The notes beneath the pieces are model-generated. The model had not been told where the DNA came from. It saw only the letters and a program-made list of their open reading frames with translations, and made no database searches. Position numbers and translations under genes: made by a program. Shown here piece by piece: positions 1 to 64,000 of a stretch of DNA of 64,000 nucleotides (position 1 is the first letter of the stretch; each line of letters opens with the position of its first letter). The stretch is from Escherichia phage vB_EcoM_G2133: sequence record MK327928.1. The stretch is one strand, 5' to 3'.

Positions 1-11
1 AATTTTCCTTA

Positions 12-2244
12 TTAGGCCGCAAGGGCCTTCATAGTTTTAGCGATTTGGGAAACTTCATCATCGCTTAAAGAATTACGATAACCGATGAAGTCGGAAACAA
101 TACGGAATTTCTTGGTAAACTCAGCAACCATTTTATCACTATTTTTTGAAGCATTACGTGATAATTCATCAAAGAGATTAGTTACTGTCCAGATATCATG
201 ACCGATGGTATCTTTTCCACCATTGAAATACACACCGCGTAATGAACTAACCATATTACCAAGTCGTGTATATTCTTCAGAAACTTCATCTGTACTGAAG
301 TACTTCATCATAAAATCTAGTTCAGGATACTTGATAATTTTATCAATATATCGTTGAGCTGAACTTGAATAACCTACATACTTATCATAATCTACATCAT
401 CAAAAGCATCTACATATAAATCACGCAAAGCTTCAAAAATACATTGGCACTGACCGAGTTCTTTTACCTTTTTCTGTAAAAGCGGACGAATAACATAAAA
501 TTCATTAATGCCAATAAGATTAGCCATACGAATCAAAATATTCATAGATGGATGACAAAGTGATGTAGTACCATCCAGCCATACGAATCAAAATATTCAT
601 AGATGGATGACAAAGTGATGTAGTACCATCCATAGAGAAAATATCAGAACGATGCATATACGCTACATAACCAGTAATTTCATCTGCTTCTGACGTAAGT
701 GTAAATAGTTCCTCTTTTTCCCAGCGCCCGTCTTTAATTTCAAACTTAAATGCTGTAGCAGCTTTAGGACGAGGAGCTTTACTTTTAACTACCTTTGGAA
801 TATAGCTTTTAACTAAAGCTTCAATTTCTGACAAATAATGAATGTTAACTTCATCACTTTCAAACATCGCTATAATATCAGGAAGCAAATCAATCTGCGA
901 TTCTACTTCTGGATTAATAAACAGAAGGCGTTCGTTGTGATGAATATTCAAAGCGTTATTAAATTCACTATCATCTAACGCACGTGCTAATCCACGGACA
1001 ATATTAACACGATTTTTAATATTATCAATAACAATATTAATTTTTGTTGTATTAATACCAAACAGACGATAGCTTGATGCAACGGCTGAAGTTTCATGAC
1101 TTTGCTTAATGCGTTTCAGTCGAGGGTCAAGATTTACTTCATACACAACTCCTGCATTGCATAACTTACTATCAGGTTCAAACATACTCTGCATCTTTTT
1201 ATATGACAGATTTTTAGTCGTGAATTTGACTGAATTACTAATCATATAATCTCGAGCAGAATACCCCATCTTCATCAATTCACGATATGTGTGACGAGGA
1301 GATGTAGATTCTTTAAATCGTTTTACATCTTCATTAAATGCTTTCTCACTGAGTTCTTTAACACGCTCAATAATATTTTTACGAGTACGATCATCCAGCG
1401 AAAGAGCCTCGCGAGATGGAGCAATATCAAGTGAACCCATTGGAAACTTAATGTAATTCACTTCATTGCGAATGCTTAGCCAGTTACGGTCTCTAATAAC
1501 ACCATCGATAGGATAAACAATACCGCCATAGATAGCATATAATCCACCACGATCAGGCCAGTATCTTTCTGGATTTACACCGTAATAGTCATCAAAATCC
1601 GGAAAATAATCAATTTCGCGGTCAAGACCGTTAATGATAGCCAAATCTTTGAACGGTCGCATGATATAAGAAACTTCATAAGCAAAGTTTCTAAAGTCTT
1701 TTTCTTCAACTGGAACTACGATTTCAATACCAGTTTTATCATCTGGACCCATTTCTTTTACGAATGTAGGTTTAATCTGTGGGCCATCGCCATCCATGTA
1801 AGCTACATAACCACGAATTTCACCTTTATGGTATGAAGTAATACTAAACGTATCAGTATAACTAAACGGAGATTTAGAACCTAAACCAAATCCGCCAATG
1901 AAATCGTTAGATTCAGCCTTAGATGAACTGAAGTATGAATTATACAGACCAGGAGAATTATCATCACCCTGAATATCAAAATCACTCATACCCGGACCAA
2001 AATCTCGGCAAACAAATCGTGGATCTAAACGTCCAGGAACTTGAATGATAAATTTTTCAGGATTTCCATTGAGAGCATGGGCATCAATCATGTTGGTAAT
2101 CAATTCACGGACTACTGCGCGAATTTTGTTTGTATACAAATCAGATGACAGAATTTTAAATACTTTAGGAGATGCTGTGATGCTAAATGCTTTTGATTTA
2201 GAACCATTACCAAGAATTGTTTCTTTTTCAGTGGTGATAATCAT
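12..2244 (-). pseudogene. rIIA: rIIA rapid-lysis gene, frame broken by a 55-bp tandem duplication (574-codon ORF 520..2244 plus stranded 3' part 12..545)
   Basis: N-terminus [20 protein letters not shown]; both ORFs encode MNILIRMA at the junction; removing one 55-bp copy gives a single 725-codon ORF. Confidence 0.85.
522..631. repeat. perfect 55-bp direct tandem duplication (2 copies) inside rIIA
   Basis: 522-576 and 577-631 are identical: agccatacgaatcaaaatattcatagatggatgacaaagtgatgtagtaccatcc. Confidence 0.95.
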
Positions 2245-2254
2245 AATTTCCTCA

Positions 2255-2458
2255 TTAATTCATATTACGCTTAATAACTTCAGCAACTTCTAGTAGTTCA
2301 TCTTTAGTTGCGGTGTCGGATTGAATTTTATCTCTAATATCTTTAAAGCGGTTTTTAAATTCTTCGGCTTCTCCCATATCGAAAAAGCGTTGAATGATTC
2401 TATATTCTCGATGAACTGCTTTATCAAAAAGTTCTAAATTTACTTTATATGATTTCAT
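2255..2458 (-). CDS. hypothetical small protein (rIIA.1-like)
   Basis: 67-aa ORF between early promoter 2484..2513 and rIIA. Confidence 0.5.
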
Positions 2459-2483
2459 TTCAATATCCTCATTTGCCCAATTA

Positions 2484-2513
2484 ATTATACCACATCCTTG
2501 TGGTAAAGTAAAC
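2484..2513 (-). promoter_or_regulatory. T4-type early promoter (GTTTAC, 18-bp spacer, TATAAT)
   Basis: minus strand GTTTAC (2513..2508) and TATAAT (2489..2484) preceded by tgg. Confidence 0.6.
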
Positions 2514-4333
2514 TACTGGCTCATCCATTCTTTACGAAGGTCAGCATTATCTCCCATAAGCATTTCAAAAAGCTCTTTCCAATTCTCAGGAAGTTTAACA
2601 ACATCATATACTGGGTTTTGAATCATCTCACGATATTCAGATTTTTCCAAAGAGCCAAGTCCTTTAATATAACGGATGCTATGTTTAGGTAGAGCATCTT
2701 TGGCACTCTCATATTCAGCGACTGTATAAAACCATTCTTGTTTTTTACCGACCTGAGCGATGATTACAGGAGTTTTGACAAAGCGAATTCGTCCTTGTTC
2801 AAATAGTTCTGGCCAATTACTAAAAAATCCGAGCAGAGAAGGATAAATGCTTCCTAGACCATCATGGTCAGCATCAGTCATAATAGCAATATTGCGATAA
2901 TTCAAGTTTTCAGCTTTTTCACCAAGAACTAGACCAGTGATTGCGCAAATATCAAATAGTTCTTTGTTTTTAAGCATATCAGCATATGACATACCCCAAC
3001 TGTTGAGAACTTTACCACGTAATGGATAACCACCATGAAGTTCTTTATCACGAACATCAATAAGATAGCCGATAGCAGAATCACCCTCAGTCAAGAAAAG
3101 AGTAGTATCAGCATCTTTACCGCAAAGATTCGCTTTAATATGTTTATGAACCTTAGCTTTAGAAGCCTTTTTAGCTGCTTTAGTTTCTGCTGCTTTTTCT
3201 GCCGCCAATTTACGAGCCAAAGCAGCTTCAATAATCGGCATTAGAATTGCTTCATTATTTAGAATAGCGCGTGAAATCTTTTTAGCATCAAGCTGAATAT
3301 GACTACGAATTTCGCCAAATGGAGAAGTCAAACACTCTTTAGTTTGAGAATCAAATCGCATGTTTTTCATATCACGAACAAACATAACGATAATCAAACA
3401 TTCTTTGACACGCGCTTTAGTTACATCAATTTTGAACTTACGTTTGATTTGTGGAATAAGGTCTTCACAAATATCATCCATAACACAATCAATGTGATGG
3501 CCACCATTCTTAGTGTGAATGTTATTCACATAAGTTAATTGACGAAAACCATCCGGTGAACGACCAACCGCAATAGAACAATTTTCTTGCTCTTGGACGA
3601 TAGCATGCTCATCATATTGGCGTGCATATTTCTTAAAATTGCCCTGAACCTTTTTACCATTAAAGGTAAATTGAATATCAGGATAAACAACAGCAAGTGT
3701 CTGGAGACGATCCAGTGTAATGTCAAGATAAACTTGGGACAGCTCATTAGTTTCAAATGACATAAAATCAGGAATGAAAGTAACACGAGTTCCTTTCCAT
3801 TTTCCAGGAATATCTTCCCATGATTTATTTTCCATGCCATTTGAACAACGAACTACAATATTATTTTGACCATCACCAGTTTCACCGACAAACATCACAG
3901 AAAAAATGTTTGTCAAACTAGAACCAACACCGTTCATACCACCAGTGACGCGTTCTTTATCATCACCAAAGTTACCACCTGCTTTTGGAATAGTCCAGGC
4001 AGCAACTGGACCAGGAATTTCTTCACCGGTAGGTGTTTTAACCATCGCCTGTGGAATACCACGACCGTTATCTTCAACTGTTACTTGATTGTTTTTAATA
4101 GTAACATTAATTTTATTTGCGAATTTAAACTTAGTACGAATACCTTCATCTACTGAGTTATCGATAATTTCATCAATAAGCTTAACAAGACCAGGTACAT
4201 ACTGAACACTTTCCCATTTACCAAACAGAAAGCGCTCATGCATTTCATTAGCAGAAGAGCCAATGTACATGCCACTACGCTTTTTGATATGTTCAATATC
4301 GCTCAGAATTTTAATTTCATTCTTAATCATCAC
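2513..4333 (-). CDS. 39: DNA topoisomerase II large subunit gp39 (ATPase plus Toprim), uninterrupted
   Basis: 606-aa ORF; N-terminus MIKNEIKILSDIEHIKKRSGMYIGS; Toprim LTEGDSA; DNGRGIP ATPase motif. Confidence 0.85.
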   Translation of the reverse strand: MMIKNEIKILSDIEHIKKRSGMYIGSSANEMHERFLFGKWESVQYVPGLVKLIDEIIDNSVDEGIRTKFKFANKINVTIKNNQVTVEDNGRGIPQAMVKTPTGEEIPGPVAAWTIPKAGGNFGDDKERVTGGMNGVGSSLTNIFSVMFVGETGDGQNNIVVRCSNGMENKSWEDIPGKWKGTRVTFIPDFMSFETNELSQVYLDITLDRLQTLAVVYPDIQFTFNGKKVQGNFKKYARQYDEHAIVQEQENCSIAVGRSPDGFRQLTYVNNIHTKNGGHHIDCVMDDICEDLIPQIKRKFKIDVTKARVKECLIIVMFVRDMKNMRFDSQTKECLTSPFGEIRSHIQLDAKKISRAILNNEAILMPIIEAALARKLAAEKAAETKAAKKASKAKVHKHIKANLCGKDADTTLFLTEGDSAIGYLIDVRDKELHGGYPLRGKVLNSWGMSYADMLKNKELFDICAITGLVLGEKAENLNYRNIAIMTDADHDGLGSIYPSLLGFFSNWPELFEQGRIRFVKTPVIIAQVGKKQEWFYTVAEYESAKDALPKHSIRYIKGLGSLEKSEYREMIQNPVYDVVKLPENWKELFEMLMGDNADLRKEWMSQ

Positions 4334-4357
4334 TTATCCTCGTTTGGTTTCGGGAAT

Positions 4358-4382
4358 ATTATACTCCAATATTCATAAAGCT
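4358..4382 (-). promoter_or_regulatory. MotA-dependent middle promoter for gene 39 (aGCTTTA box, 12-bp spacer, TATAAT)
   Basis: minus strand aGCTTTA-tgaatattggag-TATAAT, about 25 nt upstream of the gp39 ATG with GAGGA ribosome-binding site. Confidence 0.5.
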
Positions 4383-4400
4383 AAAGGCCCGAAGGCCTTT
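4383..4400 (-). terminator. stem-loop with UUCG tetraloop (aaaggcc-uucg-ggccuuu)
   Basis: 7-bp stem and 4-nt loop at the 3' end of ORF 4400..4669. Confidence 0.5.
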
Positions 4401-4669
4401 TATTTAAAACGGATAGTCGAATCCTTAAAGAACAGCCCAGAACATACTGTTCCTTCTACTTTCTGCCCGGTAGGTCCAATAGCACGAAATCCAGTATGTT
4501 GGAAATCATTTTCAGAGCAACCGAACCAGTTATATCCAGTGATTTCAATATTAGTAAAACCGCTTGAAGATAAAACTTTGGTTGCATTATCAGCATCAGT
4601 ACATCCTACTAAAGATACTGCTAATACTAATGCTGCGATAGAACGATTAATATATTTCATAATTTTCAC
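4400..4669 (-). CDS. predicted lipoprotein
   Basis: 89 aa; signal peptide with lipobox LVGC. Confidence 0.5.
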   Translation of the reverse strand: MKIMKYINRSIAALVLAVSLVGCTDADNATKVLSSSGFTNIEITGYNWFGCSENDFQHTGFRAIGPTGQKVEGTVCSGLFFKDSTIRFK

Positions 4670-5037
4670 TTAAATTTAATGGCTTGAAGAAGACTAATAA
4701 CTCTCAAGCGACTTCTTTCATCTTTAACTGTAAAGGAAAGAGGGTCACCAGATTTCATAGTGATAGTACATGCAAAATCAAAATCTTCTGTGATTTCTTC
4801 GAAGAAGTCAAATTCTTCATCATAAATTAGAACACTACTTTGCAGACTGTGAAGAGTTTTTCCAGCATTTCCAGATGCTGTACCAATCATTGTAACATTA
4901 TGACCTTTCATATCTTCAACGATAAATTCACTAGTCAATATTACAGCATTAATAGAACTATTCCTATTACTAGCAGAAAGTAGAAATTTCTGTTCTTCAC
5001 CTTCGCGAATACGATATTTCTTACCCATTTTAAACAT
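4666..5037 (-). CDS. hypothetical protein
   Basis: 123-aa ORF in the operon, stop abuts next start. Confidence 0.45.
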   Translation of the reverse strand: MFKMGKKYRIREGEEQKFLLSASNRNSSINAVILTSEFIVEDMKGHNVTMIGTASGNAGKTLHSLQSSVLIYDEEFDFFEEITEDFDFACTITMKSGDPLSFTVKDERSRLRVISLLQAIKFK

Positions 5038-5039
5038 AA

Positions 5040-5216
5040 TTATCCCTTAAGTAAGTCGTAAAATCCGCCATTCACATGCTTAGGAGCAGAAGGCCGACGA
5101 GTAGACAAACGATGACATTTAGGGCAAACATCATTTTCTCGTTCAGAAATCTTTTTAATTTTTTCATATTCATGCCCACAATCTTCGGATTGGCATTTAT
5201 AATCATACATTGGCAT
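5040..5216 (-). CDS. small zinc-ribbon protein (FmdB-like CxxC...CxxC), 58 aa, not in ORF track
   Basis: translation MPMYDYKCQSEDCGHEYEKIKKISERENDVCPKCHRLSTRRPSAPKHVNGGFYDLLKG; stop overlaps next ATG. Confidence 0.5.
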   Translation of the reverse strand: MPMYDYKCQSEDCGHEYEKIKKISERENDVCPKCHRLSTRRPSAPKHVNGGFYDLLKG

Positions 5217-5218
5217 AA

Positions 5219-5644
5219 TTATTCCTTAAAGTGTGCTTTCAGCATCTGATACAAAGACCATGCCTGTTCATTATTTTCAATAGTAACTTTCATGACCGGG
5301 AATTCTGTGAAATCTTCTATTTGTTCTTGCTCTTTCTCTTCCTGCTCTTGCTCTCCAGATGCCTGATATGGATTTTCCACTTCATCAAAGAACCCAGCTT
5401 CGTTAGTAGAAAGCCAGATAAAGTTTTCGTCAAGGATATCACCATGTGTTGCGTATCCAACCATGCCAGTAGATGTCACAATTTTAGTAGGACGCCCAAG
5501 ATAATCAGCATCTAAAATTTTAAAAGGTTCCATACCTAAACGCCGTGCGTAGATTCCGTTATCAGTATGGTCTTTAATAAAATTTTCTTGAGCTTGTTTA
5601 TTTTTAAATTGATACCATTTATTAACTTCAAATTTAATAGCCAT
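5219..5644 (-). CDS. hypothetical protein (goF-like by size and position)
   Basis: 141-aa ORF, acidic [11 protein letters not shown] stretch. Confidence 0.4.
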
Positions 5645-5859
5645 TAATAAATTTCCTTCCAGTAAGTTGTGCCATCTTCAGTAATTTCACGAAATACACC
5701 GTAAATTGGCTGTTTATCACCGACTTTCTCATACACATAAACCGAAGTCAAGTGAGTAAACTTAACAGTATGTTCCTTTTTAACCACTACCAAATCTGGA
5801 TCAAATAATACATCTTCAAATTCGTCATTAGTGCAATTCTGAACAATTTTACGTTTCAT
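5644..5859 (-). CDS. hypothetical protein (cef-like by size and position)
   Basis: 71-aa ORF. Confidence 0.4.
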
Positions 5860-5872
5860 TACAATTTCCTCA

Positions 5873-6142
5873 TTAATTAAACAGTGGAGCGATACGTTTC
5901 AGAAGAGTAGCAGCACCTTTAGCGAATTTTACATCATGAAAAACAGTTTCTTCTTCTGTAACAACTCGAACTTTAATATTTTCACAATCCCAATTTTTAC
6001 GAACAATCTTCAAAAGCTGCAGTAAATCTTTACATTCAGCAATATCGATAACACATCCACGAGAATCTTCCATTATCGCACGATAACCGTAAGCCATACC
6101 ATAATCGTTGAAAGATTGCTCGATGATAATTAAGTTTTCCAT
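5873..6142 (-). CDS. hypothetical protein (likely start at ATG 6142; track start 6154 is TTG)
   Basis: GGAG 8 nt upstream of ATG; leader shared with ORF 51169..52137. Confidence 0.45.
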   Translation of the reverse strand: MENLIIIEQSFNDYGMAYGYRAIMEDSRGCVIDIAECKDLLQLLKIVRKNWDCENIKVRVVTEEETVFHDVKFAKGAATLLKRIAPLFN

Positions 6143-6166
6143 TTTATTCTCCAAGTTGTTTTCTGT

Positions 6167-6209
6167 ATCAGTAGTTGATATTGATATAGTACCATAATCA
6201 ACTACTGAT
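6167..6209. repeat. perfect 13-bp inverted repeat (atcagtagttgat / atcaactactgat) around a promoter -10-like box
   Basis: arms 6167-6179 and 6197-6209, 17-bp spacer containing tatagtacc. Confidence 0.8.
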
Positions 6210-6239
6210 GTATATAGTTTTATGAAAAAATTTTAAACT

Positions 6240-6728
6240 TTATGCATAGAGAGCATTGCTATAGTGTTTAATCCAACTTTCAGGAATGACTTTGTATGTT
6301 CCTAAAAATACCACGTTGTACAACTTAACGCCATCTTCTACCCATTGATCGGTAATGTATGCACACATAGCGCGAGTATAAACAGCCTTTCCATCATCTT
6401 TGATAAATTTAAATTCGCAAGGAGCAACGAACTTAATAGCTTGACCGAGTTTCCACTTAAAGTCTACACCTACATGCGAAGTATCAATCGTTTCAATTCC
6501 TTTAGCAGGAACAGCTTTCAAAAACGCAGACTCAAGAAATTTCGCACGAACATAGCCAAACTGAGGTTTAGACTTTCCATCTTTAGGAATGATACGCACT
6601 TTTACTTCAGAATCTTCATCTTTAACACCGTGTTTAAGCTGAATGCTTACAATTTCGACCAATTTTCCTGCTGCTTTAGAACGGGATTTATCAGATACAC
6701 GAGCTAATTCACCAATATTAATAATCAT
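6240..6728 (-). CDS. motB: MotB-like protein
   Basis: 162-aa ORF at the T4 motB position; C-terminus paralogous to ORF 6805..7338. Confidence 0.55.
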   Translation of the reverse strand: MIINIGELARVSDKSRSKAAGKLVEIVSIQLKHGVKDEDSEVKVRIIPKDGKSKPQFGYVRAKFLESAFLKAVPAKGIETIDTSHVGVDFKWKLGQAIKFVAPCEFKFIKDDGKAVYTRAMCAYITDQWVEDGVKLYNVVFLGTYKVIPESWIKHYSNALYA

Positions 6729-6772
6729 AGTTATCTCTCACTTGTTAAAAAGATTTTATACTCCGCGGGACC

Positions 6773-6802
6773 ATTATACTCTGGTCCCAAGAGTTTGTAA
6801 AC
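6773..6802 (-). promoter_or_regulatory. T4-type early promoter
   Basis: GTTTAC (6802..6797), 18-bp spacer, TATAAT (6778..6773). Confidence 0.6.
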
Positions 6803-6804
6803 TA

Positions 6805-7338
6805 TTAATTTAAAATAGCTACCACCGCACTACGAGGTACTACGCTAAAATCACCTGCATGAACAACATTCAGAAGTTCAACGCCATCTTCAATCCATTG
6901 GTCTGTTACCCAACCACAGACCGAAATAAATGGAGTCTTGATAGCTACCGCACGAGTCAGAAGGTCAGTAGGATCGCATTCTTGGAAGAGGATGAATTCA
7001 TCTTCATAAACCAGATTTTTCTCTATTTTGTTATTATCTAAACGACGACCGTGGACAATATAAGATTTAGTAAACCATTTACTTTTTTCAAAGTCTTCAA
7101 CAATAAATTCGCCTTCGCCAAAAACATCAGTCAGAATTTTATGGCCGGAAATCAAGGCATTAGTTTTAATTTTAGGTTCAACTAGTTTGTAGGTTTTGCC
7201 GATTTCAATAGCGGTAGTCATAATAGGTTCCTTAATTTCCAGTGGTTTAACAGGGCATACATAAGTACTTACAACATCAAAATCAACCAGTTTAGCTGCA
7301 GGATTTGGTGTGTATTCAGGATTATAATTAAATTTCAT
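6805..7338 (-). CDS. hypothetical protein, MotB paralog
   Basis: 177 aa; C-terminal TDQWIEDGVELLNVV matches motB TDQWVEDGVKLYNVV. Confidence 0.5.
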   Translation of the reverse strand: MKFNYNPEYTPNPAAKLVDFDVVSTYVCPVKPLEIKEPIMTTAIEIGKTYKLVEPKIKTNALISGHKILTDVFGEGEFIVEDFEKSKWFTKSYIVHGRRLDNNKIEKNLVYEDEFILFQECDPTDLLTRAVAIKTPFISVCGWVTDQWIEDGVELLNVVHAGDFSVVPRSAVVAILN

Positions 7339-7340
7339 AA

Positions 7341-7841
7341 TTATCTCATTTCAATAAAATCTACAAGTTCAGCATGGGATTTACGGAACATTACTTGATG
7401 CCCACCAATGATAACTTCATCTTCAGGAACTTCATATATAGCGAGATAAAATCCTTTAGAAGCTAATTCTTCACGCTCTTCTCGTGTGAACCATCTCATC
7501 ATATCATATTCGCTAGCAAAAGCAAAATGATAAAGAGCTATAAACCATCCTGGAATATGATATTCTACTCCAACATAATCTTTCTTGAACTTAGTATTAA
7601 TTACTATATTAGCGTTTTTAACTAATAGTTTATCTTCGTGCGGTAAAGGAATTCTTTTATTATTATCGCTATGATGCATAAAATTAGGTCTGTCATAACC
7701 TACGTGTAATAGCCACTCTTCGCTCCATGAATCTATTATACTCCTGTACGGCGTTATTTGAACACAAAGATTTCGACGTATTGTTATAGCATCTTCATAA
7801 TCAAGAATACTAAACGATGATTCAACACGATAAATTTTCAT
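7341..7841 (-). CDS. hypothetical protein
   Basis: 166-aa ORF. Confidence 0.45.
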   Translation of the reverse strand: MKIYRVESSFSILDYEDAITIRRNLCVQITPYRSIIDSWSEEWLLHVGYDRPNFMHHSDNNKRIPLPHEDKLLVKNANIVINTKFKKDYVGVEYHIPGWFIALYHFAFASEYDMMRWFTREEREELASKGFYLAIYEVPEDEVIIGGHQVMFRKSHAELVDFIEMR

Positions 7842-7869
7842 TTTTATTATCCTCAGTAGCTATGGTGTT

Positions 7870-7899
7870 ATAATACCATAACTAACCGAGGAAGTAAAC
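7870..7899 (-). promoter_or_regulatory. T4-type early promoter (-10 TATTAT)
   Basis: GTTTAC (7899..7894), 18-bp spacer, tggTATTAT. Confidence 0.45.
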
Positions 7900-7905
7900 A
7901 ACTTT

Positions 7906-8589
7906 TTATCGTTTAGTTGGAAGAGACAGAGGATCGCAATCTTCCTCTGACGGAGCATCTTCAAGACCCATAGCGTATCGCAAAGCATACTTCATCATCA
8001 GGATGTCTTTCGCACAGTCATGAATAGAATCATGCGCAACGAATCCATCTAAAGTTCCTTTTGGAAGAGGACACGTGGTCATATCACGAACAAGCAGAAG
8101 TGCTTCAATTCTGGTACGAATATCACGCTGATTCCAGAATTTACATGGTTCTAACTTAAATGTGTCAAGTTCATTCTCAGAAACACCATTAAGACGTTGA
8201 ATATCACGAATTAGATCGACTAAAATTGGAAAATCAAACGACATTCCACGGCACCAGCCTTGAGATTTCCAAGGATCGATATTATGCGCATTGATGTAAT
8301 CATTAAATTTTACAATACCATCGATAGTGCTTACATCTTCATCTGATGGTGCAATATTTTTTCGAGCTTCAGGAGACTGATTTTTCCACCATTCGATAGT
8401 GCTTTTAGTAAAAAGACGATGTCCTTTTTGGCTTTTTAAATCAAATTTGATTTTAATGCCACGTGAAACTAGTTCATCGAATGTTTCAACCACTTCTGGA
8501 TTAGGGTCAAAAGCAATTACAGCTAAATCAATAACCGCTGCTTTTTCACCGCTTCCCATTGTTTCAAAATCTATAATAAAATCAAACAT
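7906..8589 (-). CDS. dexA: exonuclease A (DEDDh 3'-5' exonuclease)
   Basis: 227 aa; N-terminal FDFIIDFETMG exonuclease motif. Confidence 0.7.
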   Translation of the reverse strand: MFDFIIDFETMGSGEKAAVIDLAVIAFDPNPEVVETFDELVSRGIKIKFDLKSQKGHRLFTKSTIEWWKNQSPEARKNIAPSDEDVSTIDGIVKFNDYINAHNIDPWKSQGWCRGMSFDFPILVDLIRDIQRLNGVSENELDTFKLEPCKFWNQRDIRTRIEALLLVRDMTTCPLPKGTLDGFVAHDSIHDCAKDILMMKYALRYAMGLEDAPSEEDCDPLSLPTKR

Positions 8590-8846
8590 TAAATTTTCCT
8601 CGCTAAATCACGAATTTGACCTACAGTATAGTCTTGAATATAAACTTTATTGATAGGCTCATCAATAAATTTTGCCATAGATTCAATGTCTTTTTGTATT
8701 TCTTCAAGACTGTATACTATCTTTAAAGCTTTTTCGCGAATAGTAATATTTTCAGGACCCTGATTTTCTTCAATGACAGCTTTAACATTTGTCATAAGAG
8801 ATTTAAATTGGTACCAACTTAATTCAATCATTAATAATCGCCTCAT
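8589..8846 (-). CDS. hypothetical small protein (paralog family 1 of 3)
   Basis: 85-aa ORF; similar to the next ORF (LEEIQKDIESM vs LEEIERDLIAL). Confidence 0.45.
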   Translation of the reverse strand: MRRLLMIELSWYQFKSLMTNVKAVIEENQGPENITIREKALKIVYSLEEIQKDIESMAKFIDEPINKVYIQDYTVGQIRDLARKI

Positions 8847-9084
8847 AAAGATAGCTAATTTCGCCTAAAACATAATCATTAATTGTAACAGTTTTCACTT
8901 CACCGCAAAAGAATTCTAACGCAATTAAATCTCGTTCAATTTCTTCTAATTGAAGCATCAACTTACTAGATTCAATTTTTACAGTTTCACGATTTTTACC
9001 ATGAGCAATTTCATAAATTTCGCTAACTTTATCCTGAAGAAGATAAAACTGATCTTTAGTTATTTCCACGAATAGCTTCCTCAA
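8824..9084 (-). CDS. hypothetical small protein (paralog family 2 of 3)
   Basis: 86-aa ORF. Confidence 0.45.
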   Translation of the reverse strand: MRKLFVEITKDQFYLLQDKVSEIYEIAHGKNRETVKIESSKLMLQLEEIERDLIALEFFCGEVKTVTINDYVLGEISYLYEAIIND

Positions 9085-9316
9085 ATTTAATTAGTAATTT
9101 ACAGACACTTTCATCTAGTGTAATTACCGTATCTGTATTACTGTGATATGATTGTTTTTCAATTCGTTTAATTGCTAATATAGTATCACTTATAAGATAA
9201 AGCTTATGAAGGAGCTCAGCTCCTGTTACCATAACATTAAGATTATCTTGCTTATTAGTATGCTTCCTTATACCATCTATTAGACGATTTAAATATTTTG
9301 AATTGATGTTAATCAT
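9056..9316 (-). CDS. hypothetical small protein (paralog family 3 of 3)
   Basis: 86-aa ORF. Confidence 0.4.
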   Translation of the reverse strand: MININSKYLNRLIDGIRKHTNKQDNLNVMVTGAELLHKLYLISDTILAIKRIEKQSYHSNTDTVITLDESVCKLLIKFEEAIRGNN

Positions 9317-9322
9317 ATATCC

Positions 9323-10642
9323 TCACACATAAAACACATCATAACGACCACGAGTGACACCAACATAAAGAAGCTGCTGAGCTAATTCAGCATCTGCATA
9401 ATGAATACAAGGCGTATAAATGAAAGCACGGTCTACAGACATACCCTGCGCTTTATGGAATGTTGATGCAGGAAGTGCTTTCACTTTACTGAACTGTGAT
9501 TTAGCATCCCAAAAATCACTCCACGGAGCTTTTCCGCCTTTGTTCCAATTTTTATAAGTTTCTGCCGTTTTACCTAAAAATAGGTTAAACTTATACAATT
9601 CTTCATCGGATGAAATTATTTTAATCTTTTCACGATAATATTCATCATCGCCGTAAGTTTCTACTGTTAAATCCCAATGACGAATTAGATATTCTCCAGG
9701 AACACCACGAGCTTTAACAAACGTCGATGTATACTCTGCTTCTATAATACGAACTAATTGTCCGTTATTAAAAATAATTTCTGACACAGGCTTTCCATCA
9801 ATTTTATATGTTTTAATTAATGGTTCCTGCATTACAATAATTTCACCGACAATAAAATCTTTATCAGTTTCAAAAATCTTTTTACGAATAATGCTATTTA
9901 ACTTATCAACAGATTTATTCGTAAATGCCATTACACGATTTTCAAACAAATCATCTAGAGATTTGACGATTGAAAAATAATTTACCATAAAATCGCGTAA
10001 AGCGGTATCACCTGTAAATCCACGTACTCCATGCCCGTCAACAACTTTATCATAAATCCACTTACCGTTACGAACATCAGTAGCTACATCAATAATAGGA
10101 GCATTACTGCGTTTAACTTCAGTAAGTTCACACTGATAAAAATCTTTGTGTGTAAAGAACGGACTGATATAAGCAGTGTTTTCTCCTGGGTCAACAGGTC
10201 TAATTTGCTTATTATCACCTATTCCAATTATAGTACACCACGGCGGGATAGTTGAAAGCAGAATTTTAAATAGCTTTCTATCATACATTGACACTTCGTC
10301 GCAGATTAATACCCTGCATTTAGCTAAATCTGGTACTTCCTTCTGCTCGAAGAGGACATTTTCTTCATATGTTACTGGGTTAATTTTAAGAATACTATGA
10401 ATAGTACTTGCTTCTTTCCCTGATAGTTTTGAAAAAATCTTTTTAGCTGCATGAGTAGGAGCTGCTAAAATAATACCAGTTTCACCCGTAGATATTAAAG
10501 CTTCAATGATGAACTTAGTAAGAGTAGTCTTACCGGTACCGGCAGGTCCATTAATAGTTACATGGTGTTTCTTTTCTTTAATAGCCTTCATAACAATGTT
10601 AAAGGCATTTTTCTGGCCTTCGGTCAAATCATCAAATGTCAT
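9323..10642 (-). CDS. dda: Dda DNA helicase (SF1B)
   Basis: 439 aa; Walker A GPAGTGKTT; Walker B LICDEVSM. Confidence 0.8.
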   Translation of the reverse strand: MTFDDLTEGQKNAFNIVMKAIKEKKHHVTINGPAGTGKTTLTKFIIEALISTGETGIILAAPTHAAKKIFSKLSGKEASTIHSILKINPVTYEENVLFEQKEVPDLAKCRVLICDEVSMYDRKLFKILLSTIPPWCTIIGIGDNKQIRPVDPGENTAYISPFFTHKDFYQCELTEVKRSNAPIIDVATDVRNGKWIYDKVVDGHGVRGFTGDTALRDFMVNYFSIVKSLDDLFENRVMAFTNKSVDKLNSIIRKKIFETDKDFIVGEIIVMQEPLIKTYKIDGKPVSEIIFNNGQLVRIIEAEYTSTFVKARGVPGEYLIRHWDLTVETYGDDEYYREKIKIISSDEELYKFNLFLGKTAETYKNWNKGGKAPWSDFWDAKSQFSKVKALPASTFHKAQGMSVDRAFIYTPCIHYADAELAQQLLYVGVTRGRYDVFYV

Positions 10643-10950
10643 CGTAAATTCCCTGCAATTGGTATACTAACAATACGCCCAGTATCTAAAATTCGCTGAT
10701 ATAATCTTTGCGTGTCTACGTCAGGCTTAACATGTTTAACTTCTATTTTATTAAACCAAAATTTACGTGGAGTCTCAACTAATCTTGGAATTCCTTTACC
10801 TAAAGCTAGTCGATACTGCTCTTTAAGAGTGGTAAATACTTTATCAGCAATCTTCCATTCAAAAAATACAGCAGGACGATGTTCATCAAGCGGAACTGGC
10901 GCCGTAAATCCGTCTTTGTCTCGGTAAACTATCGCGTATACATAAACCAT
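10639..10950 (-). CDS. hypothetical protein (dda.1-like)
   Basis: 103-aa ORF overlapping dda start by 4 nt. Confidence 0.45.
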   Translation of the reverse strand: MVYVYAIVYRDKDGFTAPVPLDEHRPAVFFEWKIADKVFTTLKEQYRLALGKGIPRLVETPRKFWFNKIEVKHVKPDVDTQRLYQRILDTGRIVSIPIAGNLR

Positions 10951-10951
10951 A

Positions 10952-11698
10952 TTATCCTCGGATAAGTTTAAAAATTGAACAATTTAGCGGGTATCCTCTT
11001 TTCAGTTTAAGTTTATCAATAAAAGACAAATTTTGATACCGCTCTACACCTTGAATAATTTTATCACACATATCATATTGCATTTCTGCTTCTGACAGCT
11101 TTTTCACAATTTTCCAATCCGAGCCTTTAAGAAGAACGTTCAATTTAACAACTTCAGCGCCTTCTGCTATGCGAGAACCATCAATACGAGCTTTAAGCGC
11201 TATAATCCTTAGCTTAATGTCAGAGGTCTGTTTTGATTTAGAAAGCTGAGAAATGTGTTCAATTCGGTTTTCACGTTTTTTCTGTATAGCTTTAATTTGA
11301 TTATAAGTCTTTTTGATTTTAGCCCATTTCTTTTCATCTAAATTTAGTTTATGAACTTTTTTCGCAGATGAACGACCAATTCGCAAAGCAAATAAATCAC
11401 GCTTTTCAATCAACTCTTCTAAAGTATAATCAGAACGAAATGTATTATACTTTTTCTTTACTGCAATAACATTCCCTTTAATGTATCCAACGTTATTATC
11501 AAAACGTTCTAATGATAATTTCTCTCCTTCAACACGATTATCAAAAGGTTCTCCTGAGTAAGCACAAACTTTCTGATCTAAAATGTTCTTAATGTAATTG
11601 AAGTCTAAGTTAAAATCTTTAGAACGTCTTTTTGCAGATGCCTGGGTATGCTCTAGACGACGTTTAATTTTACGAATTTGGTTATTAGACAGCTTCAT
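10952..11698 (-). CDS. hypothetical basic protein (Srd-like by position)
   Basis: 248-aa lysine/arginine-rich ORF. Confidence 0.4.
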   Translation of the reverse strand: MKLSNNQIRKIKRRLEHTQASAKRRSKDFNLDFNYIKNILDQKVCAYSGEPFDNRVEGEKLSLERFDNNVGYIKGNVIAVKKKYNTFRSDYTLEELIEKRDLFALRIGRSSAKKVHKLNLDEKKWAKIKKTYNQIKAIQKKRENRIEHISQLSKSKQTSDIKLRIIALKARIDGSRIAEGAEVVKLNVLLKGSDWKIVKKLSEAEMQYDMCDKIIQGVERYQNLSFIDKLKLKRGYPLNCSIFKLIRG

Positions 11699-11734
11699 AT
11701 TTTTCTCACATCTTACGGACGGTTAACTACTTAT

Positions 11735-11764
11735 ACTATAACATTTTTACTTTAACTTGTAAAC
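11735..11764 (-). promoter_or_regulatory. T4-type early promoter (-10 TATAGT)
   Basis: GTTTAC (11764..11759), 18-bp spacer, TATAGT. Confidence 0.5.
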
Positions 11765-11820
11765 AACTTTATGAAAAATGCTTTAAAACTTTCATGGTAT
11801 AATGAATCTAAGTCCTTCCA

Positions 11821-12423
11821 TTATAGATTAAATCCTTCAAAATCAAGAGTATAGATAGTGTATGTTGAATACTTTTTGTACTCATATCTATCTGCAATTC
11901 TAAATACACTTCCAGCTGGTATCATTACTTCTTGTTCATCTGAAACTAATTCCATATTACGATAACGATGGCTATCTGGAAACTTAAAGTTTGGATTGTA
12001 TTCTTTACAGCGTAGAGCTTTTATAGCATACTCCTGGAAATTGAATACCATAGGAGCTTTGAATTCAAAAATAACTTGTGTGTTATATTCTAAACCAGAA
12101 GCAAAATGTAGAGCTATATTTTTATCATATGAAGCTGATACTACTTTATCAAATGTAATAATATCAATTCCTTGATTTAACACCTGCTTAGTCTCAGCTG
12201 GAACACCTCTCCAAAGAGGTTTATCGTTTGGAACCAAACGAGATTTGATTATTTCATTTAACCAAGTATGGTCATCTGGTTTATTAGTAATACAATGAAT
12301 TAAAAGTTCAATTTCAGATAAATTAAACCCTTCAGAAAGTAATTCTTCACGAATAGAAGCACGCACCGATGCATCCATTGATTTTATTTTAAAATCTTTT
12401 AGTTGCATTACCGAGTATTTCAT
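11821..12423 (-). CDS. modA: ModA-like ADP-ribosyltransferase
   Basis: 200 aa, size and position match T4 modA; paralog of the next ORF. Confidence 0.55.
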   Translation of the reverse strand: MKYSVMQLKDFKIKSMDASVRASIREELLSEGFNLSEIELLIHCITNKPDDHTWLNEIIKSRLVPNDKPLWRGVPAETKQVLNQGIDIITFDKVVSASYDKNIALHFASGLEYNTQVIFEFKAPMVFNFQEYAIKALRCKEYNPNFKFPDSHRYRNMELVSDEQEVMIPAGSVFRIADRYEYKKYSTYTIYTLDFEGFNL

Positions 12424-13043
12424 TCAACTACCTCAATATCATAAACTTTAAATGTTCCAAATGAATCGTGTAATTTTTCTTTTGAAATAGAAGTTATTCT
12501 ATACTTTCCAATTGGAATCATCCATTCCTGTTCACGCACAATCATCATTAAGTTATCAGTACGCTCTGAATCTAATCCATCAGTATCTTCATACGTGTAC
12601 TTAAACTCAGTATTAGGAGAAGAAAGTATAATATCGCTGATATGGTCAGAATAATTAAAAGCTTTATTAGTTTTTAAGCGAAGTATTATTTTAGTAAAAT
12701 ATTCAGCGTAAGAAAAAGAACATGCTGTGAGCAAACTAGTAGTAAATGAATCTACTCTATTCGTTGAAAACACTTCTCCAACTTGTAAATCTTTAATAAG
12801 TTCTTCTGTTGATTTTGATATACCACGATATAACTGATATGGTGATTTAGTTAAATGCTTTTTAATGATTTTATTCAATTGCCGATGAAGAGCTTCATTC
12901 TTTTTGGCTTCCATACATTGCCAAAGAACTGACTGCTCAAAGTCAGTAAATTTTTCACAGACCTTTTTATACATATCATATTGAAAATCGACGCTTTCAG
13001 CTTTTATAGATAACTGTTCAACATCTGCAAGATTAATAATCAT
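12420..13043 (-). CDS. modB: ModB-like ADP-ribosyltransferase
   Basis: 207 aa, 4-nt overlap with modA. Confidence 0.55.
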   Translation of the reverse strand: MIINLADVEQLSIKAESVDFQYDMYKKVCEKFTDFEQSVLWQCMEAKKNEALHRQLNKIIKKHLTKSPYQLYRGISKSTEELIKDLQVGEVFSTNRVDSFTTSLLTACSFSYAEYFTKIILRLKTNKAFNYSDHISDIILSSPNTEFKYTYEDTDGLDSERTDNLMMIVREQEWMIPIGKYRITSISKEKLHDSFGTFKVYDIEVVE

Positions 13044-13110
13044 GATAGCCTCCGTATACTTCAGAAGCTATCATATCATCGTTAGAAAGGAAAGTAAACA
13101 ACTTTTTGAA

Positions 13111-13293
13111 TTATTTTGCCCAGGGAGCCCAAGGCGGAGGGTCAAGATGGTATGAAGCTAGTTCTTCTAGAAGAGCATCTGGGGCTTCAATTCCATAATT
13201 CTGTAATACTATACGGTACTCTTTCTTATAATCACTAGAATCATTCTGGATATTCGTAGAATGATTATCTTCTAACATCTCAAATAAATCCAT
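13111..13293 (-). CDS. hypothetical small protein
   Basis: 60-aa ORF. Confidence 0.4.
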   Translation of the reverse strand: MDLFEMLEDNHSTNIQNDSSDYKKEYRIVLQNYGIEAPDALLEELASYHLDPPPWAPWAK

Positions 13294-13301
13294 ATTAATT
13301 C

Positions 13302-13772
13302 CTAGCGATAAAAACCAAATTGACGATTAGCTTCAATAATCTTTCTTTCTTCTTCGGACATTCTCCATCGTAGTCCAACATCAAAATGAGCCCAGACCAT
13401 CCTAACAAATGCATTTATATCTTTAATATCTTCAATAATGAATGTTTTACTTTTAGAAGGTTGACTCGCTAATTTAACTTTATCGTCTTCAAACATGTCA
13501 AAAAGACCATATTCATGAGCTCTTTTATAGCCTTTAATAGTTAAAGCTTCAGAAGAAGAAAATGGTGAATCTGTATTCTGCAAAATATCTTCAGTATGCT
13601 TTATAATTAGAATAATATTTTCTGGATATTTTCTTTCTTTTATATCTTTAATTAAAATATCCGGATTTTCTGCTAAAGGAATAATTAATGAGCATTTTTT
13701 ATCAAGTGTATTTACTGATTTACCTTCTTTAGACATAAATTCTATTGAATAATGTTTTGCTACTTCAATCAT
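13302..13772 (-). CDS. hypothetical protein
   Basis: 156-aa ORF. Confidence 0.45.
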
Positions 13773-13917
13773 GGGATTTCCTTTTGCCTACTAATGGACC
13801 ATCGGGAATTTTGTTTTCCTGGATATATTTCTCATTTTCTTCCATCATTTTACTGCCAATTTTAAGAAGCAAATCCAGTGCTTCATTTGCTTTAGCTTTA
13901 GCCTCTTCCAGCGTCAT
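13765..13917 (-). CDS. hypothetical small protein, 50 aa, not in ORF track
   Basis: [50 protein letters not shown]; stop overlaps next start (ATGATTGA). Confidence 0.45.
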
Positions 13918-13925
13918 ATCTTTGT

Positions 13926-14129
13926 TCACGATTTATCCCCATAGATGTCTCTCATCAATTTAAGCGCTGAGCGTTCTAATTTCTTTTCTTTCTCAGCACT
14001 AATCATTGATTTCATCCATTCTTCTGATTCGTTCTGCATTTCTTTATTTGCTTGTTCAACCCAACCATCATCAATGTACATTGAGTTTGGTCTATTGAAC
14101 CATTCAAGAATCTTCTTGAGAGCTTTCAT
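13926..14129 (-). CDS. hypothetical small protein
   Basis: 67-aa ORF. Confidence 0.4.
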
Positions 14130-14601
14130 TTATTTTACCTAAAACAATAGTAGGAGCATTGTCAAATTTATGAATTTTTAGCAAATTTGGATTTAAATTA
14201 TTCCATAAAGAGGTAATAAAATATGATAGCGCACTTTCGTCCGTAATTATAAATTTATTTCCTTTATCTATTTTCCAATCATATATTGAATCATATGAAT
14301 AGAAGGATAACGGTTTATTATTATAATATGCTTCAGCAACATCAATATAGTTAGATTTAGTAAATGCTTGAATTGCCATAAATGGAGAATTTTGTACAGT
14401 TTCAATAATTCCGATCTTTTTAAGTTTTATTTCAACATCTTCTGGAATTGGCATTGAAATAAAATCTTCTACTAGATACATGTTATTGTCATATCTTTTA
14501 TCAATCATTACTGCTACGGTAATTGGAACATCCTTGACAAACGCCATACTAATGCTATTGATAGACATTTCAAACAAAATTGCTTCCATAATTTTCCTCA
14601 A
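14104..14601 (-). CDS. hypothetical protein
   Basis: 165-aa ORF. Confidence 0.45.
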
Positions 14602-14939
14602 TCACAAGATGTAGATGAACAACTAGAATCACAAGAACTTCCACATGAATCGCCCGTCCATACATAAACAGGAACATTTGTATCATATGAATCAGAACTA
14701 GACTGTGTTTTCTGTGCATTAGATGATGTAGTAGGTGTTGACCAGCGCCAAGGATTTTTATAATATTCTTGGGCTTCTTCATAAGTCATAGTAACTGCTT
14801 CTACTGTTCCATCTCCCATATAAACATACTCAACTACAGTTAAAGGAAGGTAGTCATTTGAAATAGGAACTACACCTTCTCCGGGAGTTGTAGAGAAAAA
14901 ATCTGTAAAGAAACTTTTAAACCAATTAAAGATAAACAT
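14598..14939 (-). CDS. hypothetical protein with Cys/Ser-rich C-terminus
   Basis: 113-aa ORF ending [18 protein letters not shown]. Confidence 0.45.
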
Positions 14940-15145
14940 TACAAAAAGCCTCTCTTGAATTCGACTTGCTTTTCGCCATAATCATATCGAATCTCTGCAT
15001 TAAATTCGACAGAACCATCTGCGTACATCATAAATGAATGAACAACAACTTCTGTAGACCATGGTTGCAGTTCATATTTCTTCATTACATGCCGTGAAAT
15101 GATAATATCTAAATCTTCATTTGGTTTAATCCAACGATTTAACAT
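14939..15145 (-). CDS. hypothetical small protein
   Basis: 68-aa ORF. Confidence 0.4.
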   Translation of the reverse strand: MLNRWIKPNEDLDIIISRHVMKKYELQPWSTEVVVHSFMMYADGSVEFNAEIRYDYGEKQVEFKRGFL

Positions 15146-15171
15146 AGTGCTCTCCTCTATAAGATAATTCT

Positions 15172-15201
15172 ATTATACCATACTCATTTTGGAAAGTAAA
15201 C
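15172..15201 (-). promoter_or_regulatory. T4-type early promoter
   Basis: GTTTAC (15201..15196), 18-bp spacer, tatggTATAAT. Confidence 0.55.
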
Positions 15202-15215
15202 CGTTTAAATGAAAA

Positions 15216-15237
15216 AAGGACTCCCGAAGGAGTCCTT
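15216..15237 (-). terminator. stem-loop with UUCG tetraloop downstream of soc
   Basis: aaggactcc-cgaa-ggagtcctt, 9-bp stem. Confidence 0.55.
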
Positions 15238-15241
15238 GAAT

Positions 15242-15487
15242 TTATTCACCAGTTACTTTCCACAAATCTTCATTTGCAGCAATCCATTCAGTACGTTGAT
15301 TTTCTTCATATACTGTAGAATATGCTGCTTTTTCTGAAGGGAATGTCTGGTAATGAGCGCCAGAAATTTTGTGAACGTCAGAATAAAGAGGGAAAGCTAC
15401 GGAAATTTCCTTTCCTTCAATTTTCTTATTTCCATCTAATTTCTGCTCAAATGTTTTGATATTAACATAACCGCGAGTACTAGCCAT
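15242..15487 (-). CDS. soc: small outer capsid protein Soc
   Basis: 81 aa, MASTRGYVNIKTFEQKLDGNKKIEGKEISVAF; own late promoter. Confidence 0.8.
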   Translation of the reverse strand: MASTRGYVNIKTFEQKLDGNKKIEGKEISVAFPLYSDVHKISGAHYQTFPSEKAAYSTVYEENQRTEWIAANEDLWKVTGE

Positions 15488-15503
15488 GTAATTCTCCTTT
15501 TAT

Positions 15504-15713
15504 TTAAATTACATGATTATTTATAATAAATTCTCGCGGAACGGTAAAATATCCAATTTTAGTTAATATAACAACATCGCCGTTAATAATTACCGGAGAA
15601 TAATCGTCTGGAGCATTAAATTTCCAATGGGCTCTAATATTATATCCATCAGAACCAAATGCTCGACTAGCCGGTCTCCCGGCTTTTTGCCATGCATAAA
15701 AATCAAATTTCAT
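15504..15713 (-). CDS. hypothetical small protein
   Basis: 69-aa ORF. Confidence 0.4.
   Translation of the reverse strand: MKFDFYAWQKAGRPASRAFGSDGYNIRAHWKFNAPDDYSPVIINGDVVILTKIGYFTVPREFIINNHVI
15518..15525 (-). promoter_or_regulatory. late promoter TATAAATA for soc
   Basis: exact TATAAATA on minus strand about 30 nt upstream of the soc ATG. Confidence 0.55.
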
Positions 15714-15916
15714 TTTGAATGCTCTATAATTAATTTTAAGGCTTCTTCACGCACCAACTTGCCTAATGGTATATGACCAGTTTTAATTGTGTAAGCTTTG
15801 TGGAGCTGATTAGATAAGAGCTCGTATGTGAGCTCTTTGTCATAATTTTTAAATAGCTGGTCAATACGTTTCTTGCGGGCTTTCTTAAGCTGGCGTTTAT
15901 TTAAACGAGCCATCAA
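15710..15916 (-). CDS. hypothetical basic small protein
   Basis: 68-aa ORF. Confidence 0.4.
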   Translation of the reverse strand: MMARLNKRQLKKARKKRIDQLFKNYDKELTYELLSNQLHKAYTIKTGHIPLGKLVREEALKLIIEHSK

Positions 15917-16431
15917 TAACCTCGGTCTTGACGAGCGAAGTTTTCAGCATTTTTCAGATAATAAAGTTTAAAGATTTCTTCAGCTGACATTCCAAGAGCA
16001 ATGAATTTATTCATGAAAAAGTGAAATTGGTCAATCAGTTCAAATTTAATTTCAAGCTGATCTTCAGGAGATAAGTCTTGAATTTTCTTGGATTGCATTT
16101 CAGAATAACGTTTCTTCCAAGGTTTCCATACGGCAGAAGCTTCTTTTTCACCATTACTCATACCACCAAGAGAAGTATATAGCTCGCGAGTTTCGTCTGC
16201 GATATAATCGTCTTGGTTTCGCAGCCAAGCAAGAACTTCTCCTGCGGTTTCAAGTGAATCAGGATGACGATTTGTTTCTGGTTTATCATTAGCCAAACGA
16301 ATCTGTAAATGCCGCTGCATATCAAGCATAACCTGCAGTGGGTCAATATTGTGCATAATATTCTCAGCATATGCACGATTTGCTTTATCAACACCTTCGA
16401 TCAAATGAGCACATTCATTAAAGTGAGCCAT
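15913..16431 (-). CDS. 56: dCTPase/dUTPase gp56 (MazG-like); start at ATG 16431
   Basis: 172 aa from MAHFNECAHLIEG with AAGGA ribosome-binding site; track ORF extends upstream through the promoter. Confidence 0.7.
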   Translation of the reverse strand: MAHFNECAHLIEGVDKANRAYAENIMHNIDPLQVMLDMQRHLQIRLANDKPETNRHPDSLETAGEVLAWLRNQDDYIADETRELYTSLGGMSNGEKEASAVWKPWKKRYSEMQSKKIQDLSPEDQLEIKFELIDQFHFFMNKFIALGMSAEEIFKLYYLKNAENFARQDRGY

Positions 16432-16465
16432 TATTTTTCCTTTCAATTCATGGGTTAGTAGATTA

Positions 16466-16490
16466 ATTATACAATAAATATATAAAGCAA
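16466..16490 (-). promoter_or_regulatory. MotA-dependent middle promoter for gene 56
   Basis: minus strand TTGCTTTA, 11-bp spacer, TATAAT. Confidence 0.45.
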
Positions 16491-16502
16491 TAAGGAGGAC
16501 AT

Positions 16503-16703
16503 ATGGTACAAAAATTAATGGCACTTGTTAATGCCATCAAAGGTAATAAAAAGCGTATAGCTTTTACTATTTCTGCTATGGTAGGAATTTTACTCTGGAA
16601 CTTTATTTTATCACCTGTTGCAATTGCGCATGGTATTAATATTCCAGTAGTTACTCTTGATACATTCGTAGATTTAGCATTTGCTTTAGTTGGGTTAATT
16701 TAA
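16503..16703 (+). CDS. small hydrophobic protein (two predicted transmembrane segments) on the plus strand
   Basis: 66-aa ORF in the gp56/gp61 intergenic gap; AAGGAGG 5 nt upstream of ATG. Confidence 0.45.
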   Translation: MVQKLMALVNAIKGNKKRIAFTISAMVGILLWNFILSPVAIAHGINIPVVTLDTFVDLAFALVGLI

Positions 16704-17728
16704 ATCTTAGCATATTTAGATAGCCGCATTTTAGCCATCAACCCCTGAGCAATATTATTTTTCATATATTCCATAATTTGTTCAGGGGTTGCACCTTCCT
16801 TTCTAATCATATCATTAACATCTTTTGATTTCCAGGGAGATTTATCCCAAAACATAACCCTTTCTCCTGCATCAACTAATTTAGTCATTCGCTTAATAGT
16901 GTCAGGATGACGAGGTTCATTATCTAAAACCCACACGCGTCTATCTTTAAATGGAACAACTTCTAGGTCTAATTGACCACCAGTAATAGCTATACCATTT
17001 TCAATAAAAAGTGAATCTATAGGTCCTTCTAGAACATATACATCACCATCTTTAACTCGTTCAACTCCATAGATTTTTGTTGCTTCAGGATAAGCTTTGA
17101 TGGTGATATATTTTTGAGGAGCATCTTTCTTTAATGCACGTCCTTGAAACGACTCAGCTTTTCCGTTAGCATTATAAATTGGAATAATAAGACGAGGCTC
17201 AGAAATTTCCTTTTTGTATGTTCCTGGTGCTATGCTATTAACTAATTTAGGCCATTCGGTTGTAAACCAAAGATATTTCCATTTATCTTTTGGAATACAA
17301 CGAGCTTTTACGTATTTTATAATTGGATGGTCTTCCGCCAGTTTATCTAATCTAACACATGACGGAAGAGATTTAATTATTTTCTTCTCAGGTTGTTTAG
17401 GAAGTTCTTTAGGTTTTTCTACTGGACGACTTTTACCTTTTTCTTTTCTTATTTCAAAGATATACTCACGATATAAATCAGGTTCAAACTCCTTTAAATA
17501 TATTCCGATTGGTGCATGATAGTTACAGTTATAACAATGAATATTTCCTTCATTATTATCACCATAATACCATCCACGAGCTTTATTCTGGTCGGTTTTT
17601 GAATCTCCACAAACAGGGCATCTAAACCGTAATTTAAAAGTTGAACTATTATTTACTTGTGTGAATTTAGGTAAATGAGCTAATGCACGGTATGCAAACT
17701 CATTATCAATCCAAGGTATTGATGACAT
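16700..17728 (-). CDS. 61: DNA primase gp61
   Basis: 342 aa; N-terminal zinc ribbon CPVCGDS...CYNC; Toprim-like core. Confidence 0.85.
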   Translation of the reverse strand: MSSIPWIDNEFAYRALAHLPKFTQVNNSSTFKLRFRCPVCGDSKTDQNKARGWYYGDNNEGNIHCYNCNYHAPIGIYLKEFEPDLYREYIFEIRKEKGKSRPVEKPKELPKQPEKKIIKSLPSCVRLDKLAEDHPIIKYVKARCIPKDKWKYLWFTTEWPKLVNSIAPGTYKKEISEPRLIIPIYNANGKAESFQGRALKKDAPQKYITIKAYPEATKIYGVERVKDGDVYVLEGPIDSLFIENGIAITGGQLDLEVVPFKDRRVWVLDNEPRHPDTIKRMTKLVDAGERVMFWDKSPWKSKDVNDMIRKEGATPEQIMEYMKNNIAQGLMAKMRLSKYAKI

Positions 17729-17730
17729 TT

Positions 17731-17895
17731 TTACTCTTCTTTTTCTTTAGATTCCTCTTTTTTCTTTTTAGGAATCTGTTCAGGACCTTTATTTACTACA
17801 GCGCCTGATGTTGTTCCAGTAGAGATATTTTCAGGACTACCACCTGAATCTCCAGCAAGCATATCTTCTTTGATAAATTCTTTATATGTTTTCAT
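17731..17895 (-). CDS. small protein with internal-protein-like capsid-targeting N-terminus, 54 aa, not in ORF track
   Basis: MKTYKEFIKEDMLAGDSGGSPENISTGTTSGAVVNKGPEQIPKKKKEESKEKEE; N-terminus matches MKTYQEFI of ipII/ipIII. Confidence 0.5.
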   Translation of the reverse strand: MKTYKEFIKEDMLAGDSGGSPENISTGTTSGAVVNKGPEQIPKKKKEESKEKEE

Positions 17896-17896
17896 A

Positions 17897-18523
17897 TTAA
17901 CCTCTATTCATAAAAGCATTAAAAATTTGGTCATCAATAGAAACATTTACTTTAGACTGTTTTTCAGATGGCAATTCATATCCACATATTACAATTTTAT
18001 GATCAATATCAAAATACACAGAAGCAATATGATTAATGATGTTTTCAGTAAAGTCTAAATCAACATCAATATCTTTTTGACCACAGCCCAAAGGATAAAT
18101 AATGCGAGTAATTCGATTATCTTTAACAAAGATTCCACCGACATACTCTGTGCTGCGTTTAAAGTCTACACGCCGACGAAATGAAAAATATTCAGGCTCT
18201 TTATGAGCTCGGCTCATAGGGCACAACGAATAACTAGAATAAGAGATGTCAAATCCTACGCCTTCAATATGAACTAAATTGTCATGATTAAACCAATTAT
18301 AATCATATGCCAAGTCCATTAGACTGTCATATGTGAAAGACACCGGATTAACATCATTGGTCATAAGCATATAATTAGCAACTGCTATAATTTCATTATT
18401 TTTAACGAATACAAACCGTGATTGATGCGAATGACCTGGACCTGCGTTTTCACGATTAATGATATAACACTGGGCACCTTTATATTTGTACGTGTCTTTA
18501 CACTTGTGCATTTGATAAAGCAT
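17897..18523 (-). CDS. hypothetical protein
   Basis: 208-aa ORF. Confidence 0.5.
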   Translation of the reverse strand: MLYQMHKCKDTYKYKGAQCYIINRENAGPGHSHQSRFVFVKNNEIIAVANYMLMTNDVNPVSFTYDSLMDLAYDYNWFNHDNLVHIEGVGFDISYSSYSLCPMSRAHKEPEYFSFRRRVDFKRSTEYVGGIFVKDNRITRIIYPLGCGQKDIDVDLDFTENIINHIASVYFDIDHKIVICGYELPSEKQSKVNVSIDDQIFNAFMNRG

Positions 18524-18816
18524 TATTCACCTACTACTTCAGCGATGATATTTTTATTATTAAAGTTTTTATCGCAATACAGAACATAATTATACTGCAT
18601 TACACCACCAGACTTAAGCTGTTTTTGCACTTCAGCTTTCATTTCAGGGCGATCGCGCTCAACGATATTCATAATATCTGCTTCAATTTGAGTTTCAACC
18701 TCAGTCTGATCTGCCGTCATAGACCATTCGCACAAATCTTTATCATAACCTGCCATAGCAGGCTGAGCAGCACAAGAAGCTAAAGCAAAAATTGTGGCAA
18801 AGATAAATTTTTTCAT
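18523..18816 (-). CDS. sp: Spackle-like periplasmic protein
   Basis: 97 aa with cleavable signal peptide MKKFIFATIFALASCAAQPAMA. Confidence 0.65.
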   Translation of the reverse strand: MKKFIFATIFALASCAAQPAMAGYDKDLCEWSMTADQTEVETQIEADIMNIVERDRPEMKAEVQKQLKSGGVMQYNYVLYCDKNFNNKNIIAEVVGE

Positions 18817-18844
18817 GATAATCTCCTCAGTAGTTTATGTTTAT

Positions 18845-18874
18845 ATAGTATCTCAATTTCCAACAAAAGTAAAC
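18845..18874 (-). promoter_or_regulatory. early promoter variant (-10 TACTAT)
   Basis: GTTTAC (18874..18869), 18-bp spacer, TACTAT. Confidence 0.4.
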
Positions 18875-18876
18875 AG

Positions 18877-19134
18877 TTATTTTAAAACTTCTGCGTAATC
18901 ACATGTTACAAACTGTTTCTCTAACTTGACGATTTTACGAAAGTATCTTTTGCATTGGCGAATCTGCCGCTTCGTAGGGCGAACAGCAAACTTAATAAAT
19001 TCCACTCGACCAAATGGAGGGATTTCTTCTGCTGGAATATCTAACACCAATTCCCACGTATCTGCAATAAGTGCTTTGAATTGCGTATTTTTCCTGACGT
19101 TATACGGAGTAGGTTTAAATAAAACAATATGCAT
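18877..19134 (-). CDS. hypothetical protein (likely start ATG 19134, TAATATG junction with dmd)
   Basis: 85 aa from MHIVLF; track ORF 18877..19176 overlaps dmd. Confidence 0.45.
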   Translation of the reverse strand: MHIVLFKPTPYNVRKNTQFKALIADTWELVLDIPAEEIPPFGRVEFIKFAVRPTKRQIRQCKRYFRKIVKLEKQFVTCDYAEVLK

Positions 19135-19135
19135 A

Positions 19136-19318
19136 TTATCCTCGGCAATCCACTTCACATACTTTCTTGTCATCAATGAAAGCTTTAACTACTGCTTTAT
19201 TAACTTCAGCATATTGAGTAGTAGCCCATTGAACGTCATCTTTCATCATTGTGATTTCTTTAGTAAACATGCTTTCATTCTTAAACCACCCCATAAAAAC
19301 TACCTTTACCAATTCCAT
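19136..19318 (-). CDS. dmd: Dmd antitoxin
   Basis: 60-aa ORF MELVKVVFMGWFKNESMFTKEITMMKDDVQWATTQYAEVNK, immediately downstream of gp41. Confidence 0.65.
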   Translation of the reverse strand: MELVKVVFMGWFKNESMFTKEITMMKDDVQWATTQYAEVNKAVVKAFIDDKKVCEVDCRG

Positions 19319-19347
19319 AACAATCTCCTCATTTAACCAACAAGACT

Positions 19348-19377
19348 ACTATACCATAGTCTTGTCAGCTTGTAAAC
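19348..19377 (-). promoter_or_regulatory. T4-type early promoter (-10 TATAGT)
   Basis: GTTTAC (19377..19372), 18-bp spacer, tatggTATAGT. Confidence 0.5.
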
Positions 19378-20804
19378 TAAAATTTTAATTCATTCGCCAA
19401 AGCATCTAACTGAGCTCGAGTGGATTCATTTCTTTGATAGCGATTCTGCTCAGTCTGAATCTGTTGTGAACCTGCTACTTCGTTCACTTCAGTTGGAGTA
19501 GAATCTTGTTCAATTTCTACCCATTTTTGATTTCCTTTTTGAACACCCATCAAAAACTTATTCCACTTATTCTTATCACCGTATCGTGATTTGATTTGCT
19601 TAATGAGTTGTTGTTCAGCAGCTGCTAGCTCCTCGGTTTCAATGACCGCAAGCATAAAATCAGCTGTTGCTGGAAGACCGGCAGATTCTGCAATATCGCT
19701 CATGTTAACATCGGAAGAGTCCCAAGCTTGTTTACCAACCTGTGCTGCAGTCCAAAGAACAGTTTCGGTTTCAACAGCCAAAGCACGCAATTCCTCTGCA
19801 ATAGCTTTAACAGTTGTGTAACTATTTTCTGAATAAACTCTAATGCGGCAAGATTTACAAATACCCAGATAGTCGACAATAATGATTGTTGGAACAAAAT
19901 TCTTTTTGAGCTTCAATTCGTTTAAAAGTGATCGAAATGTATTAGCGTCTGCTCCACCAGTTGGATACTGTTTAACGATTAAACGACCGAGAGTAGATTT
20001 CTCACGCCATTTTTCCATTTTTCCTTTATACTCAGCGTAAGAAATATGCCCATCATCAATGTCATCAAGAGAAACATCAAGCATATTAGCATCAATACGT
20101 TTCGCACAGACTTCTTCTGCCATTTCCATGGAAATGTAAAGAACATTATGTCCGAGCTGCAAATAATCTGCTGCCAATGAACACAATCCTAATGACTTAC
20201 CAACGTTAACGCCAGCCATTAAAACGTTCAGTGTTCCAGTCTCAGCTCCGCCTTTAGTAATTTTGTTCAGAATTCTGAGTTTAAATGGAACCTTACGAGC
20301 TTTATTCATATAAGATAGCCAACGTGCTTCGTAGTCATCCATCCAATCATGACCAACGTAACTATCAAATGAAATTGATAATGCTTGGCGCATGATGTCA
20401 GGAATAGCACCAACATCCGGCATTTTCTTATTTCGTTTTTCCGGAGGAAGTTCAGCATTAGTTTGAATTTCGATTATTTTAGACGTAGCATTAAACATCG
20501 CCCTTTGCTGAACATATTTTTCTGTTTCTTTTATTAACCAACTGTGGTCTTCCGGAGAATCAGCCAGTTTTGAAATAAGTGTTTTTACACCAGAATATTC
20601 TGTTTCAGTAAATGAACTATTTTCTAATGCAACATTTAACGCATTAATAGATGGAACGCTATGATACTCATTGACATGAGATTTAATTAATTTGAATGTA
20701 TTTTTAGCTGGACCACTTTCAAAATATTCTGAATCCATATATGGCCAAACTTTTGAAAAATAAGCTTGATCAAATATAAGATGAGAAAGAATAATTTCTA
20801 CCAC
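19377..20804 (-). CDS. 41: replicative DNA helicase gp41 (DnaB-like)
   Basis: 475 aa; Walker A GVNVGKS. Confidence 0.85.
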   Translation of the reverse strand: MVEIILSHLIFDQAYFSKVWPYMDSEYFESGPAKNTFKLIKSHVNEYHSVPSINALNVALENSSFTETEYSGVKTLISKLADSPEDHSWLIKETEKYVQQRAMFNATSKIIEIQTNAELPPEKRNKKMPDVGAIPDIMRQALSISFDSYVGHDWMDDYEARWLSYMNKARKVPFKLRILNKITKGGAETGTLNVLMAGVNVGKSLGLCSLAADYLQLGHNVLYISMEMAEEVCAKRIDANMLDVSLDDIDDGHISYAEYKGKMEKWREKSTLGRLIVKQYPTGGADANTFRSLLNELKLKKNFVPTIIIVDYLGICKSCRIRVYSENSYTTVKAIAEELRALAVETETVLWTAAQVGKQAWDSSDVNMSDIAESAGLPATADFMLAVIETEELAAAEQQLIKQIKSRYGDKNKWNKFLMGVQKGNQKWVEIEQDSTPTEVNEVAGSQQIQTEQNRYQRNESTRAQLDALANELKF

Positions 20805-20813
20805 ACTTACTCC

Positions 20814-21176
20814 TTAAAAGAATTTAAACTTTTTCTTTGACCTTTTATTAAATGCATCTTGTAGTTGCATTGTAATACATTTTTCTACATGAGGAGCTAA
20901 CTCAGCTTTTCTTTCTTGGTCAAGAACAGCAAAGTCCATTACAACCTTTCCATCAACCCAATCCAGTTTAGTTACATACACTATATGTGTAGAACCATCT
21001 TCTAGTTTAATGACAATCTCCTGGATAACATTTTCCATGGCAGATTTAATTATCTTAAGAGACTCATTAAAAAGATGTTCTTTTCTTTCTTCTTCCCCCT
21101 CCGAAGAGGGGGATTCATCGATAATTTCTAGATCTAAATCTAAATCATCTTTATTCATTAAATTCTTCCATATCAC
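20814..21176 (-). CDS. 40: gp40-like protein
   Basis: 120-aa ORF between gp41 and uvsX; acidic N-terminus. Confidence 0.55.
   Translation of the reverse strand: MIWKNLMNKDDLDLDLEIIDESPSSEGEEERKEHLFNESLKIIKSAMENVIQEIVIKLEDGSTHIVYVTKLDWVDGKVVMDFAVLDQERKAELAPHVEKCITMQLQDAFNKRSKKKFKFF
21095..21112 (-). other. GC-rich perfect hairpin with UUCG loop inside the gp40 coding region
   Basis: ccccctc-cgaa-gaggggg; 7-bp G/C stem in codons 22-28 of gp40, about 40 nt 3' of the uvsX stop. Confidence 0.5.
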
Positions 21177-22332
21177 TTAACTGCTCGAGGTCAGTTTCTA
21201 AATCAGCTGCTGATTTACTTTTGCTTTCTGGAGATTTAAATTTTTCAACCTTTGAGTTAATCAATTCATCAACTTCAGCTTCAACAATTTCATTACTATC
21301 AATAGCACCTAACTGATAAGCACGTTTAATAGCATCTCGGAATGGTTGATGCTTAAATAAAGGACCCCAGAATGTAGTGCAGTTAGTATCTTTTGCACGC
21401 CAAGATTTTTCTTCGCGAATCATCTCGCCGGTTTCTTCATCAAGAAATTCACGAGCATACCAACCATTTTTAGGTTTTACTACAAATCCTAATTCTAGAG
21501 CCATATCTAACAATCCAGAATAAGGATCGATACCACCGTCAAATTTAACATCAATAAAGAATTTACTTTTTTCTTTAACGGTACGAGATTTTTCTACATT
21601 TAGAACAAATTGATACCCCTGAAGATCAGAACCATCTTTAATCTGACGTTTACCGATAATGAATACGGTATCAGCCGAATACATTACGCCTGTACCACCT
21701 GTCATCACGGTTTTACTAAACATTTCAATGGTTTCAATTGTATGGTTAACCGCAACACATGGAATATTTTTAATGCTAAAATAAGGAGTAACAATACGGA
21801 ATAATGACTTCAGTGATTTAGCACGAGTCATATCTGCCACAGATTTTTCATTCAAGGCATCTTCCGTTTCTTTCTTGGAAGCCATATTACCAATTGAGTC
21901 GATGAATACAATAACCTTTTCACCACGCTCAATAGCTTCAAGCTGGTTCACCATATCAATTTTCAGCTGTTCAACTGACTGAATTGGCGTATGAATTACT
22001 CGTTCCGGGTCAACTCCCATGGATCGCAAATAAGCTGGAGTAATACCAAATTCACTATCATAGAATAGACAAACTGCATCAGGATATTTGTTCAAATATG
22101 CCGCAACCATAGTCAAAGACATATTTGATTTAAAGTGTTTAGAAGGTCCTGCGAAAATAGTTAAACCAGACTGCATACCACCATCAATTGCACCAGAAAT
22201 AGCAATATTAAGCATTGGGATTTTTGTACGGATTACATCCTTTTCATTAAAGAATTTAGATGTAGTCAGTTCAGCAGTCATTTTAGAAGTGGAAGCTTTA
22301 ATCAAACGGGATTTTAAATCTGCAATAGACAT
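21151..22332 (-). CDS. uvsX: UvsX recombinase (RecA/Rad51 family)
   Basis: 393 aa; MSIADLKSRLIKAS; Walker A GPSKHFKS. Confidence 0.85.
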   Translation of the reverse strand: MSIADLKSRLIKASTSKMTAELTTSKFFNEKDVIRTKIPMLNIAISGAIDGGMQSGLTIFAGPSKHFKSNMSLTMVAAYLNKYPDAVCLFYDSEFGITPAYLRSMGVDPERVIHTPIQSVEQLKIDMVNQLEAIERGEKVIVFIDSIGNMASKKETEDALNEKSVADMTRAKSLKSLFRIVTPYFSIKNIPCVAVNHTIETIEMFSKTVMTGGTGVMYSADTVFIIGKRQIKDGSDLQGYQFVLNVEKSRTVKEKSKFFIDVKFDGGIDPYSGLLDMALELGFVVKPKNGWYAREFLDEETGEMIREEKSWRAKDTNCTTFWGPLFKHQPFRDAIKRAYQLGAIDSNEIVEAEVDELINSKVEKFKSPESKSKSAADLETDLEQLSDMEEFNE

Positions 22333-22409
22333 TCATTTTTTCCATAGGCATCATTATATTTTCCTCACTGGTTAAAGATAGAGTAATTATAACACAATAA
22401 ATTTAGGCA

Positions 22410-23252
22410 TTAATCAACTGCTATTGGATGAATAGCATTAAACTTATGAAATGCTTCTGATTTTTCTTTACGCGAAACACACATGCGAAGAACCTTTAAT
22501 GGCTCGTCTTCTTCACCCAACGATTTTCGTTTTTCAATATTTGATGTTTTCCAACGAGCTTGCTCTGGAAACTCTCTATTGATTTGCTCAAGCGCTCTAT
22601 TATGTTTAGAATTACTACGAATTGAACTACACCCACCGGGAGCGTGTGATTTTCCAGATACAACTAGATATTTGAACAAGGCCAAATGCGGATAACCTTG
22701 ATTAATTAAATTGAGAAATGCATACATATCTTCGCATAAATCAATTTTTCCATACCCAATTTGTTCTGTCGTAAGTTTTCCGAGGTCATACCATGTATTC
22801 GTGAATCCATATGAGTTTTCACGATAATTACCCCAAGATGAAGTAATTTTAAAAATTGGTAGACGAGCATGACCGTGATAATACCCGCAATCCATGGCAT
22901 CTTCAACGTATTGAATCAATTCATAGAACTGTTCACGAGTTAATTGATTAATTTTATCTACACGCCGTTTATCGTCTCTCTTTCGTATTGAACTCATACG
23001 AATAGTAGTATCATCATCAATCATCCAGATTCGTTGACCTGCATACATATCAGTAATTGCTTTACGAGTACCGGCAATTCCATTAACATCATCAGGAATA
23101 GTTATAATTTTAGCTCTAGACCCATAAGCATCATAATAAGCTTTTTCTTCGTGTTCACGCACTACAATATGGGGTTCATAATCAGTCGGAAACATATTAA
23201 GGGCAGAAACTGCCCCTGCACGTTGATAGCTCGGAATTACGAATTGAATCAT
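22410..23252 (-). CDS. GT-A fold glycosyltransferase at the beta-gt locus (possibly beta-glucosyl-HMC-alpha-glucosyltransferase)
   Basis: 280 aa; DxD motif in IWMIDDDTTI; much shorter than the 351-aa T4 beta-gt. Confidence 0.45.
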   Translation of the reverse strand: MIQFVIPSYQRAGAVSALNMFPTDYEPHIVVREHEEKAYYDAYGSRAKIITIPDDVNGIAGTRKAITDMYAGQRIWMIDDDTTIRMSSIRKRDDKRRVDKINQLTREQFYELIQYVEDAMDCGYYHGHARLPIFKITSSWGNYRENSYGFTNTWYDLGKLTTEQIGYGKIDLCEDMYAFLNLINQGYPHLALFKYLVVSGKSHAPGGCSSIRSNSKHNRALEQINREFPEQARWKTSNIEKRKSLGEEDEPLKVLRMCVSRKEKSEAFHKFNAIHPIAVD

Positions 23253-23890
23253 TTAAGTGCCTTGCATTTGTCAAAATGGTATCTTGTCATATTTGGCCCA
23301 CGTCCTTTTAGTCCGCAATGCGGACATATTTTTTCTATCAAATTATGAGGTTTTCCTTTACGATTTTTAGACATCGTTTCTTTAATTATTTTAGCTTTTT
23401 CTGCGCCAAAAATTTCTTCATAAGTTTTACCAGAATTTTCCTTTGCTCGATTTATAATTCCATATGCCTGCTCATTTTTACCATACATTGGATTACCTTC
23501 GCCTTTCATTCTTTTAGAATGATCAGGACGCTTGATTCCACGAAAGGCATTTCCGCACTTATATCTTTCTTCTGGAGATAGTTTTTTACCGTACATTCCA
23601 TTTAATTTGCCTGGAAAACTTCCTCCCCATGCTTCATTCTTTAAATTATATGAATCCGGACAATTAGCAGCATCTAAACAAGTTAAAATAATTTCTTCAA
23701 CCTGTCTAAACATTGGTCCTTCATATAATATTTCTTTATTAAAGGATTTTATTCCATATTTCTTTTTAGCATGTTGCCAAACTACACCCGAACCATCATA
23801 ATTCGGGTTGTGACCATCATGACTTCCTATATACCACTTTTTAGTTTTAGGATGTTTATACTTATAAACATGTGGCACATTTACTTCCAT
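23249..23890 (-). CDS. GIY-YIG homing endonuclease (Seg-like)
   Basis: 213 aa; HVYKYKH...KWYIGS motif; C-terminal zinc finger CPHCG. Confidence 0.6.
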   Translation of the reverse strand: MEVNVPHVYKYKHPKTKKWYIGSHDGHNPNYDGSGVVWQHAKKKYGIKSFNKEILYEGPMFRQVEEIILTCLDAANCPDSYNLKNEAWGGSFPGKLNGMYGKKLSPEERYKCGNAFRGIKRPDHSKRMKGEGNPMYGKNEQAYGIINRAKENSGKTYEEIFGAEKAKIIKETMSKNRKGKPHNLIEKICPHCGLKGRGPNMTRYHFDKCKALK

Positions 23891-24621
23891 TTTCCAGTAT
23901 AATCCTTTTTAGCAATATGAGTTTCACCAGTGTTCCACCAATGGTCAACTAAATAAAACTGATTTTCGTACACATGAAGACTTCCAACGTTCCATATAAT
24001 AGAACCTGCTTTATATTGCCGCGATGGGTCGCCTGCATTCAAATCAGATACTAATTTATCTAATACGTATTTTTGCCATGCATAGTCATTACGATAGCCT
24101 GCCCAGCAATCATTGCTTCTCATGTTAACAACCGCATTAATTTTCTTGTCACGAATCAGATACTGCACGGTATTCGTACACATGAAATCTGACATACCAT
24201 CTTTATTGTAGTCAAACTGCATAGATGGACGAGTATAAATCATGATACCGCGCCGAGAATCAGGATTTTGACCAAGTTCAGCTAAACACATATCATACTG
24301 GGCATAGTTATCTTCTGACCAGATAGCCCAACCATAATTTGAGTTAATTTCACCTTTAGAAGATGCTACTTGTTGCCAAATCTTCGGTGTTTCACCCGGA
24401 ATATCTTTAACGAACAAGCTTTTAGATTTATACCATTCAAGTTCACGCTGAATGTATTCATCATTAAGAGCGCCAAAAATAAACGGTTCATCTGCTACAA
24501 ATGATGCGCCAATAATTTCAATAGTTTTAACACCTGTTTTATCAACTACGAAATCTTTTTCCTTTAATGCAAGCCCCAAATGAAGACGGATTTCTTCAAC
24601 TGTCATAGAGTCACTAATCAT
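23881..24621 (-). CDS. 42: dCMP hydroxymethylase gp42
   Basis: 246 aa, thymidylate-synthase-like fold, T4 gene position. Confidence 0.8.
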   Translation of the reverse strand: MISDSMTVEEIRLHLGLALKEKDFVVDKTGVKTIEIIGASFVADEPFIFGALNDEYIQRELEWYKSKSLFVKDIPGETPKIWQQVASSKGEINSNYGWAIWSEDNYAQYDMCLAELGQNPDSRRGIMIYTRPSMQFDYNKDGMSDFMCTNTVQYLIRDKKINAVVNMRSNDCWAGYRNDYAWQKYVLDKLVSDLNAGDPSRQYKAGSIIWNVGSLHVYENQFYLVDHWWNTGETHIAKKDYTGKWK

Positions 24622-24628
24622 TTAAACC

Positions 24629-24778
24629 TCAATTGATGCATTCATATTTAACTTGTAACAGTAATAAGCTCCAACCTAAAATAACAGTTGGAATCATAAG
24701 AGGAACCGTTACACTATAGTATATACTTATTATAATCATCAAGATTAAAAGCAATGCTGCTATAATTTTGCTTTTCAT
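24629..24778 (-). CDS. small hydrophobic membrane protein, 49 aa, not in ORF track
   Basis: MKSKIIAALLLILMIIISIYYSVTVPLMIPTVILGWSLLLLQVKYECIN; ATG overlaps imm stop (ATGA). Confidence 0.4.
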   Translation of the reverse strand: MKSKIIAALLLILMIIISIYYSVTVPLMIPTVILGWSLLLLQVKYECIN

Positions 24779-25026
24779 TCCTTCTCTCTGATGATAATTA
24801 CTTGATTTGGTTGTGCAGACTTTTTAGTTTCACCAGCAATTGACCAAATAAATGTAATAAACCAACCAATAATTGACCAGTTAAACAGTAAAGACGTGAA
24901 AAAGATTCCTACTGTCGATTTTGACCCACGCATCAAGGCGATAAACCATGGAAGCATGTATATAATAATAGCCAACACACCTGAAACTAAAACCATAAAA
25001 ATTGAACCTGCTACTAAAGTTTCCAT
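24775..25026 (-). CDS. imm: immunity (superinfection exclusion) membrane protein Imm
   Basis: 83-aa ORF with two hydrophobic helices. Confidence 0.7.
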   Translation of the reverse strand: METLVAGSIFMVLVSGVLAIIIYMLPWFIALMRGSKSTVGIFFTSLLFNWSIIGWFITFIWSIAGETKKSAQPNQVIIIREKE

Positions 25027-25033
25027 GTTTTCC

Positions 25034-25414
25034 TCACTTAGTCAAATTTTTTACACATGAATTATAAGAATTTACTACATACTCCATCGGAGCATTTTTA
25101 CCAGTACGCCATTGGTAATTATTAGCCCAATTAGCCCAAAGTTCGGCGCAGTAGTTTTCAATTTTTTCTTCGCGTGTAATTACATCCGAATTACGATATG
25201 CTTGAACAGATTCATCTGGACGAATAGCTTCGTCAAAATTCGCCTGCATTTGTTCTACTGTTTGCTTTGGAGCTTCTTTATAACACTTGACATTAGGATT
25301 ATAAAATTTGCTTGAACAGTTTACAATTTTTCCTACATCAGACTGATTTACTACCGGTCCTTGAGCTACACAACCAGTAAGACCTAATGCAATAACCAAA
25401 ATAGCGATTTTCAT
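25034..25414 (-). CDS. predicted lipoprotein (imm.1-like)
   Basis: 126 aa; signal peptide with lipobox LTGC. Confidence 0.5.
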   Translation of the reverse strand: MKIAILVIALGLTGCVAQGPVVNQSDVGKIVNCSSKFYNPNVKCYKEAPKQTVEQMQANFDEAIRPDESVQAYRNSDVITREEKIENYCAELWANWANNYQWRTGKNAPMEYVVNSYNSCVKNLTK

Positions 25415-25448
25415 TTCATTCTCTAAATCCGTATCAGTTGATAGTTGT

Positions 25449-25478
25449 ATAGTACCACAGAAGAACAGTCTTGTAAAC
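25449..25478 (-). promoter_or_regulatory. early promoter variant (-10 TACTAT), member of a repeated promoter-leader family
   Basis: GTTTAC (25478..25473), 18-bp spacer, gtggTACTATAC. Confidence 0.45.
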
Positions 25479-25566
25479 AGTTTTGTGAAAAATTTTTTAG
25501 GGAATTCTAAAGGTCCAGAATCATCTGTTTTTCATAAGTATAGATTTATATTACTTGTATGAAAAA

Positions 25567-25582
25567 GGGACCCGGAGGTCCC
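25567..25582 (-). terminator. stem-loop gggacc-cgga-ggtccc downstream of gene 43
   Basis: 6-bp G/C stem, 4-nt loop, 14 nt after the gp43 stop. Confidence 0.5.
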
Positions 25583-25595
25583 TAGATTTATTCTA

Positions 25596-28292
25596 TCAGC
25601 CAAACAGGAAGTCTAACGAAGCTTTTTCTTCATAGTCCATACCAGCCGATTCACACATACCTGCAAGCGGTTTAACAAACGATTTTTGGAACAAAGTTGA
25701 GTAGTCAATCCAAGATAGTACATCAGAACGAATTTCTTTTGGAAGTTCTGTACCTGATGGCCAAGCAATGCACTTGTCACCAAATGGATTTCCTTCACGT
25801 AATGGAAGAACCATTACTTTATTTCCATCCAAAATTGGAGCTACACCTAAACCGTTAACAGCTCGACGATAAGTTAGCACACCACGAATATGGAACGGGC
25901 ATTTAAATCCTGGCCAACCTTTATCATCATATTTCGCTATATCGTTCGCAGTTTTTACTTCAGCAATAACTTTATAGTCAAGTTGACGATATTCTTTCTC
26001 GAAGTTCTTGTAATATTCTTGGACAGACTCTTCACCTTCCTGAAGAATACGACGAATACTTTCTTCGAGAGCTTCTTGTACTGCTTTTGGTGTTGAACTC
26101 TGTTGAGTTTCCATACCCATGATTTTTAGATGCGGTTCAGCAAATCGCTTATCTTCCATATCATAAACGTTCAGAGCATAACGTTTTTTCGCTTTCCAAA
26201 ATCCGCCAACGCCCTTTGAACCAAGTGGAGGACAAGAAATAGCTTCACGGTCCATATGCATCAGATGCTCGCGGTTATTCATATAATCACATAACTCACG
26301 ATATGCAACATCAATCATAGGTTCCATCTTTTTCTTACCGAACTGATTCATGAATTCAACTAAATCGTTCTGCTCTTTAAAACGGTCAAGACCAACTTTT
26401 TCAATAACTTTATCTACGCAAACATATACCGAATCAGTATCACCTGCTGCGATGAAATCTTCACCGTTAGTTCCGCATACTTTATTCAGATATTCATTAA
26501 TTTTACGAGCAATCCACTGAATACCGACTTGACCAAAAATTGTGATAGCAGTAGCATTTCGCAAATCATAGTAACGGAAATGAATATTACCAAGAGCACC
26601 ATAAAGACTGTTAATAAGAATTTTACGGTTCAGCTGATTTGTATTAGCAAGTGTAGCCGCTTTTTCACATTCCTCAATCAGACTATTGAGAACAGATTCG
26701 GTGTAATTCGACAGTTCATTTAAAAAATCATCAGTGAACTTAACATATCGTTCAACTTCTGGTTTAGTTGAACAAGACCCTGCGCCTTTCATAATAATCT
26801 TTTTAATAGCTTCGGCATTCATTTCTTCAGCGAACATTTTCTTTTTCCAATCTTTACGCTGGAAAAATACTTTAGCGATTTCCTTTGGAATGATACCTTC
26901 TTGGTGCTTATCATACATCCATCCATTCGGAGAGCAAGAATATTCATCACTTGGCTTAGGAGCCGTTCCTGCGATATATTCATGAATTGGATGAACTTTA
27001 AACTGCCCACGAATAGTCTCAGGACTAATGTTAACCTGACGAATAATGCTAGGATACAGAGACGTCAAGTCAAAACTCATAATGTATCGACGAGCAATCG
27101 GTTTAGGTTCAAATACAAATGCACCTGGAAAACTCTGTTTAACGTGCGAACCTTGTTGAGGAATAACCTTATGTTCACCTTTCAGTGAGTTAAAAATAAT
27201 AGCATCCCAAGTTTTAATAGGACTCATTACACCAGAAAAAGGCATTTTAGCGTAATAAGACATACTTAAAACTAGATCGATAAACCCGCGAATTTTATCA
27301 ATTGCTTGAACTGATTCTACGTCAATGATGTTATAACTAATGTATCGTTGATGATTAGTCTCACGAAGTTTATTAATAGGACCGTCGTATGGTAATTTAC
27401 CTTTTTTGGTTTCATGTTGAGCAACTGATTCCAAAGAGAATGACGGCAAATTAGTAAAAGCAAATTTCTTGTACAAATCTAAATAATCAAGAATAGATAC
27501 GCCATCAATAGAATAAATTTCTTTGCTACCGTACATATTTTGAATTAGTTTAGATTTTACCCGACCGATTGGAGAGAAACGTTTCATACTGCGTTCACCT
27601 AGAATCATTTTAACACGATTCATGATATATGGAACGTCAAACCCCTCAATATTCCAACCAGTAAAAATAGCAGGTCGTTTCTGTTCCCAGAGATTGATAT
27701 ATTCCATGAGCATATCACGCTCATTATCGAATGGCATATAAATTACTCGGTCAAGAATTTCTTGAGGAACTTCATCACCACCTTCACAGTCAAGCTTAGC
27801 AGCTAACTTTGCATCCCATTTTGATACTGAACCATACATTGAATTCAAAAGGTCGAAAACATAAAAACGATCATCAATTGAATCATAATGAGTGATAGCA
27901 TCAATTTCATATTCAGCTTTCATTGGGTCAGGAAATTTATCACCAGTAACCTCAATGTCACAGTTAGCTACACGAACAAATTTTCGGTCATAAACAATTT
28001 CTGAACCATACGTATCACTGATATAAGCGAGTTTAAAATCGTTCATACCGAGAGCTTCGAGACCGATGTCTTCCATTCGCTTCATCCAATCTCGAGCATC
28101 TTTCATTGATGGAAATTTTTGAGGAGCGCAGTTTTTACCGTAGATGTCTTTGTATTTTGACTCTTCCTTACAATGCCTAAACATAGTCGGAAGATATTCT
28201 ACTTCACGAGTACGTTCCTTTCCGTTTTCATCAATATAACGTTCAACAATGTTATTTCCGACTGTTTCAATAGAGATATAAAATTCTTTCAT
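25596..28292 (-). CDS. 43: DNA polymerase gp43 (family B)
   Basis: 898 aa; MKEFYISIETVGNNI; 3'-5' exo motifs and polymerase motif AAGDTDSVYV. Confidence 0.9.
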   Translation of the reverse strand: MKEFYISIETVGNNIVERYIDENGKERTREVEYLPTMFRHCKEESKYKDIYGKNCAPQKFPSMKDARDWMKRMEDIGLEALGMNDFKLAYISDTYGSEIVYDRKFVRVANCDIEVTGDKFPDPMKAEYEIDAITHYDSIDDRFYVFDLLNSMYGSVSKWDAKLAAKLDCEGGDEVPQEILDRVIYMPFDNERDMLMEYINLWEQKRPAIFTGWNIEGFDVPYIMNRVKMILGERSMKRFSPIGRVKSKLIQNMYGSKEIYSIDGVSILDYLDLYKKFAFTNLPSFSLESVAQHETKKGKLPYDGPINKLRETNHQRYISYNIIDVESVQAIDKIRGFIDLVLSMSYYAKMPFSGVMSPIKTWDAIIFNSLKGEHKVIPQQGSHVKQSFPGAFVFEPKPIARRYIMSFDLTSLYPSIIRQVNISPETIRGQFKVHPIHEYIAGTAPKPSDEYSCSPNGWMYDKHQEGIIPKEIAKVFFQRKDWKKKMFAEEMNAEAIKKIIMKGAGSCSTKPEVERYVKFTDDFLNELSNYTESVLNSLIEECEKAATLANTNQLNRKILINSLYGALGNIHFRYYDLRNATAITIFGQVGIQWIARKINEYLNKVCGTNGEDFIAAGDTDSVYVCVDKVIEKVGLDRFKEQNDLVEFMNQFGKKKMEPMIDVAYRELCDYMNNREHLMHMDREAISCPPLGSKGVGGFWKAKKRYALNVYDMEDKRFAEPHLKIMGMETQQSSTPKAVQEALEESIRRILQEGEESVQEYYKNFEKEYRQLDYKVIAEVKTANDIAKYDDKGWPGFKCPFHIRGVLTYRRAVNGLGVAPILDGNKVMVLPLREGNPFGDKCIAWPSGTELPKEIRSDVLSWIDYSTLFQKSFVKPLAGMCESAGMDYEEKASLDFLFG

Positions 28293-28350
28293 AGATATTC
28301 CTTAGTTTATAGCCCGAGTTATTAGGCTCTTGATATATTATACTCCAAAT

Positions 28351-28368
28351 AAGGGGCCGAAGCCCCTT
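28351..28368 (-). terminator. stem-loop aaggggc-cgaa-gcccctt downstream of regA
   Basis: 7-bp stem, 4-nt loop, followed on the minus strand by ggagTATAAT. Confidence 0.5.
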
Positions 28369-28370
28369 GC

Positions 28371-28739
28371 TTAATTACCAATCGTATATTTAGGAACGAG
28401 ATTCCATTCATGTTTTTGTTTAAAAGAAATAACTCGGAAGTTATTAGTTAAATCTTTCATAAAAGTTCTTTGACCAGGAACGATTTCAATCAGTCCCCAA
28501 TCTTCTAATAGCCATGCAATCGAATCACGACGAACTTCATCTTCTTCTGTCATTTCAACTTGGCGACCATCCATACGAAGCATTTCTTTAAAATGAACGA
28601 TATAGTATAGTCCTTTTTTCTGAAGAATATGACAGGACTGATACAGAACTTTATCTTTATTATTAGCAATTCCCATACGAGTCAAAGTTTCTTTTACTTT
28701 CAGAAAATCTTCAGGTTTTTTAAGAGTAATTTCAATCAT
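28371..28739 (-). CDS. regA: translational repressor RegA
   Basis: 122-aa ORF at the T4 regA position. Confidence 0.75.
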   Translation of the reverse strand: MIEITLKKPEDFLKVKETLTRMGIANNKDKVLYQSCHILQKKGLYYIVHFKEMLRMDGRQVEMTEEDEVRRDSIAWLLEDWGLIEIVPGQRTFMKDLTNNFRVISFKQKHEWNLVPKYTIGN

Positions 28740-28740
28740 T

Positions 28741-29325
28741 TTACCATTCCAATGCTAGTTTTTTGAGTTGTTTCTGTTCTTTTACGTTCTTAGTCACTTC
28801 TTTCAAAAAATCATCCGTGACTAATCCTTTAAGTTCTTTTAATACTAAAGGTAGTTTTCCATTTTTAGTAAGAATTGATTTATAGTTAATTGCATCATTT
28901 GTATTAACTTGATACCGCTTAGCAAGTAACTTAATAATCAATACTTCGGTGGAATCTTCAACTAGTTTTGCCCATTTACCATATCTTTTACCACGAGGAA
29001 CTGCAGCCATTAGATAATTAAAATGAGCTTCATCACTTAAGCCTGATCCAATTAAATTCATAGCATATACAGCTGGCATGCACTCCGGAAATTGCGATAA
29101 TGCATTCTCAACCATGTATTTTGAATAATCTTTTTGAGCAATAGAGCATTTAGTTTTATTATTAATAGCTCCAATTATTTCAAAAAACTCATTTTCAGCT
29201 TTTTCTTTAAAAGAATCGGCAGCGGATTGGACAGCTGTCCAATCTTTAGAATACCAAGCAACTTGATGCTCGTTTAATTGAATATCATCTTCAAATAAGC
29301 TCATATCACTTCCACTGCATTTCAC
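28741..29325 (-). CDS. 62: clamp loader small subunit gp62
   Basis: 194-aa ORF between gp44 and regA. Confidence 0.7.
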
Positions 29326-30280
29326 ATGCTAATTGAATGAAAAGATAAGCTAAATGTAATTCAGTGTTAGCTGCAATTCCATGATACTGATTATTTTCAC
29401 CAACAATTTCGTACATACGAATAATACTTTGCGGAGTTACACGTGAATAGATTTCTTCGGCAAGTTTACCCACGAACCACGAATAATCAGCCGCATATTT
29501 TGGTGCTAAAGCTCTGAGTTGTTTAACATCTTTATTTTTGAGAGACTCAAGAACATCATCAATAGCACCACGATCGTTAGTAACCAGTGATAAAATACCA
29601 GCATCCAAAACACCTTTAGATGAATAACTATCGAGCTCGCCAATAGTTTTACGAAAATCAGGAAAATTCTTTTTAACCAAAGCTGCTACAACTTTCATAT
29701 CAGCTATAGCAATTCCTTCATGCTTACAGATTTCAGTCAATCGACGAATCATCTGCTTCATCATTTCAATTTTATCTTCATCGGTCGGTTGACCGAACGT
29801 AATAACTCGGCAGCGTGACTGAAGCGGTTTAATAATACCATCAATATTATTAGCAGTAATAATAATACTGCAGTTTGAACTATAAGCTTCCATAAAGGAA
29901 CGAAGATGTCGCTGAGACTCTGCTAACCCTGAGCGGTCAAATTCATCAATAACGATTACTTTTTGACGACCATCAAATGAAGCAGCGCTGGCAAAATTAG
30001 TCAAAGGACCACGAACGAAATCAATTTTACAGTCTGATCCATTCACAAACATCATATCAGCATTTACATCATGACACAATGCTTTTGCTACAGTTGTTTT
30101 ACCTGTTCCTGGAGAAGGAGAATGAAGAATAATATGTGGAATCTTACCTTTACTTGTAATAGATTTAAAGGTTTCTTTATCAAAGGCGGGAAGAATACAT
30201 TCATCGATAGTAGATGGACGATATTTCTGTTCAAGAATGTGTTCTTTTTCATTTACGGTAATCATAATTTCCTCATTCAA
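29306..30280 (-). CDS. 44: clamp loader ATPase gp44 (AAA+)
   Basis: 324 aa; Walker A GTGKTT; Walker B VIVIDEFD; SRC motif. Confidence 0.85.
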
Positions 30281-30297
30281 GTTTTAGTGTAAATTAT

Positions 30298-30315
30298 AAA
30301 GGGCCGAAGCCCTTT
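30298..30315 (-). terminator. stem-loop aaagggc-cgaa-gcccttt downstream of gene 45
   Basis: 7-bp stem; identical hairpin sequence at 35885..35902. Confidence 0.5.
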
Positions 30316-30316
30316 A

Positions 30317-31003
30317 TTAAAAATCGTGGGTAGAATCAGCTTCAAGAGCTACTACATAATTCGCATGTTCACCTTCAAATTTAGCAGCACCTTGTTTACC
30401 TTTTGCCCAGAGCAGAAGTTTATAATTTCCTGGTTGCATTTTCATATTTGCCATATTGATAATGAAATTAAATGTATTTTCACCATCATAATCACCAAGA
30501 GTCAAAGAATATTTAACACGGGTCAAAGCAGAATCTTCTACTTTATTAAAACCGTTAATTACGATTTTACCTTCTTTTACTGTGATAGCAATTGTATCAA
30601 TTTGCAGACCACGAGATACACGCAATAGTTGTTGAAGGTCTTCAGCTTTAATTTCAGTAACAACAGATGCTACCGGGAATGGAATTGGTTTATTAGGAGC
30701 AACTACTGTACTCGGATCGGCTGCTGGCCAAAAAATTGTTGAACGAGCATCAGCAATTTTAATATTTCCATCTTCTGACTGGGAAATTTCTGCATCATCA
30801 TTAACTAGAGACAGAATACCGAGAAAACCGTTCAAATCGTAAATTGCTACATCAAAATCAATAACGTCAGAAATATTTGCTTCCGCATAAGTTGTACCAT
30901 TAACTGCGCGAGTCATAATAAATTGACCTGATTTAAGCATAATACCGGAGTTAATAGTAGCAAAATTTTTAAGCAGAGCAGTAGTATCTTTAGACAGTTT
31001 CAT
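30317..31003 (-). CDS. 45: sliding clamp gp45
   Basis: 228 aa; MKLSKDTTALLKNFATINSGIML. Confidence 0.85.
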   Translation of the reverse strand: MKLSKDTTALLKNFATINSGIMLKSGQFIMTRAVNGTTYAEANISDVIDFDVAIYDLNGFLGILSLVNDDAEISQSEDGNIKIADARSTIFWPAADPSTVVAPNKPIPFPVASVVTEIKAEDLQQLLRVSRGLQIDTIAITVKEGKIVINGFNKVEDSALTRVKYSLTLGDYDGENTFNFIINMANMKMQPGNYKLLLWAKGKQGAAKFEGEHANYVVALEADSTHDF

Positions 31004-31058
31004 GTAATTTCCTTCAATTCAAATGAGATTTAATTTTATAACTAATTTAATAAAGCAA

Positions 31059-31448
31059 TTAACGATTAAAATCAGCCGCAATTGTTTCCGCAACAATTTG
31101 AGCAGCAACAATTAGACGTTCATCTGCATTGCCGCAATAATCATCTTCAAGGCGTTCACCACATGAAGTCATAATAAATTTAGCACCGGCGTTTAGGGAT
31201 TCTGTAGTATGTTTGCGCATTAGTTCAATCCATTTATTACTTACTTCACGATCGATAGCTTCATAATATGCATGACGAGCAGGTGCAGATTTAATTTTGT
31301 TCTGAATAACTTCCATTGCGTTATCAGAAAGAGACAAAACCCATGCTCGACGAATTTTATTTTGGTTTTGTGGATTTGATTCAGAACGCACGTGTTTTGG
31401 CTGAATATCTTTTACGTCAACAGTATAATTCACAGTAATTTTAGTCAT
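31059..31448 (-). CDS. rpbA: RNA polymerase binding protein RpbA
   Basis: 129-aa ORF directly upstream of gene 45. Confidence 0.6.
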
Positions 31449-31457
31449 AATACACCT

Positions 31458-31646
31458 TTAGTCATAATAATCAGTAACAGTCCAAGATTCATTTCTATTG
31501 GACATTATTTTTGTATATTCTGCTTTAAATGCATTCCTAAGCATAGATTCAGTAACTATATGCTCTTCATTAGAAAAATTATTTCTCAGAATATATCGTT
31601 TTATTTCAGGAATAGTTAATAGATGCTGTCCAGTTGAATATTCCAT
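31458..31646 (-). CDS. hypothetical small protein (45.2-like)
   Basis: 62-aa ORF. Confidence 0.45.
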   Translation of the reverse strand: MEYSTGQHLLTIPEIKRYILRNNFSNEEHIVTESMLRNAFKAEYTKIMSNRNESWTVTDYYD

Positions 31647-31663
31647 GTTTTTCCTCCATAGAG

Positions 31664-31687
31664 ATTATACTCTAATAAATTAAAGCA
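31664..31687 (-). promoter_or_regulatory. MotA-dependent middle promoter (TGCTTTA, 11-bp spacer, TATAAT)
   Basis: minus strand tatGCTTTAatttattagagTATAAT upstream of the 45.2/rpbA/45 block. Confidence 0.45.
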
Positions 31688-31701
31688 TAATCTCTTATAA
31701 A

Positions 31702-33384
31702 TTAAACCATTACAGTAAATCGACCAACTTTCTTCATTTGAAGATGCTGACCGTATGCTTGCGGGTCATGGTCTCTATGTGAAATAACAAAAACGTTAGT
31801 ATTTTTTAAACTATCTAAAATAGTTGAAATAGCTTTTACACCTTCAACGTCGGTCGCTGAATCAAAAACTTCATCAAGAATTAGTGTGTTTATTTTAACA
31901 CCTGAAACTTTTTCAGCAATATCACGCCAAGTAAATAAAAGAGCAATATCAATTCGTGCTTTTTCACCTTGACTGAATGAAGCATAACTAAAATCTTCAC
32001 GACCACGGGATTTAATTGTCTCATTAAATTCTTCATCTAATGTAAACACATAATCCGCTTCCATTATTTTAAGATAATGGTTAATCTGCTTATTAAATAA
32101 TGGAATGTACTTTTTAATAATAGCACCTTTAATACCAGAATCTTTGAGCATATCAGTCAAAATTCCTCGGTGGTATTTTTCCATTACTAAATTAGTTTTT
32201 GTCTTAACAATTTTATCAAGTTCTTCTTGAAGCAGTGCTATTTCATCAGCATGGTCAATAAACTCAGAAGATGCTTTTTCTATAGCCGCTTTAACCTTTT
32301 TAGCTTTATCTACCGTCGTGATTAGAGATTGCTTTTTATTGCGAATATCATTTGCCAACGACTGTTGGGTTTTAATATTATCTCGGTATTCATCAACAAG
32401 AACTCTTAAATTATCACGATGTGTTGAAAGCTGTTCAAACGAATGCGTACATTCAGAAACTTTATCTTTAATTTTAGAAACAACTTTATCACCGGAACTT
32501 AATTGTGACAAACAGGTTGGACATAATCCACCTTCGTGATACATATTAATGACTTTATTATACGAGTCAATTTTTGATTTAATTAAAAATGCTTCTTGAC
32601 CGATTTTATTAAATGCATCAGTCGGGTCTTCATCCAAAACAATATTAACTAATCTTTCATTAGCTTCTTCTATTTCCGATTTTAGCGTTCTAGCTTCTTT
32701 TGCCAAATCATCATACATATTTTGAAGACGAGTAAGGTTGTCACCCGTTAATTTTTTCTGGCGTTCAACGTTATCATTATATATTTTAATTTGTTGGATA
32801 ATACTATCTTTTTTAACATCAAGCACTTGGTTTTGTGAGTTTAATTCACGTATTAGTGCTTTATTAAGCTTATCCATTTCAGCTAATGTTCCTACCTCGA
32901 GCAGGTCTTCCACAAGCTTTCTTCGCGCAGGGGTCGACAAACCCATGAAAGGGGTATACCCTGCTGTACCAAGGACAACAATCTGCTTGAAACTGGCATA
33001 TGACATTCCGATAAGCTGTTCAAATTCTGCTTGGAAATCTTTACTGCTGGCAGATTCATTAAGACGTGTATCGTTAACGGTGATTTCGAAAACGTTTGGT
33101 TTTTGTCCTCTTTTGATATAGTACTTTTTCTCATCATATTCCATCCACAGTTCAACTAAAAGTTCTTTCTTATTTGTGCTGTTTATTAATTGACCTTTCT
33201 TTACATCGCGAAATGGCTTACCAAAAAGCCCAAATGTGATGGCTTCTAACATAGTAGACTTACCACCGCCATTTCGGCCAGTAATAAGAGTTTTTTGAAC
33301 CTTATCTAATTGAATGTCAACTCCATTTTGACCAACTGACATTATATTTTTATATTTTACTCTATTAAGTTTAAATGATTTCAT
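31702..33384 (-). CDS. 46: recombination nuclease subunit gp46 (Rad50/SbcC-like ATPase)
   Basis: 560 aa; Walker A GRNGGGKST; coiled-coil middle; C-terminal LILDEVFD. Confidence 0.85.
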   Translation of the reverse strand: MKSFKLNRVKYKNIMSVGQNGVDIQLDKVQKTLITGRNGGGKSTMLEAITFGLFGKPFRDVKKGQLINSTNKKELLVELWMEYDEKKYYIKRGQKPNVFEITVNDTRLNESASSKDFQAEFEQLIGMSYASFKQIVVLGTAGYTPFMGLSTPARRKLVEDLLEVGTLAEMDKLNKALIRELNSQNQVLDVKKDSIIQQIKIYNDNVERQKKLTGDNLTRLQNMYDDLAKEARTLKSEIEEANERLVNIVLDEDPTDAFNKIGQEAFLIKSKIDSYNKVINMYHEGGLCPTCLSQLSSGDKVVSKIKDKVSECTHSFEQLSTHRDNLRVLVDEYRDNIKTQQSLANDIRNKKQSLITTVDKAKKVKAAIEKASSEFIDHADEIALLQEELDKIVKTKTNLVMEKYHRGILTDMLKDSGIKGAIIKKYIPLFNKQINHYLKIMEADYVFTLDEEFNETIKSRGREDFSYASFSQGEKARIDIALLFTWRDIAEKVSGVKINTLILDEVFDSATDVEGVKAISTILDSLKNTNVFVISHRDHDPQAYGQHLQMKKVGRFTVMV

Positions 33385-33399
33385 TTTGTATCCAATTGT

Positions 33400-34261
33400 T
33401 CACAATGAAGAAAATTCTTTAACTAAAGCCTGTAATGAAGCCTCTATTGGATATCCATTCTTAACTAACATTTTCCTAAACATCACATGTTTAGGACGAT
33501 TATATGATATCCACAATTCATACAATTTATCTTTATTATCCCAATGATAACCTTTTCGTCGAGATGCTATATGAGCTTTTCTAATCTCCGGATTTTTCCA
33601 ACTAGCAGCTACTGAATTTGATATAGCTATTTTATATTCAGGTTTTGATAAAGCAGCACGAACAGCCTTTTGGTGTTTAATTTTATTTTCTTCGTTATTA
33701 AACCATTCCCTTGAAGCCATTGAAATTTTTTGTTTTGTTTTAAAATTATTTAATCTTTCTTTGTTATCTTTCCTATTTTTTGCTACTGAAAAATATTTTA
33801 ATGCCCTTTCTCTAGCAGCATTTCTATTTTGCGGATTTGAATAATACTGTTGAAGCCTTTTTGATATTGTGTCACTTACATCTTGTTTTATAAAACTATA
33901 CTCAGCAGCTATTAAATCAACTTCGGCTAAAGATAAATTTTTATATGTTTTTCCTGACATCATTCTATTTAAAGCATTTAGCATTTAGCATTTTTCCATT
34001 TTTACCTTTTGCTAATAAGAAATGTGCTTTAAAATGATTAAAATGACTTAAATTAACTAAATTCCATGTAGATTTTAAATATTCAGGAAATATTGATTTA
34101 GGAAGCACGTGGTGTGCTTCCGTTTTACCTGGAGTTTTAACAGTTGAATTCATAGAAATAAAATTAATGTAAGACTTGGCGTCTTCTTCACTCAACGCTA
34201 ATTTTTCAACTAATTCCTTTATTAAAAATTCATCATTAATGTCAAGTTTAAAATTCTTCAC
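33400..34261 (-). pseudogene. HNH homing endonuclease (Mob-like) split into two ORFs by an extra copy of a 7-bp repeat
   Basis: ORF 33965..34261 carries HNH motif EAHHVLPKS...NLVNLS...HFKAHF; ORF 33400..33984 matches the C-terminal half of the intact HNH ORF 53868..54647. Confidence 0.65.
33973..33993. repeat. heptamer agcattt x3 (minus strand aaatgct) at the HNH frameshift point
   Basis: three exact tandem copies; two copies would give a continuous reading frame. Confidence 0.9.
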
Positions 34262-34473
34262 AAAAGATTCCTTTTAATGTATCTTTTAGACCATTCTATC
34301 ATATCATCATAATCTAAAAAGTATTCATCAAATTCAGCCATGCAAACAACACCTTGTGCTGTTTTTGATGTAATATAAATTATTCCAACATATCTAGAAT
34401 CTTCTTCGGTATAATCAATGTTTGCTATGAATTCATCATTAATGTCAAATGTCGAAAACTTCACAGTATGCAT
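34258..34473 (-). CDS. hypothetical small protein (likely start ATG 34473)
   Basis: 71 aa from MHTVKFSTFDINDEF; N-terminal coding sequence repeated at the HNH start. Confidence 0.4.
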   Translation of the reverse strand: MHTVKFSTFDINDEFIANIDYTEEDSRYVGIIYITSKTAQGVVCMAEFDEYFLDYDDMIEWSKRYIKRNLL

Positions 34474-34708
34474 CCTTAATACAAGATACAGCCATATCTC
34501 GTAATGATTTAGGCGTGTCATTATCTAAAATGTTGAAGTTAAAAGATACAGCCCAATCAGTGCAGACTGTAACCTTTTTAATATAATTATCTTCAACCTC
34601 TAGTGGTTCAAACCAGTATTCAATAATTTCTTTATGACCAATATCATCTTTTACTTCGCATTCAAAATGCTGACTCATCATAACATTTTTAAATTCATCA
34701 AAAGTCAT
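34445..34708 (-). CDS. hypothetical protein
   Basis: 87-aa ORF immediately downstream of gene 47. Confidence 0.45.
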   Translation of the reverse strand: MTFDEFKNVMMSQHFECEVKDDIGHKEIIEYWFEPLEVEDNYIKKVTVCTDWAVSFNFNILDNDTPKSLRDMAVSCIKDAYCEVFDI

Positions 34709-35724
34709 TGTGTTGCCTCTACATATAACTGATTTGCATATTGAATAAGTGCTTCACGGTCAGAATCAGTGATGTCTGGAATTGCATTAATGTATTCTTC
34801 CATCAATGTCTGAAGCGATTGAACTTCAACTTCTTCACTGTTATCTGACTCGACAGAGTTATCAATCTTTGACACAACTCGTAATGAATGCACAACTTTT
34901 TCTAGTTCAGATTCGAACTTCGTCAGATTTTTGTCTACTTCAGTTACTATAACACGTACTGATAGATTTGTAAAATCTTTATAGTCAATTTTTCCTTTAA
35001 ATGGATAATGAATTCTACGATGCCAGGTAGTATTGTTTGGAATAAATTCCATTCGTTCTGTTTCTGTATCAAACATCCAGAACCCGCGAGGGTCATTCTC
35101 GTCACCTGCTGTTAGTGTCCATGGTGTCCCAATATATCTGACGTTAGCAGCCTCAGAAATAGTATGGAAGTGACCAGACCACACTTCTTTATAAGTCTTA
35201 AGGAAATCAGGTTCAAGACCATGAGATTTCATTCCTTTATAAAAATAAAATCCATTCAGTTCCCAGTGACCAACACAAAAAGAAGCAGATGAAGTTTTGA
35301 TGTGCTCAAGAATTTCACCAGTATTTTCTTCGCACATCCAAGGAATCAAATCAATCAAACACCCGTCAAAATCTACTGTAGTAGGCTTATCATATACTTT
35401 AACATTAGGATATTTAGCCAAAAGCTCAGTAGAAGCATTTGGAGTTAAAGTATTTTTAAAGTGCATATCATGGTTTCCTACAACAGTATGTAGGGTAATA
35501 CCAGCATCATCAAGCATTTGAACTATTTCACGAGCGAACTCCATAGTTTTATGCGTGATTGCTTTTCGCACATCAAAAATATCGCCGTATTGAATCCATG
35601 TAGTAATTTCATTTTTCTTAGAATATTCTATGGCTTGTTTAATTCCATCCAACTGAATGGATTGAACCCACTCATCATCGGCTTTAACGCCTAAATGCCA
35701 ATCACCTAAATTTAAAATTTTCAT
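34705..35724 (-). CDS. 47: recombination nuclease subunit gp47 (Mre11/SbcD-like)
   Basis: 339 aa; phosphoesterase motifs LGDWHLG, GDIFD, GNHD. Confidence 0.85.
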   Translation of the reverse strand: MKILNLGDWHLGVKADDEWVQSIQLDGIKQAIEYSKKNEITTWIQYGDIFDVRKAITHKTMEFAREIVQMLDDAGITLHTVVGNHDMHFKNTLTPNASTELLAKYPNVKVYDKPTTVDFDGCLIDLIPWMCEENTGEILEHIKTSSASFCVGHWELNGFYFYKGMKSHGLEPDFLKTYKEVWSGHFHTISEAANVRYIGTPWTLTAGDENDPRGFWMFDTETERMEFIPNNTTWHRRIHYPFKGKIDYKDFTNLSVRVIVTEVDKNLTKFESELEKVVHSLRVVSKIDNSVESDNSEEVEVQSLQTLMEEYINAIPDITDSDREALIQYANQLYVEATQ

Positions 35725-35859
35725 ATATCAAGAACCGTCATTGAAATGCAAAATAAAATTATTGAAATAAATCCATCTGGAGTGCTAAAGAACCCAATCC
35801 AACATGCTCTAGTGAATAGATAAAATGCAAGAAAAAGTATCACATATCCAAGAAATATC

Positions 35860-35883
35860 ATTATATCAAACTCCGTATAAAGC
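35860..35883 (-). promoter_or_regulatory. MotA-dependent middle promoter for gene 47 (aGCTTTA, 12-bp spacer, TATAAT)
   Basis: minus strand aGCTTTAtacggagtttgaTATAAT immediately 3' of hairpin 35885..35902. Confidence 0.45.
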
Positions 35884-35884
35884 T

Positions 35885-35902
35885 AAAGGGCCGAAGCCCT
35901 TT
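35885..35902 (-). terminator. stem-loop aaagggc-cgaa-gcccttt at the alpha-gt stop
   Basis: 7-bp stem, UUCG loop on the minus-strand RNA. Confidence 0.5.
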
Positions 35903-37103
35903 ATTTTGTAATAATGTCAAACTGTTCTTTAAAGCAGAAGCTTGAATCTTGATGTTGATACAAAAATTCATACGCTTTTTCACGTTCGCGGTCATAAAGA
36001 GCTCGGTCAGATGACAGTTCTTTAATACGCTCAAACGTTGATTCCATATCATTTTCATCAAACCAAATGATACCGCTATCATGCGAGGTCAAAGGAGTAT
36101 TATCAACACGGAATTTTAAATTTTCGCCAGTAGATTTCCAAAATACCGGAATTGTTCCACATGCACCAAGCTCGAGATGAGTATATTCTAAAGAACGCTG
36201 TAGATATTTTTTATCCAACTTACTCAGCTGATAACCAAATCCGGATTTACTCATGCGTTCAAGCATTTCGCTATTTACATAACGGTCAAGAATTTGCGTT
36301 GGCAAATTAGGAGCAATTTTAATTTGGTCTACTTGATGAAGACGATAATACTCGTATGGAATTCCTTTTTCTTTAATAGGAATGAACGCTGGAGAACGTT
36401 CCAGACCTTCCATAATAGTACTTAGTCCTGCAGGTTTAAGATGTTTTTCATGAAAATCAAACATCTGATAAAAACCTTTCCATGTAGTCGTACGACCAAT
36501 CCAACGGTTGATATTCATGTTAATTTCAGAAACATCTTTCCAGTAGGTTGATCGAACCTTCGCAATATCCATAGGAGGCTGAAAGTTATATACTGTCGGC
36601 GCTTCTTCAATATCATCAAACAGAGAAACTGTTTCCGGATACCATTCTTTCATCAGAACTTTATTAAAATCGCCATTATCAGAATGGCTAAAAATAACAT
36701 CAGCTCGACGAACAGTTTCTTCTAATCCCAAATTTCGACGCAAAGAAAGAGAAGAATGGTCATGCTGATAAACTACAACACGAACAGAAGGTTTAATGTT
36801 ATCAATAATTTTTTTATAGTTATTAATAGTGTCTTCTTCAACCGAAGTAGCAGGAACTGAATTGATAATTAGAATATCACAATCATTTACCAGCTTAAGT
36901 GTTTTATCGTATTCTTTTGCCAATAAAACCGGAATTGAAAATGATTTATAATCATGCGCGCAATTACGAGTAAATGATTTATCTTTAGCATAAACCAAAG
37001 TCACTTCATGACCATTTTTAATAAACCAATCACGTTGCTCGAGTGAGAATTTAGTTACACCACAACCTTCAAGACCTCGAGCCATAAAAATACATACTTT
37101 CAT
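35901..37103 (-). CDS. agt: DNA alpha-glucosyltransferase
   Basis: 400-aa ORF, MKVCIFMARGLEGCGVTKFSLEQRDWF. Confidence 0.75.
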   Translation of the reverse strand: MKVCIFMARGLEGCGVTKFSLEQRDWFIKNGHEVTLVYAKDKSFTRNCAHDYKSFSIPVLLAKEYDKTLKLVNDCDILIINSVPATSVEEDTINNYKKIIDNIKPSVRVVVYQHDHSSLSLRRNLGLEETVRRADVIFSHSDNGDFNKVLMKEWYPETVSLFDDIEEAPTVYNFQPPMDIAKVRSTYWKDVSEINMNINRWIGRTTTWKGFYQMFDFHEKHLKPAGLSTIMEGLERSPAFIPIKEKGIPYEYYRLHQVDQIKIAPNLPTQILDRYVNSEMLERMSKSGFGYQLSKLDKKYLQRSLEYTHLELGACGTIPVFWKSTGENLKFRVDNTPLTSHDSGIIWFDENDMESTFERIKELSSDRALYDREREKAYEFLYQHQDSSFCFKEQFDIITK

Positions 37104-37153
37104 TTAATATCCTCTTTGTTTTGGTTTATTTTACCAAAAATTTATAAAGCAAT

Positions 37154-37173
37154 ATAGGAGCCGAAGCTCCTAT
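37154..37173 (-). terminator. stem-loop ataggagc-cgaa-gctcctat
   Basis: 8-bp stem, overlaps stop of small ORF 37170..37286. Confidence 0.5.
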
Positions 37174-37286
37174 CCACATAATACGCCATACAGAGGCTCG
37201 TTAGAACTTTTAAATTTTATGCGCTTATATTTTATAGTTCCTTCTGCTTTAGCTTTATCATGAGACTCTTTAAAGCGTCTCATCAT
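37170..37286 (-). CDS. hypothetical basic small protein, 38 aa, not in ORF track
   Basis: MMRRFKESHDKAKAEGTIKYKRIKFKSSNEPLYGVLCG; AAGAGGA ribosome-binding site. Confidence 0.35.
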   Translation of the reverse strand: MMRRFKESHDKAKAEGTIKYKRIKFKSSNEPLYGVLCG

Positions 37287-37346
37287 TTCCTCTTTAGAGG
37301 AACGAATTTTATTATAATCTATTTCAGAAGTCTGGGTGTTCATCTT

Positions 37347-37553
37347 TCATAACTGCCACCATTTTTTGACTTGATAAGAATCAACCCACACTTTCATATT
37401 AGGGTCTGCTCTTACAATAGGAGAATTAACTTCTTTAATTGAACTATCATGGTATTCTTTTTCAGAAATTTTCACACAAAGATGACCATTCAAAGATTCA
37501 GTAAATCCTGCATTAATTTTAAGACGCTTGAATTTTACGTGTGTAAGCATCAA
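37347..37553 (-). CDS. hypothetical small protein
   Basis: 68-aa ORF. Confidence 0.4.
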   Translation of the reverse strand: MMLTHVKFKRLKINAGFTESLNGHLCVKISEKEYHDSSIKEVNSPIVRADPNMKVWVDSYQVKKWWQL

Positions 37554-37836
37554 TCATATCCTCAATCTGCGATCTAGTAGTCTTCCAAAGAATACTGATG
37601 AGTTCATCGTTATATGGCTGTTTTAGAATATCCCGACTTTTCTTGATAGCATATTCGTATTGAGCAAAATTATTATTTTCAGCTGCAATCTGAGCGTGCT
37701 TATAAAGACGATTCAGTTCGCGTTTGTTTTTAGACAATAACTTATTTGCTTTTCTTTCTGCTTCAAGACGGTTCTTTTCTTCAATAGAAGAAATAAGCTT
37801 TTCCACTTCATCATTAATTTCGGGTTTATCAGTCAT
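37519..37836 (-). CDS. hypothetical protein
   Basis: 105-aa ORF. Confidence 0.45.
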   Translation of the reverse strand: MTDKPEINDEVEKLISSIEEKNRLEAERKANKLLSKNKRELNRLYKHAQIAAENNNFAQYEYAIKKSRDILKQPYNDELISILWKTTRSQIEDMIDAYTRKIQAS

Positions 37837-37837
37837 A

Positions 37838-38056
37838 TTATTTCTCTAATATAAAATAAAAATCATCATCTGTTAAATGATACCGATAGTTTAATTCTAC
37901 ACCATTAGATTTAAAAGCGGTATCATACGGATTTTCTGGATCAATATCAATGTCAAGAGCTAAAACTTCCCTGAGATACATTTTAAGTAAATAGGGAATA
38001 GCTTCAACTTCAGGTATTTCTTCCAAGAATCCGGAGAGGTTAATCGTTAGCCTCAT
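37838..38056 (-). CDS. hypothetical small protein
   Basis: 72-aa ORF. Confidence 0.4.
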
Positions 38057-38603
38057 ATAAAAAATCCAAACTAGGAGAATCGTCTACAACACTTTTCTTT
38101 TCAGCCCCCGGTGTTCTATAGGTTGATTCTTCGTAATGCGTCATTTTATCGTAGATGTCTTGAATAAAAGTTTCATCTACTAACGCAACCATATCGTCGT
38201 CACGGCTGTCATAGACATTGTGAACGAAGTAACTATATTTCTTTGCAACTTCCTTACGTTCTTTTTTAATACGTTGGACGAATGCATTAAAACAAGCTTG
38301 AGTTATATACGCATGTGGGTTTTTATATTTCGTTTCATCAAAATTGTGAAGCCCCTTAATAGAAGCTTCTATACCATCTGCAATCATTTCTTGTTTCCAA
38401 GACTGGGTGTATCCTGAAAAGTTGAAACGTTTAGATAAGCCTTCTGCAATAAGCATAATGGCTAATCCGATAGTATCATTCTGACGAACTACTTTATTTG
38501 GGTCTTTATTATTTGCTAATTCTGTTTTCCAATCAATAATAGCTTGTAAAAGCTCTTTATTGTTTACGTAATTATATTTAGGCTTAGTTTCTGACATTTT
38601 CAC
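38040..38603 (-). CDS. 55: late transcription sigma factor gp55
   Basis: 187 aa; [26 protein letters not shown]. Confidence 0.8.
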
Positions 38604-38675
38604 CTCTTAGCTCAATTCATAGATCTATTATATCATAATATTTGAAGATCTATCTTAAAGCATAGAGGATATCAG

Positions 38676-38945
38676 TTATCTAAGTAAGCAGTATGCTTGG
38701 AACACTTTCTCCATCATCTTTTTAAATTCATGAATATCTATGTAATGATCATTAATATCAGCGCGATATAAAAAGTCTAAAAACTTTTTATGGGTATTAG
38801 AATATTTACTTCCAGTTAATTCAGAAACATGGCTTTCCCAATATCCAACACCAGTTTTATTTGGGAAAAATGAAATTTTCATGTATTGGTCAACATAGAA
38901 AATACCAAAATTTTCAATAGCAATAGAAATATTAATTAATTTCAT
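38676..38945 (-). CDS. hypothetical protein
   Basis: 89-aa ORF. Confidence 0.4.
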   Translation of the reverse strand: MKLINISIAIENFGIFYVDQYMKISFFPNKTGVGYWESHVSELTGSKYSNTHKKFLDFLYRADINDHYIDIHEFKKMMEKVFQAYCLLR

Positions 38946-39157
38946 ACATTCATCAACTTAGCCGCTTCGAGAGCTGCATCTAGTGAATCAAATTGGTCAA
39001 CATATTCAATCAATTCGCCGTAATTAGCATATAACCACCATTGGCTAAATTCATACTCAAGGATGAATCCGTTTCCTTCAATTTGAGTTAAACCAATGCC
39101 ATTTGTATTTACTTCATATCCAGCAAGACGCAAATCGTTAATAAGAGCTTCGTTCAT
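38942..39157 (-). CDS. hypothetical small protein
   Basis: 71-aa ORF. Confidence 0.4.
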   Translation of the reverse strand: MNEALINDLRLAGYEVNTNGIGLTQIEGNGFILEYEFSQWWLYANYGELIEYVDQFDSLDAALEAAKLMNV

Positions 39158-39159
39158 AA

Positions 39160-39486
39160 TTATACCTTAGTAATTTTCAGGTCTGCAAATTTTTTCTTGC
39201 GTTGATTTTTCATACGACGAATAGTCTTATCGGAAATTTCATGCTTTTGATAAGCTTTAGATTCTACACCAAAAGCTTTAACATCAAATTCTGACAAGAT
39301 ATATTGAACCAACAATTCACGGACAGTATTGCGTCCAATCTTCTGATCATTCTGTTTCATCGTCTGATGAAGCTCTTTTTCCCATTTATCCAAAATTTGA
39401 GGAGTTACAATATCGCCTTTTTCTAGCAAAGAAACTACTTTATCATATGCGTAAGAATTGATGGCGTTTTTAATTTGAATAGTCAT
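39160..39486 (-). CDS. hypothetical protein
   Basis: 108-aa ORF. Confidence 0.45.
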   Translation of the reverse strand: MTIQIKNAINSYAYDKVVSLLEKGDIVTPQILDKWEKELHQTMKQNDQKIGRNTVRELLVQYILSEFDVKAFGVESKAYQKHEISDKTIRRMKNQRKKKFADLKITKV

Positions 39487-39525
39487 ACATTATCCTCAAT
39501 TACGTTAAAATTTTATTATCCAAAA

Positions 39526-39541
39526 AAGGGCCGAAGCCCTT
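39526..39541 (-). terminator. stem-loop aagggc-cgaa-gccctt
   Basis: 6-bp stem, UUCG loop. Confidence 0.5.
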
Positions 39542-39740
39542 AGCTAAACTTTTTGGCACCCTTCCAGCCTTCATACATCATTGCGGCTGATATTAATATT
39601 GCTCCTGAGCAACTTGAATATTTGTGATTCCAAAACCAGTTCAGAAAAACTTCGTCATCAATACCTTGTGCTATCATATTTTCAAAGAACTGACGACGAG
39701 CTTCGGCAATTCGCTGCGATAATTTAGATTCAGGATTCAT
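39540..39740 (-). CDS. hypothetical small protein
   Basis: 66-aa ORF. Confidence 0.4.
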   Translation of the reverse strand: MNPESKLSQRIAEARRQFFENMIAQGIDDEVFLNWFWNHKYSSCSGAILISAAMMYEGWKGAKKFS

Positions 39741-39872
39741 TTAAATTTCCCAATTACCGTTTTCATCAATAAATTTAATCCAGTCATTTACTGACCACTT
39801 AGTTGTATCACCCTTTGGAGTAACATTTAAAGTGTATAGCCCTTGCTTAAAAAGCATGCGTTTGATATTCAT
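39741..39872 (-). CDS. hypothetical small protein (start ATG 39872, GAGGA site)
   Basis: 43 aa MNIKRMLFKQGLYTLNVTPKGDTTKWSVNDWIKFIDENGNWEI. Confidence 0.35.
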   Translation of the reverse strand: MNIKRMLFKQGLYTLNVTPKGDTTKWSVNDWIKFIDENGNWEI

Positions 39873-39879
39873 ATTTTCC

Positions 39880-40173
39880 TCAGCTGTAACGATAACACTC
39901 GTTTGATTTACGTTTAGCGACTCGTTGAGAAGTATTATAATCAAAATCATCGTCAATGTAAACTGATTTTTTCAACTTTCTTACTTCACCGCGTAATTGA
40001 CGATTTAACTCATCTTTAACTTCTGAATCAATACCTTTCATTCTACGCCATTTATCTGAGCGAAAAATGTTTTCAACCATATCTTTATGACTTACACCGT
40101 CAGGAGCTTTACGCTTTCCGAAATAGTCATAATCACGCACTTTCAAGTCTTTACGACGATACGTTTTACCCAT
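39880..40173 (-). CDS. hypothetical basic protein (start ATG 40173)
   Basis: 97 aa from MGKTYRRKDLK. Confidence 0.45.
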   Translation of the reverse strand: MGKTYRRKDLKVRDYDYFGKRKAPDGVSHKDMVENIFRSDKWRRMKGIDSEVKDELNRQLRGEVRKLKKSVYIDDDFDYNTSQRVAKRKSNECYRYS

Positions 40174-40348
40174 GGAGTTTAATTTCCTTAGCAACTGAAC
40201 TAAATGCAGCACGATCACAAATCATGCGTTTATGTAACTTGAGTATAATATAGCAAACTTCAAAACTATTTACATGAGTAACACGAACAGCATTACCATT
40301 AATGAGATAATACTGTCCCTTTTTAATTTCTTTATCAACCATAACCAT
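40166..40348 (-). CDS. hypothetical small protein
   Basis: 60-aa ORF directly downstream of early promoter 40378..40407. Confidence 0.4.
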   Translation of the reverse strand: MVMVDKEIKKGQYYLINGNAVRVTHVNSFEVCYIILKLHKRMICDRAAFSSVAKEIKLHG

Positions 40349-40377
40349 ATCAATTCCTCAAAGGTAATTCATATGTT

Positions 40378-40407
40378 AATAATACCACGGTTTGAACTTG
40401 TTGTAAA
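40378..40407 (-). promoter_or_regulatory. early promoter (-10 TATATT)
   Basis: GTTTAC (40407..40402), 18-bp spacer, gtggTATATT. Confidence 0.4.
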
Positions 40408-40489
40408 CAACTTTGTGAAAAATATTTTAGGGAATGACAAGAAGGGAACGATAGCTTAGAATGGTAATATACAGAATGTAAGAAAGAAA

Positions 40490-40502
40490 GGCCCAGAGGG
40501 CC
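40490..40502 (-). terminator. short G/C stem-loop downstream of nrdH
   Basis: ggccc-aga-gggcc. Confidence 0.3.
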
Positions 40503-40506
40503 CGCC

Positions 40507-40815
40507 TTAGTCTTCTATGATATCTCTATCATATCCAAGTGAAATGAGAGTTTCTTTGAAGTGTTTAATGTTCTTTTGTCTAGAATCATTGATGAAAATG
40601 ACTGGATAACGAATGTTAAGAGATGTGAATCCAGCGCGTTTAGCAAGAGATACAATCAGTGGACGATCATACTCAATCTTACCATTATTTGTAAGAACTT
40701 TATAGAAAGTAAAAGGAGCATTGAGCTCCTTTAGAAGTTTTGTAACTGATTGACATCCAGGACAACGACCTACTTCATCTGGAATTCCATAGACTTCAAT
40801 CTTATTTTGTTTCAC
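40507..40815 (-). CDS. nrdH: glutaredoxin-like protein NrdH
   Basis: 102 aa; redox motif CPGC. Confidence 0.6.
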   Translation of the reverse strand: MKQNKIEVYGIPDEVGRCPGCQSVTKLLKELNAPFTFYKVLTNNGKIEYDRPLIVSLAKRAGFTSLNIRYPVIFINDSRQKNIKHFKETLISLGYDRDIIED

Positions 40816-40817
40816 AA

Positions 40818-41030
40818 CTATTCCTTACTAAGAGCAGCATTCAGCTTGTTAGTAATTTTATCCAGACGCTCATTGAACTCACTAGAAGATAAGCCCTTTT
40901 CTGGAGAAATCAAACTAATCACGAAAAATATAGCAATAAAAGGAATAAGGAAAATAGCTCCAACTGCCATAAACAGAAAGAATGTTACAGTTGTAAGAAA
41001 ATCAGCTAAACCTTTACGAAATTTATACAT
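40818..41030 (-). CDS. small membrane protein
   Basis: 70 aa with central hydrophobic helix. Confidence 0.4.
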   Translation of the reverse strand: MYKFRKGLADFLTTVTFFLFMAVGAIFLIPFIAIFFVISLISPEKGLSSSEFNERLDKITNKLNAALSKE

Positions 41031-41145
41031 ATTTTACCCTTAATTGATTAACCAAGCATTGATAAGCACTAAACTATACTGTGAATAAAATTCTGGACCA
41101 AAATGAAAAATCATATCATTTATAGTATCCATAATATAATTCAAT

Positions 41146-41616
41146 TTAATCATGTTTCCACACCCCATCGGTATTTGACCAAAGCCGCTGATTATCTGAT
41201 CCTCGCCACAGCTTTTTAGTCGGAAGATTTTTCTCATACTTCCCATCAATAATAACATCAACATATTTAAGCATTTCTAGTTGTTTAATATCTTCAAACT
41301 TATATCCTGTCCACAACCAAATGCTTTTATTGGGATAAAGATTTTTTACTGTTTGAACAATACAATGAATAACATCTCGATTGTCAGGATAGAGAGGGTC
41401 TCCTCCAGTTATAGTCAATCCTTCTATATAATCATTATTCAAACATTCAATTAATTGTTCTAGTGTTTCACCAGTGAATGGAATACCATTTCTAGCATTC
41501 CATGTTGATTTATTATAACACCCTTCACATTTATGCAAACAACCTGTAACGAAAAGAACGACCCTGCAACCAGGGCCATTCACAAAATCGCAAGGATAAA
41601 ATCTATCATAATTCAT
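41146..41616 (-). CDS. nrdG: anaerobic ribonucleotide reductase activating protein NrdG (radical SAM)
   Basis: 156 aa; CLHKCEGCYN cluster motif. Confidence 0.8.
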   Translation of the reverse strand: MNYDRFYPCDFVNGPGCRVVLFVTGCLHKCEGCYNKSTWNARNGIPFTGETLEQLIECLNNDYIEGLTITGGDPLYPDNRDVIHCIVQTVKNLYPNKSIWLWTGYKFEDIKQLEMLKYVDVIIDGKYEKNLPTKKLWRGSDNQRLWSNTDGVWKHD

Positions 41617-43430
41617 TGGTGTTTAACCCTATGCATGATTTCTTTATTTTTGCCGAGATTAAATCCGCGTTCGTTCGGATTTCCCAAATAACCACATGTT
41701 CTTCTTATGGTATTCATCTTTTTAGGATCAGTTTCTCCACAAATAGAACAAACAAATCCGTTTTCAGTAGGAGTCATTTCATGGGTACTTCCACATGTAA
41801 AACATTTATCTACCGGCATGTTAACACCAAAATAATCTAAATGTTGTGCAGCATAATCCCATACAGCCTCAAGACCTTTTAGATTATTTTTCATATCAGG
41901 AAGTTCAACATAAGAAATGTGACCACCTGTCGCAATGAAATGATATGGCGCTTCACGAGAAATCTTTTCAAACGGAGTAATATTTTCTTCTACTGAAACA
42001 TGGAAACTGTTAGTGTACCAGCCTTTATCAGTAACATCTTTTACACTTCCATATTTTTCTGTATCGAGTTTACAGAAGCGATAACAAAGGTTTTCAGCAG
42101 GAGTAGAATATAAACTAAAAGCAAATCCGGTTCTTTCAGTCCACTGTTTAAGATGGGCATTCATTTTAGTTAAAATTTCCTGTCCAATATCACGACCGAC
42201 AAGAATATTCAATTCGTGAATACCAATGTATCCTAGGGACACTGAACTTCTACCGTTTTTAAATAACTCAATTATGTCGTCATCAGGTTTAAGACGAACC
42301 CCGAATGCACCTTCTTGGTAAAGAATAGGAGCAACAGTAGCTTTAACTCCTTTTAAGGAACTAATTCTACACATCAAAGCTTCAAAACATAAATCCATTC
42401 GTTCATTGAATAATTCAACAAATTTCTGTTCATTGAACTGTGTTCCAATATAAGAATCTAACGCTATGCGAGGAAGATTCAATGTTACAACACCAAGATT
42501 ATTACGTCCATCAAGAATTTCATTACCAGTCGAATCTTTCCATACGCTCAAGAAACTACGGCAACCCATTGGAGAAACAGGAACAGATGAACCAGTGATA
42601 GCTTTATTGTTCTTAGCTGAAATAATATCAGGATACATTCTTTTGCTTGCGCACTCTAAAGCAAGCTGTTTAATATCATAGTTCGGATCGTCTTTATAAA
42701 GATTAACACCTTCTTCAACGAACATAACAAGCTTAGGAAAAATAGGAGTTATCCCATCACGACCGAGACCTTTAATACGATTTTTCAGAATTGCTTTCTG
42801 AATCATTCGTTCAGTCCAGTCAGTTCCCGTACCAAATGTAATTGTTACAAAAGGTGTTTGTCCGTTTGAACTAAAGAGAGTATTTACTTCATATTCATAA
42901 GCTTGGAATGCATCGTATACGTCTTTTTCTGTTTTAGATTGAGCATAATTCAGTGCATCGGCGATTTGCCATTTTTCTGCATCCTCAATATGTTTTGCAT
43001 AGGTACGTTTAACATAAGGAGAAAGTACTTTATCTACATTCGCAAAAGTCGTTCCGCCGTACTGGTGTGAAGCAACCTGTGCAGTAATTTGTGCCATAAT
43101 TGCAGTAGCAACACCGATTAATTTAGGAGTTTCAATCTGCGCATTACCAAGCTTAAATCCGTTCTCAAGCATTCCTTTTAAATCTACTAAACAACAATTA
43201 GTAAATGGAAGAGCAGGGGAATAATCAATATCATGGAAATGGATAATTCCGCTTTCATGCGCTTTCATAATAAAAGACGGGACCATATTTTTGGCAATGT
43301 GTTTAGACACAATACCAGCCATAAGGTCCCGTTGAGTTGGAAAAACACGAGAATCTTTATTAGCATTCTCGTTTAAAAGGTCTTTATTAGTTTTATGAAT
43401 CAATCCTTCAATTTCTTTTTCAATTGTCAT
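41613..43430 (-). CDS. nrdD: anaerobic ribonucleotide reductase NrdD, uninterrupted
   Basis: 605 aa; C-terminal glycyl radical motif RRTCGYLG; zinc ribbon CFTCGS...CSICG. Confidence 0.85.
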   Translation of the reverse strand: MTIEKEIEGLIHKTNKDLLNENANKDSRVFPTQRDLMAGIVSKHIAKNMVPSFIMKAHESGIIHFHDIDYSPALPFTNCCLVDLKGMLENGFKLGNAQIETPKLIGVATAIMAQITAQVASHQYGGTTFANVDKVLSPYVKRTYAKHIEDAEKWQIADALNYAQSKTEKDVYDAFQAYEYEVNTLFSSNGQTPFVTITFGTGTDWTERMIQKAILKNRIKGLGRDGITPIFPKLVMFVEEGVNLYKDDPNYDIKQLALECASKRMYPDIISAKNNKAITGSSVPVSPMGCRSFLSVWKDSTGNEILDGRNNLGVVTLNLPRIALDSYIGTQFNEQKFVELFNERMDLCFEALMCRISSLKGVKATVAPILYQEGAFGVRLKPDDDIIELFKNGRSSVSLGYIGIHELNILVGRDIGQEILTKMNAHLKQWTERTGFAFSLYSTPAENLCYRFCKLDTEKYGSVKDVTDKGWYTNSFHVSVEENITPFEKISREAPYHFIATGGHISYVELPDMKNNLKGLEAVWDYAAQHLDYFGVNMPVDKCFTCGSTHEMTPTENGFVCSICGETDPKKMNTIRRTCGYLGNPNERGFNLGKNKEIMHRVKHQ

Positions 43431-43900
43431 TTTAAACTCTTTCTAAGCTGCTTCTTAAATGAAGCTATTAACTGTGTTTTGGTGTCAGATTCATTATATT
43501 CAAATCCTCTTTGAAGCATCTCAGCCATCATTTCCTCTTTTCCTAAACGAGAAAATTCCTTTGATTTATCTCCAACAAAGTTAGGGTGAATATTATTTTG
43601 GGTGTAATCGGATTTTAAATAAGTAAGTAAATTTTCTAACCATTCAAGATAATCAACACCTTGTCCCTTTAAGCCAGAACGATTAAATTTATGCTTCATT
43701 TGACCTTCTGCGGCATTGCAGAGATTACAAAGCAATCCACGTACCTTTCCTGCTTTTGGTCCATTTAATTCATGGTCATGGTCGAGGTGATTAGCTTGAA
43801 CATCAGGATTTAGTTCTCGTTGGCAAATTAAGCATTTACCGTTTTGTGCATCATAAAATTTCTGTTTTTCTTCTTTGTATAATTTGCCAGTCAATAACAT
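43427..43900 (-). CDS. 49: endonuclease VII (Holliday junction resolvase) gp49
   Basis: 157 aa; CLICQ...HLDHDHELNG...CNLCN. Confidence 0.8.
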   Translation of the reverse strand: MLLTGKLYKEEKQKFYDAQNGKCLICQRELNPDVQANHLDHDHELNGPKAGKVRGLLCNLCNAAEGQMKHKFNRSGLKGQGVDYLEWLENLLTYLKSDYTQNNIHPNFVGDKSKEFSRLGKEEMMAEMLQRGFEYNESDTKTQLIASFKKQLRKSLK

Positions 43901-43941
43901 AATAAACCCTTACCTTAAATAGATAAGGGTATTTATTATTT

Positions 43942-44427
43942 TCAAGTATTGTAAAACATTTGATTCAATCGCTTATATTGCCGAATCTTTTGGTCAGAAA
44001 AAGAAATTTGGGTTTCAAGCCATTCAATATATTCTGCCGCAGCTTGCATCAAATTTCCTTCATAGCCATCGTTATTTTCTTGTGCAGCTAATTTAGCTAA
44101 TGCGTATGAAATACGTTCACCTTGAAAATCAGCTTTAGGCTTCTGAACAACTTGATTAGTTCTCTCTACAACTTCTTCAATTTCGCCATTTTCTACTGAT
44201 TCAGTATTCCACAAGCACCAATACGTAATTGGCTTATCGTAGATGTTAATAATCTTTCCATCAGAAAGTTCAATTTCAATAATTCCAGTATCAGGCTCTA
44301 TATCATCTTCACATTCTTTTGCAAGTTCACGAACTTTAAAGACAGTACCTGCACTAAGTTCCGGCCAGTAATTACACAGTCCTGTATCAGCACGATTAAT
44401 TCTAAACCACTTATCTACTGTAATCAT
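43942..44427 (-). CDS. pin: protease inhibitor Pin-like (start ATG 44427)
   Basis: 161 aa from MITVDKWF; track start 44445 is TTG inside the promoter leader. Confidence 0.55.
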   Translation of the reverse strand: MITVDKWFRINRADTGLCNYWPELSAGTVFKVRELAKECEDDIEPDTGIIEIELSDGKIINIYDKPITYWCLWNTESVENGEIEEVVERTNQVVQKPKADFQGERISYALAKLAAQENNDGYEGNLMQAAAEYIEWLETQISFSDQKIRQYKRLNQMFYNT

Positions 44428-44467
44428 GTCCCATCTCCATATCAATTAAGTCATTTATCGTTGGTTC

Positions 44468-44497
44468 ATTATATATTGTTTCTTCATCAGTGTAAAC
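44468..44497 (-). promoter_or_regulatory. T4-type early promoter
   Basis: GTTTAC (44497..44492), 18-bp spacer, TATAAT (44473..44468). Confidence 0.6.
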
Positions 44498-44517
44498 CGG
44501 TTCTTCCTGCTCTGGCT

Positions 44518-44760
44518 CTACAGTTTCCCATCTAGCCGCCCACCAGGGTTTAACCCCCGAAGCTTATTAAGTTCTTCATAATCAATCCAGGATTCTAATC
44601 CTGATGGCAAATCAGATTCAATTTCCCAAAGAAGCTCTTCAATTTTCTGAAGACGATCTAGTTCTTCAGCTGGAATAGTAACCATTGATGGAGTTCTTGA
44701 TACACTAATATCGTAAATCATATTTACCCCAGTTTGACCATGCAATCGCCGTATTTCCAC
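44518..44760 (-). CDS. hypothetical protein
   Basis: 80-aa ORF; C-terminus encoded by an unusually GC-rich patch. Confidence 0.4.
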   Translation of the reverse strand: MEIRRLHGQTGVNMIYDISVSRTPSMVTIPAEELDRLQKIEELLWEIESDLPSGLESWIDYEELNKLRGLNPGGRLDGKL

Positions 44761-44939
44761 TTAGAAATAGACTTTTCGCCATTAGAATAATAAACTTCGA
44801 GTTTAGCACGGTTATTTTTAATTTGAATAATCTTTGCTGTCATCAAAGTTCCATACCCATAATAAACTGCAACTTCATCACCTACATATACCGCGCTTCC
44901 GCGGTAATCATGGATATAGTCAGTTCCTTCGAGCATCAT
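44724..44939 (-). CDS. hypothetical small protein
   Basis: 71-aa ORF. Confidence 0.4.
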   Translation of the reverse strand: MMLEGTDYIHDYRGSAVYVGDEVAVYYGYGTLMTAKIIQIKNNRAKLEVYYSNGEKSISKWKYGDCMVKLG

Positions 44940-45199
44940 TTAAAGTATTCCCGCAATTGGTCAAATCCACCAATATGACTTCCATCAGGAGCAAATACCT
45001 GAGGCATTGTCAATCCAATTTGAGTATCACGACCTAGTTTAGTCAGAAGCTCAGCGATTTTCTCATCATCAAAAACACTTTTTTCCGGCATAATGTTGAT
45101 AAATTCAAACGTCTGTTTCTTCACGGTCAAAAGACGTTTTGCATTATCACAATACACACATTTGTGGATGTTGCTATCATAACCATATACTTTAAACAT
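44936..45199 (-). CDS. nrdC: thioredoxin/glutaredoxin NrdC
   Basis: 87 aa; MFKVYGYDSNIHKCVYCDNAKRLL with CVYC active site. Confidence 0.8.
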   Translation of the reverse strand: MFKVYGYDSNIHKCVYCDNAKRLLTVKKQTFEFINIMPEKSVFDDEKIAELLTKLGRDTQIGLTMPQVFAPDGSHIGGFDQLREYFK

Positions 45200-45200
45200 A

Positions 45201-45443
45201 TTATTCCTTAATTCCTAGTACTTGTTTAAAAGTCTCGTCGTAATCAAGACTTTGGCCCGTTTGTTCTTTATGTTTGTATATAATATCACTTACTTCTGAT
45301 AGCATATTTTTATATGAACGAGTTAAAGCTGATTTAAGCACGCTGTATCTATCAGGAAATTTACCATGTTCATTATAATAAGCTATTGCTAATTCACGGA
45401 CTGCCTTTTCAGCAGTCTCCATATATTCTTTACGCTTTGTCAT
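45201..45443 (-). CDS. hypothetical protein (start ATG 45443)
   Basis: 80 aa from [13 protein letters not shown]. Confidence 0.4.
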
Positions 45444-45744
45444 TTTCTTCTCGGTCAAATCGGTGTTTACAATGGCGACATTTATAACGAAGATTACTAG
45501 TCTGCCAATGGACCAATTGCACCTGTTCAGTTCCACATTCAGGGCAATTAGGAACGTTTTTAGAAGCACGTTCGCGGCGTTCAACCATGACCATTACAGA
45601 ATCCCAATTAATAGGGCTGCTATAATCATCACAACCATGAATCTTTCCACGCATTTCCAAATCGTCTTCTTCACCGGCCATAATAATTTTAATTAAACTG
45701 GAATTACTTGAAGCTGCAATGTCTTCTAATAGACGCTTTTTCAT
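45430..45744 (-). CDS. zinc-ribbon protein
   Basis: 104 aa; CPECG...CRHCKH. Confidence 0.45.
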
Positions 45745-46673
45745 TTCAATATCTCAATAGCATTACGTAAACCATTTGCTTTTGCATTAAGAGCTTTTAA
45801 CAATTTGGTGTGTTCTGCAATTTGGGCTTCAACTTCAATCAAACGAGCATTGAGATATTCGCGTTCTTCACTCAGATTATCAGCCTTTTCTGCTTTAGGT
45901 TCTTTTACAACTTGCTTATATGTATTAGGGTTCTTCAGTTTAATTAGAATGCGTGAACTGTACAGCATTGAACCATTATCTTCGGTTTCGTCATACATTT
46001 CCACTACGTCCATCATCTCCACCATCGTGCAGAGTTTATAAGACAACGAACGAATAATTTTGTTGTGCTTATTAATTTCTCTAGCTGTCATGGTGCCGAG
46101 ATTACGTGAGTAATAATAAGGAACCTGGATATTAATTAATACTGATGAACCACCTGGCTTGTGTGTTACTTCATCAGCAATAACCCAATCCTTAACATGA
46201 ACTGTATTTGTACGGTCATCTCCCGCGGTAAATAGTTTACGAGCATGCTTAAAAAGCATATTCACTTGGTCATTGAATTGACAAGCGAATTTATCAGCAA
46301 ATTTAGTTTCGGGAATGGTAGATAACCAATCAGCCAAATGGGTCTTTTTAACATCGTTAACAATAGTAAATTCAACCAAATCGGTTATAGATGTCTCAGA
46401 TTTAATGAAGCTCGGCTTCATAAAGTTTTTAATGTTATCACTAGCTACAGTAGAAGATAACAGACGAGAACGTTTAAACCATTGAAGCAAATTGCCTAAC
46501 GAATGAGAATAAGCGTTTTGAGTATCTTTACAGATATGATTTTCCTGGCCAACATATTGAAGGAAATCACGAAGAATATTATTATTGATTACTGCCCTGT
46601 GTCCTATCTGATAATTACGATGTTTAGTAATAAGACTGTCAAAATAATCAATATAATGTTTACGAGTTTTCAT
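45741..46673 (-). CDS. coiled-coil C-terminus protein, paralog 1 of 4
   Basis: 310 aa; shared FRxxLKxIL/ASxL motif and C-terminal heptad-repeat helix. Confidence 0.5.
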   Translation of the reverse strand: MKTRKHYIDYFDSLITKHRNYQIGHRAVINNNILRDFLQYVGQENHICKDTQNAYSHSLGNLLQWFKRSRLLSSTVASDNIKNFMKPSFIKSETSITDLVEFTIVNDVKKTHLADWLSTIPETKFADKFACQFNDQVNMLFKHARKLFTAGDDRTNTVHVKDWVIADEVTHKPGGSSVLINIQVPYYYSRNLGTMTAREINKHNKIIRSLSYKLCTMVEMMDVVEMYDETEDNGSMLYSSRILIKLKNPNTYKQVVKEPKAEKADNLSEEREYLNARLIEVEAQIAEHTKLLKALNAKANGLRNAIEILK

Positions 46674-46725
46674 GTTCTTCTCACTTTGTTAATGATTTGT
46701 ACTCCGAGCCATCCTTGGCTTTAAA

Positions 46726-47727
46726 TTACTTAATTAACTGTAAAGCTTGTTCAAGACGATCAAGACGATTAACAGATTCTTCCCAAATCCTTTTAGCCTG
46801 CTCATATTCTTTCTGCGCTTTATTAGAAATTTCTAGAACTTCTTTATAAGCTTTTTCTAGTGCAATAACTTCTGGACGAATTTCTACCGATTCAGGTGAA
46901 TCATCAAGATTATCCATTAGTTCCTCAAGGGTAGTTTCTTCTTTAGGAGTATTCACAATTTCATCACATTTTTGCTGGTAAATTTCTTTATCAGTCGGTG
47001 AGTACGCACACTTTACTTCACGAAGACTAATTACAATTTTATATCCTTCCCAACCACCCATATTTTTGAAAGGATATGTATGAATACTTTTTACAGTTTC
47101 CATACAATCCAAAGCCGTCTCTAATTGATGAGTTATAGTGCTAGCAATTGAGAAAAATTTATTAATATTCTTTTGGTTAGCTTCTGGTGTAAAAAATTCG
47201 TAATTCACAAAAATAGCTACTTTATTTTTATCAAGCTCATATTCTTTTACGATAATCATATCAGAAGCCAAAGGATGAATTTGACGATAATCGCCATAAC
47301 ATAATTTAGAAGCTGATTTTAGAATTTGTCCTTTAAAAAGTCTGAAATTACTAATCCAACGACGAGTAAAAATATTCTTAGGGTCTTCTTTGATATTAAG
47401 ATGATAAGAATTAACATCACCGAACCAATTGTATCCTATTACACCTTTAGTTCGTTTAATTTCTTTCCCAAAATTACCAAGAATATCCCGATTAACTAAA
47501 TATGAAAGAAGACGAGACCCTTTAAAGATTATCTTAATATCATCTTTATCTACACGGCTAGAAATTTCACGAACTTCATGAATAAATTTACTGGAAGAAA
47601 CAATACTTGCATCAATACTACTGAGCCATTGATTGATAATAGAAAGAACAGCGTTCTGACTAGACATGGGTTTAACTTTATCATCAATAACGCTATTGAA
47701 TGATTTGATATATTCGTTACGAGTCAT
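46726..47727 (-). CDS. coiled-coil C-terminus protein, paralog 2 of 4 (start ATG 47727)
   Basis: 333 aa from MTRNEYIKSF; GAGGAG ribosome-binding site. Confidence 0.5.
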   Translation of the reverse strand: MTRNEYIKSFNSVIDDKVKPMSSQNAVLSIINQWLSSIDASIVSSSKFIHEVREISSRVDKDDIKIIFKGSRLLSYLVNRDILGNFGKEIKRTKGVIGYNWFGDVNSYHLNIKEDPKNIFTRRWISNFRLFKGQILKSASKLCYGDYRQIHPLASDMIIVKEYELDKNKVAIFVNYEFFTPEANQKNINKFFSIASTITHQLETALDCMETVKSIHTYPFKNMGGWEGYKIVISLREVKCAYSPTDKEIYQQKCDEIVNTPKEETTLEELMDNLDDSPESVEIRPEVIALEKAYKEVLEISNKAQKEYEQAKRIWEESVNRLDRLEQALQLIK

Positions 47728-47755
47728 ATTAATCTCCTCAGTAGAAAGTAAGAAC

Positions 47756-47785
47756 ATTATACCACATCCTTGTGGCAAAGTAAAC
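47756..47785 (-). promoter_or_regulatory. T4-type early promoter, near-identical to 2484..2513
   Basis: GTTTAC-tttgccacaaggatgtgg-TATAAT. Confidence 0.6.
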
Positions 47786-48807
47786 TAGTTCAGTGCATTT
47801 AGTGCATTGTTCAGTTTAGAACGTTGCTTTGTCAGATTTTGAACCCTTGACTGAGCTTGTTCTAACGCCTTTTCAGCTTCTAGCACTTCATTGGTCGCTT
47901 TAACGAGTTCATCATCTACTGCCTTAAGAGACTTCTCAATCGCGTCAGCGTGCCATTTTTCTACAGGTTTAAAATTTGAATTTTCAGTAGGAAGAAAACT
48001 CACTTTATTAAGTTTACATGCATCTTTATTACCTGAACTATACATCCAAAATTTAGGATCGTTTGATAAGTAATTAGATAAATTTAAGTTATCTTGCACT
48101 TCCTGCTTTTTCTCTTGTGTAACTTCGTCCTTTCTCAAAAAATCATATTTAAATGAAACGATCATATCAAGTTCATATGTTGTCGTATCTAATTTAAATC
48201 GTTCGAAATGCTGCGAAATCTTAGACTGAACAGCAGAAACAACATCCATATACTTAAATGCTTCTGTCAACTGTGATTTAAGGCATTCACAAATTGAAAG
48301 AGAATTTTTTGTATTAGGTTTAAAGCTAATTCGTGCAGTTCTATTATTTTCTTTTAATGGTCTTACTTCCATCTGAAGAGTATAACCATCAAATTTCAGG
48401 TTCTTTAAGTTAATATCAGAACCTTTTAATCGACTCGCAGTTGATAAAATTTGCTTTAATTGTCTACGGAACAGAGCAATAAATCTCCATTCAATACGAT
48501 AATGATTTGGATTGAAAAATCCAGATGATAAATCGACCTTACTTTGACCAACGCCTTGAACAAATAGAGGATTTTTATAATCAATAGTTTTACAGAAATC
48601 GGTGAGCTGCTCACGAGCAGTCATTTGTGTAATATACCCTGCTTCATTAAAATTACGCACCCATTCACTGCTGTTCAGATGTTTAAAGGCGTGAATGGAA
48701 CAATTAACTTTATTAAGGTCTAAATTATTTTCACACAAAAATGTCATAGCATCACGAGTATAGCTTGCATTACGAACCATATCTTCAATTTGAGAACGAG
48801 TTTTCAT
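47785..48807 (-). CDS. coiled-coil C-terminus protein, paralog 3 of 4
   Basis: 340-aa ORF. Confidence 0.5.
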   Translation of the reverse strand: MKTRSQIEDMVRNASYTRDAMTFLCENNLDLNKVNCSIHAFKHLNSSEWVRNFNEAGYITQMTAREQLTDFCKTIDYKNPLFVQGVGQSKVDLSSGFFNPNHYRIEWRFIALFRRQLKQILSTASRLKGSDINLKNLKFDGYTLQMEVRPLKENNRTARISFKPNTKNSLSICECLKSQLTEAFKYMDVVSAVQSKISQHFERFKLDTTTYELDMIVSFKYDFLRKDEVTQEKKQEVQDNLNLSNYLSNDPKFWMYSSGNKDACKLNKVSFLPTENSNFKPVEKWHADAIEKSLKAVDDELVKATNEVLEAEKALEQAQSRVQNLTKQRSKLNNALNALN

Positions 48808-48815
48808 AGTGTTCC

Positions 48816-49727
48816 TTAAGATTTAAGTAAATCAACAATTTTAATTAATTTTTCACGTTCAGATTTAGCTTTACTACTCAATCCAGATAGTCTAAAGATT
48901 TCATCGTCATATTGTTGAATAGAAATATTCAGCTCTTCAATCTGTTTATTAAAATAATCAATTTGTTCAGAATGTTTTTCATTACTACGAACTGATACAG
49001 GTTTTGTAGGCAATTTAGTTGAACTAGATTCATCCGGGCGATAAATTAAAATACAACTTGAACCAATTGGACATTTTGCACCAGATGAATATTCTAATGT
49101 TCCGGCTTCTTTTAAAACTTCAAAAGCTAAACAGAGATGATGCCCCATATTAACATAATCAGTAGAGCGAGCTCTGATGTAATAATCATCTCCGCGAATA
49201 CTAAATTTAAAGCATTTAAGGTCTTCTGTATTATTGGTCTTAAAAATCATTTGTTTATTTAGACCTTTAGCTAATCGAGCGCCTAATGCTAATAATCGTC
49301 GTTGATTTTCCCACAAATCTGCGATCATTTGGTCAAATGATAATTTCGGCATTAGTCGACCATAAAGGTCGTATCCTTTATTATAATTGCGAAGGATTTC
49401 ACTCGCGTTAATACGGGACAATGCTCCAATTTTATTAAGGGCTTTCATAATGCGATTAGATAAACTCATTCCAGACCCGTTTGTTCGCTGTAAATGTTTT
49501 TCTAATCCAAATCCAATATCAACTTTAAATTTATCTAAAATTTCAGCATGAACATCTCTGTCAATAACATTCAAATCCAGAGTTGGGTTAAATCTATGAA
49601 AAAATTTATCTGGCTCTCCACGACGAAGTACAGTCCATTCATTCATCATTTTTTTATTAACTAAAGATTTAATTACTGCATTGACATTATTAATTACGAC
49701 TGACATATTTTCCTCACTCAATTTCAA
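48816..49727 (-). CDS. coiled-coil C-terminus protein, paralog 4 of 4
   Basis: 303-aa ORF. Confidence 0.5.
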   Translation of the reverse strand: MKLSEENMSVVINNVNAVIKSLVNKKMMNEWTVLRRGEPDKFFHRFNPTLDLNVIDRDVHAEILDKFKVDIGFGLEKHLQRTNGSGMSLSNRIMKALNKIGALSRINASEILRNYNKGYDLYGRLMPKLSFDQMIADLWENQRRLLALGARLAKGLNKQMIFKTNNTEDLKCFKFSIRGDDYYIRARSTDYVNMGHHLCLAFEVLKEAGTLEYSSGAKCPIGSSCILIYRPDESSSTKLPTKPVSVRSNEKHSEQIDYFNKQIEELNISIQQYDDEIFRLSGLSSKAKSEREKLIKIVDLLKS

Positions 49728-50121
49728 TTTTACTAAATATACAGAATAAGATGGAACAGACTATATAAGCACCACACACAGATTGAACTAATACCATTCC
49801 AAAGAACCAAACAATATTATCAAACAATGTCTGTTTTACGTCGAAAGGACGTAAACTTACAGTAATATTATCGCCTTTTTCTATTGATGAATACATCTCT
49901 GGTGAAATATATTCGCTAAATCTATAACCGTCTTTGAGTTCATATACAGCAATAAACGATAAACTAGACCCCTTTCCTTGAGTTCCTGTAAGGGTATTAA
50001 CTACAGTAACATCATAATCTTTATAATGCATATAATCATTAATTGCGTAATAACCATATGCAATTGCTATACATAAACAACATATCAATAAATTCAATCT
50101 TTTAATTATCAACTGTTTCAT
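49714..50121 (-). CDS. membrane protein (two predicted transmembrane segments)
   Basis: 135-aa ORF. Confidence 0.45.
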   Translation of the reverse strand: MKQLIIKRLNLLICCLCIAIAYGYYAINDYMHYKDYDVTVVNTLTGTQGKGSSLSFIAVYELKDGYRFSEYISPEMYSSIEKGDNITVSLRPFDVKQTLFDNIVWFFGMVLVQSVCGAYIVCSILFCIFSKIEIE

Positions 50122-50176
50122 AATAATCTCAATTAAAAGGGCTTAGAACCATTATACCATCCTTGGTATAAAGCGG

Positions 50177-50704
50177 TTATGCGAGTACCGTCTTTAACCG
50201 TTCTTCAAACTTCCGAAGAGTATTCTGGCGTTCAGCTCTTTGCTTTTTGTAAGTTTCAATACGCTCTGAAATGAGAGTGTATCGTTCATTTACTGATTCT
50301 TTCATAAAATCAGGAATTTCACGAGAAGCTTTAATCTCGTCAAATTTATCAATAACAGCTTGCTCTTCAGCAATTAAGTTATCATACATCAAAATATCTT
50401 TCTTGATGAACTCAATATCTTCTTGAGTTACACGAGATAATTTAGATGCTTTATCCTTTTTGTACTGTTCGTTAGTATCACGAGACCAGTGTAATGTACG
50501 ATTTTTATTCGTATTCTTGTAAATTTCTACAATACCAATCTCATCGATAATAACGATCCAATTCCAACGGGATTTGTAAATTTGTCCTCCATCAACAGTG
50601 ATTTCACCTCCAATTGAGATGTCATTAAAGAACTTGCTTTGTGCTTCAGATTTAAATTTACCATCGTTGTAATTTACCAGGTTGAAAATATCTTTAGCGT
50701 TCAT
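50177..50704 (-). CDS. hypothetical protein (start ATG 50704)
   Basis: 175 aa from MNAKDIFNL; GGAGG ribosome-binding site. Confidence 0.45.
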   Translation of the reverse strand: MNAKDIFNLVNYNDGKFKSEAQSKFFNDISIGGEITVDGGQIYKSRWNWIVIIDEIGIVEIYKNTNKNRTLHWSRDTNEQYKKDKASKLSRVTQEDIEFIKKDILMYDNLIAEEQAVIDKFDEIKASREIPDFMKESVNERYTLISERIETYKKQRAERQNTLRKFEERLKTVLA

Positions 50705-50732
50705 TTTGTGTTCCTCCGTAGTTGATAGTTGT

Positions 50733-50762
50733 ATAGTACCACAGAGGAACAGTCTTGTAAAC
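50733..50762 (-). promoter_or_regulatory. early promoter variant (-10 TACTAT), repeated promoter-leader family
   Basis: GTTTAC (50762..50757), 18-bp spacer, gtggTACTATAC. Confidence 0.45.
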
Positions 50763-50764
50763 AA

Positions 50765-51067
50765 CTAAAAGAAACTTCTTTCACAATTTTTTCCACTGAA
50801 CCAAGCGCTCACTGCTTTCTTAGTCTCAGGAGCAGTGTTATCCATAAACCATTCAAAGGCAGCCTTTTTATGATTCTGGAGGGCTTCTCGGGCTTTAATC
50901 TGCTCACGGTCTATTAACACTAACATATGAGCCTTTCTTGTCACCAGGGGCTTCTTATGATTTTTTGAATACTCCCAATCATTTGTCCATCGCATCGTTG
51001 TTGCGAACTGAAATACTGCTTCTTTAATTTTAGTTTCGTAAATTTCACGAGCCTTTGAGTATAACAT
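50765..51067 (-). CDS. hypothetical protein (start ATG 51067)
   Basis: 100 aa from MLYSKAREIYE; GGAGG ribosome-binding site. Confidence 0.4.
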   Translation of the reverse strand: MLYSKAREIYETKIKEAVFQFATTMRWTNDWEYSKNHKKPLVTRKAHMLVLIDREQIKAREALQNHKKAAFEWFMDNTAPETKKAVSAWFSGKNCERSFF

Positions 51068-51168
51068 CACTACCTCCATTTACCAGTTTAATTCTAATCA
51101 TCTTTTTGATGGCAGTCCATATAATCTATTTCTGAACTGCCTTTTTGTCATAGAAGGCCTCTTATGAA

Positions 51169-52137
51169 TTATTTCAGAAGAGTAACCTCAGCAATTTCTT
51201 CCCAACCGTTTTTGTCGGTCATAATAAAGTCAGCAAGATAAAGTGCAGTACGCAGTGAAACATTGCGTAAACGGTTAACATTGACTTTCATCCATGATAA
51301 TGCTTTATAAGTTTCTTCATCAGAAAGACCGCGCTTTTGCATCATGTCGGTTGAAAGAATAACATCTTCAACCCTGACCATAATTTCTTCATTAGTGTGA
51401 ACACCCAAATCTAAATAAACTGAGCGGGACACTAATGCTTGTAAATGTGGAGCAAGTTTAGTACCACGGTCTAATTCGCGGTCAATATCAACGTTTGTGA
51501 TAAAAACAATCGTTCCTTTAAATTCAAACTCACGCTCAATGCCTTTTTCTTCTAAGTAAGAAGATGCAGTGCTCCAGCAGACTTTACGGGTCTCTCCAGT
51601 GTCCAGAGCAGCTTTCAGAAGATTAAGAATGTCCATATCAGAGAAAACATCCACATCATCAATCAAAAGGACAGAATTCTCTTCACGATTATTCCAGAGC
51701 TGTTCATAAAGACCGATACCAGAGATTTTACCGTTAATGCTTTTATATTCAATGTATCCAATATCATTTGCTTTATTTAAAGCTTTATCTAAAGAATACG
51801 TTTTACCAATACCTGCTGCTCCCGAGATAATTAATGAACGAATGTTTCCGTTAATAATACCATTCGTCATCATTCCCATAACATTAAATCTTTTATTAAT
51901 GCGGGTTTTCATATCTTCATATGATTCTTTAACTTCTTCAACTTTTACACCATCATATGAAATGTCTGATTTGTAAACCCAAACACCGCGACGTTTACCG
52001 TCAATTTCAACAAAAACTTTACCATCTCCTTGTGCATCTACTGGAGCATTATCTGGGAACCATTCGCCTAAGAGCTCAAAAGTTCCAGAGATTTCTTTAC
52101 CGAAGTAGATACCCTTATTGATAGTTACAGTTTTCAT
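51169..52137 (-). CDS. P-loop ATPase (AAA-like)
   Basis: 322 aa from MKTVTINKG; Walker A GAAGIGKT; Walker B LLIDDVD. Confidence 0.55.
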   Translation of the reverse strand: MKTVTINKGIYFGKEISGTFELLGEWFPDNAPVDAQGDGKVFVEIDGKRRGVWVYKSDISYDGVKVEEVKESYEDMKTRINKRFNVMGMMTNGIINGNIRSLIISGAAGIGKTYSLDKALNKANDIGYIEYKSINGKISGIGLYEQLWNNREENSVLLIDDVDVFSDMDILNLLKAALDTGETRKVCWSTASSYLEEKGIEREFEFKGTIVFITNVDIDRELDRGTKLAPHLQALVSRSVYLDLGVHTNEEIMVRVEDVILSTDMMQKRGLSDEETYKALSWMKVNVNRLRNVSLRTALYLADFIMTDKNGWEEIAEVTLLK

Positions 52138-52174
52138 TTTATTCTCCAAATCTGTATCAGTAGTTGATAGTTGT

Positions 52175-52204
52175 ATAGTACCATAAAGCTTTATGCTTGT
52201 AAAC
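52175..52204 (-). promoter_or_regulatory. early promoter variant (-10 TACTAT), repeated promoter-leader family
   Basis: GTTTAC (52204..52199), 18-bp spacer, TACTATAC. Confidence 0.45.
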
Positions 52205-52235
52205 CGTTTTGTGAAAAAATTTTTGAAATAAAAAA

Positions 52236-52253
52236 GGGGACCTCTAAGGCCCC
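52236..52253 (-). terminator. G/C stem-loop with one bulge
   Basis: ggggacc-tctaa-ggcccc after the stop of ORF 52263..52748. Confidence 0.4.
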
Positions 52254-52262
52254 TTTATGCTT

Positions 52263-52748
52263 TTATTCCATTTCTATTATATGCATGTTCTTTTTGCTAT
52301 CAAAATATATGTTTTTAACTGTTAACTCCGAATTAATTGGCAATAAAAACTCTCTTTCATAATCTACCATACAAAGGTTATCATAAAGCTTGTTAAGCTT
52401 ATCATCGTCAGTTTGGCCAGATTCTTCAATTGCGATTAAATTTTCTAAAATGTCAATCATAGCAGTCGAATAGTCAAAAACGTTTGCATTTTTTAACACT
52501 ACTAAAACATTAGTCATATAGCGTTCTGCAGCAAACGTTTCAGCTATATGAGACTCACTGCTAAAGGAAGTTATTCTTTTAAATTTGATTCTCCTATTAA
52601 CTTCAAACTTATAAGATAGCACTTCCTCTATTGTAAGTCCTCTAAAAAGTGTGTCTTTAATCTCAAGTTTGTCTTTAATGTAATCATTAACACGCTTATG
52701 ATTAAAATTATTAATTTTGTTGCCAAGGCATTGCATTAAAATATGCAT
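52263..52748 (-). CDS. hypothetical protein
   Basis: 161-aa ORF. Confidence 0.45.
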   Translation of the reverse strand: MHILMQCLGNKINNFNHKRVNDYIKDKLEIKDTLFRGLTIEEVLSYKFEVNRRIKFKRITSFSSESHIAETFAAERYMTNVLVVLKNANVFDYSTAMIDILENLIAIEESGQTDDDKLNKLYDNLCMVDYEREFLLPINSELTVKNIYFDSKKNMHIIEME

Positions 52749-52794
52749 TGTATTCTCCTCAATTTTTAAAGAGCAATTAATTAACTACACGTAT

Positions 52795-52824
52795 ATTATA
52801 ATATGCTTTGCGGCAGAAGTAAAC
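52795..52824 (-). promoter_or_regulatory. T4-type early promoter
   Basis: GTTTAC (52824..52819), 18-bp spacer, TATAAT (52800..52795). Confidence 0.55.
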
Positions 52825-52854
52825 AACTTTGTGACGTCATTTTAAACAAAAAAA

Positions 52855-52870
52855 GGAGCCCGAAGGCTCC
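52855..52870 (-). terminator. stem-loop ggagcc-cgaa-ggctcc
   Basis: 6-bp stem, UUCG loop, after the stop of ORF 52874..53884. Confidence 0.5.
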
Positions 52871-52873
52871 CTA

Positions 52874-53884
52874 TCATTTATAATAACTTCGATGGTTTTC
52901 AAGATAGACTTTCTCAAGGAAGTCATCCCAAAAACCCATGTCCACTTTTTGCTGCATACCGTTCTTAGAAGCTTCAGTAGATGCTGCTTCTACTTGATCG
53001 ACCACATCTTCCAAAAACTCTTGAACGGTTTTAAATGGATGTTTACCCAACTTCACGTCGAGAATAAATGGAGCGTCTTGAAGTGGATAAACCAAGTCGC
53101 CAGTTTTGTAAATTTCCAATAGTTGAAGTCCACCACGACAGGCATGGCTCAGAGCTTTCCAGTCAATACCTTCATTGGCTTCGGCCTTACGAGCACGTTC
53201 ACCATATTCAGCATCTAATTTGTTCAGTGACTGCTTAAGCTCAATAAGAGAAAGAGTTGTCTGATATTTACGACCCAACACTGTGTAAAACGTTTGTGGG
53301 CCTGTTTTCTCATGATTATGGAACACCCATTCACAGAATTCGTTTTCTGGAAGACGATGCTTAATATCTTCAACTTTAGTACGACGCTGCTTAATGGAAC
53401 CGTCTTCTTGGTAATCAACCCATTGCTCAGGGATTTGATTAACTACTTTCAATACATCACGTAATGCAGCCAAACGAGAACCCTTGACACCGTATTTAGA
53501 AGCTTGCTTGCGGACATATCCTAAATAGGATTTCATGTTAGTCGTATAAAAACGAGAACGGTTGTCTTGAATAAACTTCCATACATCAGGCAAATCGGAT
53601 TTAACCACTAGTTCAGGTGGAGTGTGAAGCATATCCAACGCTACAGTTTCACCATCTGCCGCTAATTTAAAGAAATATTTAAGACTGTATAGTTCATGGT
53701 CAATATCATCTTTAGTGTTTTTAGATGATGTGTTGTTAGTGTTTTTACTCATGTGCTCTTTGACATTTCCGATAAGAATATCACGAGCAGGAGGAACAAA
53801 AATTTCTTTAAAATCTACATCAGATTCTGGGGTAGAAGTTCCATAAAGATGACTACCAAAATAAGACTTAACTACAGTTTTCAT
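52874..53884 (-). CDS. predicted nucleotidyltransferase (pol-beta superfamily fold)
   Basis: 336 aa from MKTVVKSYFGSHLYGTSTPESDVDF (GS-x10-DxD signature). Confidence 0.45.
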   Translation of the reverse strand: MKTVVKSYFGSHLYGTSTPESDVDFKEIFVPPARDILIGNVKEHMSKNTNNTSSKNTKDDIDHELYSLKYFFKLAADGETVALDMLHTPPELVVKSDLPDVWKFIQDNRSRFYTTNMKSYLGYVRKQASKYGVKGSRLAALRDVLKVVNQIPEQWVDYQEDGSIKQRRTKVEDIKHRLPENEFCEWVFHNHEKTGPQTFYTVLGRKYQTTLSLIELKQSLNKLDAEYGERARKAEANEGIDWKALSHACRGGLQLLEIYKTGDLVYPLQDAPFILDVKLGKHPFKTVQEFLEDVVDQVEAASTEASKNGMQQKVDMGFWDDFLEKVYLENHRSYYK

Positions 53885-54647
53885 TATTAGACCTTTCATA
53901 ATCTTCATTAAATTGTACAATCAATCGATGATAATTAGATTTTGGATATCCTAATTTACTTATATAAGTTCCGAATGACCCACGTTTAGGTCTATTTAAT
54001 TTAATCCATAACTTATAAAGTAAGTCATAGTCTTGCCAATGTTTACCAGTTCTTTGTCTAATTTTAGATGAATTTGATTGTTTCTTTTTAGTTTCAAAAT
54101 TATTCAAAGATTTTTTGACTGCAGCAGAGTGTTTTTCTTTAACTCCCGGTCGTTTAAAAGCAGCTTTCACCCCTTTAGATATTTTTTCTTTAACTTCCGG
54201 TTTGTTTTGTGCTTCTAACTGGGATTCTGAAATTTTAGCCCTTATTTCAGGAAGACTTAATGTTATCGAACGTTTTTCTCTGTATTCATTAGACTTCCAC
54301 ATTTCTTTCATTGTATTAGAATGTATTTTTGAAAATTTTTCTCTAACTAACTGATATCCTCTTGAAGTTAATTTGAGATTTCTTCCTAAAGAATCTTCTC
54401 CAAAATTATAAAATGACCACCATGCATAAATTAATCCAGGCGAATTATAATGAATTTTAGCTAAAAGCCAATGGGCTATAAAATGCTCTCTAGCTGTTAA
54501 TAAAACTAGATTATCAGAATCATCATTACCACCAATACAAGATGGAATAATATGATGCTTTTCCGTATAAAAATTTAATTTAGATTTATCTAATTTTCTG
54601 AGTTTTCCTTTCTTAATTAAATTATTATATACTTTAGTATAATTCAT
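53868..54647 (-). CDS. HNH homing endonuclease (Mob-like), intact
   Basis: 259 aa; EKHHIIPSCIGGNDDSDNLVLLTAREHFIAHW. Confidence 0.65.
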   Translation of the reverse strand: MNYTKVYNNLIKKGKLRKLDKSKLNFYTEKHHIIPSCIGGNDDSDNLVLLTAREHFIAHWLLAKIHYNSPGLIYAWWSFYNFGEDSLGRNLKLTSRGYQLVREKFSKIHSNTMKEMWKSNEYREKRSITLSLPEIRAKISESQLEAQNKPEVKEKISKGVKAAFKRPGVKEKHSAAVKKSLNNFETKKKQSNSSKIRQRTGKHWQDYDLLYKLWIKLNRPKRGSFGTYISKLGYPKSNYHRLIVQFNEDYERSNNENCS

Positions 54648-54721
54648 TGGTTCTTCGTCTCATTTAATTTTGCTTTGCATTTATAACACATGTCTGTTCC
54701 ACTTGAAATAAACATATTTCC

Positions 54722-55255
54722 TCACTTCGAAATCATAGTTGGAATGACAGAATCAAGATAAGTCTTTAGCGCAATAGCTTCGTCTTTGGTAAATGTGACA
54801 ATATGTGATCGAAAATCGTCAATTTGGCGAATAGTTAAGACATCTCCCTCTTCATAACATTTTGATACATTTAAAAGAGTTTCATCATTCTGATTGCAAG
54901 CGTTAGTAATAATAGCATTGCAATTTTTGAGCCATTTTAAACTATGTTTTCTTTCATTAGAATAATAAAAATATTTAATCTTAGCTATAAAACTATCCCA
55001 ATGGATAACTGATAAACACATTGACTCACTTTTAATATTAAATCCTGGGCATGAAGAATAAAAATGAATTTTGTGCTCATCATTGATGCTTACAATTTTA
55101 TCAGTATAAGGATATTCAATTTGGGTTAAATGAATAATTTCACTAGATGTAAAATACAGCATATCGTCTTCTTGCGTCAAACGATACATATTATTTACTT
55201 TTTCTATAGCCAATTCACCAAAAAGTGGACTAACTTCTAATACTAATCGTTTCAT
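54722..55255 (-). CDS. hypothetical protein
   Basis: 177-aa ORF. Confidence 0.45.
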   Translation of the reverse strand: MKRLVLEVSPLFGELAIEKVNNMYRLTQEDDMLYFTSSEIIHLTQIEYPYTDKIVSINDEHKIHFYSSCPGFNIKSESMCLSVIHWDSFIAKIKYFYYSNERKHSLKWLKNCNAIITNACNQNDETLLNVSKCYEEGDVLTIRQIDDFRSHIVTFTKDEAIALKTYLDSVIPTMISK

Positions 55256-55256
55256 A

Positions 55257-55535
55257 TTAATCCTTTTTATTTGCGCTGATTTGTTCTAAAATTTTAGAGT
55301 ATTCCTTTGTATCAGATTTACGTACAATCGATACGCTATACGGCATACTATCGGTGTCTTTTATAAAGCGTTCCAAATGACACTCTAATAAAATTTCTGG
55401 ATTATAAATCGTGTACATCAAATTACCTGTTGCTCCACGATATTGACAGATTTCTACTGATTGAACATCATTCCATAATTTTGTTAAGACCAAATCACCT
55501 ACTTCTAATTTAGGAAAGCCCATGTTATTCACCAA
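55257..55535 (-). CDS. hypothetical protein
   Basis: 92-aa ORF. Confidence 0.45.
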   Translation of the reverse strand: MVNNMGFPKLEVGDLVLTKLWNDVQSVEICQYRGATGNLMYTIYNPEILLECHLERFIKDTDSMPYSVSIVRKSDTKEYSKILEQISANKKD

Positions 55536-55710
55536 TTAAAGTTTCAATATAAGAATCAAGATTTACTTTAGCTTCTTCCATAAGAGTTTTGTATTTAATC
55601 TTGTTGGCATGTCCGGAGAAAGCTGATTCATCAATAATTGTTGATGTATGAACAGCTTTACTATACGTCTCAATTAATTCTCTTAATTTAAAAGCCTGCT
55701 CACTTGTCAT
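55525..55710 (-). CDS. hypothetical small protein
   Basis: 61-aa ORF. Confidence 0.4.
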   Translation of the reverse strand: MTSEQAFKLRELIETYSKAVHTSTIIDESAFSGHANKIKYKTLMEEAKVNLDSYIETLIGE

Positions 55711-55842
55711 TACATACTCCTTTGAATAATATCAATAATGTTGTTCACTAGATTATAAGTAAACATTGGGTAATTATATTGAATCATCACATACACAACA
55801 AACAAAACTTTCATTCTCTTCTCCTTGACAGTTGACAAGATT

Positions 55843-55872
55843 ACTATACCATAACCTTGCCAACTTGTAAAC
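55843..55872 (-). promoter_or_regulatory. T4-type early promoter (-10 TATAGT)
   Basis: GTTTAC (55872..55867), 18-bp spacer, tatggTATAGT. Confidence 0.5.
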
Positions 55873-55874
55873 CG

Positions 55875-56030
55875 TTAAATGTTGTTTTCAATAAAATTTT
55901 GAAGCTTTGTGTGAGCATCAACCATGATTTTCATTTCTTCTTTGGCGAAAGCTGTGCCTCTTTCACGAGAAGAACATTCATAGTCAGAAACTGCATTAGC
56001 ATATTCTTCAATTAGTTTCATTAAAAACAT
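55875..56030 (-). CDS. hypothetical small protein, 51 aa, not in ORF track
   Basis: MFLMKLIEEYANAVSDYECSSRERGTAFAKEEMKIMVDAHTKLQNFIENNI. Confidence 0.35.
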   Translation of the reverse strand: MFLMKLIEEYANAVSDYECSSRERGTAFAKEEMKIMVDAHTKLQNFIENNI

Positions 56031-56037
56031 CTGCTTT

Positions 56038-56232
56038 TCAGTTTTCATTATTCCACCTAATCATTTCAAGATATTGAACTAACTTAGCTTTGGATTTATC
56101 CAAATCCTTTTTAGCTGCTTCTATACCGTCGTATGAATATCCTTCACAATGCTCAACTGCTAATTGATATGAATCTATTTCAATATCACGTGCTAATTTA
56201 ATGATTTTTTCAAACTGTTCGCGTGTTAGCAT
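56038..56232 (-). CDS. hypothetical small protein
   Basis: 64-aa ORF. Confidence 0.4.
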   Translation of the reverse strand: MLTREQFEKIIKLARDIEIDSYQLAVEHCEGYSYDGIEAAKKDLDKSKAKLVQYLEMIRWNNEN

Positions 56233-56234
56233 AA

Positions 56235-56438
56235 TTAAACTCTCGTATTATGATCGATAATTTCATCAAGAAACATATCTAACGCTTCTAAAGCATTATC
56301 AACTTTAGCTTCAAGTTCATCAGCACCTTTATTTGCAATGCCTGACGAAAACCAAGCAAAGTCACTAAGTTCCTCGTCTGCCTTGCGAATTGAAGCCACT
56401 AATTCCTTGATTTTATCCGCTTGCTCTACACTAATCAT
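56235..56438 (-). CDS. hypothetical small protein (start ATG 56438, TAATG junction)
   Basis: 67 aa from [14 protein letters not shown]. Confidence 0.4.
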   Translation of the reverse strand: MISVEQADKIKELVASIRKADEELSDFAWFSSGIANKGADELEAKVDNALEALDMFLDEIIDHNTRV

Positions 56439-56626
56439 TATTCCACCACATATGAAAGAGAGAATATTGCACACGCCATGTGAGTTGCAACTTCATCACA
56501 CATATTATAACGTTTCTTAAGAAGTTCTACAAGTTTTTCACTGGTAACTTCATCCATGTTGACGAAAAAATCACCATTAATGATGACGTAGATATTTCCT
56601 TCTTGATTAAGTGCTTCAATTTTCAT
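56438..56626 (-). CDS. hypothetical small protein (start ATG 56626)
   Basis: 62 aa from [11 protein letters not shown]; GAGGAG ribosome-binding site. Confidence 0.4.
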
Positions 56627-56654
56627 GATGTTCTCCTCTTTATCCGATGGTTGT

Positions 56655-56684
56655 ATAGTACCACGGCTCAAACGAAAAGTAAAC
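56655..56684 (-). promoter_or_regulatory. early promoter variant (-10 TACTAT), repeated promoter-leader family
   Basis: GTTTAC (56684..56679), 18-bp spacer, gtggTACTATAC. Confidence 0.45.
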
Positions 56685-56699
56685 AGGTAAAATGAAAAA

Positions 56700-56717
56700 A
56701 GTCTCCCGAAGGAGACT
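56700..56717 (-). terminator. stem-loop agtctcc-cgaa-ggagact
   Basis: 7-bp stem, UUCG loop, 5 nt after the stop of ORF 56722..57108. Confidence 0.5.
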
Positions 56718-56721
56718 AATG

Positions 56722-57108
56722 TTATTCGAGGGAAAGAAGATATTTACTCTGGTAAAACATTCCAGTAATATCATCTATAGTGCTTTGGATGGCTGGAGGC
56801 ATTTCTTTATAAATGCTGTTAGATTGGTCTAATATGCGATCAATCATTTTAATTGTGTCGGTAGGAAGTTTACTGGCATCTGGAATTGAAGGTGTGTATT
56901 TTCTACCAGAATACCCCAAATACTGCTCACCAAATTTGTCAATCAAATCTGGTAACTCGGAGAAAATAAAATCGTATGCTTTATGTCTAGCATAACTTTT
57001 AGTTTCAAAATGTGCAGAATGAAAATAAGCTTGTGCAGCCATTAATAAACCTAAGTATTCATCTGCCTTTGAAGGTTTTCCACTTTGTGAAAAGTCGCTG
57101 AATTTCAT
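56722..57108 (-). CDS. hypothetical protein
   Basis: 128-aa ORF. Confidence 0.45.
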
Positions 57109-57398
57109 TCAGTCTCCAATTTAATGTTCATAATTCTAGCGTATGATTGTGCCATCTCCGCGCCTCGTTCTATACATTCAAAATCAGAAGAGCACGGGTC
57201 ATTTTTATAGGTCGTTCTCATAAAACTATAGAATTGTTCAGACGATTCTACGCTTTTATTTTCAAAAAGCATATAAACATGTCTAATACCAGATTCCATA
57301 AATTTATCAAAATGAGGATCGACATTCGCTTCAATTGGTGGAGATAAAGCAAATGACAATCCTAGCATGGCAAATAGTGCCGTTGCTTTTAAGGCCAT
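57105..57398 (-). CDS. rI: lysis inhibition regulator RI
   Basis: 97 aa; MALKATALFAMLGLSFALSPPIEANVDPHFDKF with N-terminal signal-anchor. Confidence 0.7.
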   Translation of the reverse strand: MALKATALFAMLGLSFALSPPIEANVDPHFDKFMESGIRHVYMLFENKSVESSEQFYSFMRTTYKNDPCSSDFECIERGAEMAQSYARIMNIKLETE

Positions 57399-57410
57399 AA
57401 AGGCCTCCTA

Positions 57411-57623
57411 TCATTTTTGTCCTGTATTTACTTTATGCCGGTGCACGGCCTTAACTTTATCAAGGTATTTTTCAAAATTTCGCAATCTAGTATAGTCTGC
57501 CGGAGATTGGTTGAGTGATACTTCTCGACGCAAAGCTGAAATGATATTTCCAACTTCCCTACGAATTTCATCTAATTGAAGCACAGTAAGATTGCGAAGT
57601 TGCTTTTCAGTTAATTGTAGCAT
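57411..57623 (-). CDS. hypothetical small protein
   Basis: 70-aa ORF preceded by a late promoter. Confidence 0.4.
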
Positions 57624-57648
57624 ATATACCCCTTTAGTTAGATAAACC

Positions 57649-57656
57649 TATTTATA
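57649..57656 (-). promoter_or_regulatory. late promoter TATAAATA
   Basis: exact TATAAATA on minus strand about 30 nt upstream of ATG 57623. Confidence 0.4.
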
Positions 57657-57665
57657 ACTTTTGCA

Positions 57666-58247
57666 CTAACCGAGCTTTTTAGTTAATTCATTCCAATGTT
57701 TTCTACACAAAGAAACATAAATTTCATCACCAATACAGATTTGATTACCTTCTTTAACTGGTGTTCCATCTTCCATTAATCGAGCTGTCATAATCGCTTT
57801 TTTGCCGCAATGACAAACTGCCTTTAGTTCAATAAGTTTATCTGCAATCGCCAAAAGTTCTTTAGAACCTTCAAACAATTTTCCAGCGAAATCAGTCCTT
57901 AGACCATAAGCCATAACAGGAACATTATATGTATCAACAATTCGACTTAATTGATGCACCTGTTCAGTTTTTAAAAACTGAGCTTCATCTACAAATACGC
58001 AATGAATATCTTTTTGTGCTTCAGCCCATTTATAGAACTCAAAAATATCCATATCATCTGTAATAATATTCGCTTCCTGTTTAATTCCAATGCGAGAAAC
58101 GACTTCGCAGACAGAATCGCGAGTATCAATAGCAGGCTTAAGAACTAATACACTCATTCCACGCTCTTTATAATTATGCGCAGCAGTCAAAAGAGAAGCA
58201 GATTTTCCAGCATTCATTGCTGCATAAGTAAAAATTAAACTCGCCAT
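57666..58247 (-). CDS. tk: thymidine kinase
   Basis: 193 aa; P-loop AAMNAGKS; zinc motif CHCGKKA. Confidence 0.8.
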   Translation of the reverse strand: MASLIFTYAAMNAGKSASLLTAAHNYKERGMSVLVLKPAIDTRDSVCEVVSRIGIKQEANIITDDMDIFEFYKWAEAQKDIHCVFVDEAQFLKTEQVHQLSRIVDTYNVPVMAYGLRTDFAGKLFEGSKELLAIADKLIELKAVCHCGKKAIMTARLMEDGTPVKEGNQICIGDEIYVSLCRKHWNELTKKLG

Positions 58248-58256
58248 ATCACCTTC

Positions 58257-58442
58257 TTAAAGCGTATTCACATAAGCTATTAATTCGTTTTCTTTCTTAT
58301 CAAACCGATCAGCAAATTCTTCCTGCTGTTCGGGAGATAACGGGCCGTATTCATCATAAAAGGTGTTTGCTTCTGTATGCTCATCTAGAAGTTCATGGAT
58401 AAGCTCAAACAATTTATCTTTTTGTTCTTTTCTTAGACTCAC
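58257..58442 (-). CDS. hypothetical acidic small protein, GTG start
   Basis: 61-aa ORF with no internal Met; GTG overlaps upstream stop (GTGA). Confidence 0.4.
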   Translation of the reverse strand: MSLRKEQKDKLFELIHELLDEHTEANTFYDEYGPLSPEQQEEFADRFDKKENELIAYVNTL

Positions 58443-58615
58443 AGTATGTCAATCCCCAAAAGTTTTAAAATGACTCGTTTCTGATTCATAACCGCTACGA
58501 TTGAATGACCGTTAGGGTCTTTTTGACCCGATCCAATTATAAATCCTTTTTGTGCAGAAAGTTCAATCAAAACATCAAGTTCACGTAATAATTGATATTT
58601 TAAATCATCATTCAT
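58439..58615 (-). CDS. hypothetical small protein, 58 aa, not in ORF track
   Basis: MNDDLKYQLLRELDVLIELSAQKGFIIGSGQKDPNGHSIVAVMNQKRVILKLLGIDIL; ATGA overlap upstream, GTGA overlap downstream. Confidence 0.4.
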   Translation of the reverse strand: MNDDLKYQLLRELDVLIELSAQKGFIIGSGQKDPNGHSIVAVMNQKRVILKLLGIDIL

Positions 58616-58839
58616 TTTGGTTTGCCTTCTTTAACGAAATCAGGATAAGGATAAAATCCCGAATAAAATCCTTCACCTTTATGATTGATGCATCCTTTAT
58701 TAGAACAATAGCACCAATAATCGAAATCACAAGCCATTTCATCATTACATAAAGCAAAAACAACAGGCCATTTACACTTTTCACAATGGGCATTTTTAAG
58801 AATACTAGTTTGGCTCATAACCATGTAACCTTTAAGCAA
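58612..58839 (-). CDS. Cys-rich small protein
   Basis: 75 aa; CEKCKW...CYCSNKGC. Confidence 0.4.
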   Translation of the reverse strand: MLKGYMVMSQTSILKNAHCEKCKWPVVFALCNDEMACDFDYWCYCSNKGCINHKGEGFYSGFYPYPDFVKEGKPK

Positions 58840-59042
58840 TATTCTTCTACGTGCTGTTTACGACCTTTCTTATCAATAAAGGTATATTCAACGAATGTTC
58901 CAATGTAGTCTTTATCTACATCATGTGGACTATTAATTGGACATTTAGTACGGCAAATGCGTTCCCATTGACGGATAATTACTGCCTTATTCTTTGGGTC
59001 ATACGGATGTGGATAATGTATATTCATAATAATGGTTCCCAA
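58815..59042 (-). CDS. hypothetical small protein
   Basis: 75-aa ORF. Confidence 0.4.
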   Translation of the reverse strand: MGTIIMNIHYPHPYDPKNKAVIIRQWERICRTKCPINSPHDVDKDYIGTFVEYTFIDKKGRKQHVEEYCLKVTWL

Positions 59043-59491
59043 TCAACAATCACAATTTCTAATTTAGAAGAATATGTATCTAAAATCCCCTCAATAATAT
59101 CCCAGTTCCCTTTACCTATGCCTGCACCAATCCTAGGCATATAGATTGTAGGTTTAATCAGTTTATTTTCACCAAACTCATTTAATTCTAACATACAATT
59201 CATTAAAGCGGAATACTCAAAATTTGGCCCTGGTTGAAATTGAGTATAAAGGTTGAAGCAATACGCTTTATGAGTCCTAAAGTATTTTTCATAGACTGAG
59301 TAAGAACCGAGTTTAGTTACATCACCCCATTCAGTCTGTAATTTATCAGCTTCCAAAATTTTAGGGAAAGCTTTGGTTAATTGACCTGCGACTCCAGCTT
59401 TCATCGTGTGAAAACAATTACATCCATGCGCAATATTTTTACCTTCAGCGAAAAGGGCGACAATATCGCCCTTAATATATTTTACAATCAT
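59024..59491 (-). CDS. macro-domain-like protein (tentative ADP-ribose binding or hydrolysis)
   Basis: 155 aa; IVALFAEGKNIAHGCNCFHTMKAGVAGQ resembles the macrodomain N-x-x-N / G-x-G core. Confidence 0.4.
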   Translation of the reverse strand: MIVKYIKGDIVALFAEGKNIAHGCNCFHTMKAGVAGQLTKAFPKILEADKLQTEWGDVTKLGSYSVYEKYFRTHKAYCFNLYTQFQPGPNFEYSALMNCMLELNEFGENKLIKPTIYMPRIGAGIGKGNWDIIEGILDTYSSKLEIVIVDWEPLL

Positions 59492-59835
59492 CTAGTACTC
59501 AATCCTCGATTATAAGAATCTACCAAACGGTCAACCATTGAATGACAAGCGGCTTTATCTTTCTCCTCCGCAACTGAGCATTCTAAGGTATTCCACTTTT
59601 TAGCATATCGTTTTAACAATGTATCGTTTTTGTATCTGCTTGATTTATCTCTTTCTCCGTCTTTATATGCATATATTAATTTCTGCGCAAATTCAGCTTG
59701 GCATGCTTTATTTTTCCCACAATAATCTGCCGCAGTGCGGTTTACATATTCTCTAATTTCAGTATATGATGTATCTGCTGACGCAGAAGCAGAAAATGAA
59801 ATTAATCCTATACATAAAACCAAAATTTTAGTCAT
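59488..59835 (-). CDS. secreted small protein (Vs-like by size and position)
   Basis: 115 aa with signal peptide MTKILVLCIGLISFSASASA. Confidence 0.4.
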   Translation of the reverse strand: MTKILVLCIGLISFSASASADTSYTEIREYVNRTAADYCGKNKACQAEFAQKLIYAYKDGERDKSSRYKNDTLLKRYAKKWNTLECSVAEEKDKAACHSMVDRLVDSYNRGLSTR

Positions 59836-60373
59836 TTACTATTTCCAAAAGTTTATTATTTTTAAGGTAGTTAGCCTTTTCTAGGACTTCAGAAGCATAT
59901 TTAGAACCTGCTTTAACATTCCATCCCGAATTATAAGAGGATATTGCTTTTCTTATATCACCCTTATGTATATTTAACCAATAAGAAAGTTCAATGTACG
60001 CCCAGGAAGCTGAATTGGATCGTTTATTCAACATTCTTTTTATTTCAGCATCGGTCATATTATAACCAAGTTCCTTAACTCTCGCTCGCATAGTAGGCAA
60101 ATAATTTTGGAACATTCCGTAGGCGTGATGCTTTGGTTTAGATTTTAAATTAACTCCGCCAGAGCTTTCTTGCCATAAAATAGCAGCCATTATATGACCT
60201 AATCCGCTCTTGTGGATATTTTTGTGTGTTTTATATTTTCCATCCTTAGAAAATTGTTCCCCGAATTGATACGCGTAACGCATGTTATCGAGTTGGACAT
60301 TACTGAAAGTATGCTCGGAGCTATGTGCCATCATTGAAATGGCCAATAGACCAGCGAGTAGTGCTTTTCTCAT
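59828..60373 (-). CDS. periplasmic lytic-transglycosylase-like protein
   Basis: 181 aa; signal peptide; LWQESSGG ... GMFQ ... SYNSGWN. Confidence 0.45.
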   Translation of the reverse strand: MRKALLAGLLAISMMAHSSEHTFSNVQLDNMRYAYQFGEQFSKDGKYKTHKNIHKSGLGHIMAAILWQESSGGVNLKSKPKHHAYGMFQNYLPTMRARVKELGYNMTDAEIKRMLNKRSNSASWAYIELSYWLNIHKGDIRKAISSYNSGWNVKAGSKYASEVLEKANYLKNNKLLEIVND

Positions 60374-60380
60374 GCTTACC

Positions 60381-60842
60381 TCATTGAGTTTTAATTACTG
60401 CTTTAGAAGCCTTTCCTGGTAAACGACGACTGTTGATAATTGCCATCCTACATTGAAGTGACGGGTCTTTGAACTTCGCGTTAGGTTTACAAACTGTAAA
60501 TCCAAGCCAAAGATTTCCATCTGTGATTTCTAAACGTCCAGGACGATATTCAACCCCATCAATAAAATCCTCGTCAATGTCAGGACGCGGAGGCATACTC
60601 AGGAATTCATTAACTTCTAAAACATGGTCTTTTATTTTATGGAATAATTCAAAAACGTATGTCTCATCAATCTCCCGTTGAATTGCGCGATCAAGAAGAT
60701 GCTGAGAATATTTTAGATGAAACGATGAGACTCCTGCTGCTTTTGATGCCTCACGAATCTCATTGTTAATTTGACGAAACTCCGACTCAAAGTGACGACG
60801 AAGCTTATTTCGACGGATAAAAACTTCTGTATTGATAGTCAT
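60381..60842 (-). CDS. regB: endoribonuclease RegB
   Basis: 153 aa; MTINTEVFIRRNKLRRHFESEF. Confidence 0.7.
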   Translation of the reverse strand: MTINTEVFIRRNKLRRHFESEFRQINNEIREASKAAGVSSFHLKYSQHLLDRAIQREIDETYVFELFHKIKDHVLEVNEFLSMPPRPDIDEDFIDGVEYRPGRLEITDGNLWLGFTVCKPNAKFKDPSLQCRMAIINSRRLPGKASKAVIKTQ

Positions 60843-60869
60843 GTTATTCTCCTCTTAACTGATAGAAAA

Positions 60870-60899
60870 ATTATACCACAGTCAAGAGGAAAAGTAAAC
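60870..60899 (-). promoter_or_regulatory. T4-type early promoter for regB
   Basis: GTTTAC (60899..60894), 18-bp spacer, gtggTATAAT. Confidence 0.6.
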
Positions 60900-60901
60900 A
60901 G

Positions 60902-61222
60902 TTATTCTTTAAATCTGATCAATTTATTCATAGACTTTGAAACTTCTGCACGAACCTCATGTAAGTTTTTAAGCTGTTCAAGACGCTGTTCATAGTAAGC
61001 AATTTCATCTTCTTCGAGACAGTCCTGTGAATCTTCTTTAAGATAGCGTGCATAGTCCTGGAAAGCTTTACGGACTACTTCCTGGAAGTCATCAAGACTT
61101 TGAATTTTCTTAGGAGCAACAGATACACGACGAGGGGCAGTATAATACTCATAACCAAACCCTGCGCTTAATTGAGCCATTAGTATTTTTCCTCTGGTTG
61201 GAACACTGCGCGACAAGCCCAC
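60902..61222 (-). CDS. hypothetical protein
   Basis: 106-aa ORF. Confidence 0.45.
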
Positions 61223-61482
61223 ATACTGGCTTCTTTGAGTTTCGTTTTAGCAATAGTTAACTGATCGAGGCTTTCGGCATAATTCTTCGCGAATTCACAG
61301 TCTTCACAATTATCTAGTGCTTCCCAAAATTCATCGTATAAAGCGTCAAAGATAAGTCCTAAACGAACTTCAGCATCTTTGATAGCATTCACTTTACCGA
61401 TTTTCTCTTCAGTATGTGGCTTATAACCTTTAATATCTTCAATCATATTTGACTTCCTCACCAGTACATAAATCATATTCAA
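61180..61482 (-). CDS. hypothetical protein
   Basis: 100-aa ORF. Confidence 0.45.
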
Positions 61483-61660
61483 CTAAACGAATAGGTTCAT
61501 GAATGCCATATCCTTGAACAGAAATTTCTGTCGTAGGATAAATTCCATCAATATCACCCATGGTCCACGCTTCATTAAATTGCTGTTCGCCTGAATTACT
61601 AAACCACTCGGCGAAAGCATTTAGCACATCTTTAGAACCTTCAATAATTATCTTTGCCAT
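61439..61660 (-). CDS. hypothetical small protein
   Basis: 73-aa ORF. Confidence 0.4.
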   Translation of the reverse strand: MAKIIIEGSKDVLNAFAEWFSNSGEQQFNEAWTMGDIDGIYPTTEISVQGYGIHEPIRLVEYDLCTGEEVKYD

Positions 61661-62022
61661 TACAAACTCTCAGTAAAGGTACGAGCGATAACGTCGCGCT
61701 GCTGTTCCGGAGTCAGAGAGTTAAAGCGAACTGCATAACCGGATACACGGATGGTCAGCTGCGGATATTTTTCCGGATGCTTAACTGCATCTTCCAGAGT
61801 TTCACGACGCAGAACGTTAACGTTCAGGTGTTGACCACCTTCAATTTTAACTGTAGGCTGTTGCTCAATTTCAATTTCACGGGCATGCAAACCGTAGAAA
61901 ATTTCTGGGTCTACAAAAGAGTCCTCTTTAAAGGTTTTAGAGACAATAATTCGTGCTTGAATACCATCTTCAAAATAAATAGTACCTTTATGTGTGCCTT
62001 CAAGAATTTGATATGCTTTCAT
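61660..62022 (-). CDS. autonomous glycyl-radical cofactor (GrcA/YfiD-like)
   Basis: 120 aa; C-terminal 60 aa [59 protein letters not shown] with RVSGY glycine-radical motif. Confidence 0.7.
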
Positions 62023-62029
62023 ATAAACC

Positions 62030-62361
62030 TCAATTAGAAAATAAATTTATCCAAGATTGTTCTTTAATTAAAAACGGCTCAGAATCATATGCCATTAAAC
62101 TCTGTGTGATTAGTCCTTTAAAAGGTCCATCAATAAATTCCATGGTAAAATATGGAATTTTATTCATTAGCCGTGCATTAGGAGCAGTACATAAAACTCT
62201 GCATCCTTTGAATACGCCTTTTTGTAATTTGTATTGCTTGGGATAAAATTCGCTCAAAATATTATTATTCGCTAAAATTTCAAAATGATTCACCAATTTA
62301 TTTTTAATAGTTTTTGGCGAAAAATAAAGATATTCGAAAAGCTGAGTGTCTGTCATCATTG
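62030..62361 (-). CDS. hypothetical protein (start ATG 62361, ATGA overlap)
   Basis: 110 aa from [10 protein letters not shown]. Confidence 0.4.
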
Positions 62362-62943
62362 CATTCCGATTACGAAAAACTGTGGACGAGTAATACCACC
62401 AATACAACAGTTAATATTACAGCAGCAGTGTACAGTGTCAATATGGACACTATAAATCTTATCCATATCAGGAGATTTGACAGGCTCATCAATTATATAC
62501 AAAATTCGCGAAAGCGATAAACCTCTGAACTTGCTTCCTTTATTACCTATAAAACTGCGCACAGAATCAGTAAATAAACGAAAACGTATATCATCATTAG
62601 AATAACGCGAAAATTCCTTTTTAATGTTATTTGCAGAAATTTTAGCGTAAGCTGAAGTATTAGAAAGAACAATAACTGTTCCGCCATCATACAGCCAATT
62701 AGCAGCAAAGTTAGTCACAGCAATTGATTTACCGGATTGACGTCCACCATCTAGTCGAAGTGTGCAATACTGTTTAAGTAAATCTTCAAATGGCGGAATA
62801 TATTCGTTTTTACAAATTTCTTCTACTCTAGCATCAGAATGGTGTGTAAAAGCATTCATCAGGGATAGATAAGGTCCAGTTAAAAATGTTCTCATTTTAT
62901 TCTCTCTAAATTTGGGCCATTCCATGGCGCATGAATTGTCCAT
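62356..62943 (-). CDS. P-loop NTPase with Cys-rich C-terminus (start ATG 62943)
   Basis: 195 aa from MDNSCAMEWPKF; Walker A GGRQSGKS; Walker B ILYIIDEP; tail HCCCNINCC. Confidence 0.45.
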   Translation of the reverse strand: MDNSCAMEWPKFRENKMRTFLTGPYLSLMNAFTHHSDARVEEICKNEYIPPFEDLLKQYCTLRLDGGRQSGKSIAVTNFAANWLYDGGTVIVLSNTSAYAKISANNIKKEFSRYSNDDIRFRLFTDSVRSFIGNKGSKFRGLSLSRILYIIDEPVKSPDMDKIYSVHIDTVHCCCNINCCIGGITRPQFFVIGMQ

Positions 62944-63008
62944 TTCTGTATTTACCCCCTCCAAGTAATTATGATTATACTATCACAATTCTAGGAGAAA
63001 GTAAACTG

Positions 63009-63311
63009 TTATTTACCTTTAATTACTTTAGCTGCTTCGATAGCCGCTTGCTGAAGGTCATCCATAGACATACCGAATTTAGAAGCAAAGTTATCAATTT
63101 TCTTTTCGACAGCATTCAAAGGCTTGGCCTGTTTACCTTCATTAGCGCCAGGAAGAGCGAGAATACGCTCTTTGTCAATATAAAGGCTTACAAGTTTCTT
63201 ACGGTCTTTATCGGACAAATCATGAAATGAATGGGCCTTTTTATTTATAGCGGCTTCTAATTTACCTGCACTCACTCGCGCTTCAGTAATAAATTCTTGA
63301 TATGTTTTCAT
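63009..63311 (-). CDS. ipII: internal protein II (packaged in capsid)
   Basis: 100 aa; N-terminal capsid targeting sequence MKTYQEFITEA. Confidence 0.75.
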   Translation of the reverse strand: MKTYQEFITEARVSAGKLEAAINKKAHSFHDLSDKDRKKLVSLYIDKERILALPGANEGKQAKPLNAVEKKIDNFASKFGMSMDDLQQAAIEAAKVIKGK

Positions 63312-63352
63312 ATGTTTCCTTTAAATGTAAATAGGTCTGAGTATTAGCTTTA

Positions 63353-63931
63353 TTAGGAATTACGGGCTGCATTAGCAACGGCGTAAGCGTACTGAACATT
63401 AGCGTCTTTAAACGTACCTTTAGAGGTATCTAGTTCTGCCTTAAAGCCGCCTTTAGTCATAACATCGGCAAATTCTTTACGGAAAGCCATTGCATCAAGA
63501 CTTCTCCATAATGATTTGTGCTTGGCGAATTCAAGACCAGCGTAGTTGACAGCCTTAGCTAATTTGTTATCAATAACCCATTTACCAGCTTTAGGCACAA
63601 ACACCGGGCCTTTCTGTTTAGAGAACAGTTTTAAATTCCAGCGACGAAGGTCACCGTCGGCTTTAACAAAAGCTGCGTCTAAGTTACTAGCAACAACATC
63701 CTGAATATGGCCAAATTTAAGCCCATCAACTTCAATATTTAGATCGGTACGCCAGCGAAGTCCTTCCCAAGCGAAAGCTTTAAAGTCGGAAGCCTTTGTA
63801 GCTAAGTACCGTTCAATAGGAGCTGTTTTAGGGTCAAAGCCGTTTCCCGATCGGTAGGTCCACTCATCTTTATTAATGCCTTTGGCCTTTACTACAGAAG
63901 CTTCGGCAATAAATTCTTGATATGTTTTCAT
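63353..63931 (-). CDS. ipIII: internal protein III (packaged in capsid)
   Basis: 192 aa; N-terminal capsid targeting sequence MKTYQEFIAEA. Confidence 0.75.
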   Translation of the reverse strand: MKTYQEFIAEASVVKAKGINKDEWTYRSGNGFDPKTAPIERYLATKASDFKAFAWEGLRWRTDLNIEVDGLKFGHIQDVVASNLDAAFVKADGDLRRWNLKLFSKQKGPVFVPKAGKWVIDNKLAKAVNYAGLEFAKHKSLWRSLDAMAFRKEFADVMTKGGFKAELDTSKGTFKDANVQYAYAVANAARNS

Positions 63932-63959
63932 GTGTTTCCTTGTTTGTTTTGATAGAGTA

Positions 63960-63989
63960 ATTATACCATATTAATACTTAAGCGTAAAC
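63960..63989 (-). promoter_or_regulatory. T4-type early promoter for ipIII
   Basis: GTTTAC (63989..63984), 18-bp spacer, tatggTATAAT. Confidence 0.6.
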
Positions 63990-64000
63990 CGTTTAAGCTT

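Follow-up and report, generated by a model that had tools for sequence, protein, structure and literature searches.

The gene that directly follows ipII in Escherichia phage vB_EcoM_G2133 (hereafter G2133) is, judged by its sequence, an ortholog of T4 vs.8, which encodes a conserved hypothetical protein, and the site between the two genes at which T4 carries denV (slot 1) is empty. Very probably, this locus holds a T4-type vs.8 beside a slot-1 denV site that was emptied by a deletion of approximately 0.5 kb, with a denV copy at a second position (slot 2) being usual in the relatives of the phage. The analysis covered a 64 kb stretch of the genome (sequence record MK327928.1; the window), to which the best phage records are approximately 96–98% identical.

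The genes concerned lie on the minus strand and are ordered along the direction of transcription as ipIII, ipII, a short spacer, vs.8, vs.7 and vs.6. The ipIII gene (63353..63931) encodes the 192-aa internal protein III, which is 92% identical to T4 IpIII and matches PHROG 5341 (E 7e-117), and ipII (63009..63311) encodes the 100-aa internal protein II, which is 93% identical to T4 IpII and matches PHROG 7857 (E 4.5e-55). The spacer that separates ipII from vs.8, the next gene, measures 65–113 bp. Downstream of vs.8 are a vs.7 ortholog (62030..62359), whose 109-aa product shares 99% identity with T4 Vs.7 (PHROG 2049, E 3e-54), and, two genes away, a vs.6 ortholog (61660..62022) encoding a 120-aa GrcA-like autonomous glycyl-radical cofactor (Pfam Gly_radical, E 2.5e-18). 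Upstream of ipIII, a strong promoter-like site is found at 63960..63988 on the minus strand (TTTACG, 17 nt, TATAAT, with an extended TG; 10/12 matches).

Probable loss of denV between ipII and vs.8

The T4 gene order is ipIII-ipII-denV-vs.8-vs.7, so the initial annotation was right that denV adjoins ipII in that phage. It was also right that denV is missing here, as neither an ORF nor any DNA in the window resembles DenV. When the whole 64 kb was searched with the T4 and JoYop DenV proteins (tblastn), nothing better than E 1.7 was obtained, the best matches having E-values of 1.7–3.1, and blastn with the two denV genes gave chance matches of 13–23 nt only. For comparison, the slot-2 DenV of phage JoYop (OR769032.1) matches PF03013 with an E-value of 3.7e-14.

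The junction was compared across the window, T4, JS09, HX01 (NC_018855.1), JoYop and BF15 (MW822007.1; alignment A2). A 521-bp stretch of the T4 locus (L001 2866..3386), which takes in denV, the 5′ extension annotated for vs.8 and a portion of the spacer between denV and ipII, corresponds to 18 bp in the window (62958..62975). Just past the ipII stop lies a T4-type early-promoter-like element (62977..63006, minus strand) composed of GTTTAC, 14 nt and GTGATAGTAT, which agrees with the early-promoter consensus GTTTAC(N14)gtggTAttaT at 6/6 and 8/10 positions. The depositors of OL960576.1 labelled the homologous site there a T4 early promoter, and the stretch is conserved in the alignment with T4. 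A generic sigma-70 scan raised no call in the spacer between ipII and vs.8; the candidate promoter is called from its match to the T4-specific consensus. It is followed by TTGGAG, which is the denV Shine-Dalgarno sequence in phages still carrying denV or a remnant of it. In the window, TTGGAG is joined to GGGGTAAATACAG, a sequence that lies 3′ of denV in T4. The deletion scar TTGGAGGGGGTAAATAC (62948..62964, minus strand; alignment A2) is this fusion of the orphaned denV Shine-Dalgarno GGAG to the T4 post-denV sequence.

Two relatives retain pieces of denV at slot 1. In JS09, the start codon and codons 1–36 are left (L008 2701..2808), and in HX01 the last 20 codons (L007 2688..2747), in each case between the same flanks as the scar. 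A direct repeat, (T)GGGTAAA, occurs at both deletion ends in these remnant-bearing phages, and the presence of TGGGTAAA at both breakpoints in JS09 makes a deletion between short direct repeats the simplest origin of the empty site. The 18-bp replaced stretch of the window fits such a repeat model with one mismatch relative to the left flank of JS09 or HX01. Slot-1 denV would thus have been lost by a clean deletion of about 0.5 kb ending in the 6–8 bp direct repeat GGGTAAA, which would suggest slippage during replication or an illegitimate recombination event. The event would have stranded the denV ribosome-binding site and put vs.8 directly under the former denV promoter. The candidate early promoter past the ipII stop is predicted to drive denV in T4 and vs.8 in G2133, in which vs.8 would be transcribed early.

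The direction of the change is read from the remnants in these other phages rather than from the lineage of G2133 itself. The eroded denV pieces of JS09 and HX01, lying between exactly the same flanks, argue that the empty site arose by loss and not the T4 state by gain. The opposite course, in which denV was never present at slot 1 in the G2133 lineage, the ipII-vs.8 junction is ancestral and T4 acquired denV by insertion, would fit the wide spread of the empty junction over Tequatrovirus and Mosigvirus, and the heterogeneity of slot-1 denV (T4 91% and ZCEC14 76% relative to slot-2 DenV) could mean separate acquisitions. It is nevertheless very unlikely, given that the GGAG kept in the window is the denV ribosome-binding site in JS09 and HX01 and that the breakpoints fall in a direct repeat, as a deletion would give.

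Under the preferred reading, loss of slot-1 denV by deletion, the empty allele, which is common, would be old and would have spread among T-even phages by recombination. A 201-nt query across the junction is covered to at least 80% in one place by 103 records, and a contiguous vs.8-ipII junction is present in at least 35 of the 60 phage records among the matches listed. That an empty slot 1 is usually tolerated may be explained by the second denV copy in slot 2.

A third denV site appeared to be present in HX01, whose RefSeq record names a product ‘pyrimidine dimer DNA glycosylase’. This candidate was rejected, as the gene (L007 565..864) is a mislabelled vs.3 homolog that is 60% identical to Vs.3 of the window, with no DenV similarity and no Pfam match. 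The Vs.3 ortholog of the window (60902..61180, minus strand) gives a weak Pfam match to the Tex-like N-terminal domain (E 0.0015), which at 18.6 bits falls short of the cut-off of 32 and is probably due to chance.

A second denV position and UV sensitivity

Slot 2 in Tevenvirinae has the order e, a 94-aa ip gene, denV (137 aa), an 85-aa ip gene, and then ipIII or ipII. Its denV is intact in JoYop and in phage 132 (MZ417521.1), both of which have the ipIII-ipII-vs.8 order of the window together with the empty junction. The window ends 69 nt past the start of ipIII, and slot 2 would be expected approximately 260–680 bp beyond that end, at about 64260–64680 in window coordinates. A query running from ipIII to slot 2 is covered to at least 80% by at least 73 records, which include most of the colinear phages found in the initial search (among them mogra, G2469, the AV series, PTE-Eco05, PTE-Eco15, PHB12, phi25-307, W143 and SP1). 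Every colinear relative among the matches listed has an annotated slot-2 denV.

The last six bases of the window, AAGCTT (63995..64000, minus strand; alignments A1 and A4), form the 3′ end (..AAA GCT TAA) of the 85–87-aa ip gene beside slot 2, and phage ZCEC14 (OP168898.1), which is without this gene, diverges exactly at AAGCTT. Since the window ends in the end of the 85-aa ip gene, G2133 has the slot-2 module, with its denV either intact or not.

Slot-2 denV has been hit by two further, independent microhomology deletions. In BF15, a search of the whole genome found denV solely as an out-of-frame C-terminal slot-2 remnant of 36–42 codons (L002 4164..4289), so that this phage is denV-null. The BF15 deletion lies between AATTATG repeats and is shared by Shinka (L022 2944..3069) and G8 (L009 7417..7542), in whose analysed loci the remnant is the only denV sequence; the resulting null allele is recognisable by the fusion GGAGGAAATTATGACCCGTCCGAAGCG. 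The second deletion is found in ZCEC14, which has an intact slot-1 denV and keeps codons 1–41 at slot 2 (L021 2660..2782). There a deletion between AAACGGT repeats has joined the remnant to the promoter region of ipIII, inside which it ends at AAACGGTTTACG. Reciprocal loss of denV from one or other of two slots seems to be the rule in T-even phages.

Several observations were made on these loci in passing. Copies of denV in T-even phages have repeatedly been destroyed via direct repeats of 6–8 bp, namely GGGTAAA at slot 1 and AATTATG and AAACGGT at slot 2. The slot-1 denV of ZCEC14 (L021 1222..1632) is only 76–77% identical to the DenV of T4 (L001 2945..3358) and JoYop, and the T4 slot-1 DenV is 91% identical to the slot-2 copies; slot-1 alleles being this heterogeneous, the two slots do not represent two clean paralog lineages. 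The ZCEC14 record contains errors, its denV (L021 1216..1632) being named a ‘TraG-like protein’ and its ipII (1690..1992) an ‘ssDNA binding protein’. In the G8 locus, ipIII directly adjoins vs.8, without ipII.

The initial annotation had regarded the absence of denV beside ipII as consistent with a T2-like, UV-sensitive lineage. This step is not supported, because most colinear relatives have an intact slot 2. Nor is the locus built like that of T2, as the window has both ipII and ipIII, and T2 has neither of them, another ip gene, and a vs.8 in three frames. T2 is the classical UV-sensitive T-even phage, and its whole genome (163.8 kb; AP018813.1) yielded no denV (best E 4.6), in agreement with that sensitivity. 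The T2 vs.8 (L003 6757..7400) matches T4 Vs.8 in three frames, with only a 57-aa fragment annotated, and is either a frameshifted pseudogene or a product of sequencing errors in the record, which also carries many nonsensical product names. A passage in PMC12373910 describes T2 and T6 as being without Ip2.

Whether G2133 carries no functional denV anywhere, and is thus a naturally UV-sensitive T-even phage like T2, depends on its slot 2. We regard this as a serious possibility with somewhat less than an even chance. The 64 kb window has no denV, T2 and BF15 show that a T-even genome can be without denV throughout, and Shinka and G8 share the slot-2 deletion of BF15. Moreover, when relatives still possessing the 85-aa ip gene are ranked by identity at the right edge of the window, the remnant types (Shinka 96.9%, G8 96.5% and BF15 96.3%) come slightly ahead of the intact types (95.3% and 94.6%). 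However, these differences in identity are small and the region is highly mosaic. Most phages with the vs.8-ipII-ipIII order have an intact slot-2 denV just past the point where the window ends, and the window covers 64 kb, with roughly 100 kb more of the genome lying outside it. The closest relative over ipII-ipIII is ZCEC14 (99.2% over 986 nt), and its slot 2 retains denV codons 1–41, from which it follows that its ancestor did not have the BF15-type deletion.

Because denV has an alternative position, UV sensitivity cannot be predicted from an empty slot 1. As a by-product of the comparison, the repeated removal of denV between repeats of 6–8 bp emerges as a route to natural denV-null phages.

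Vs.8, a predicted stand-alone P-loop ATPase

The initial annotation described a P-loop ORF directly after ipII, and the minus-strand ORF indeed ends in a TGA at 62356 and extends over 195 aa from an ATG at 62943. An alternative TTG start at 62964 would give 202 aa in the ORF reading of the window. The conserved protein is more likely to be of 179 aa (62356..62895, minus strand), starting with MRTFLTG at an ATG at 62895, than of 195 aa. This start is favoured because T4 reads the 16 codons ahead of it in a different frame, because a TAA closes them in BF15, and because the PHROG profile begins at MRTF. The 195-aa frame is open in G2133 and also in JoYop and phage 132. The overlap of the vs.8 stop with the start codon of the next ORF, reported at the outset, is seen directly in the sequence as ATGA (62356..62359, minus strand), within ATGCAATGATGA at 62364..62353, and is annotated likewise in T4, BF15 and JoYop. 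Through this ATGA, translation of vs.8 would be coupled to that of vs.7.

The description of the 179-aa form as a Vs.8 ortholog and predicted P-loop ATPase draws on PHROG 1488, identity with the T4 protein, a family alignment and a structural model. Residues 19–195 of the 195-aa form match positions 2–177 of the 177-position PHROG 1488 profile (E 2.8e-79). The gene also has the placement typical of the family, within the regB-ip early region and with vs.7 and vs.6 following directly. Searching 5.8 billion proteins recovered 27 clusters, none of which has a Pfam domain, and the named hits were all from T4-like phages apart from one record labelled as E. coli. In an alignment of 18 members (40–87% identity), the Walker A motif GGRQSGKS (residues 50–57; 62725..62748, minus strand) is part of an invariant D49-G-G-R-Q-S-G-K56 stretch. 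In the Walker B motif LYIIDEP (residues 132–138; 62482..62502, minus strand), five residues never vary (L132, I134, I135, E137 and P138), and at least 90% of the members keep D136. R113, R124-G125 and a C-terminal FFVIGMQ are also invariant.

The AlphaFold2 model of Vs.8 (pLDDT 81, pTM 0.82) is a single domain in which strands alternate with helices. In Foldseek searches against the PDB, its neighbours were solely generic domains of the RecA-like/ASCE type, none of which reached a TM-score of 0.5; they include SF1/SF2 helicase domains, DSH9, SLFN11, RecD, RecA, KaiC and the packaging ATPases of phi29 and phi28. Most neighbours in BFVD, a set of predicted viral structures, were small and uncharacterised proteins from other large myoviruses. 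A Walker A of the form GxxxxGK[ST], a Walker B of the form hhhhDE and an alpha/beta core are all present, as in ASCE P-loop NTPases. With Walker A and B invariant in the family and RecA-like neighbours of the model, the P-loop NTPase reading of the ORF stands, and Vs.8 is predicted to be a small, minimal, stand-alone single-domain ASCE P-loop ATPase. Its intact Walker motifs (A and B) and conserved arginines suggest NTP hydrolysis, for which it probably oligomerises or acts together with a partner.

Placement in a named ATPase family failed, with Pfam matches below threshold (AAA_14, Terminase_6N and AAA_30, nothing above it) and only generic fold neighbours in the PDB. NCBIfam gave no match, and a sequence search of the PDB nothing significant, the match to TcpA (E 0.046) covering the Walker B region only. 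Vs.8 resembles the ATPase cores of packaging enzymes and helicases, with weak profile matches to terminases (phrog_2, E 1.5e-5; Pfam Terminase_6N, E 0.12), but the terminase large subunit was rejected as its identity: the Terminase_6N score is 12.5 bits against a cut-off of 22, and the protein has 179 aa, without a nuclease or second domain.

The initial annotation also described the protein as ending in HCCCNINCC. The stretch is present, at residues 156–164 of the 179-aa form (62404..62430, minus strand), but the protein continues for 15 residues beyond it. A functional module for metal binding or redox chemistry, and one defining Vs.8, would fit a stretch in which five of nine residues are cysteines and one is a histidine, and in which close relatives keep a CC pair. 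Such a module is highly improbable, however, because distant members with the same Walker motifs (P0014–P0017) have no cysteine in that stretch, the segment varies in length, the model has pLDDT below 50 at residues 161–168 inside it, and Vs.8 has no Pfam match to a zinc ribbon or similar domain. The idea of a zinc module was dropped for lack of conservation in the family alignment. The alignment and the model point instead to a lineage-specific, variable surface loop with no conserved metal site.

A full-text literature search, noisy because ‘vs.’ is an abbreviation, returned no experiment or publication on the function of Vs.8. As an early stand-alone ATPase, it might have a host-takeover or anti-defence role, an idea prompted by the richness of the early operon in counter-defence genes (ipII, ipIII and vs.4, the last of which encodes a cyclic-nucleotide sponge). 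Separately, denV may behave in T-even phages as a two-slot gene whose reciprocal loss through microhomology deletions gives rise to naturally UV-sensitive phages, with T2 and BF15 as examples and G2133 as a possible further one. Taken together, these ideas are speculative and rather unlikely. Among the operon's products, Ip2 and Ip3 are described in PMC12373910 as inhibitors of GmrSD type IV restriction enzymes. As a well-conserved small predicted ATPase, Vs.8 could merit a knock-out or ATPase study.

Comparison with known systems

Nothing at the vs.8-ipII locus falls outside known kinds; it is an ordinary polymorphism. Many deposited, annotated genomes already show both the junction without denV and the alternative position of that gene, and polymorphism of the internal-protein locus in T-even phages is attributed to Repoila et al. 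(1994) where that work is cited in PMC12373910 and PMC2839356.

JoYop, 132, BF15 and Mosigvirus members such as WFbE185 have the same contiguous junction (95–97.5% identity over 201 nt) and share the gene order ipIII-ipII-vs.8-vs.7 with the window, whose scar differs from theirs by one extra G. In these complete genomes, slot 2 is intact in JoYop, 132 and WFbE185 and destroyed in BF15. T2, with 96.3% identity to 58.5 kb of the window, likewise has no denV adjoining vs.8, but a different internal-protein gene replaces ipII and ipIII.

With terminase large subunits and RecA-like ASCE ATPases, Vs.8 shares the P-loop alpha/beta core; a separate terminase, the gp17 homolog seen in BF15, is encoded elsewhere in the phage. 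The window contains none of the coding sequence of T4 endonuclease V (DenV; PF03013, Pyr_excise), and of T4 denV it retains only the putative former promoter and the ribosome-binding site. T4 Vs.8 (NP_049732.1) is 92% identical to the G2133 protein over 195 residues and shares its Walker A and B motifs; the two genes are alike in synteny, each being followed by vs.7 with an ATGA overlap and then by vs.6/GrcA. They differ in the upstream neighbour, which is denV in T4 and ipII in G2133, and in the Cys-rich stretch, where T4 has YCCNSKCC at the place of HCCCNINCC. The annotated N-terminus of the T4 protein (219 aa) is in another frame and begins in the DNA that has been deleted from the window.
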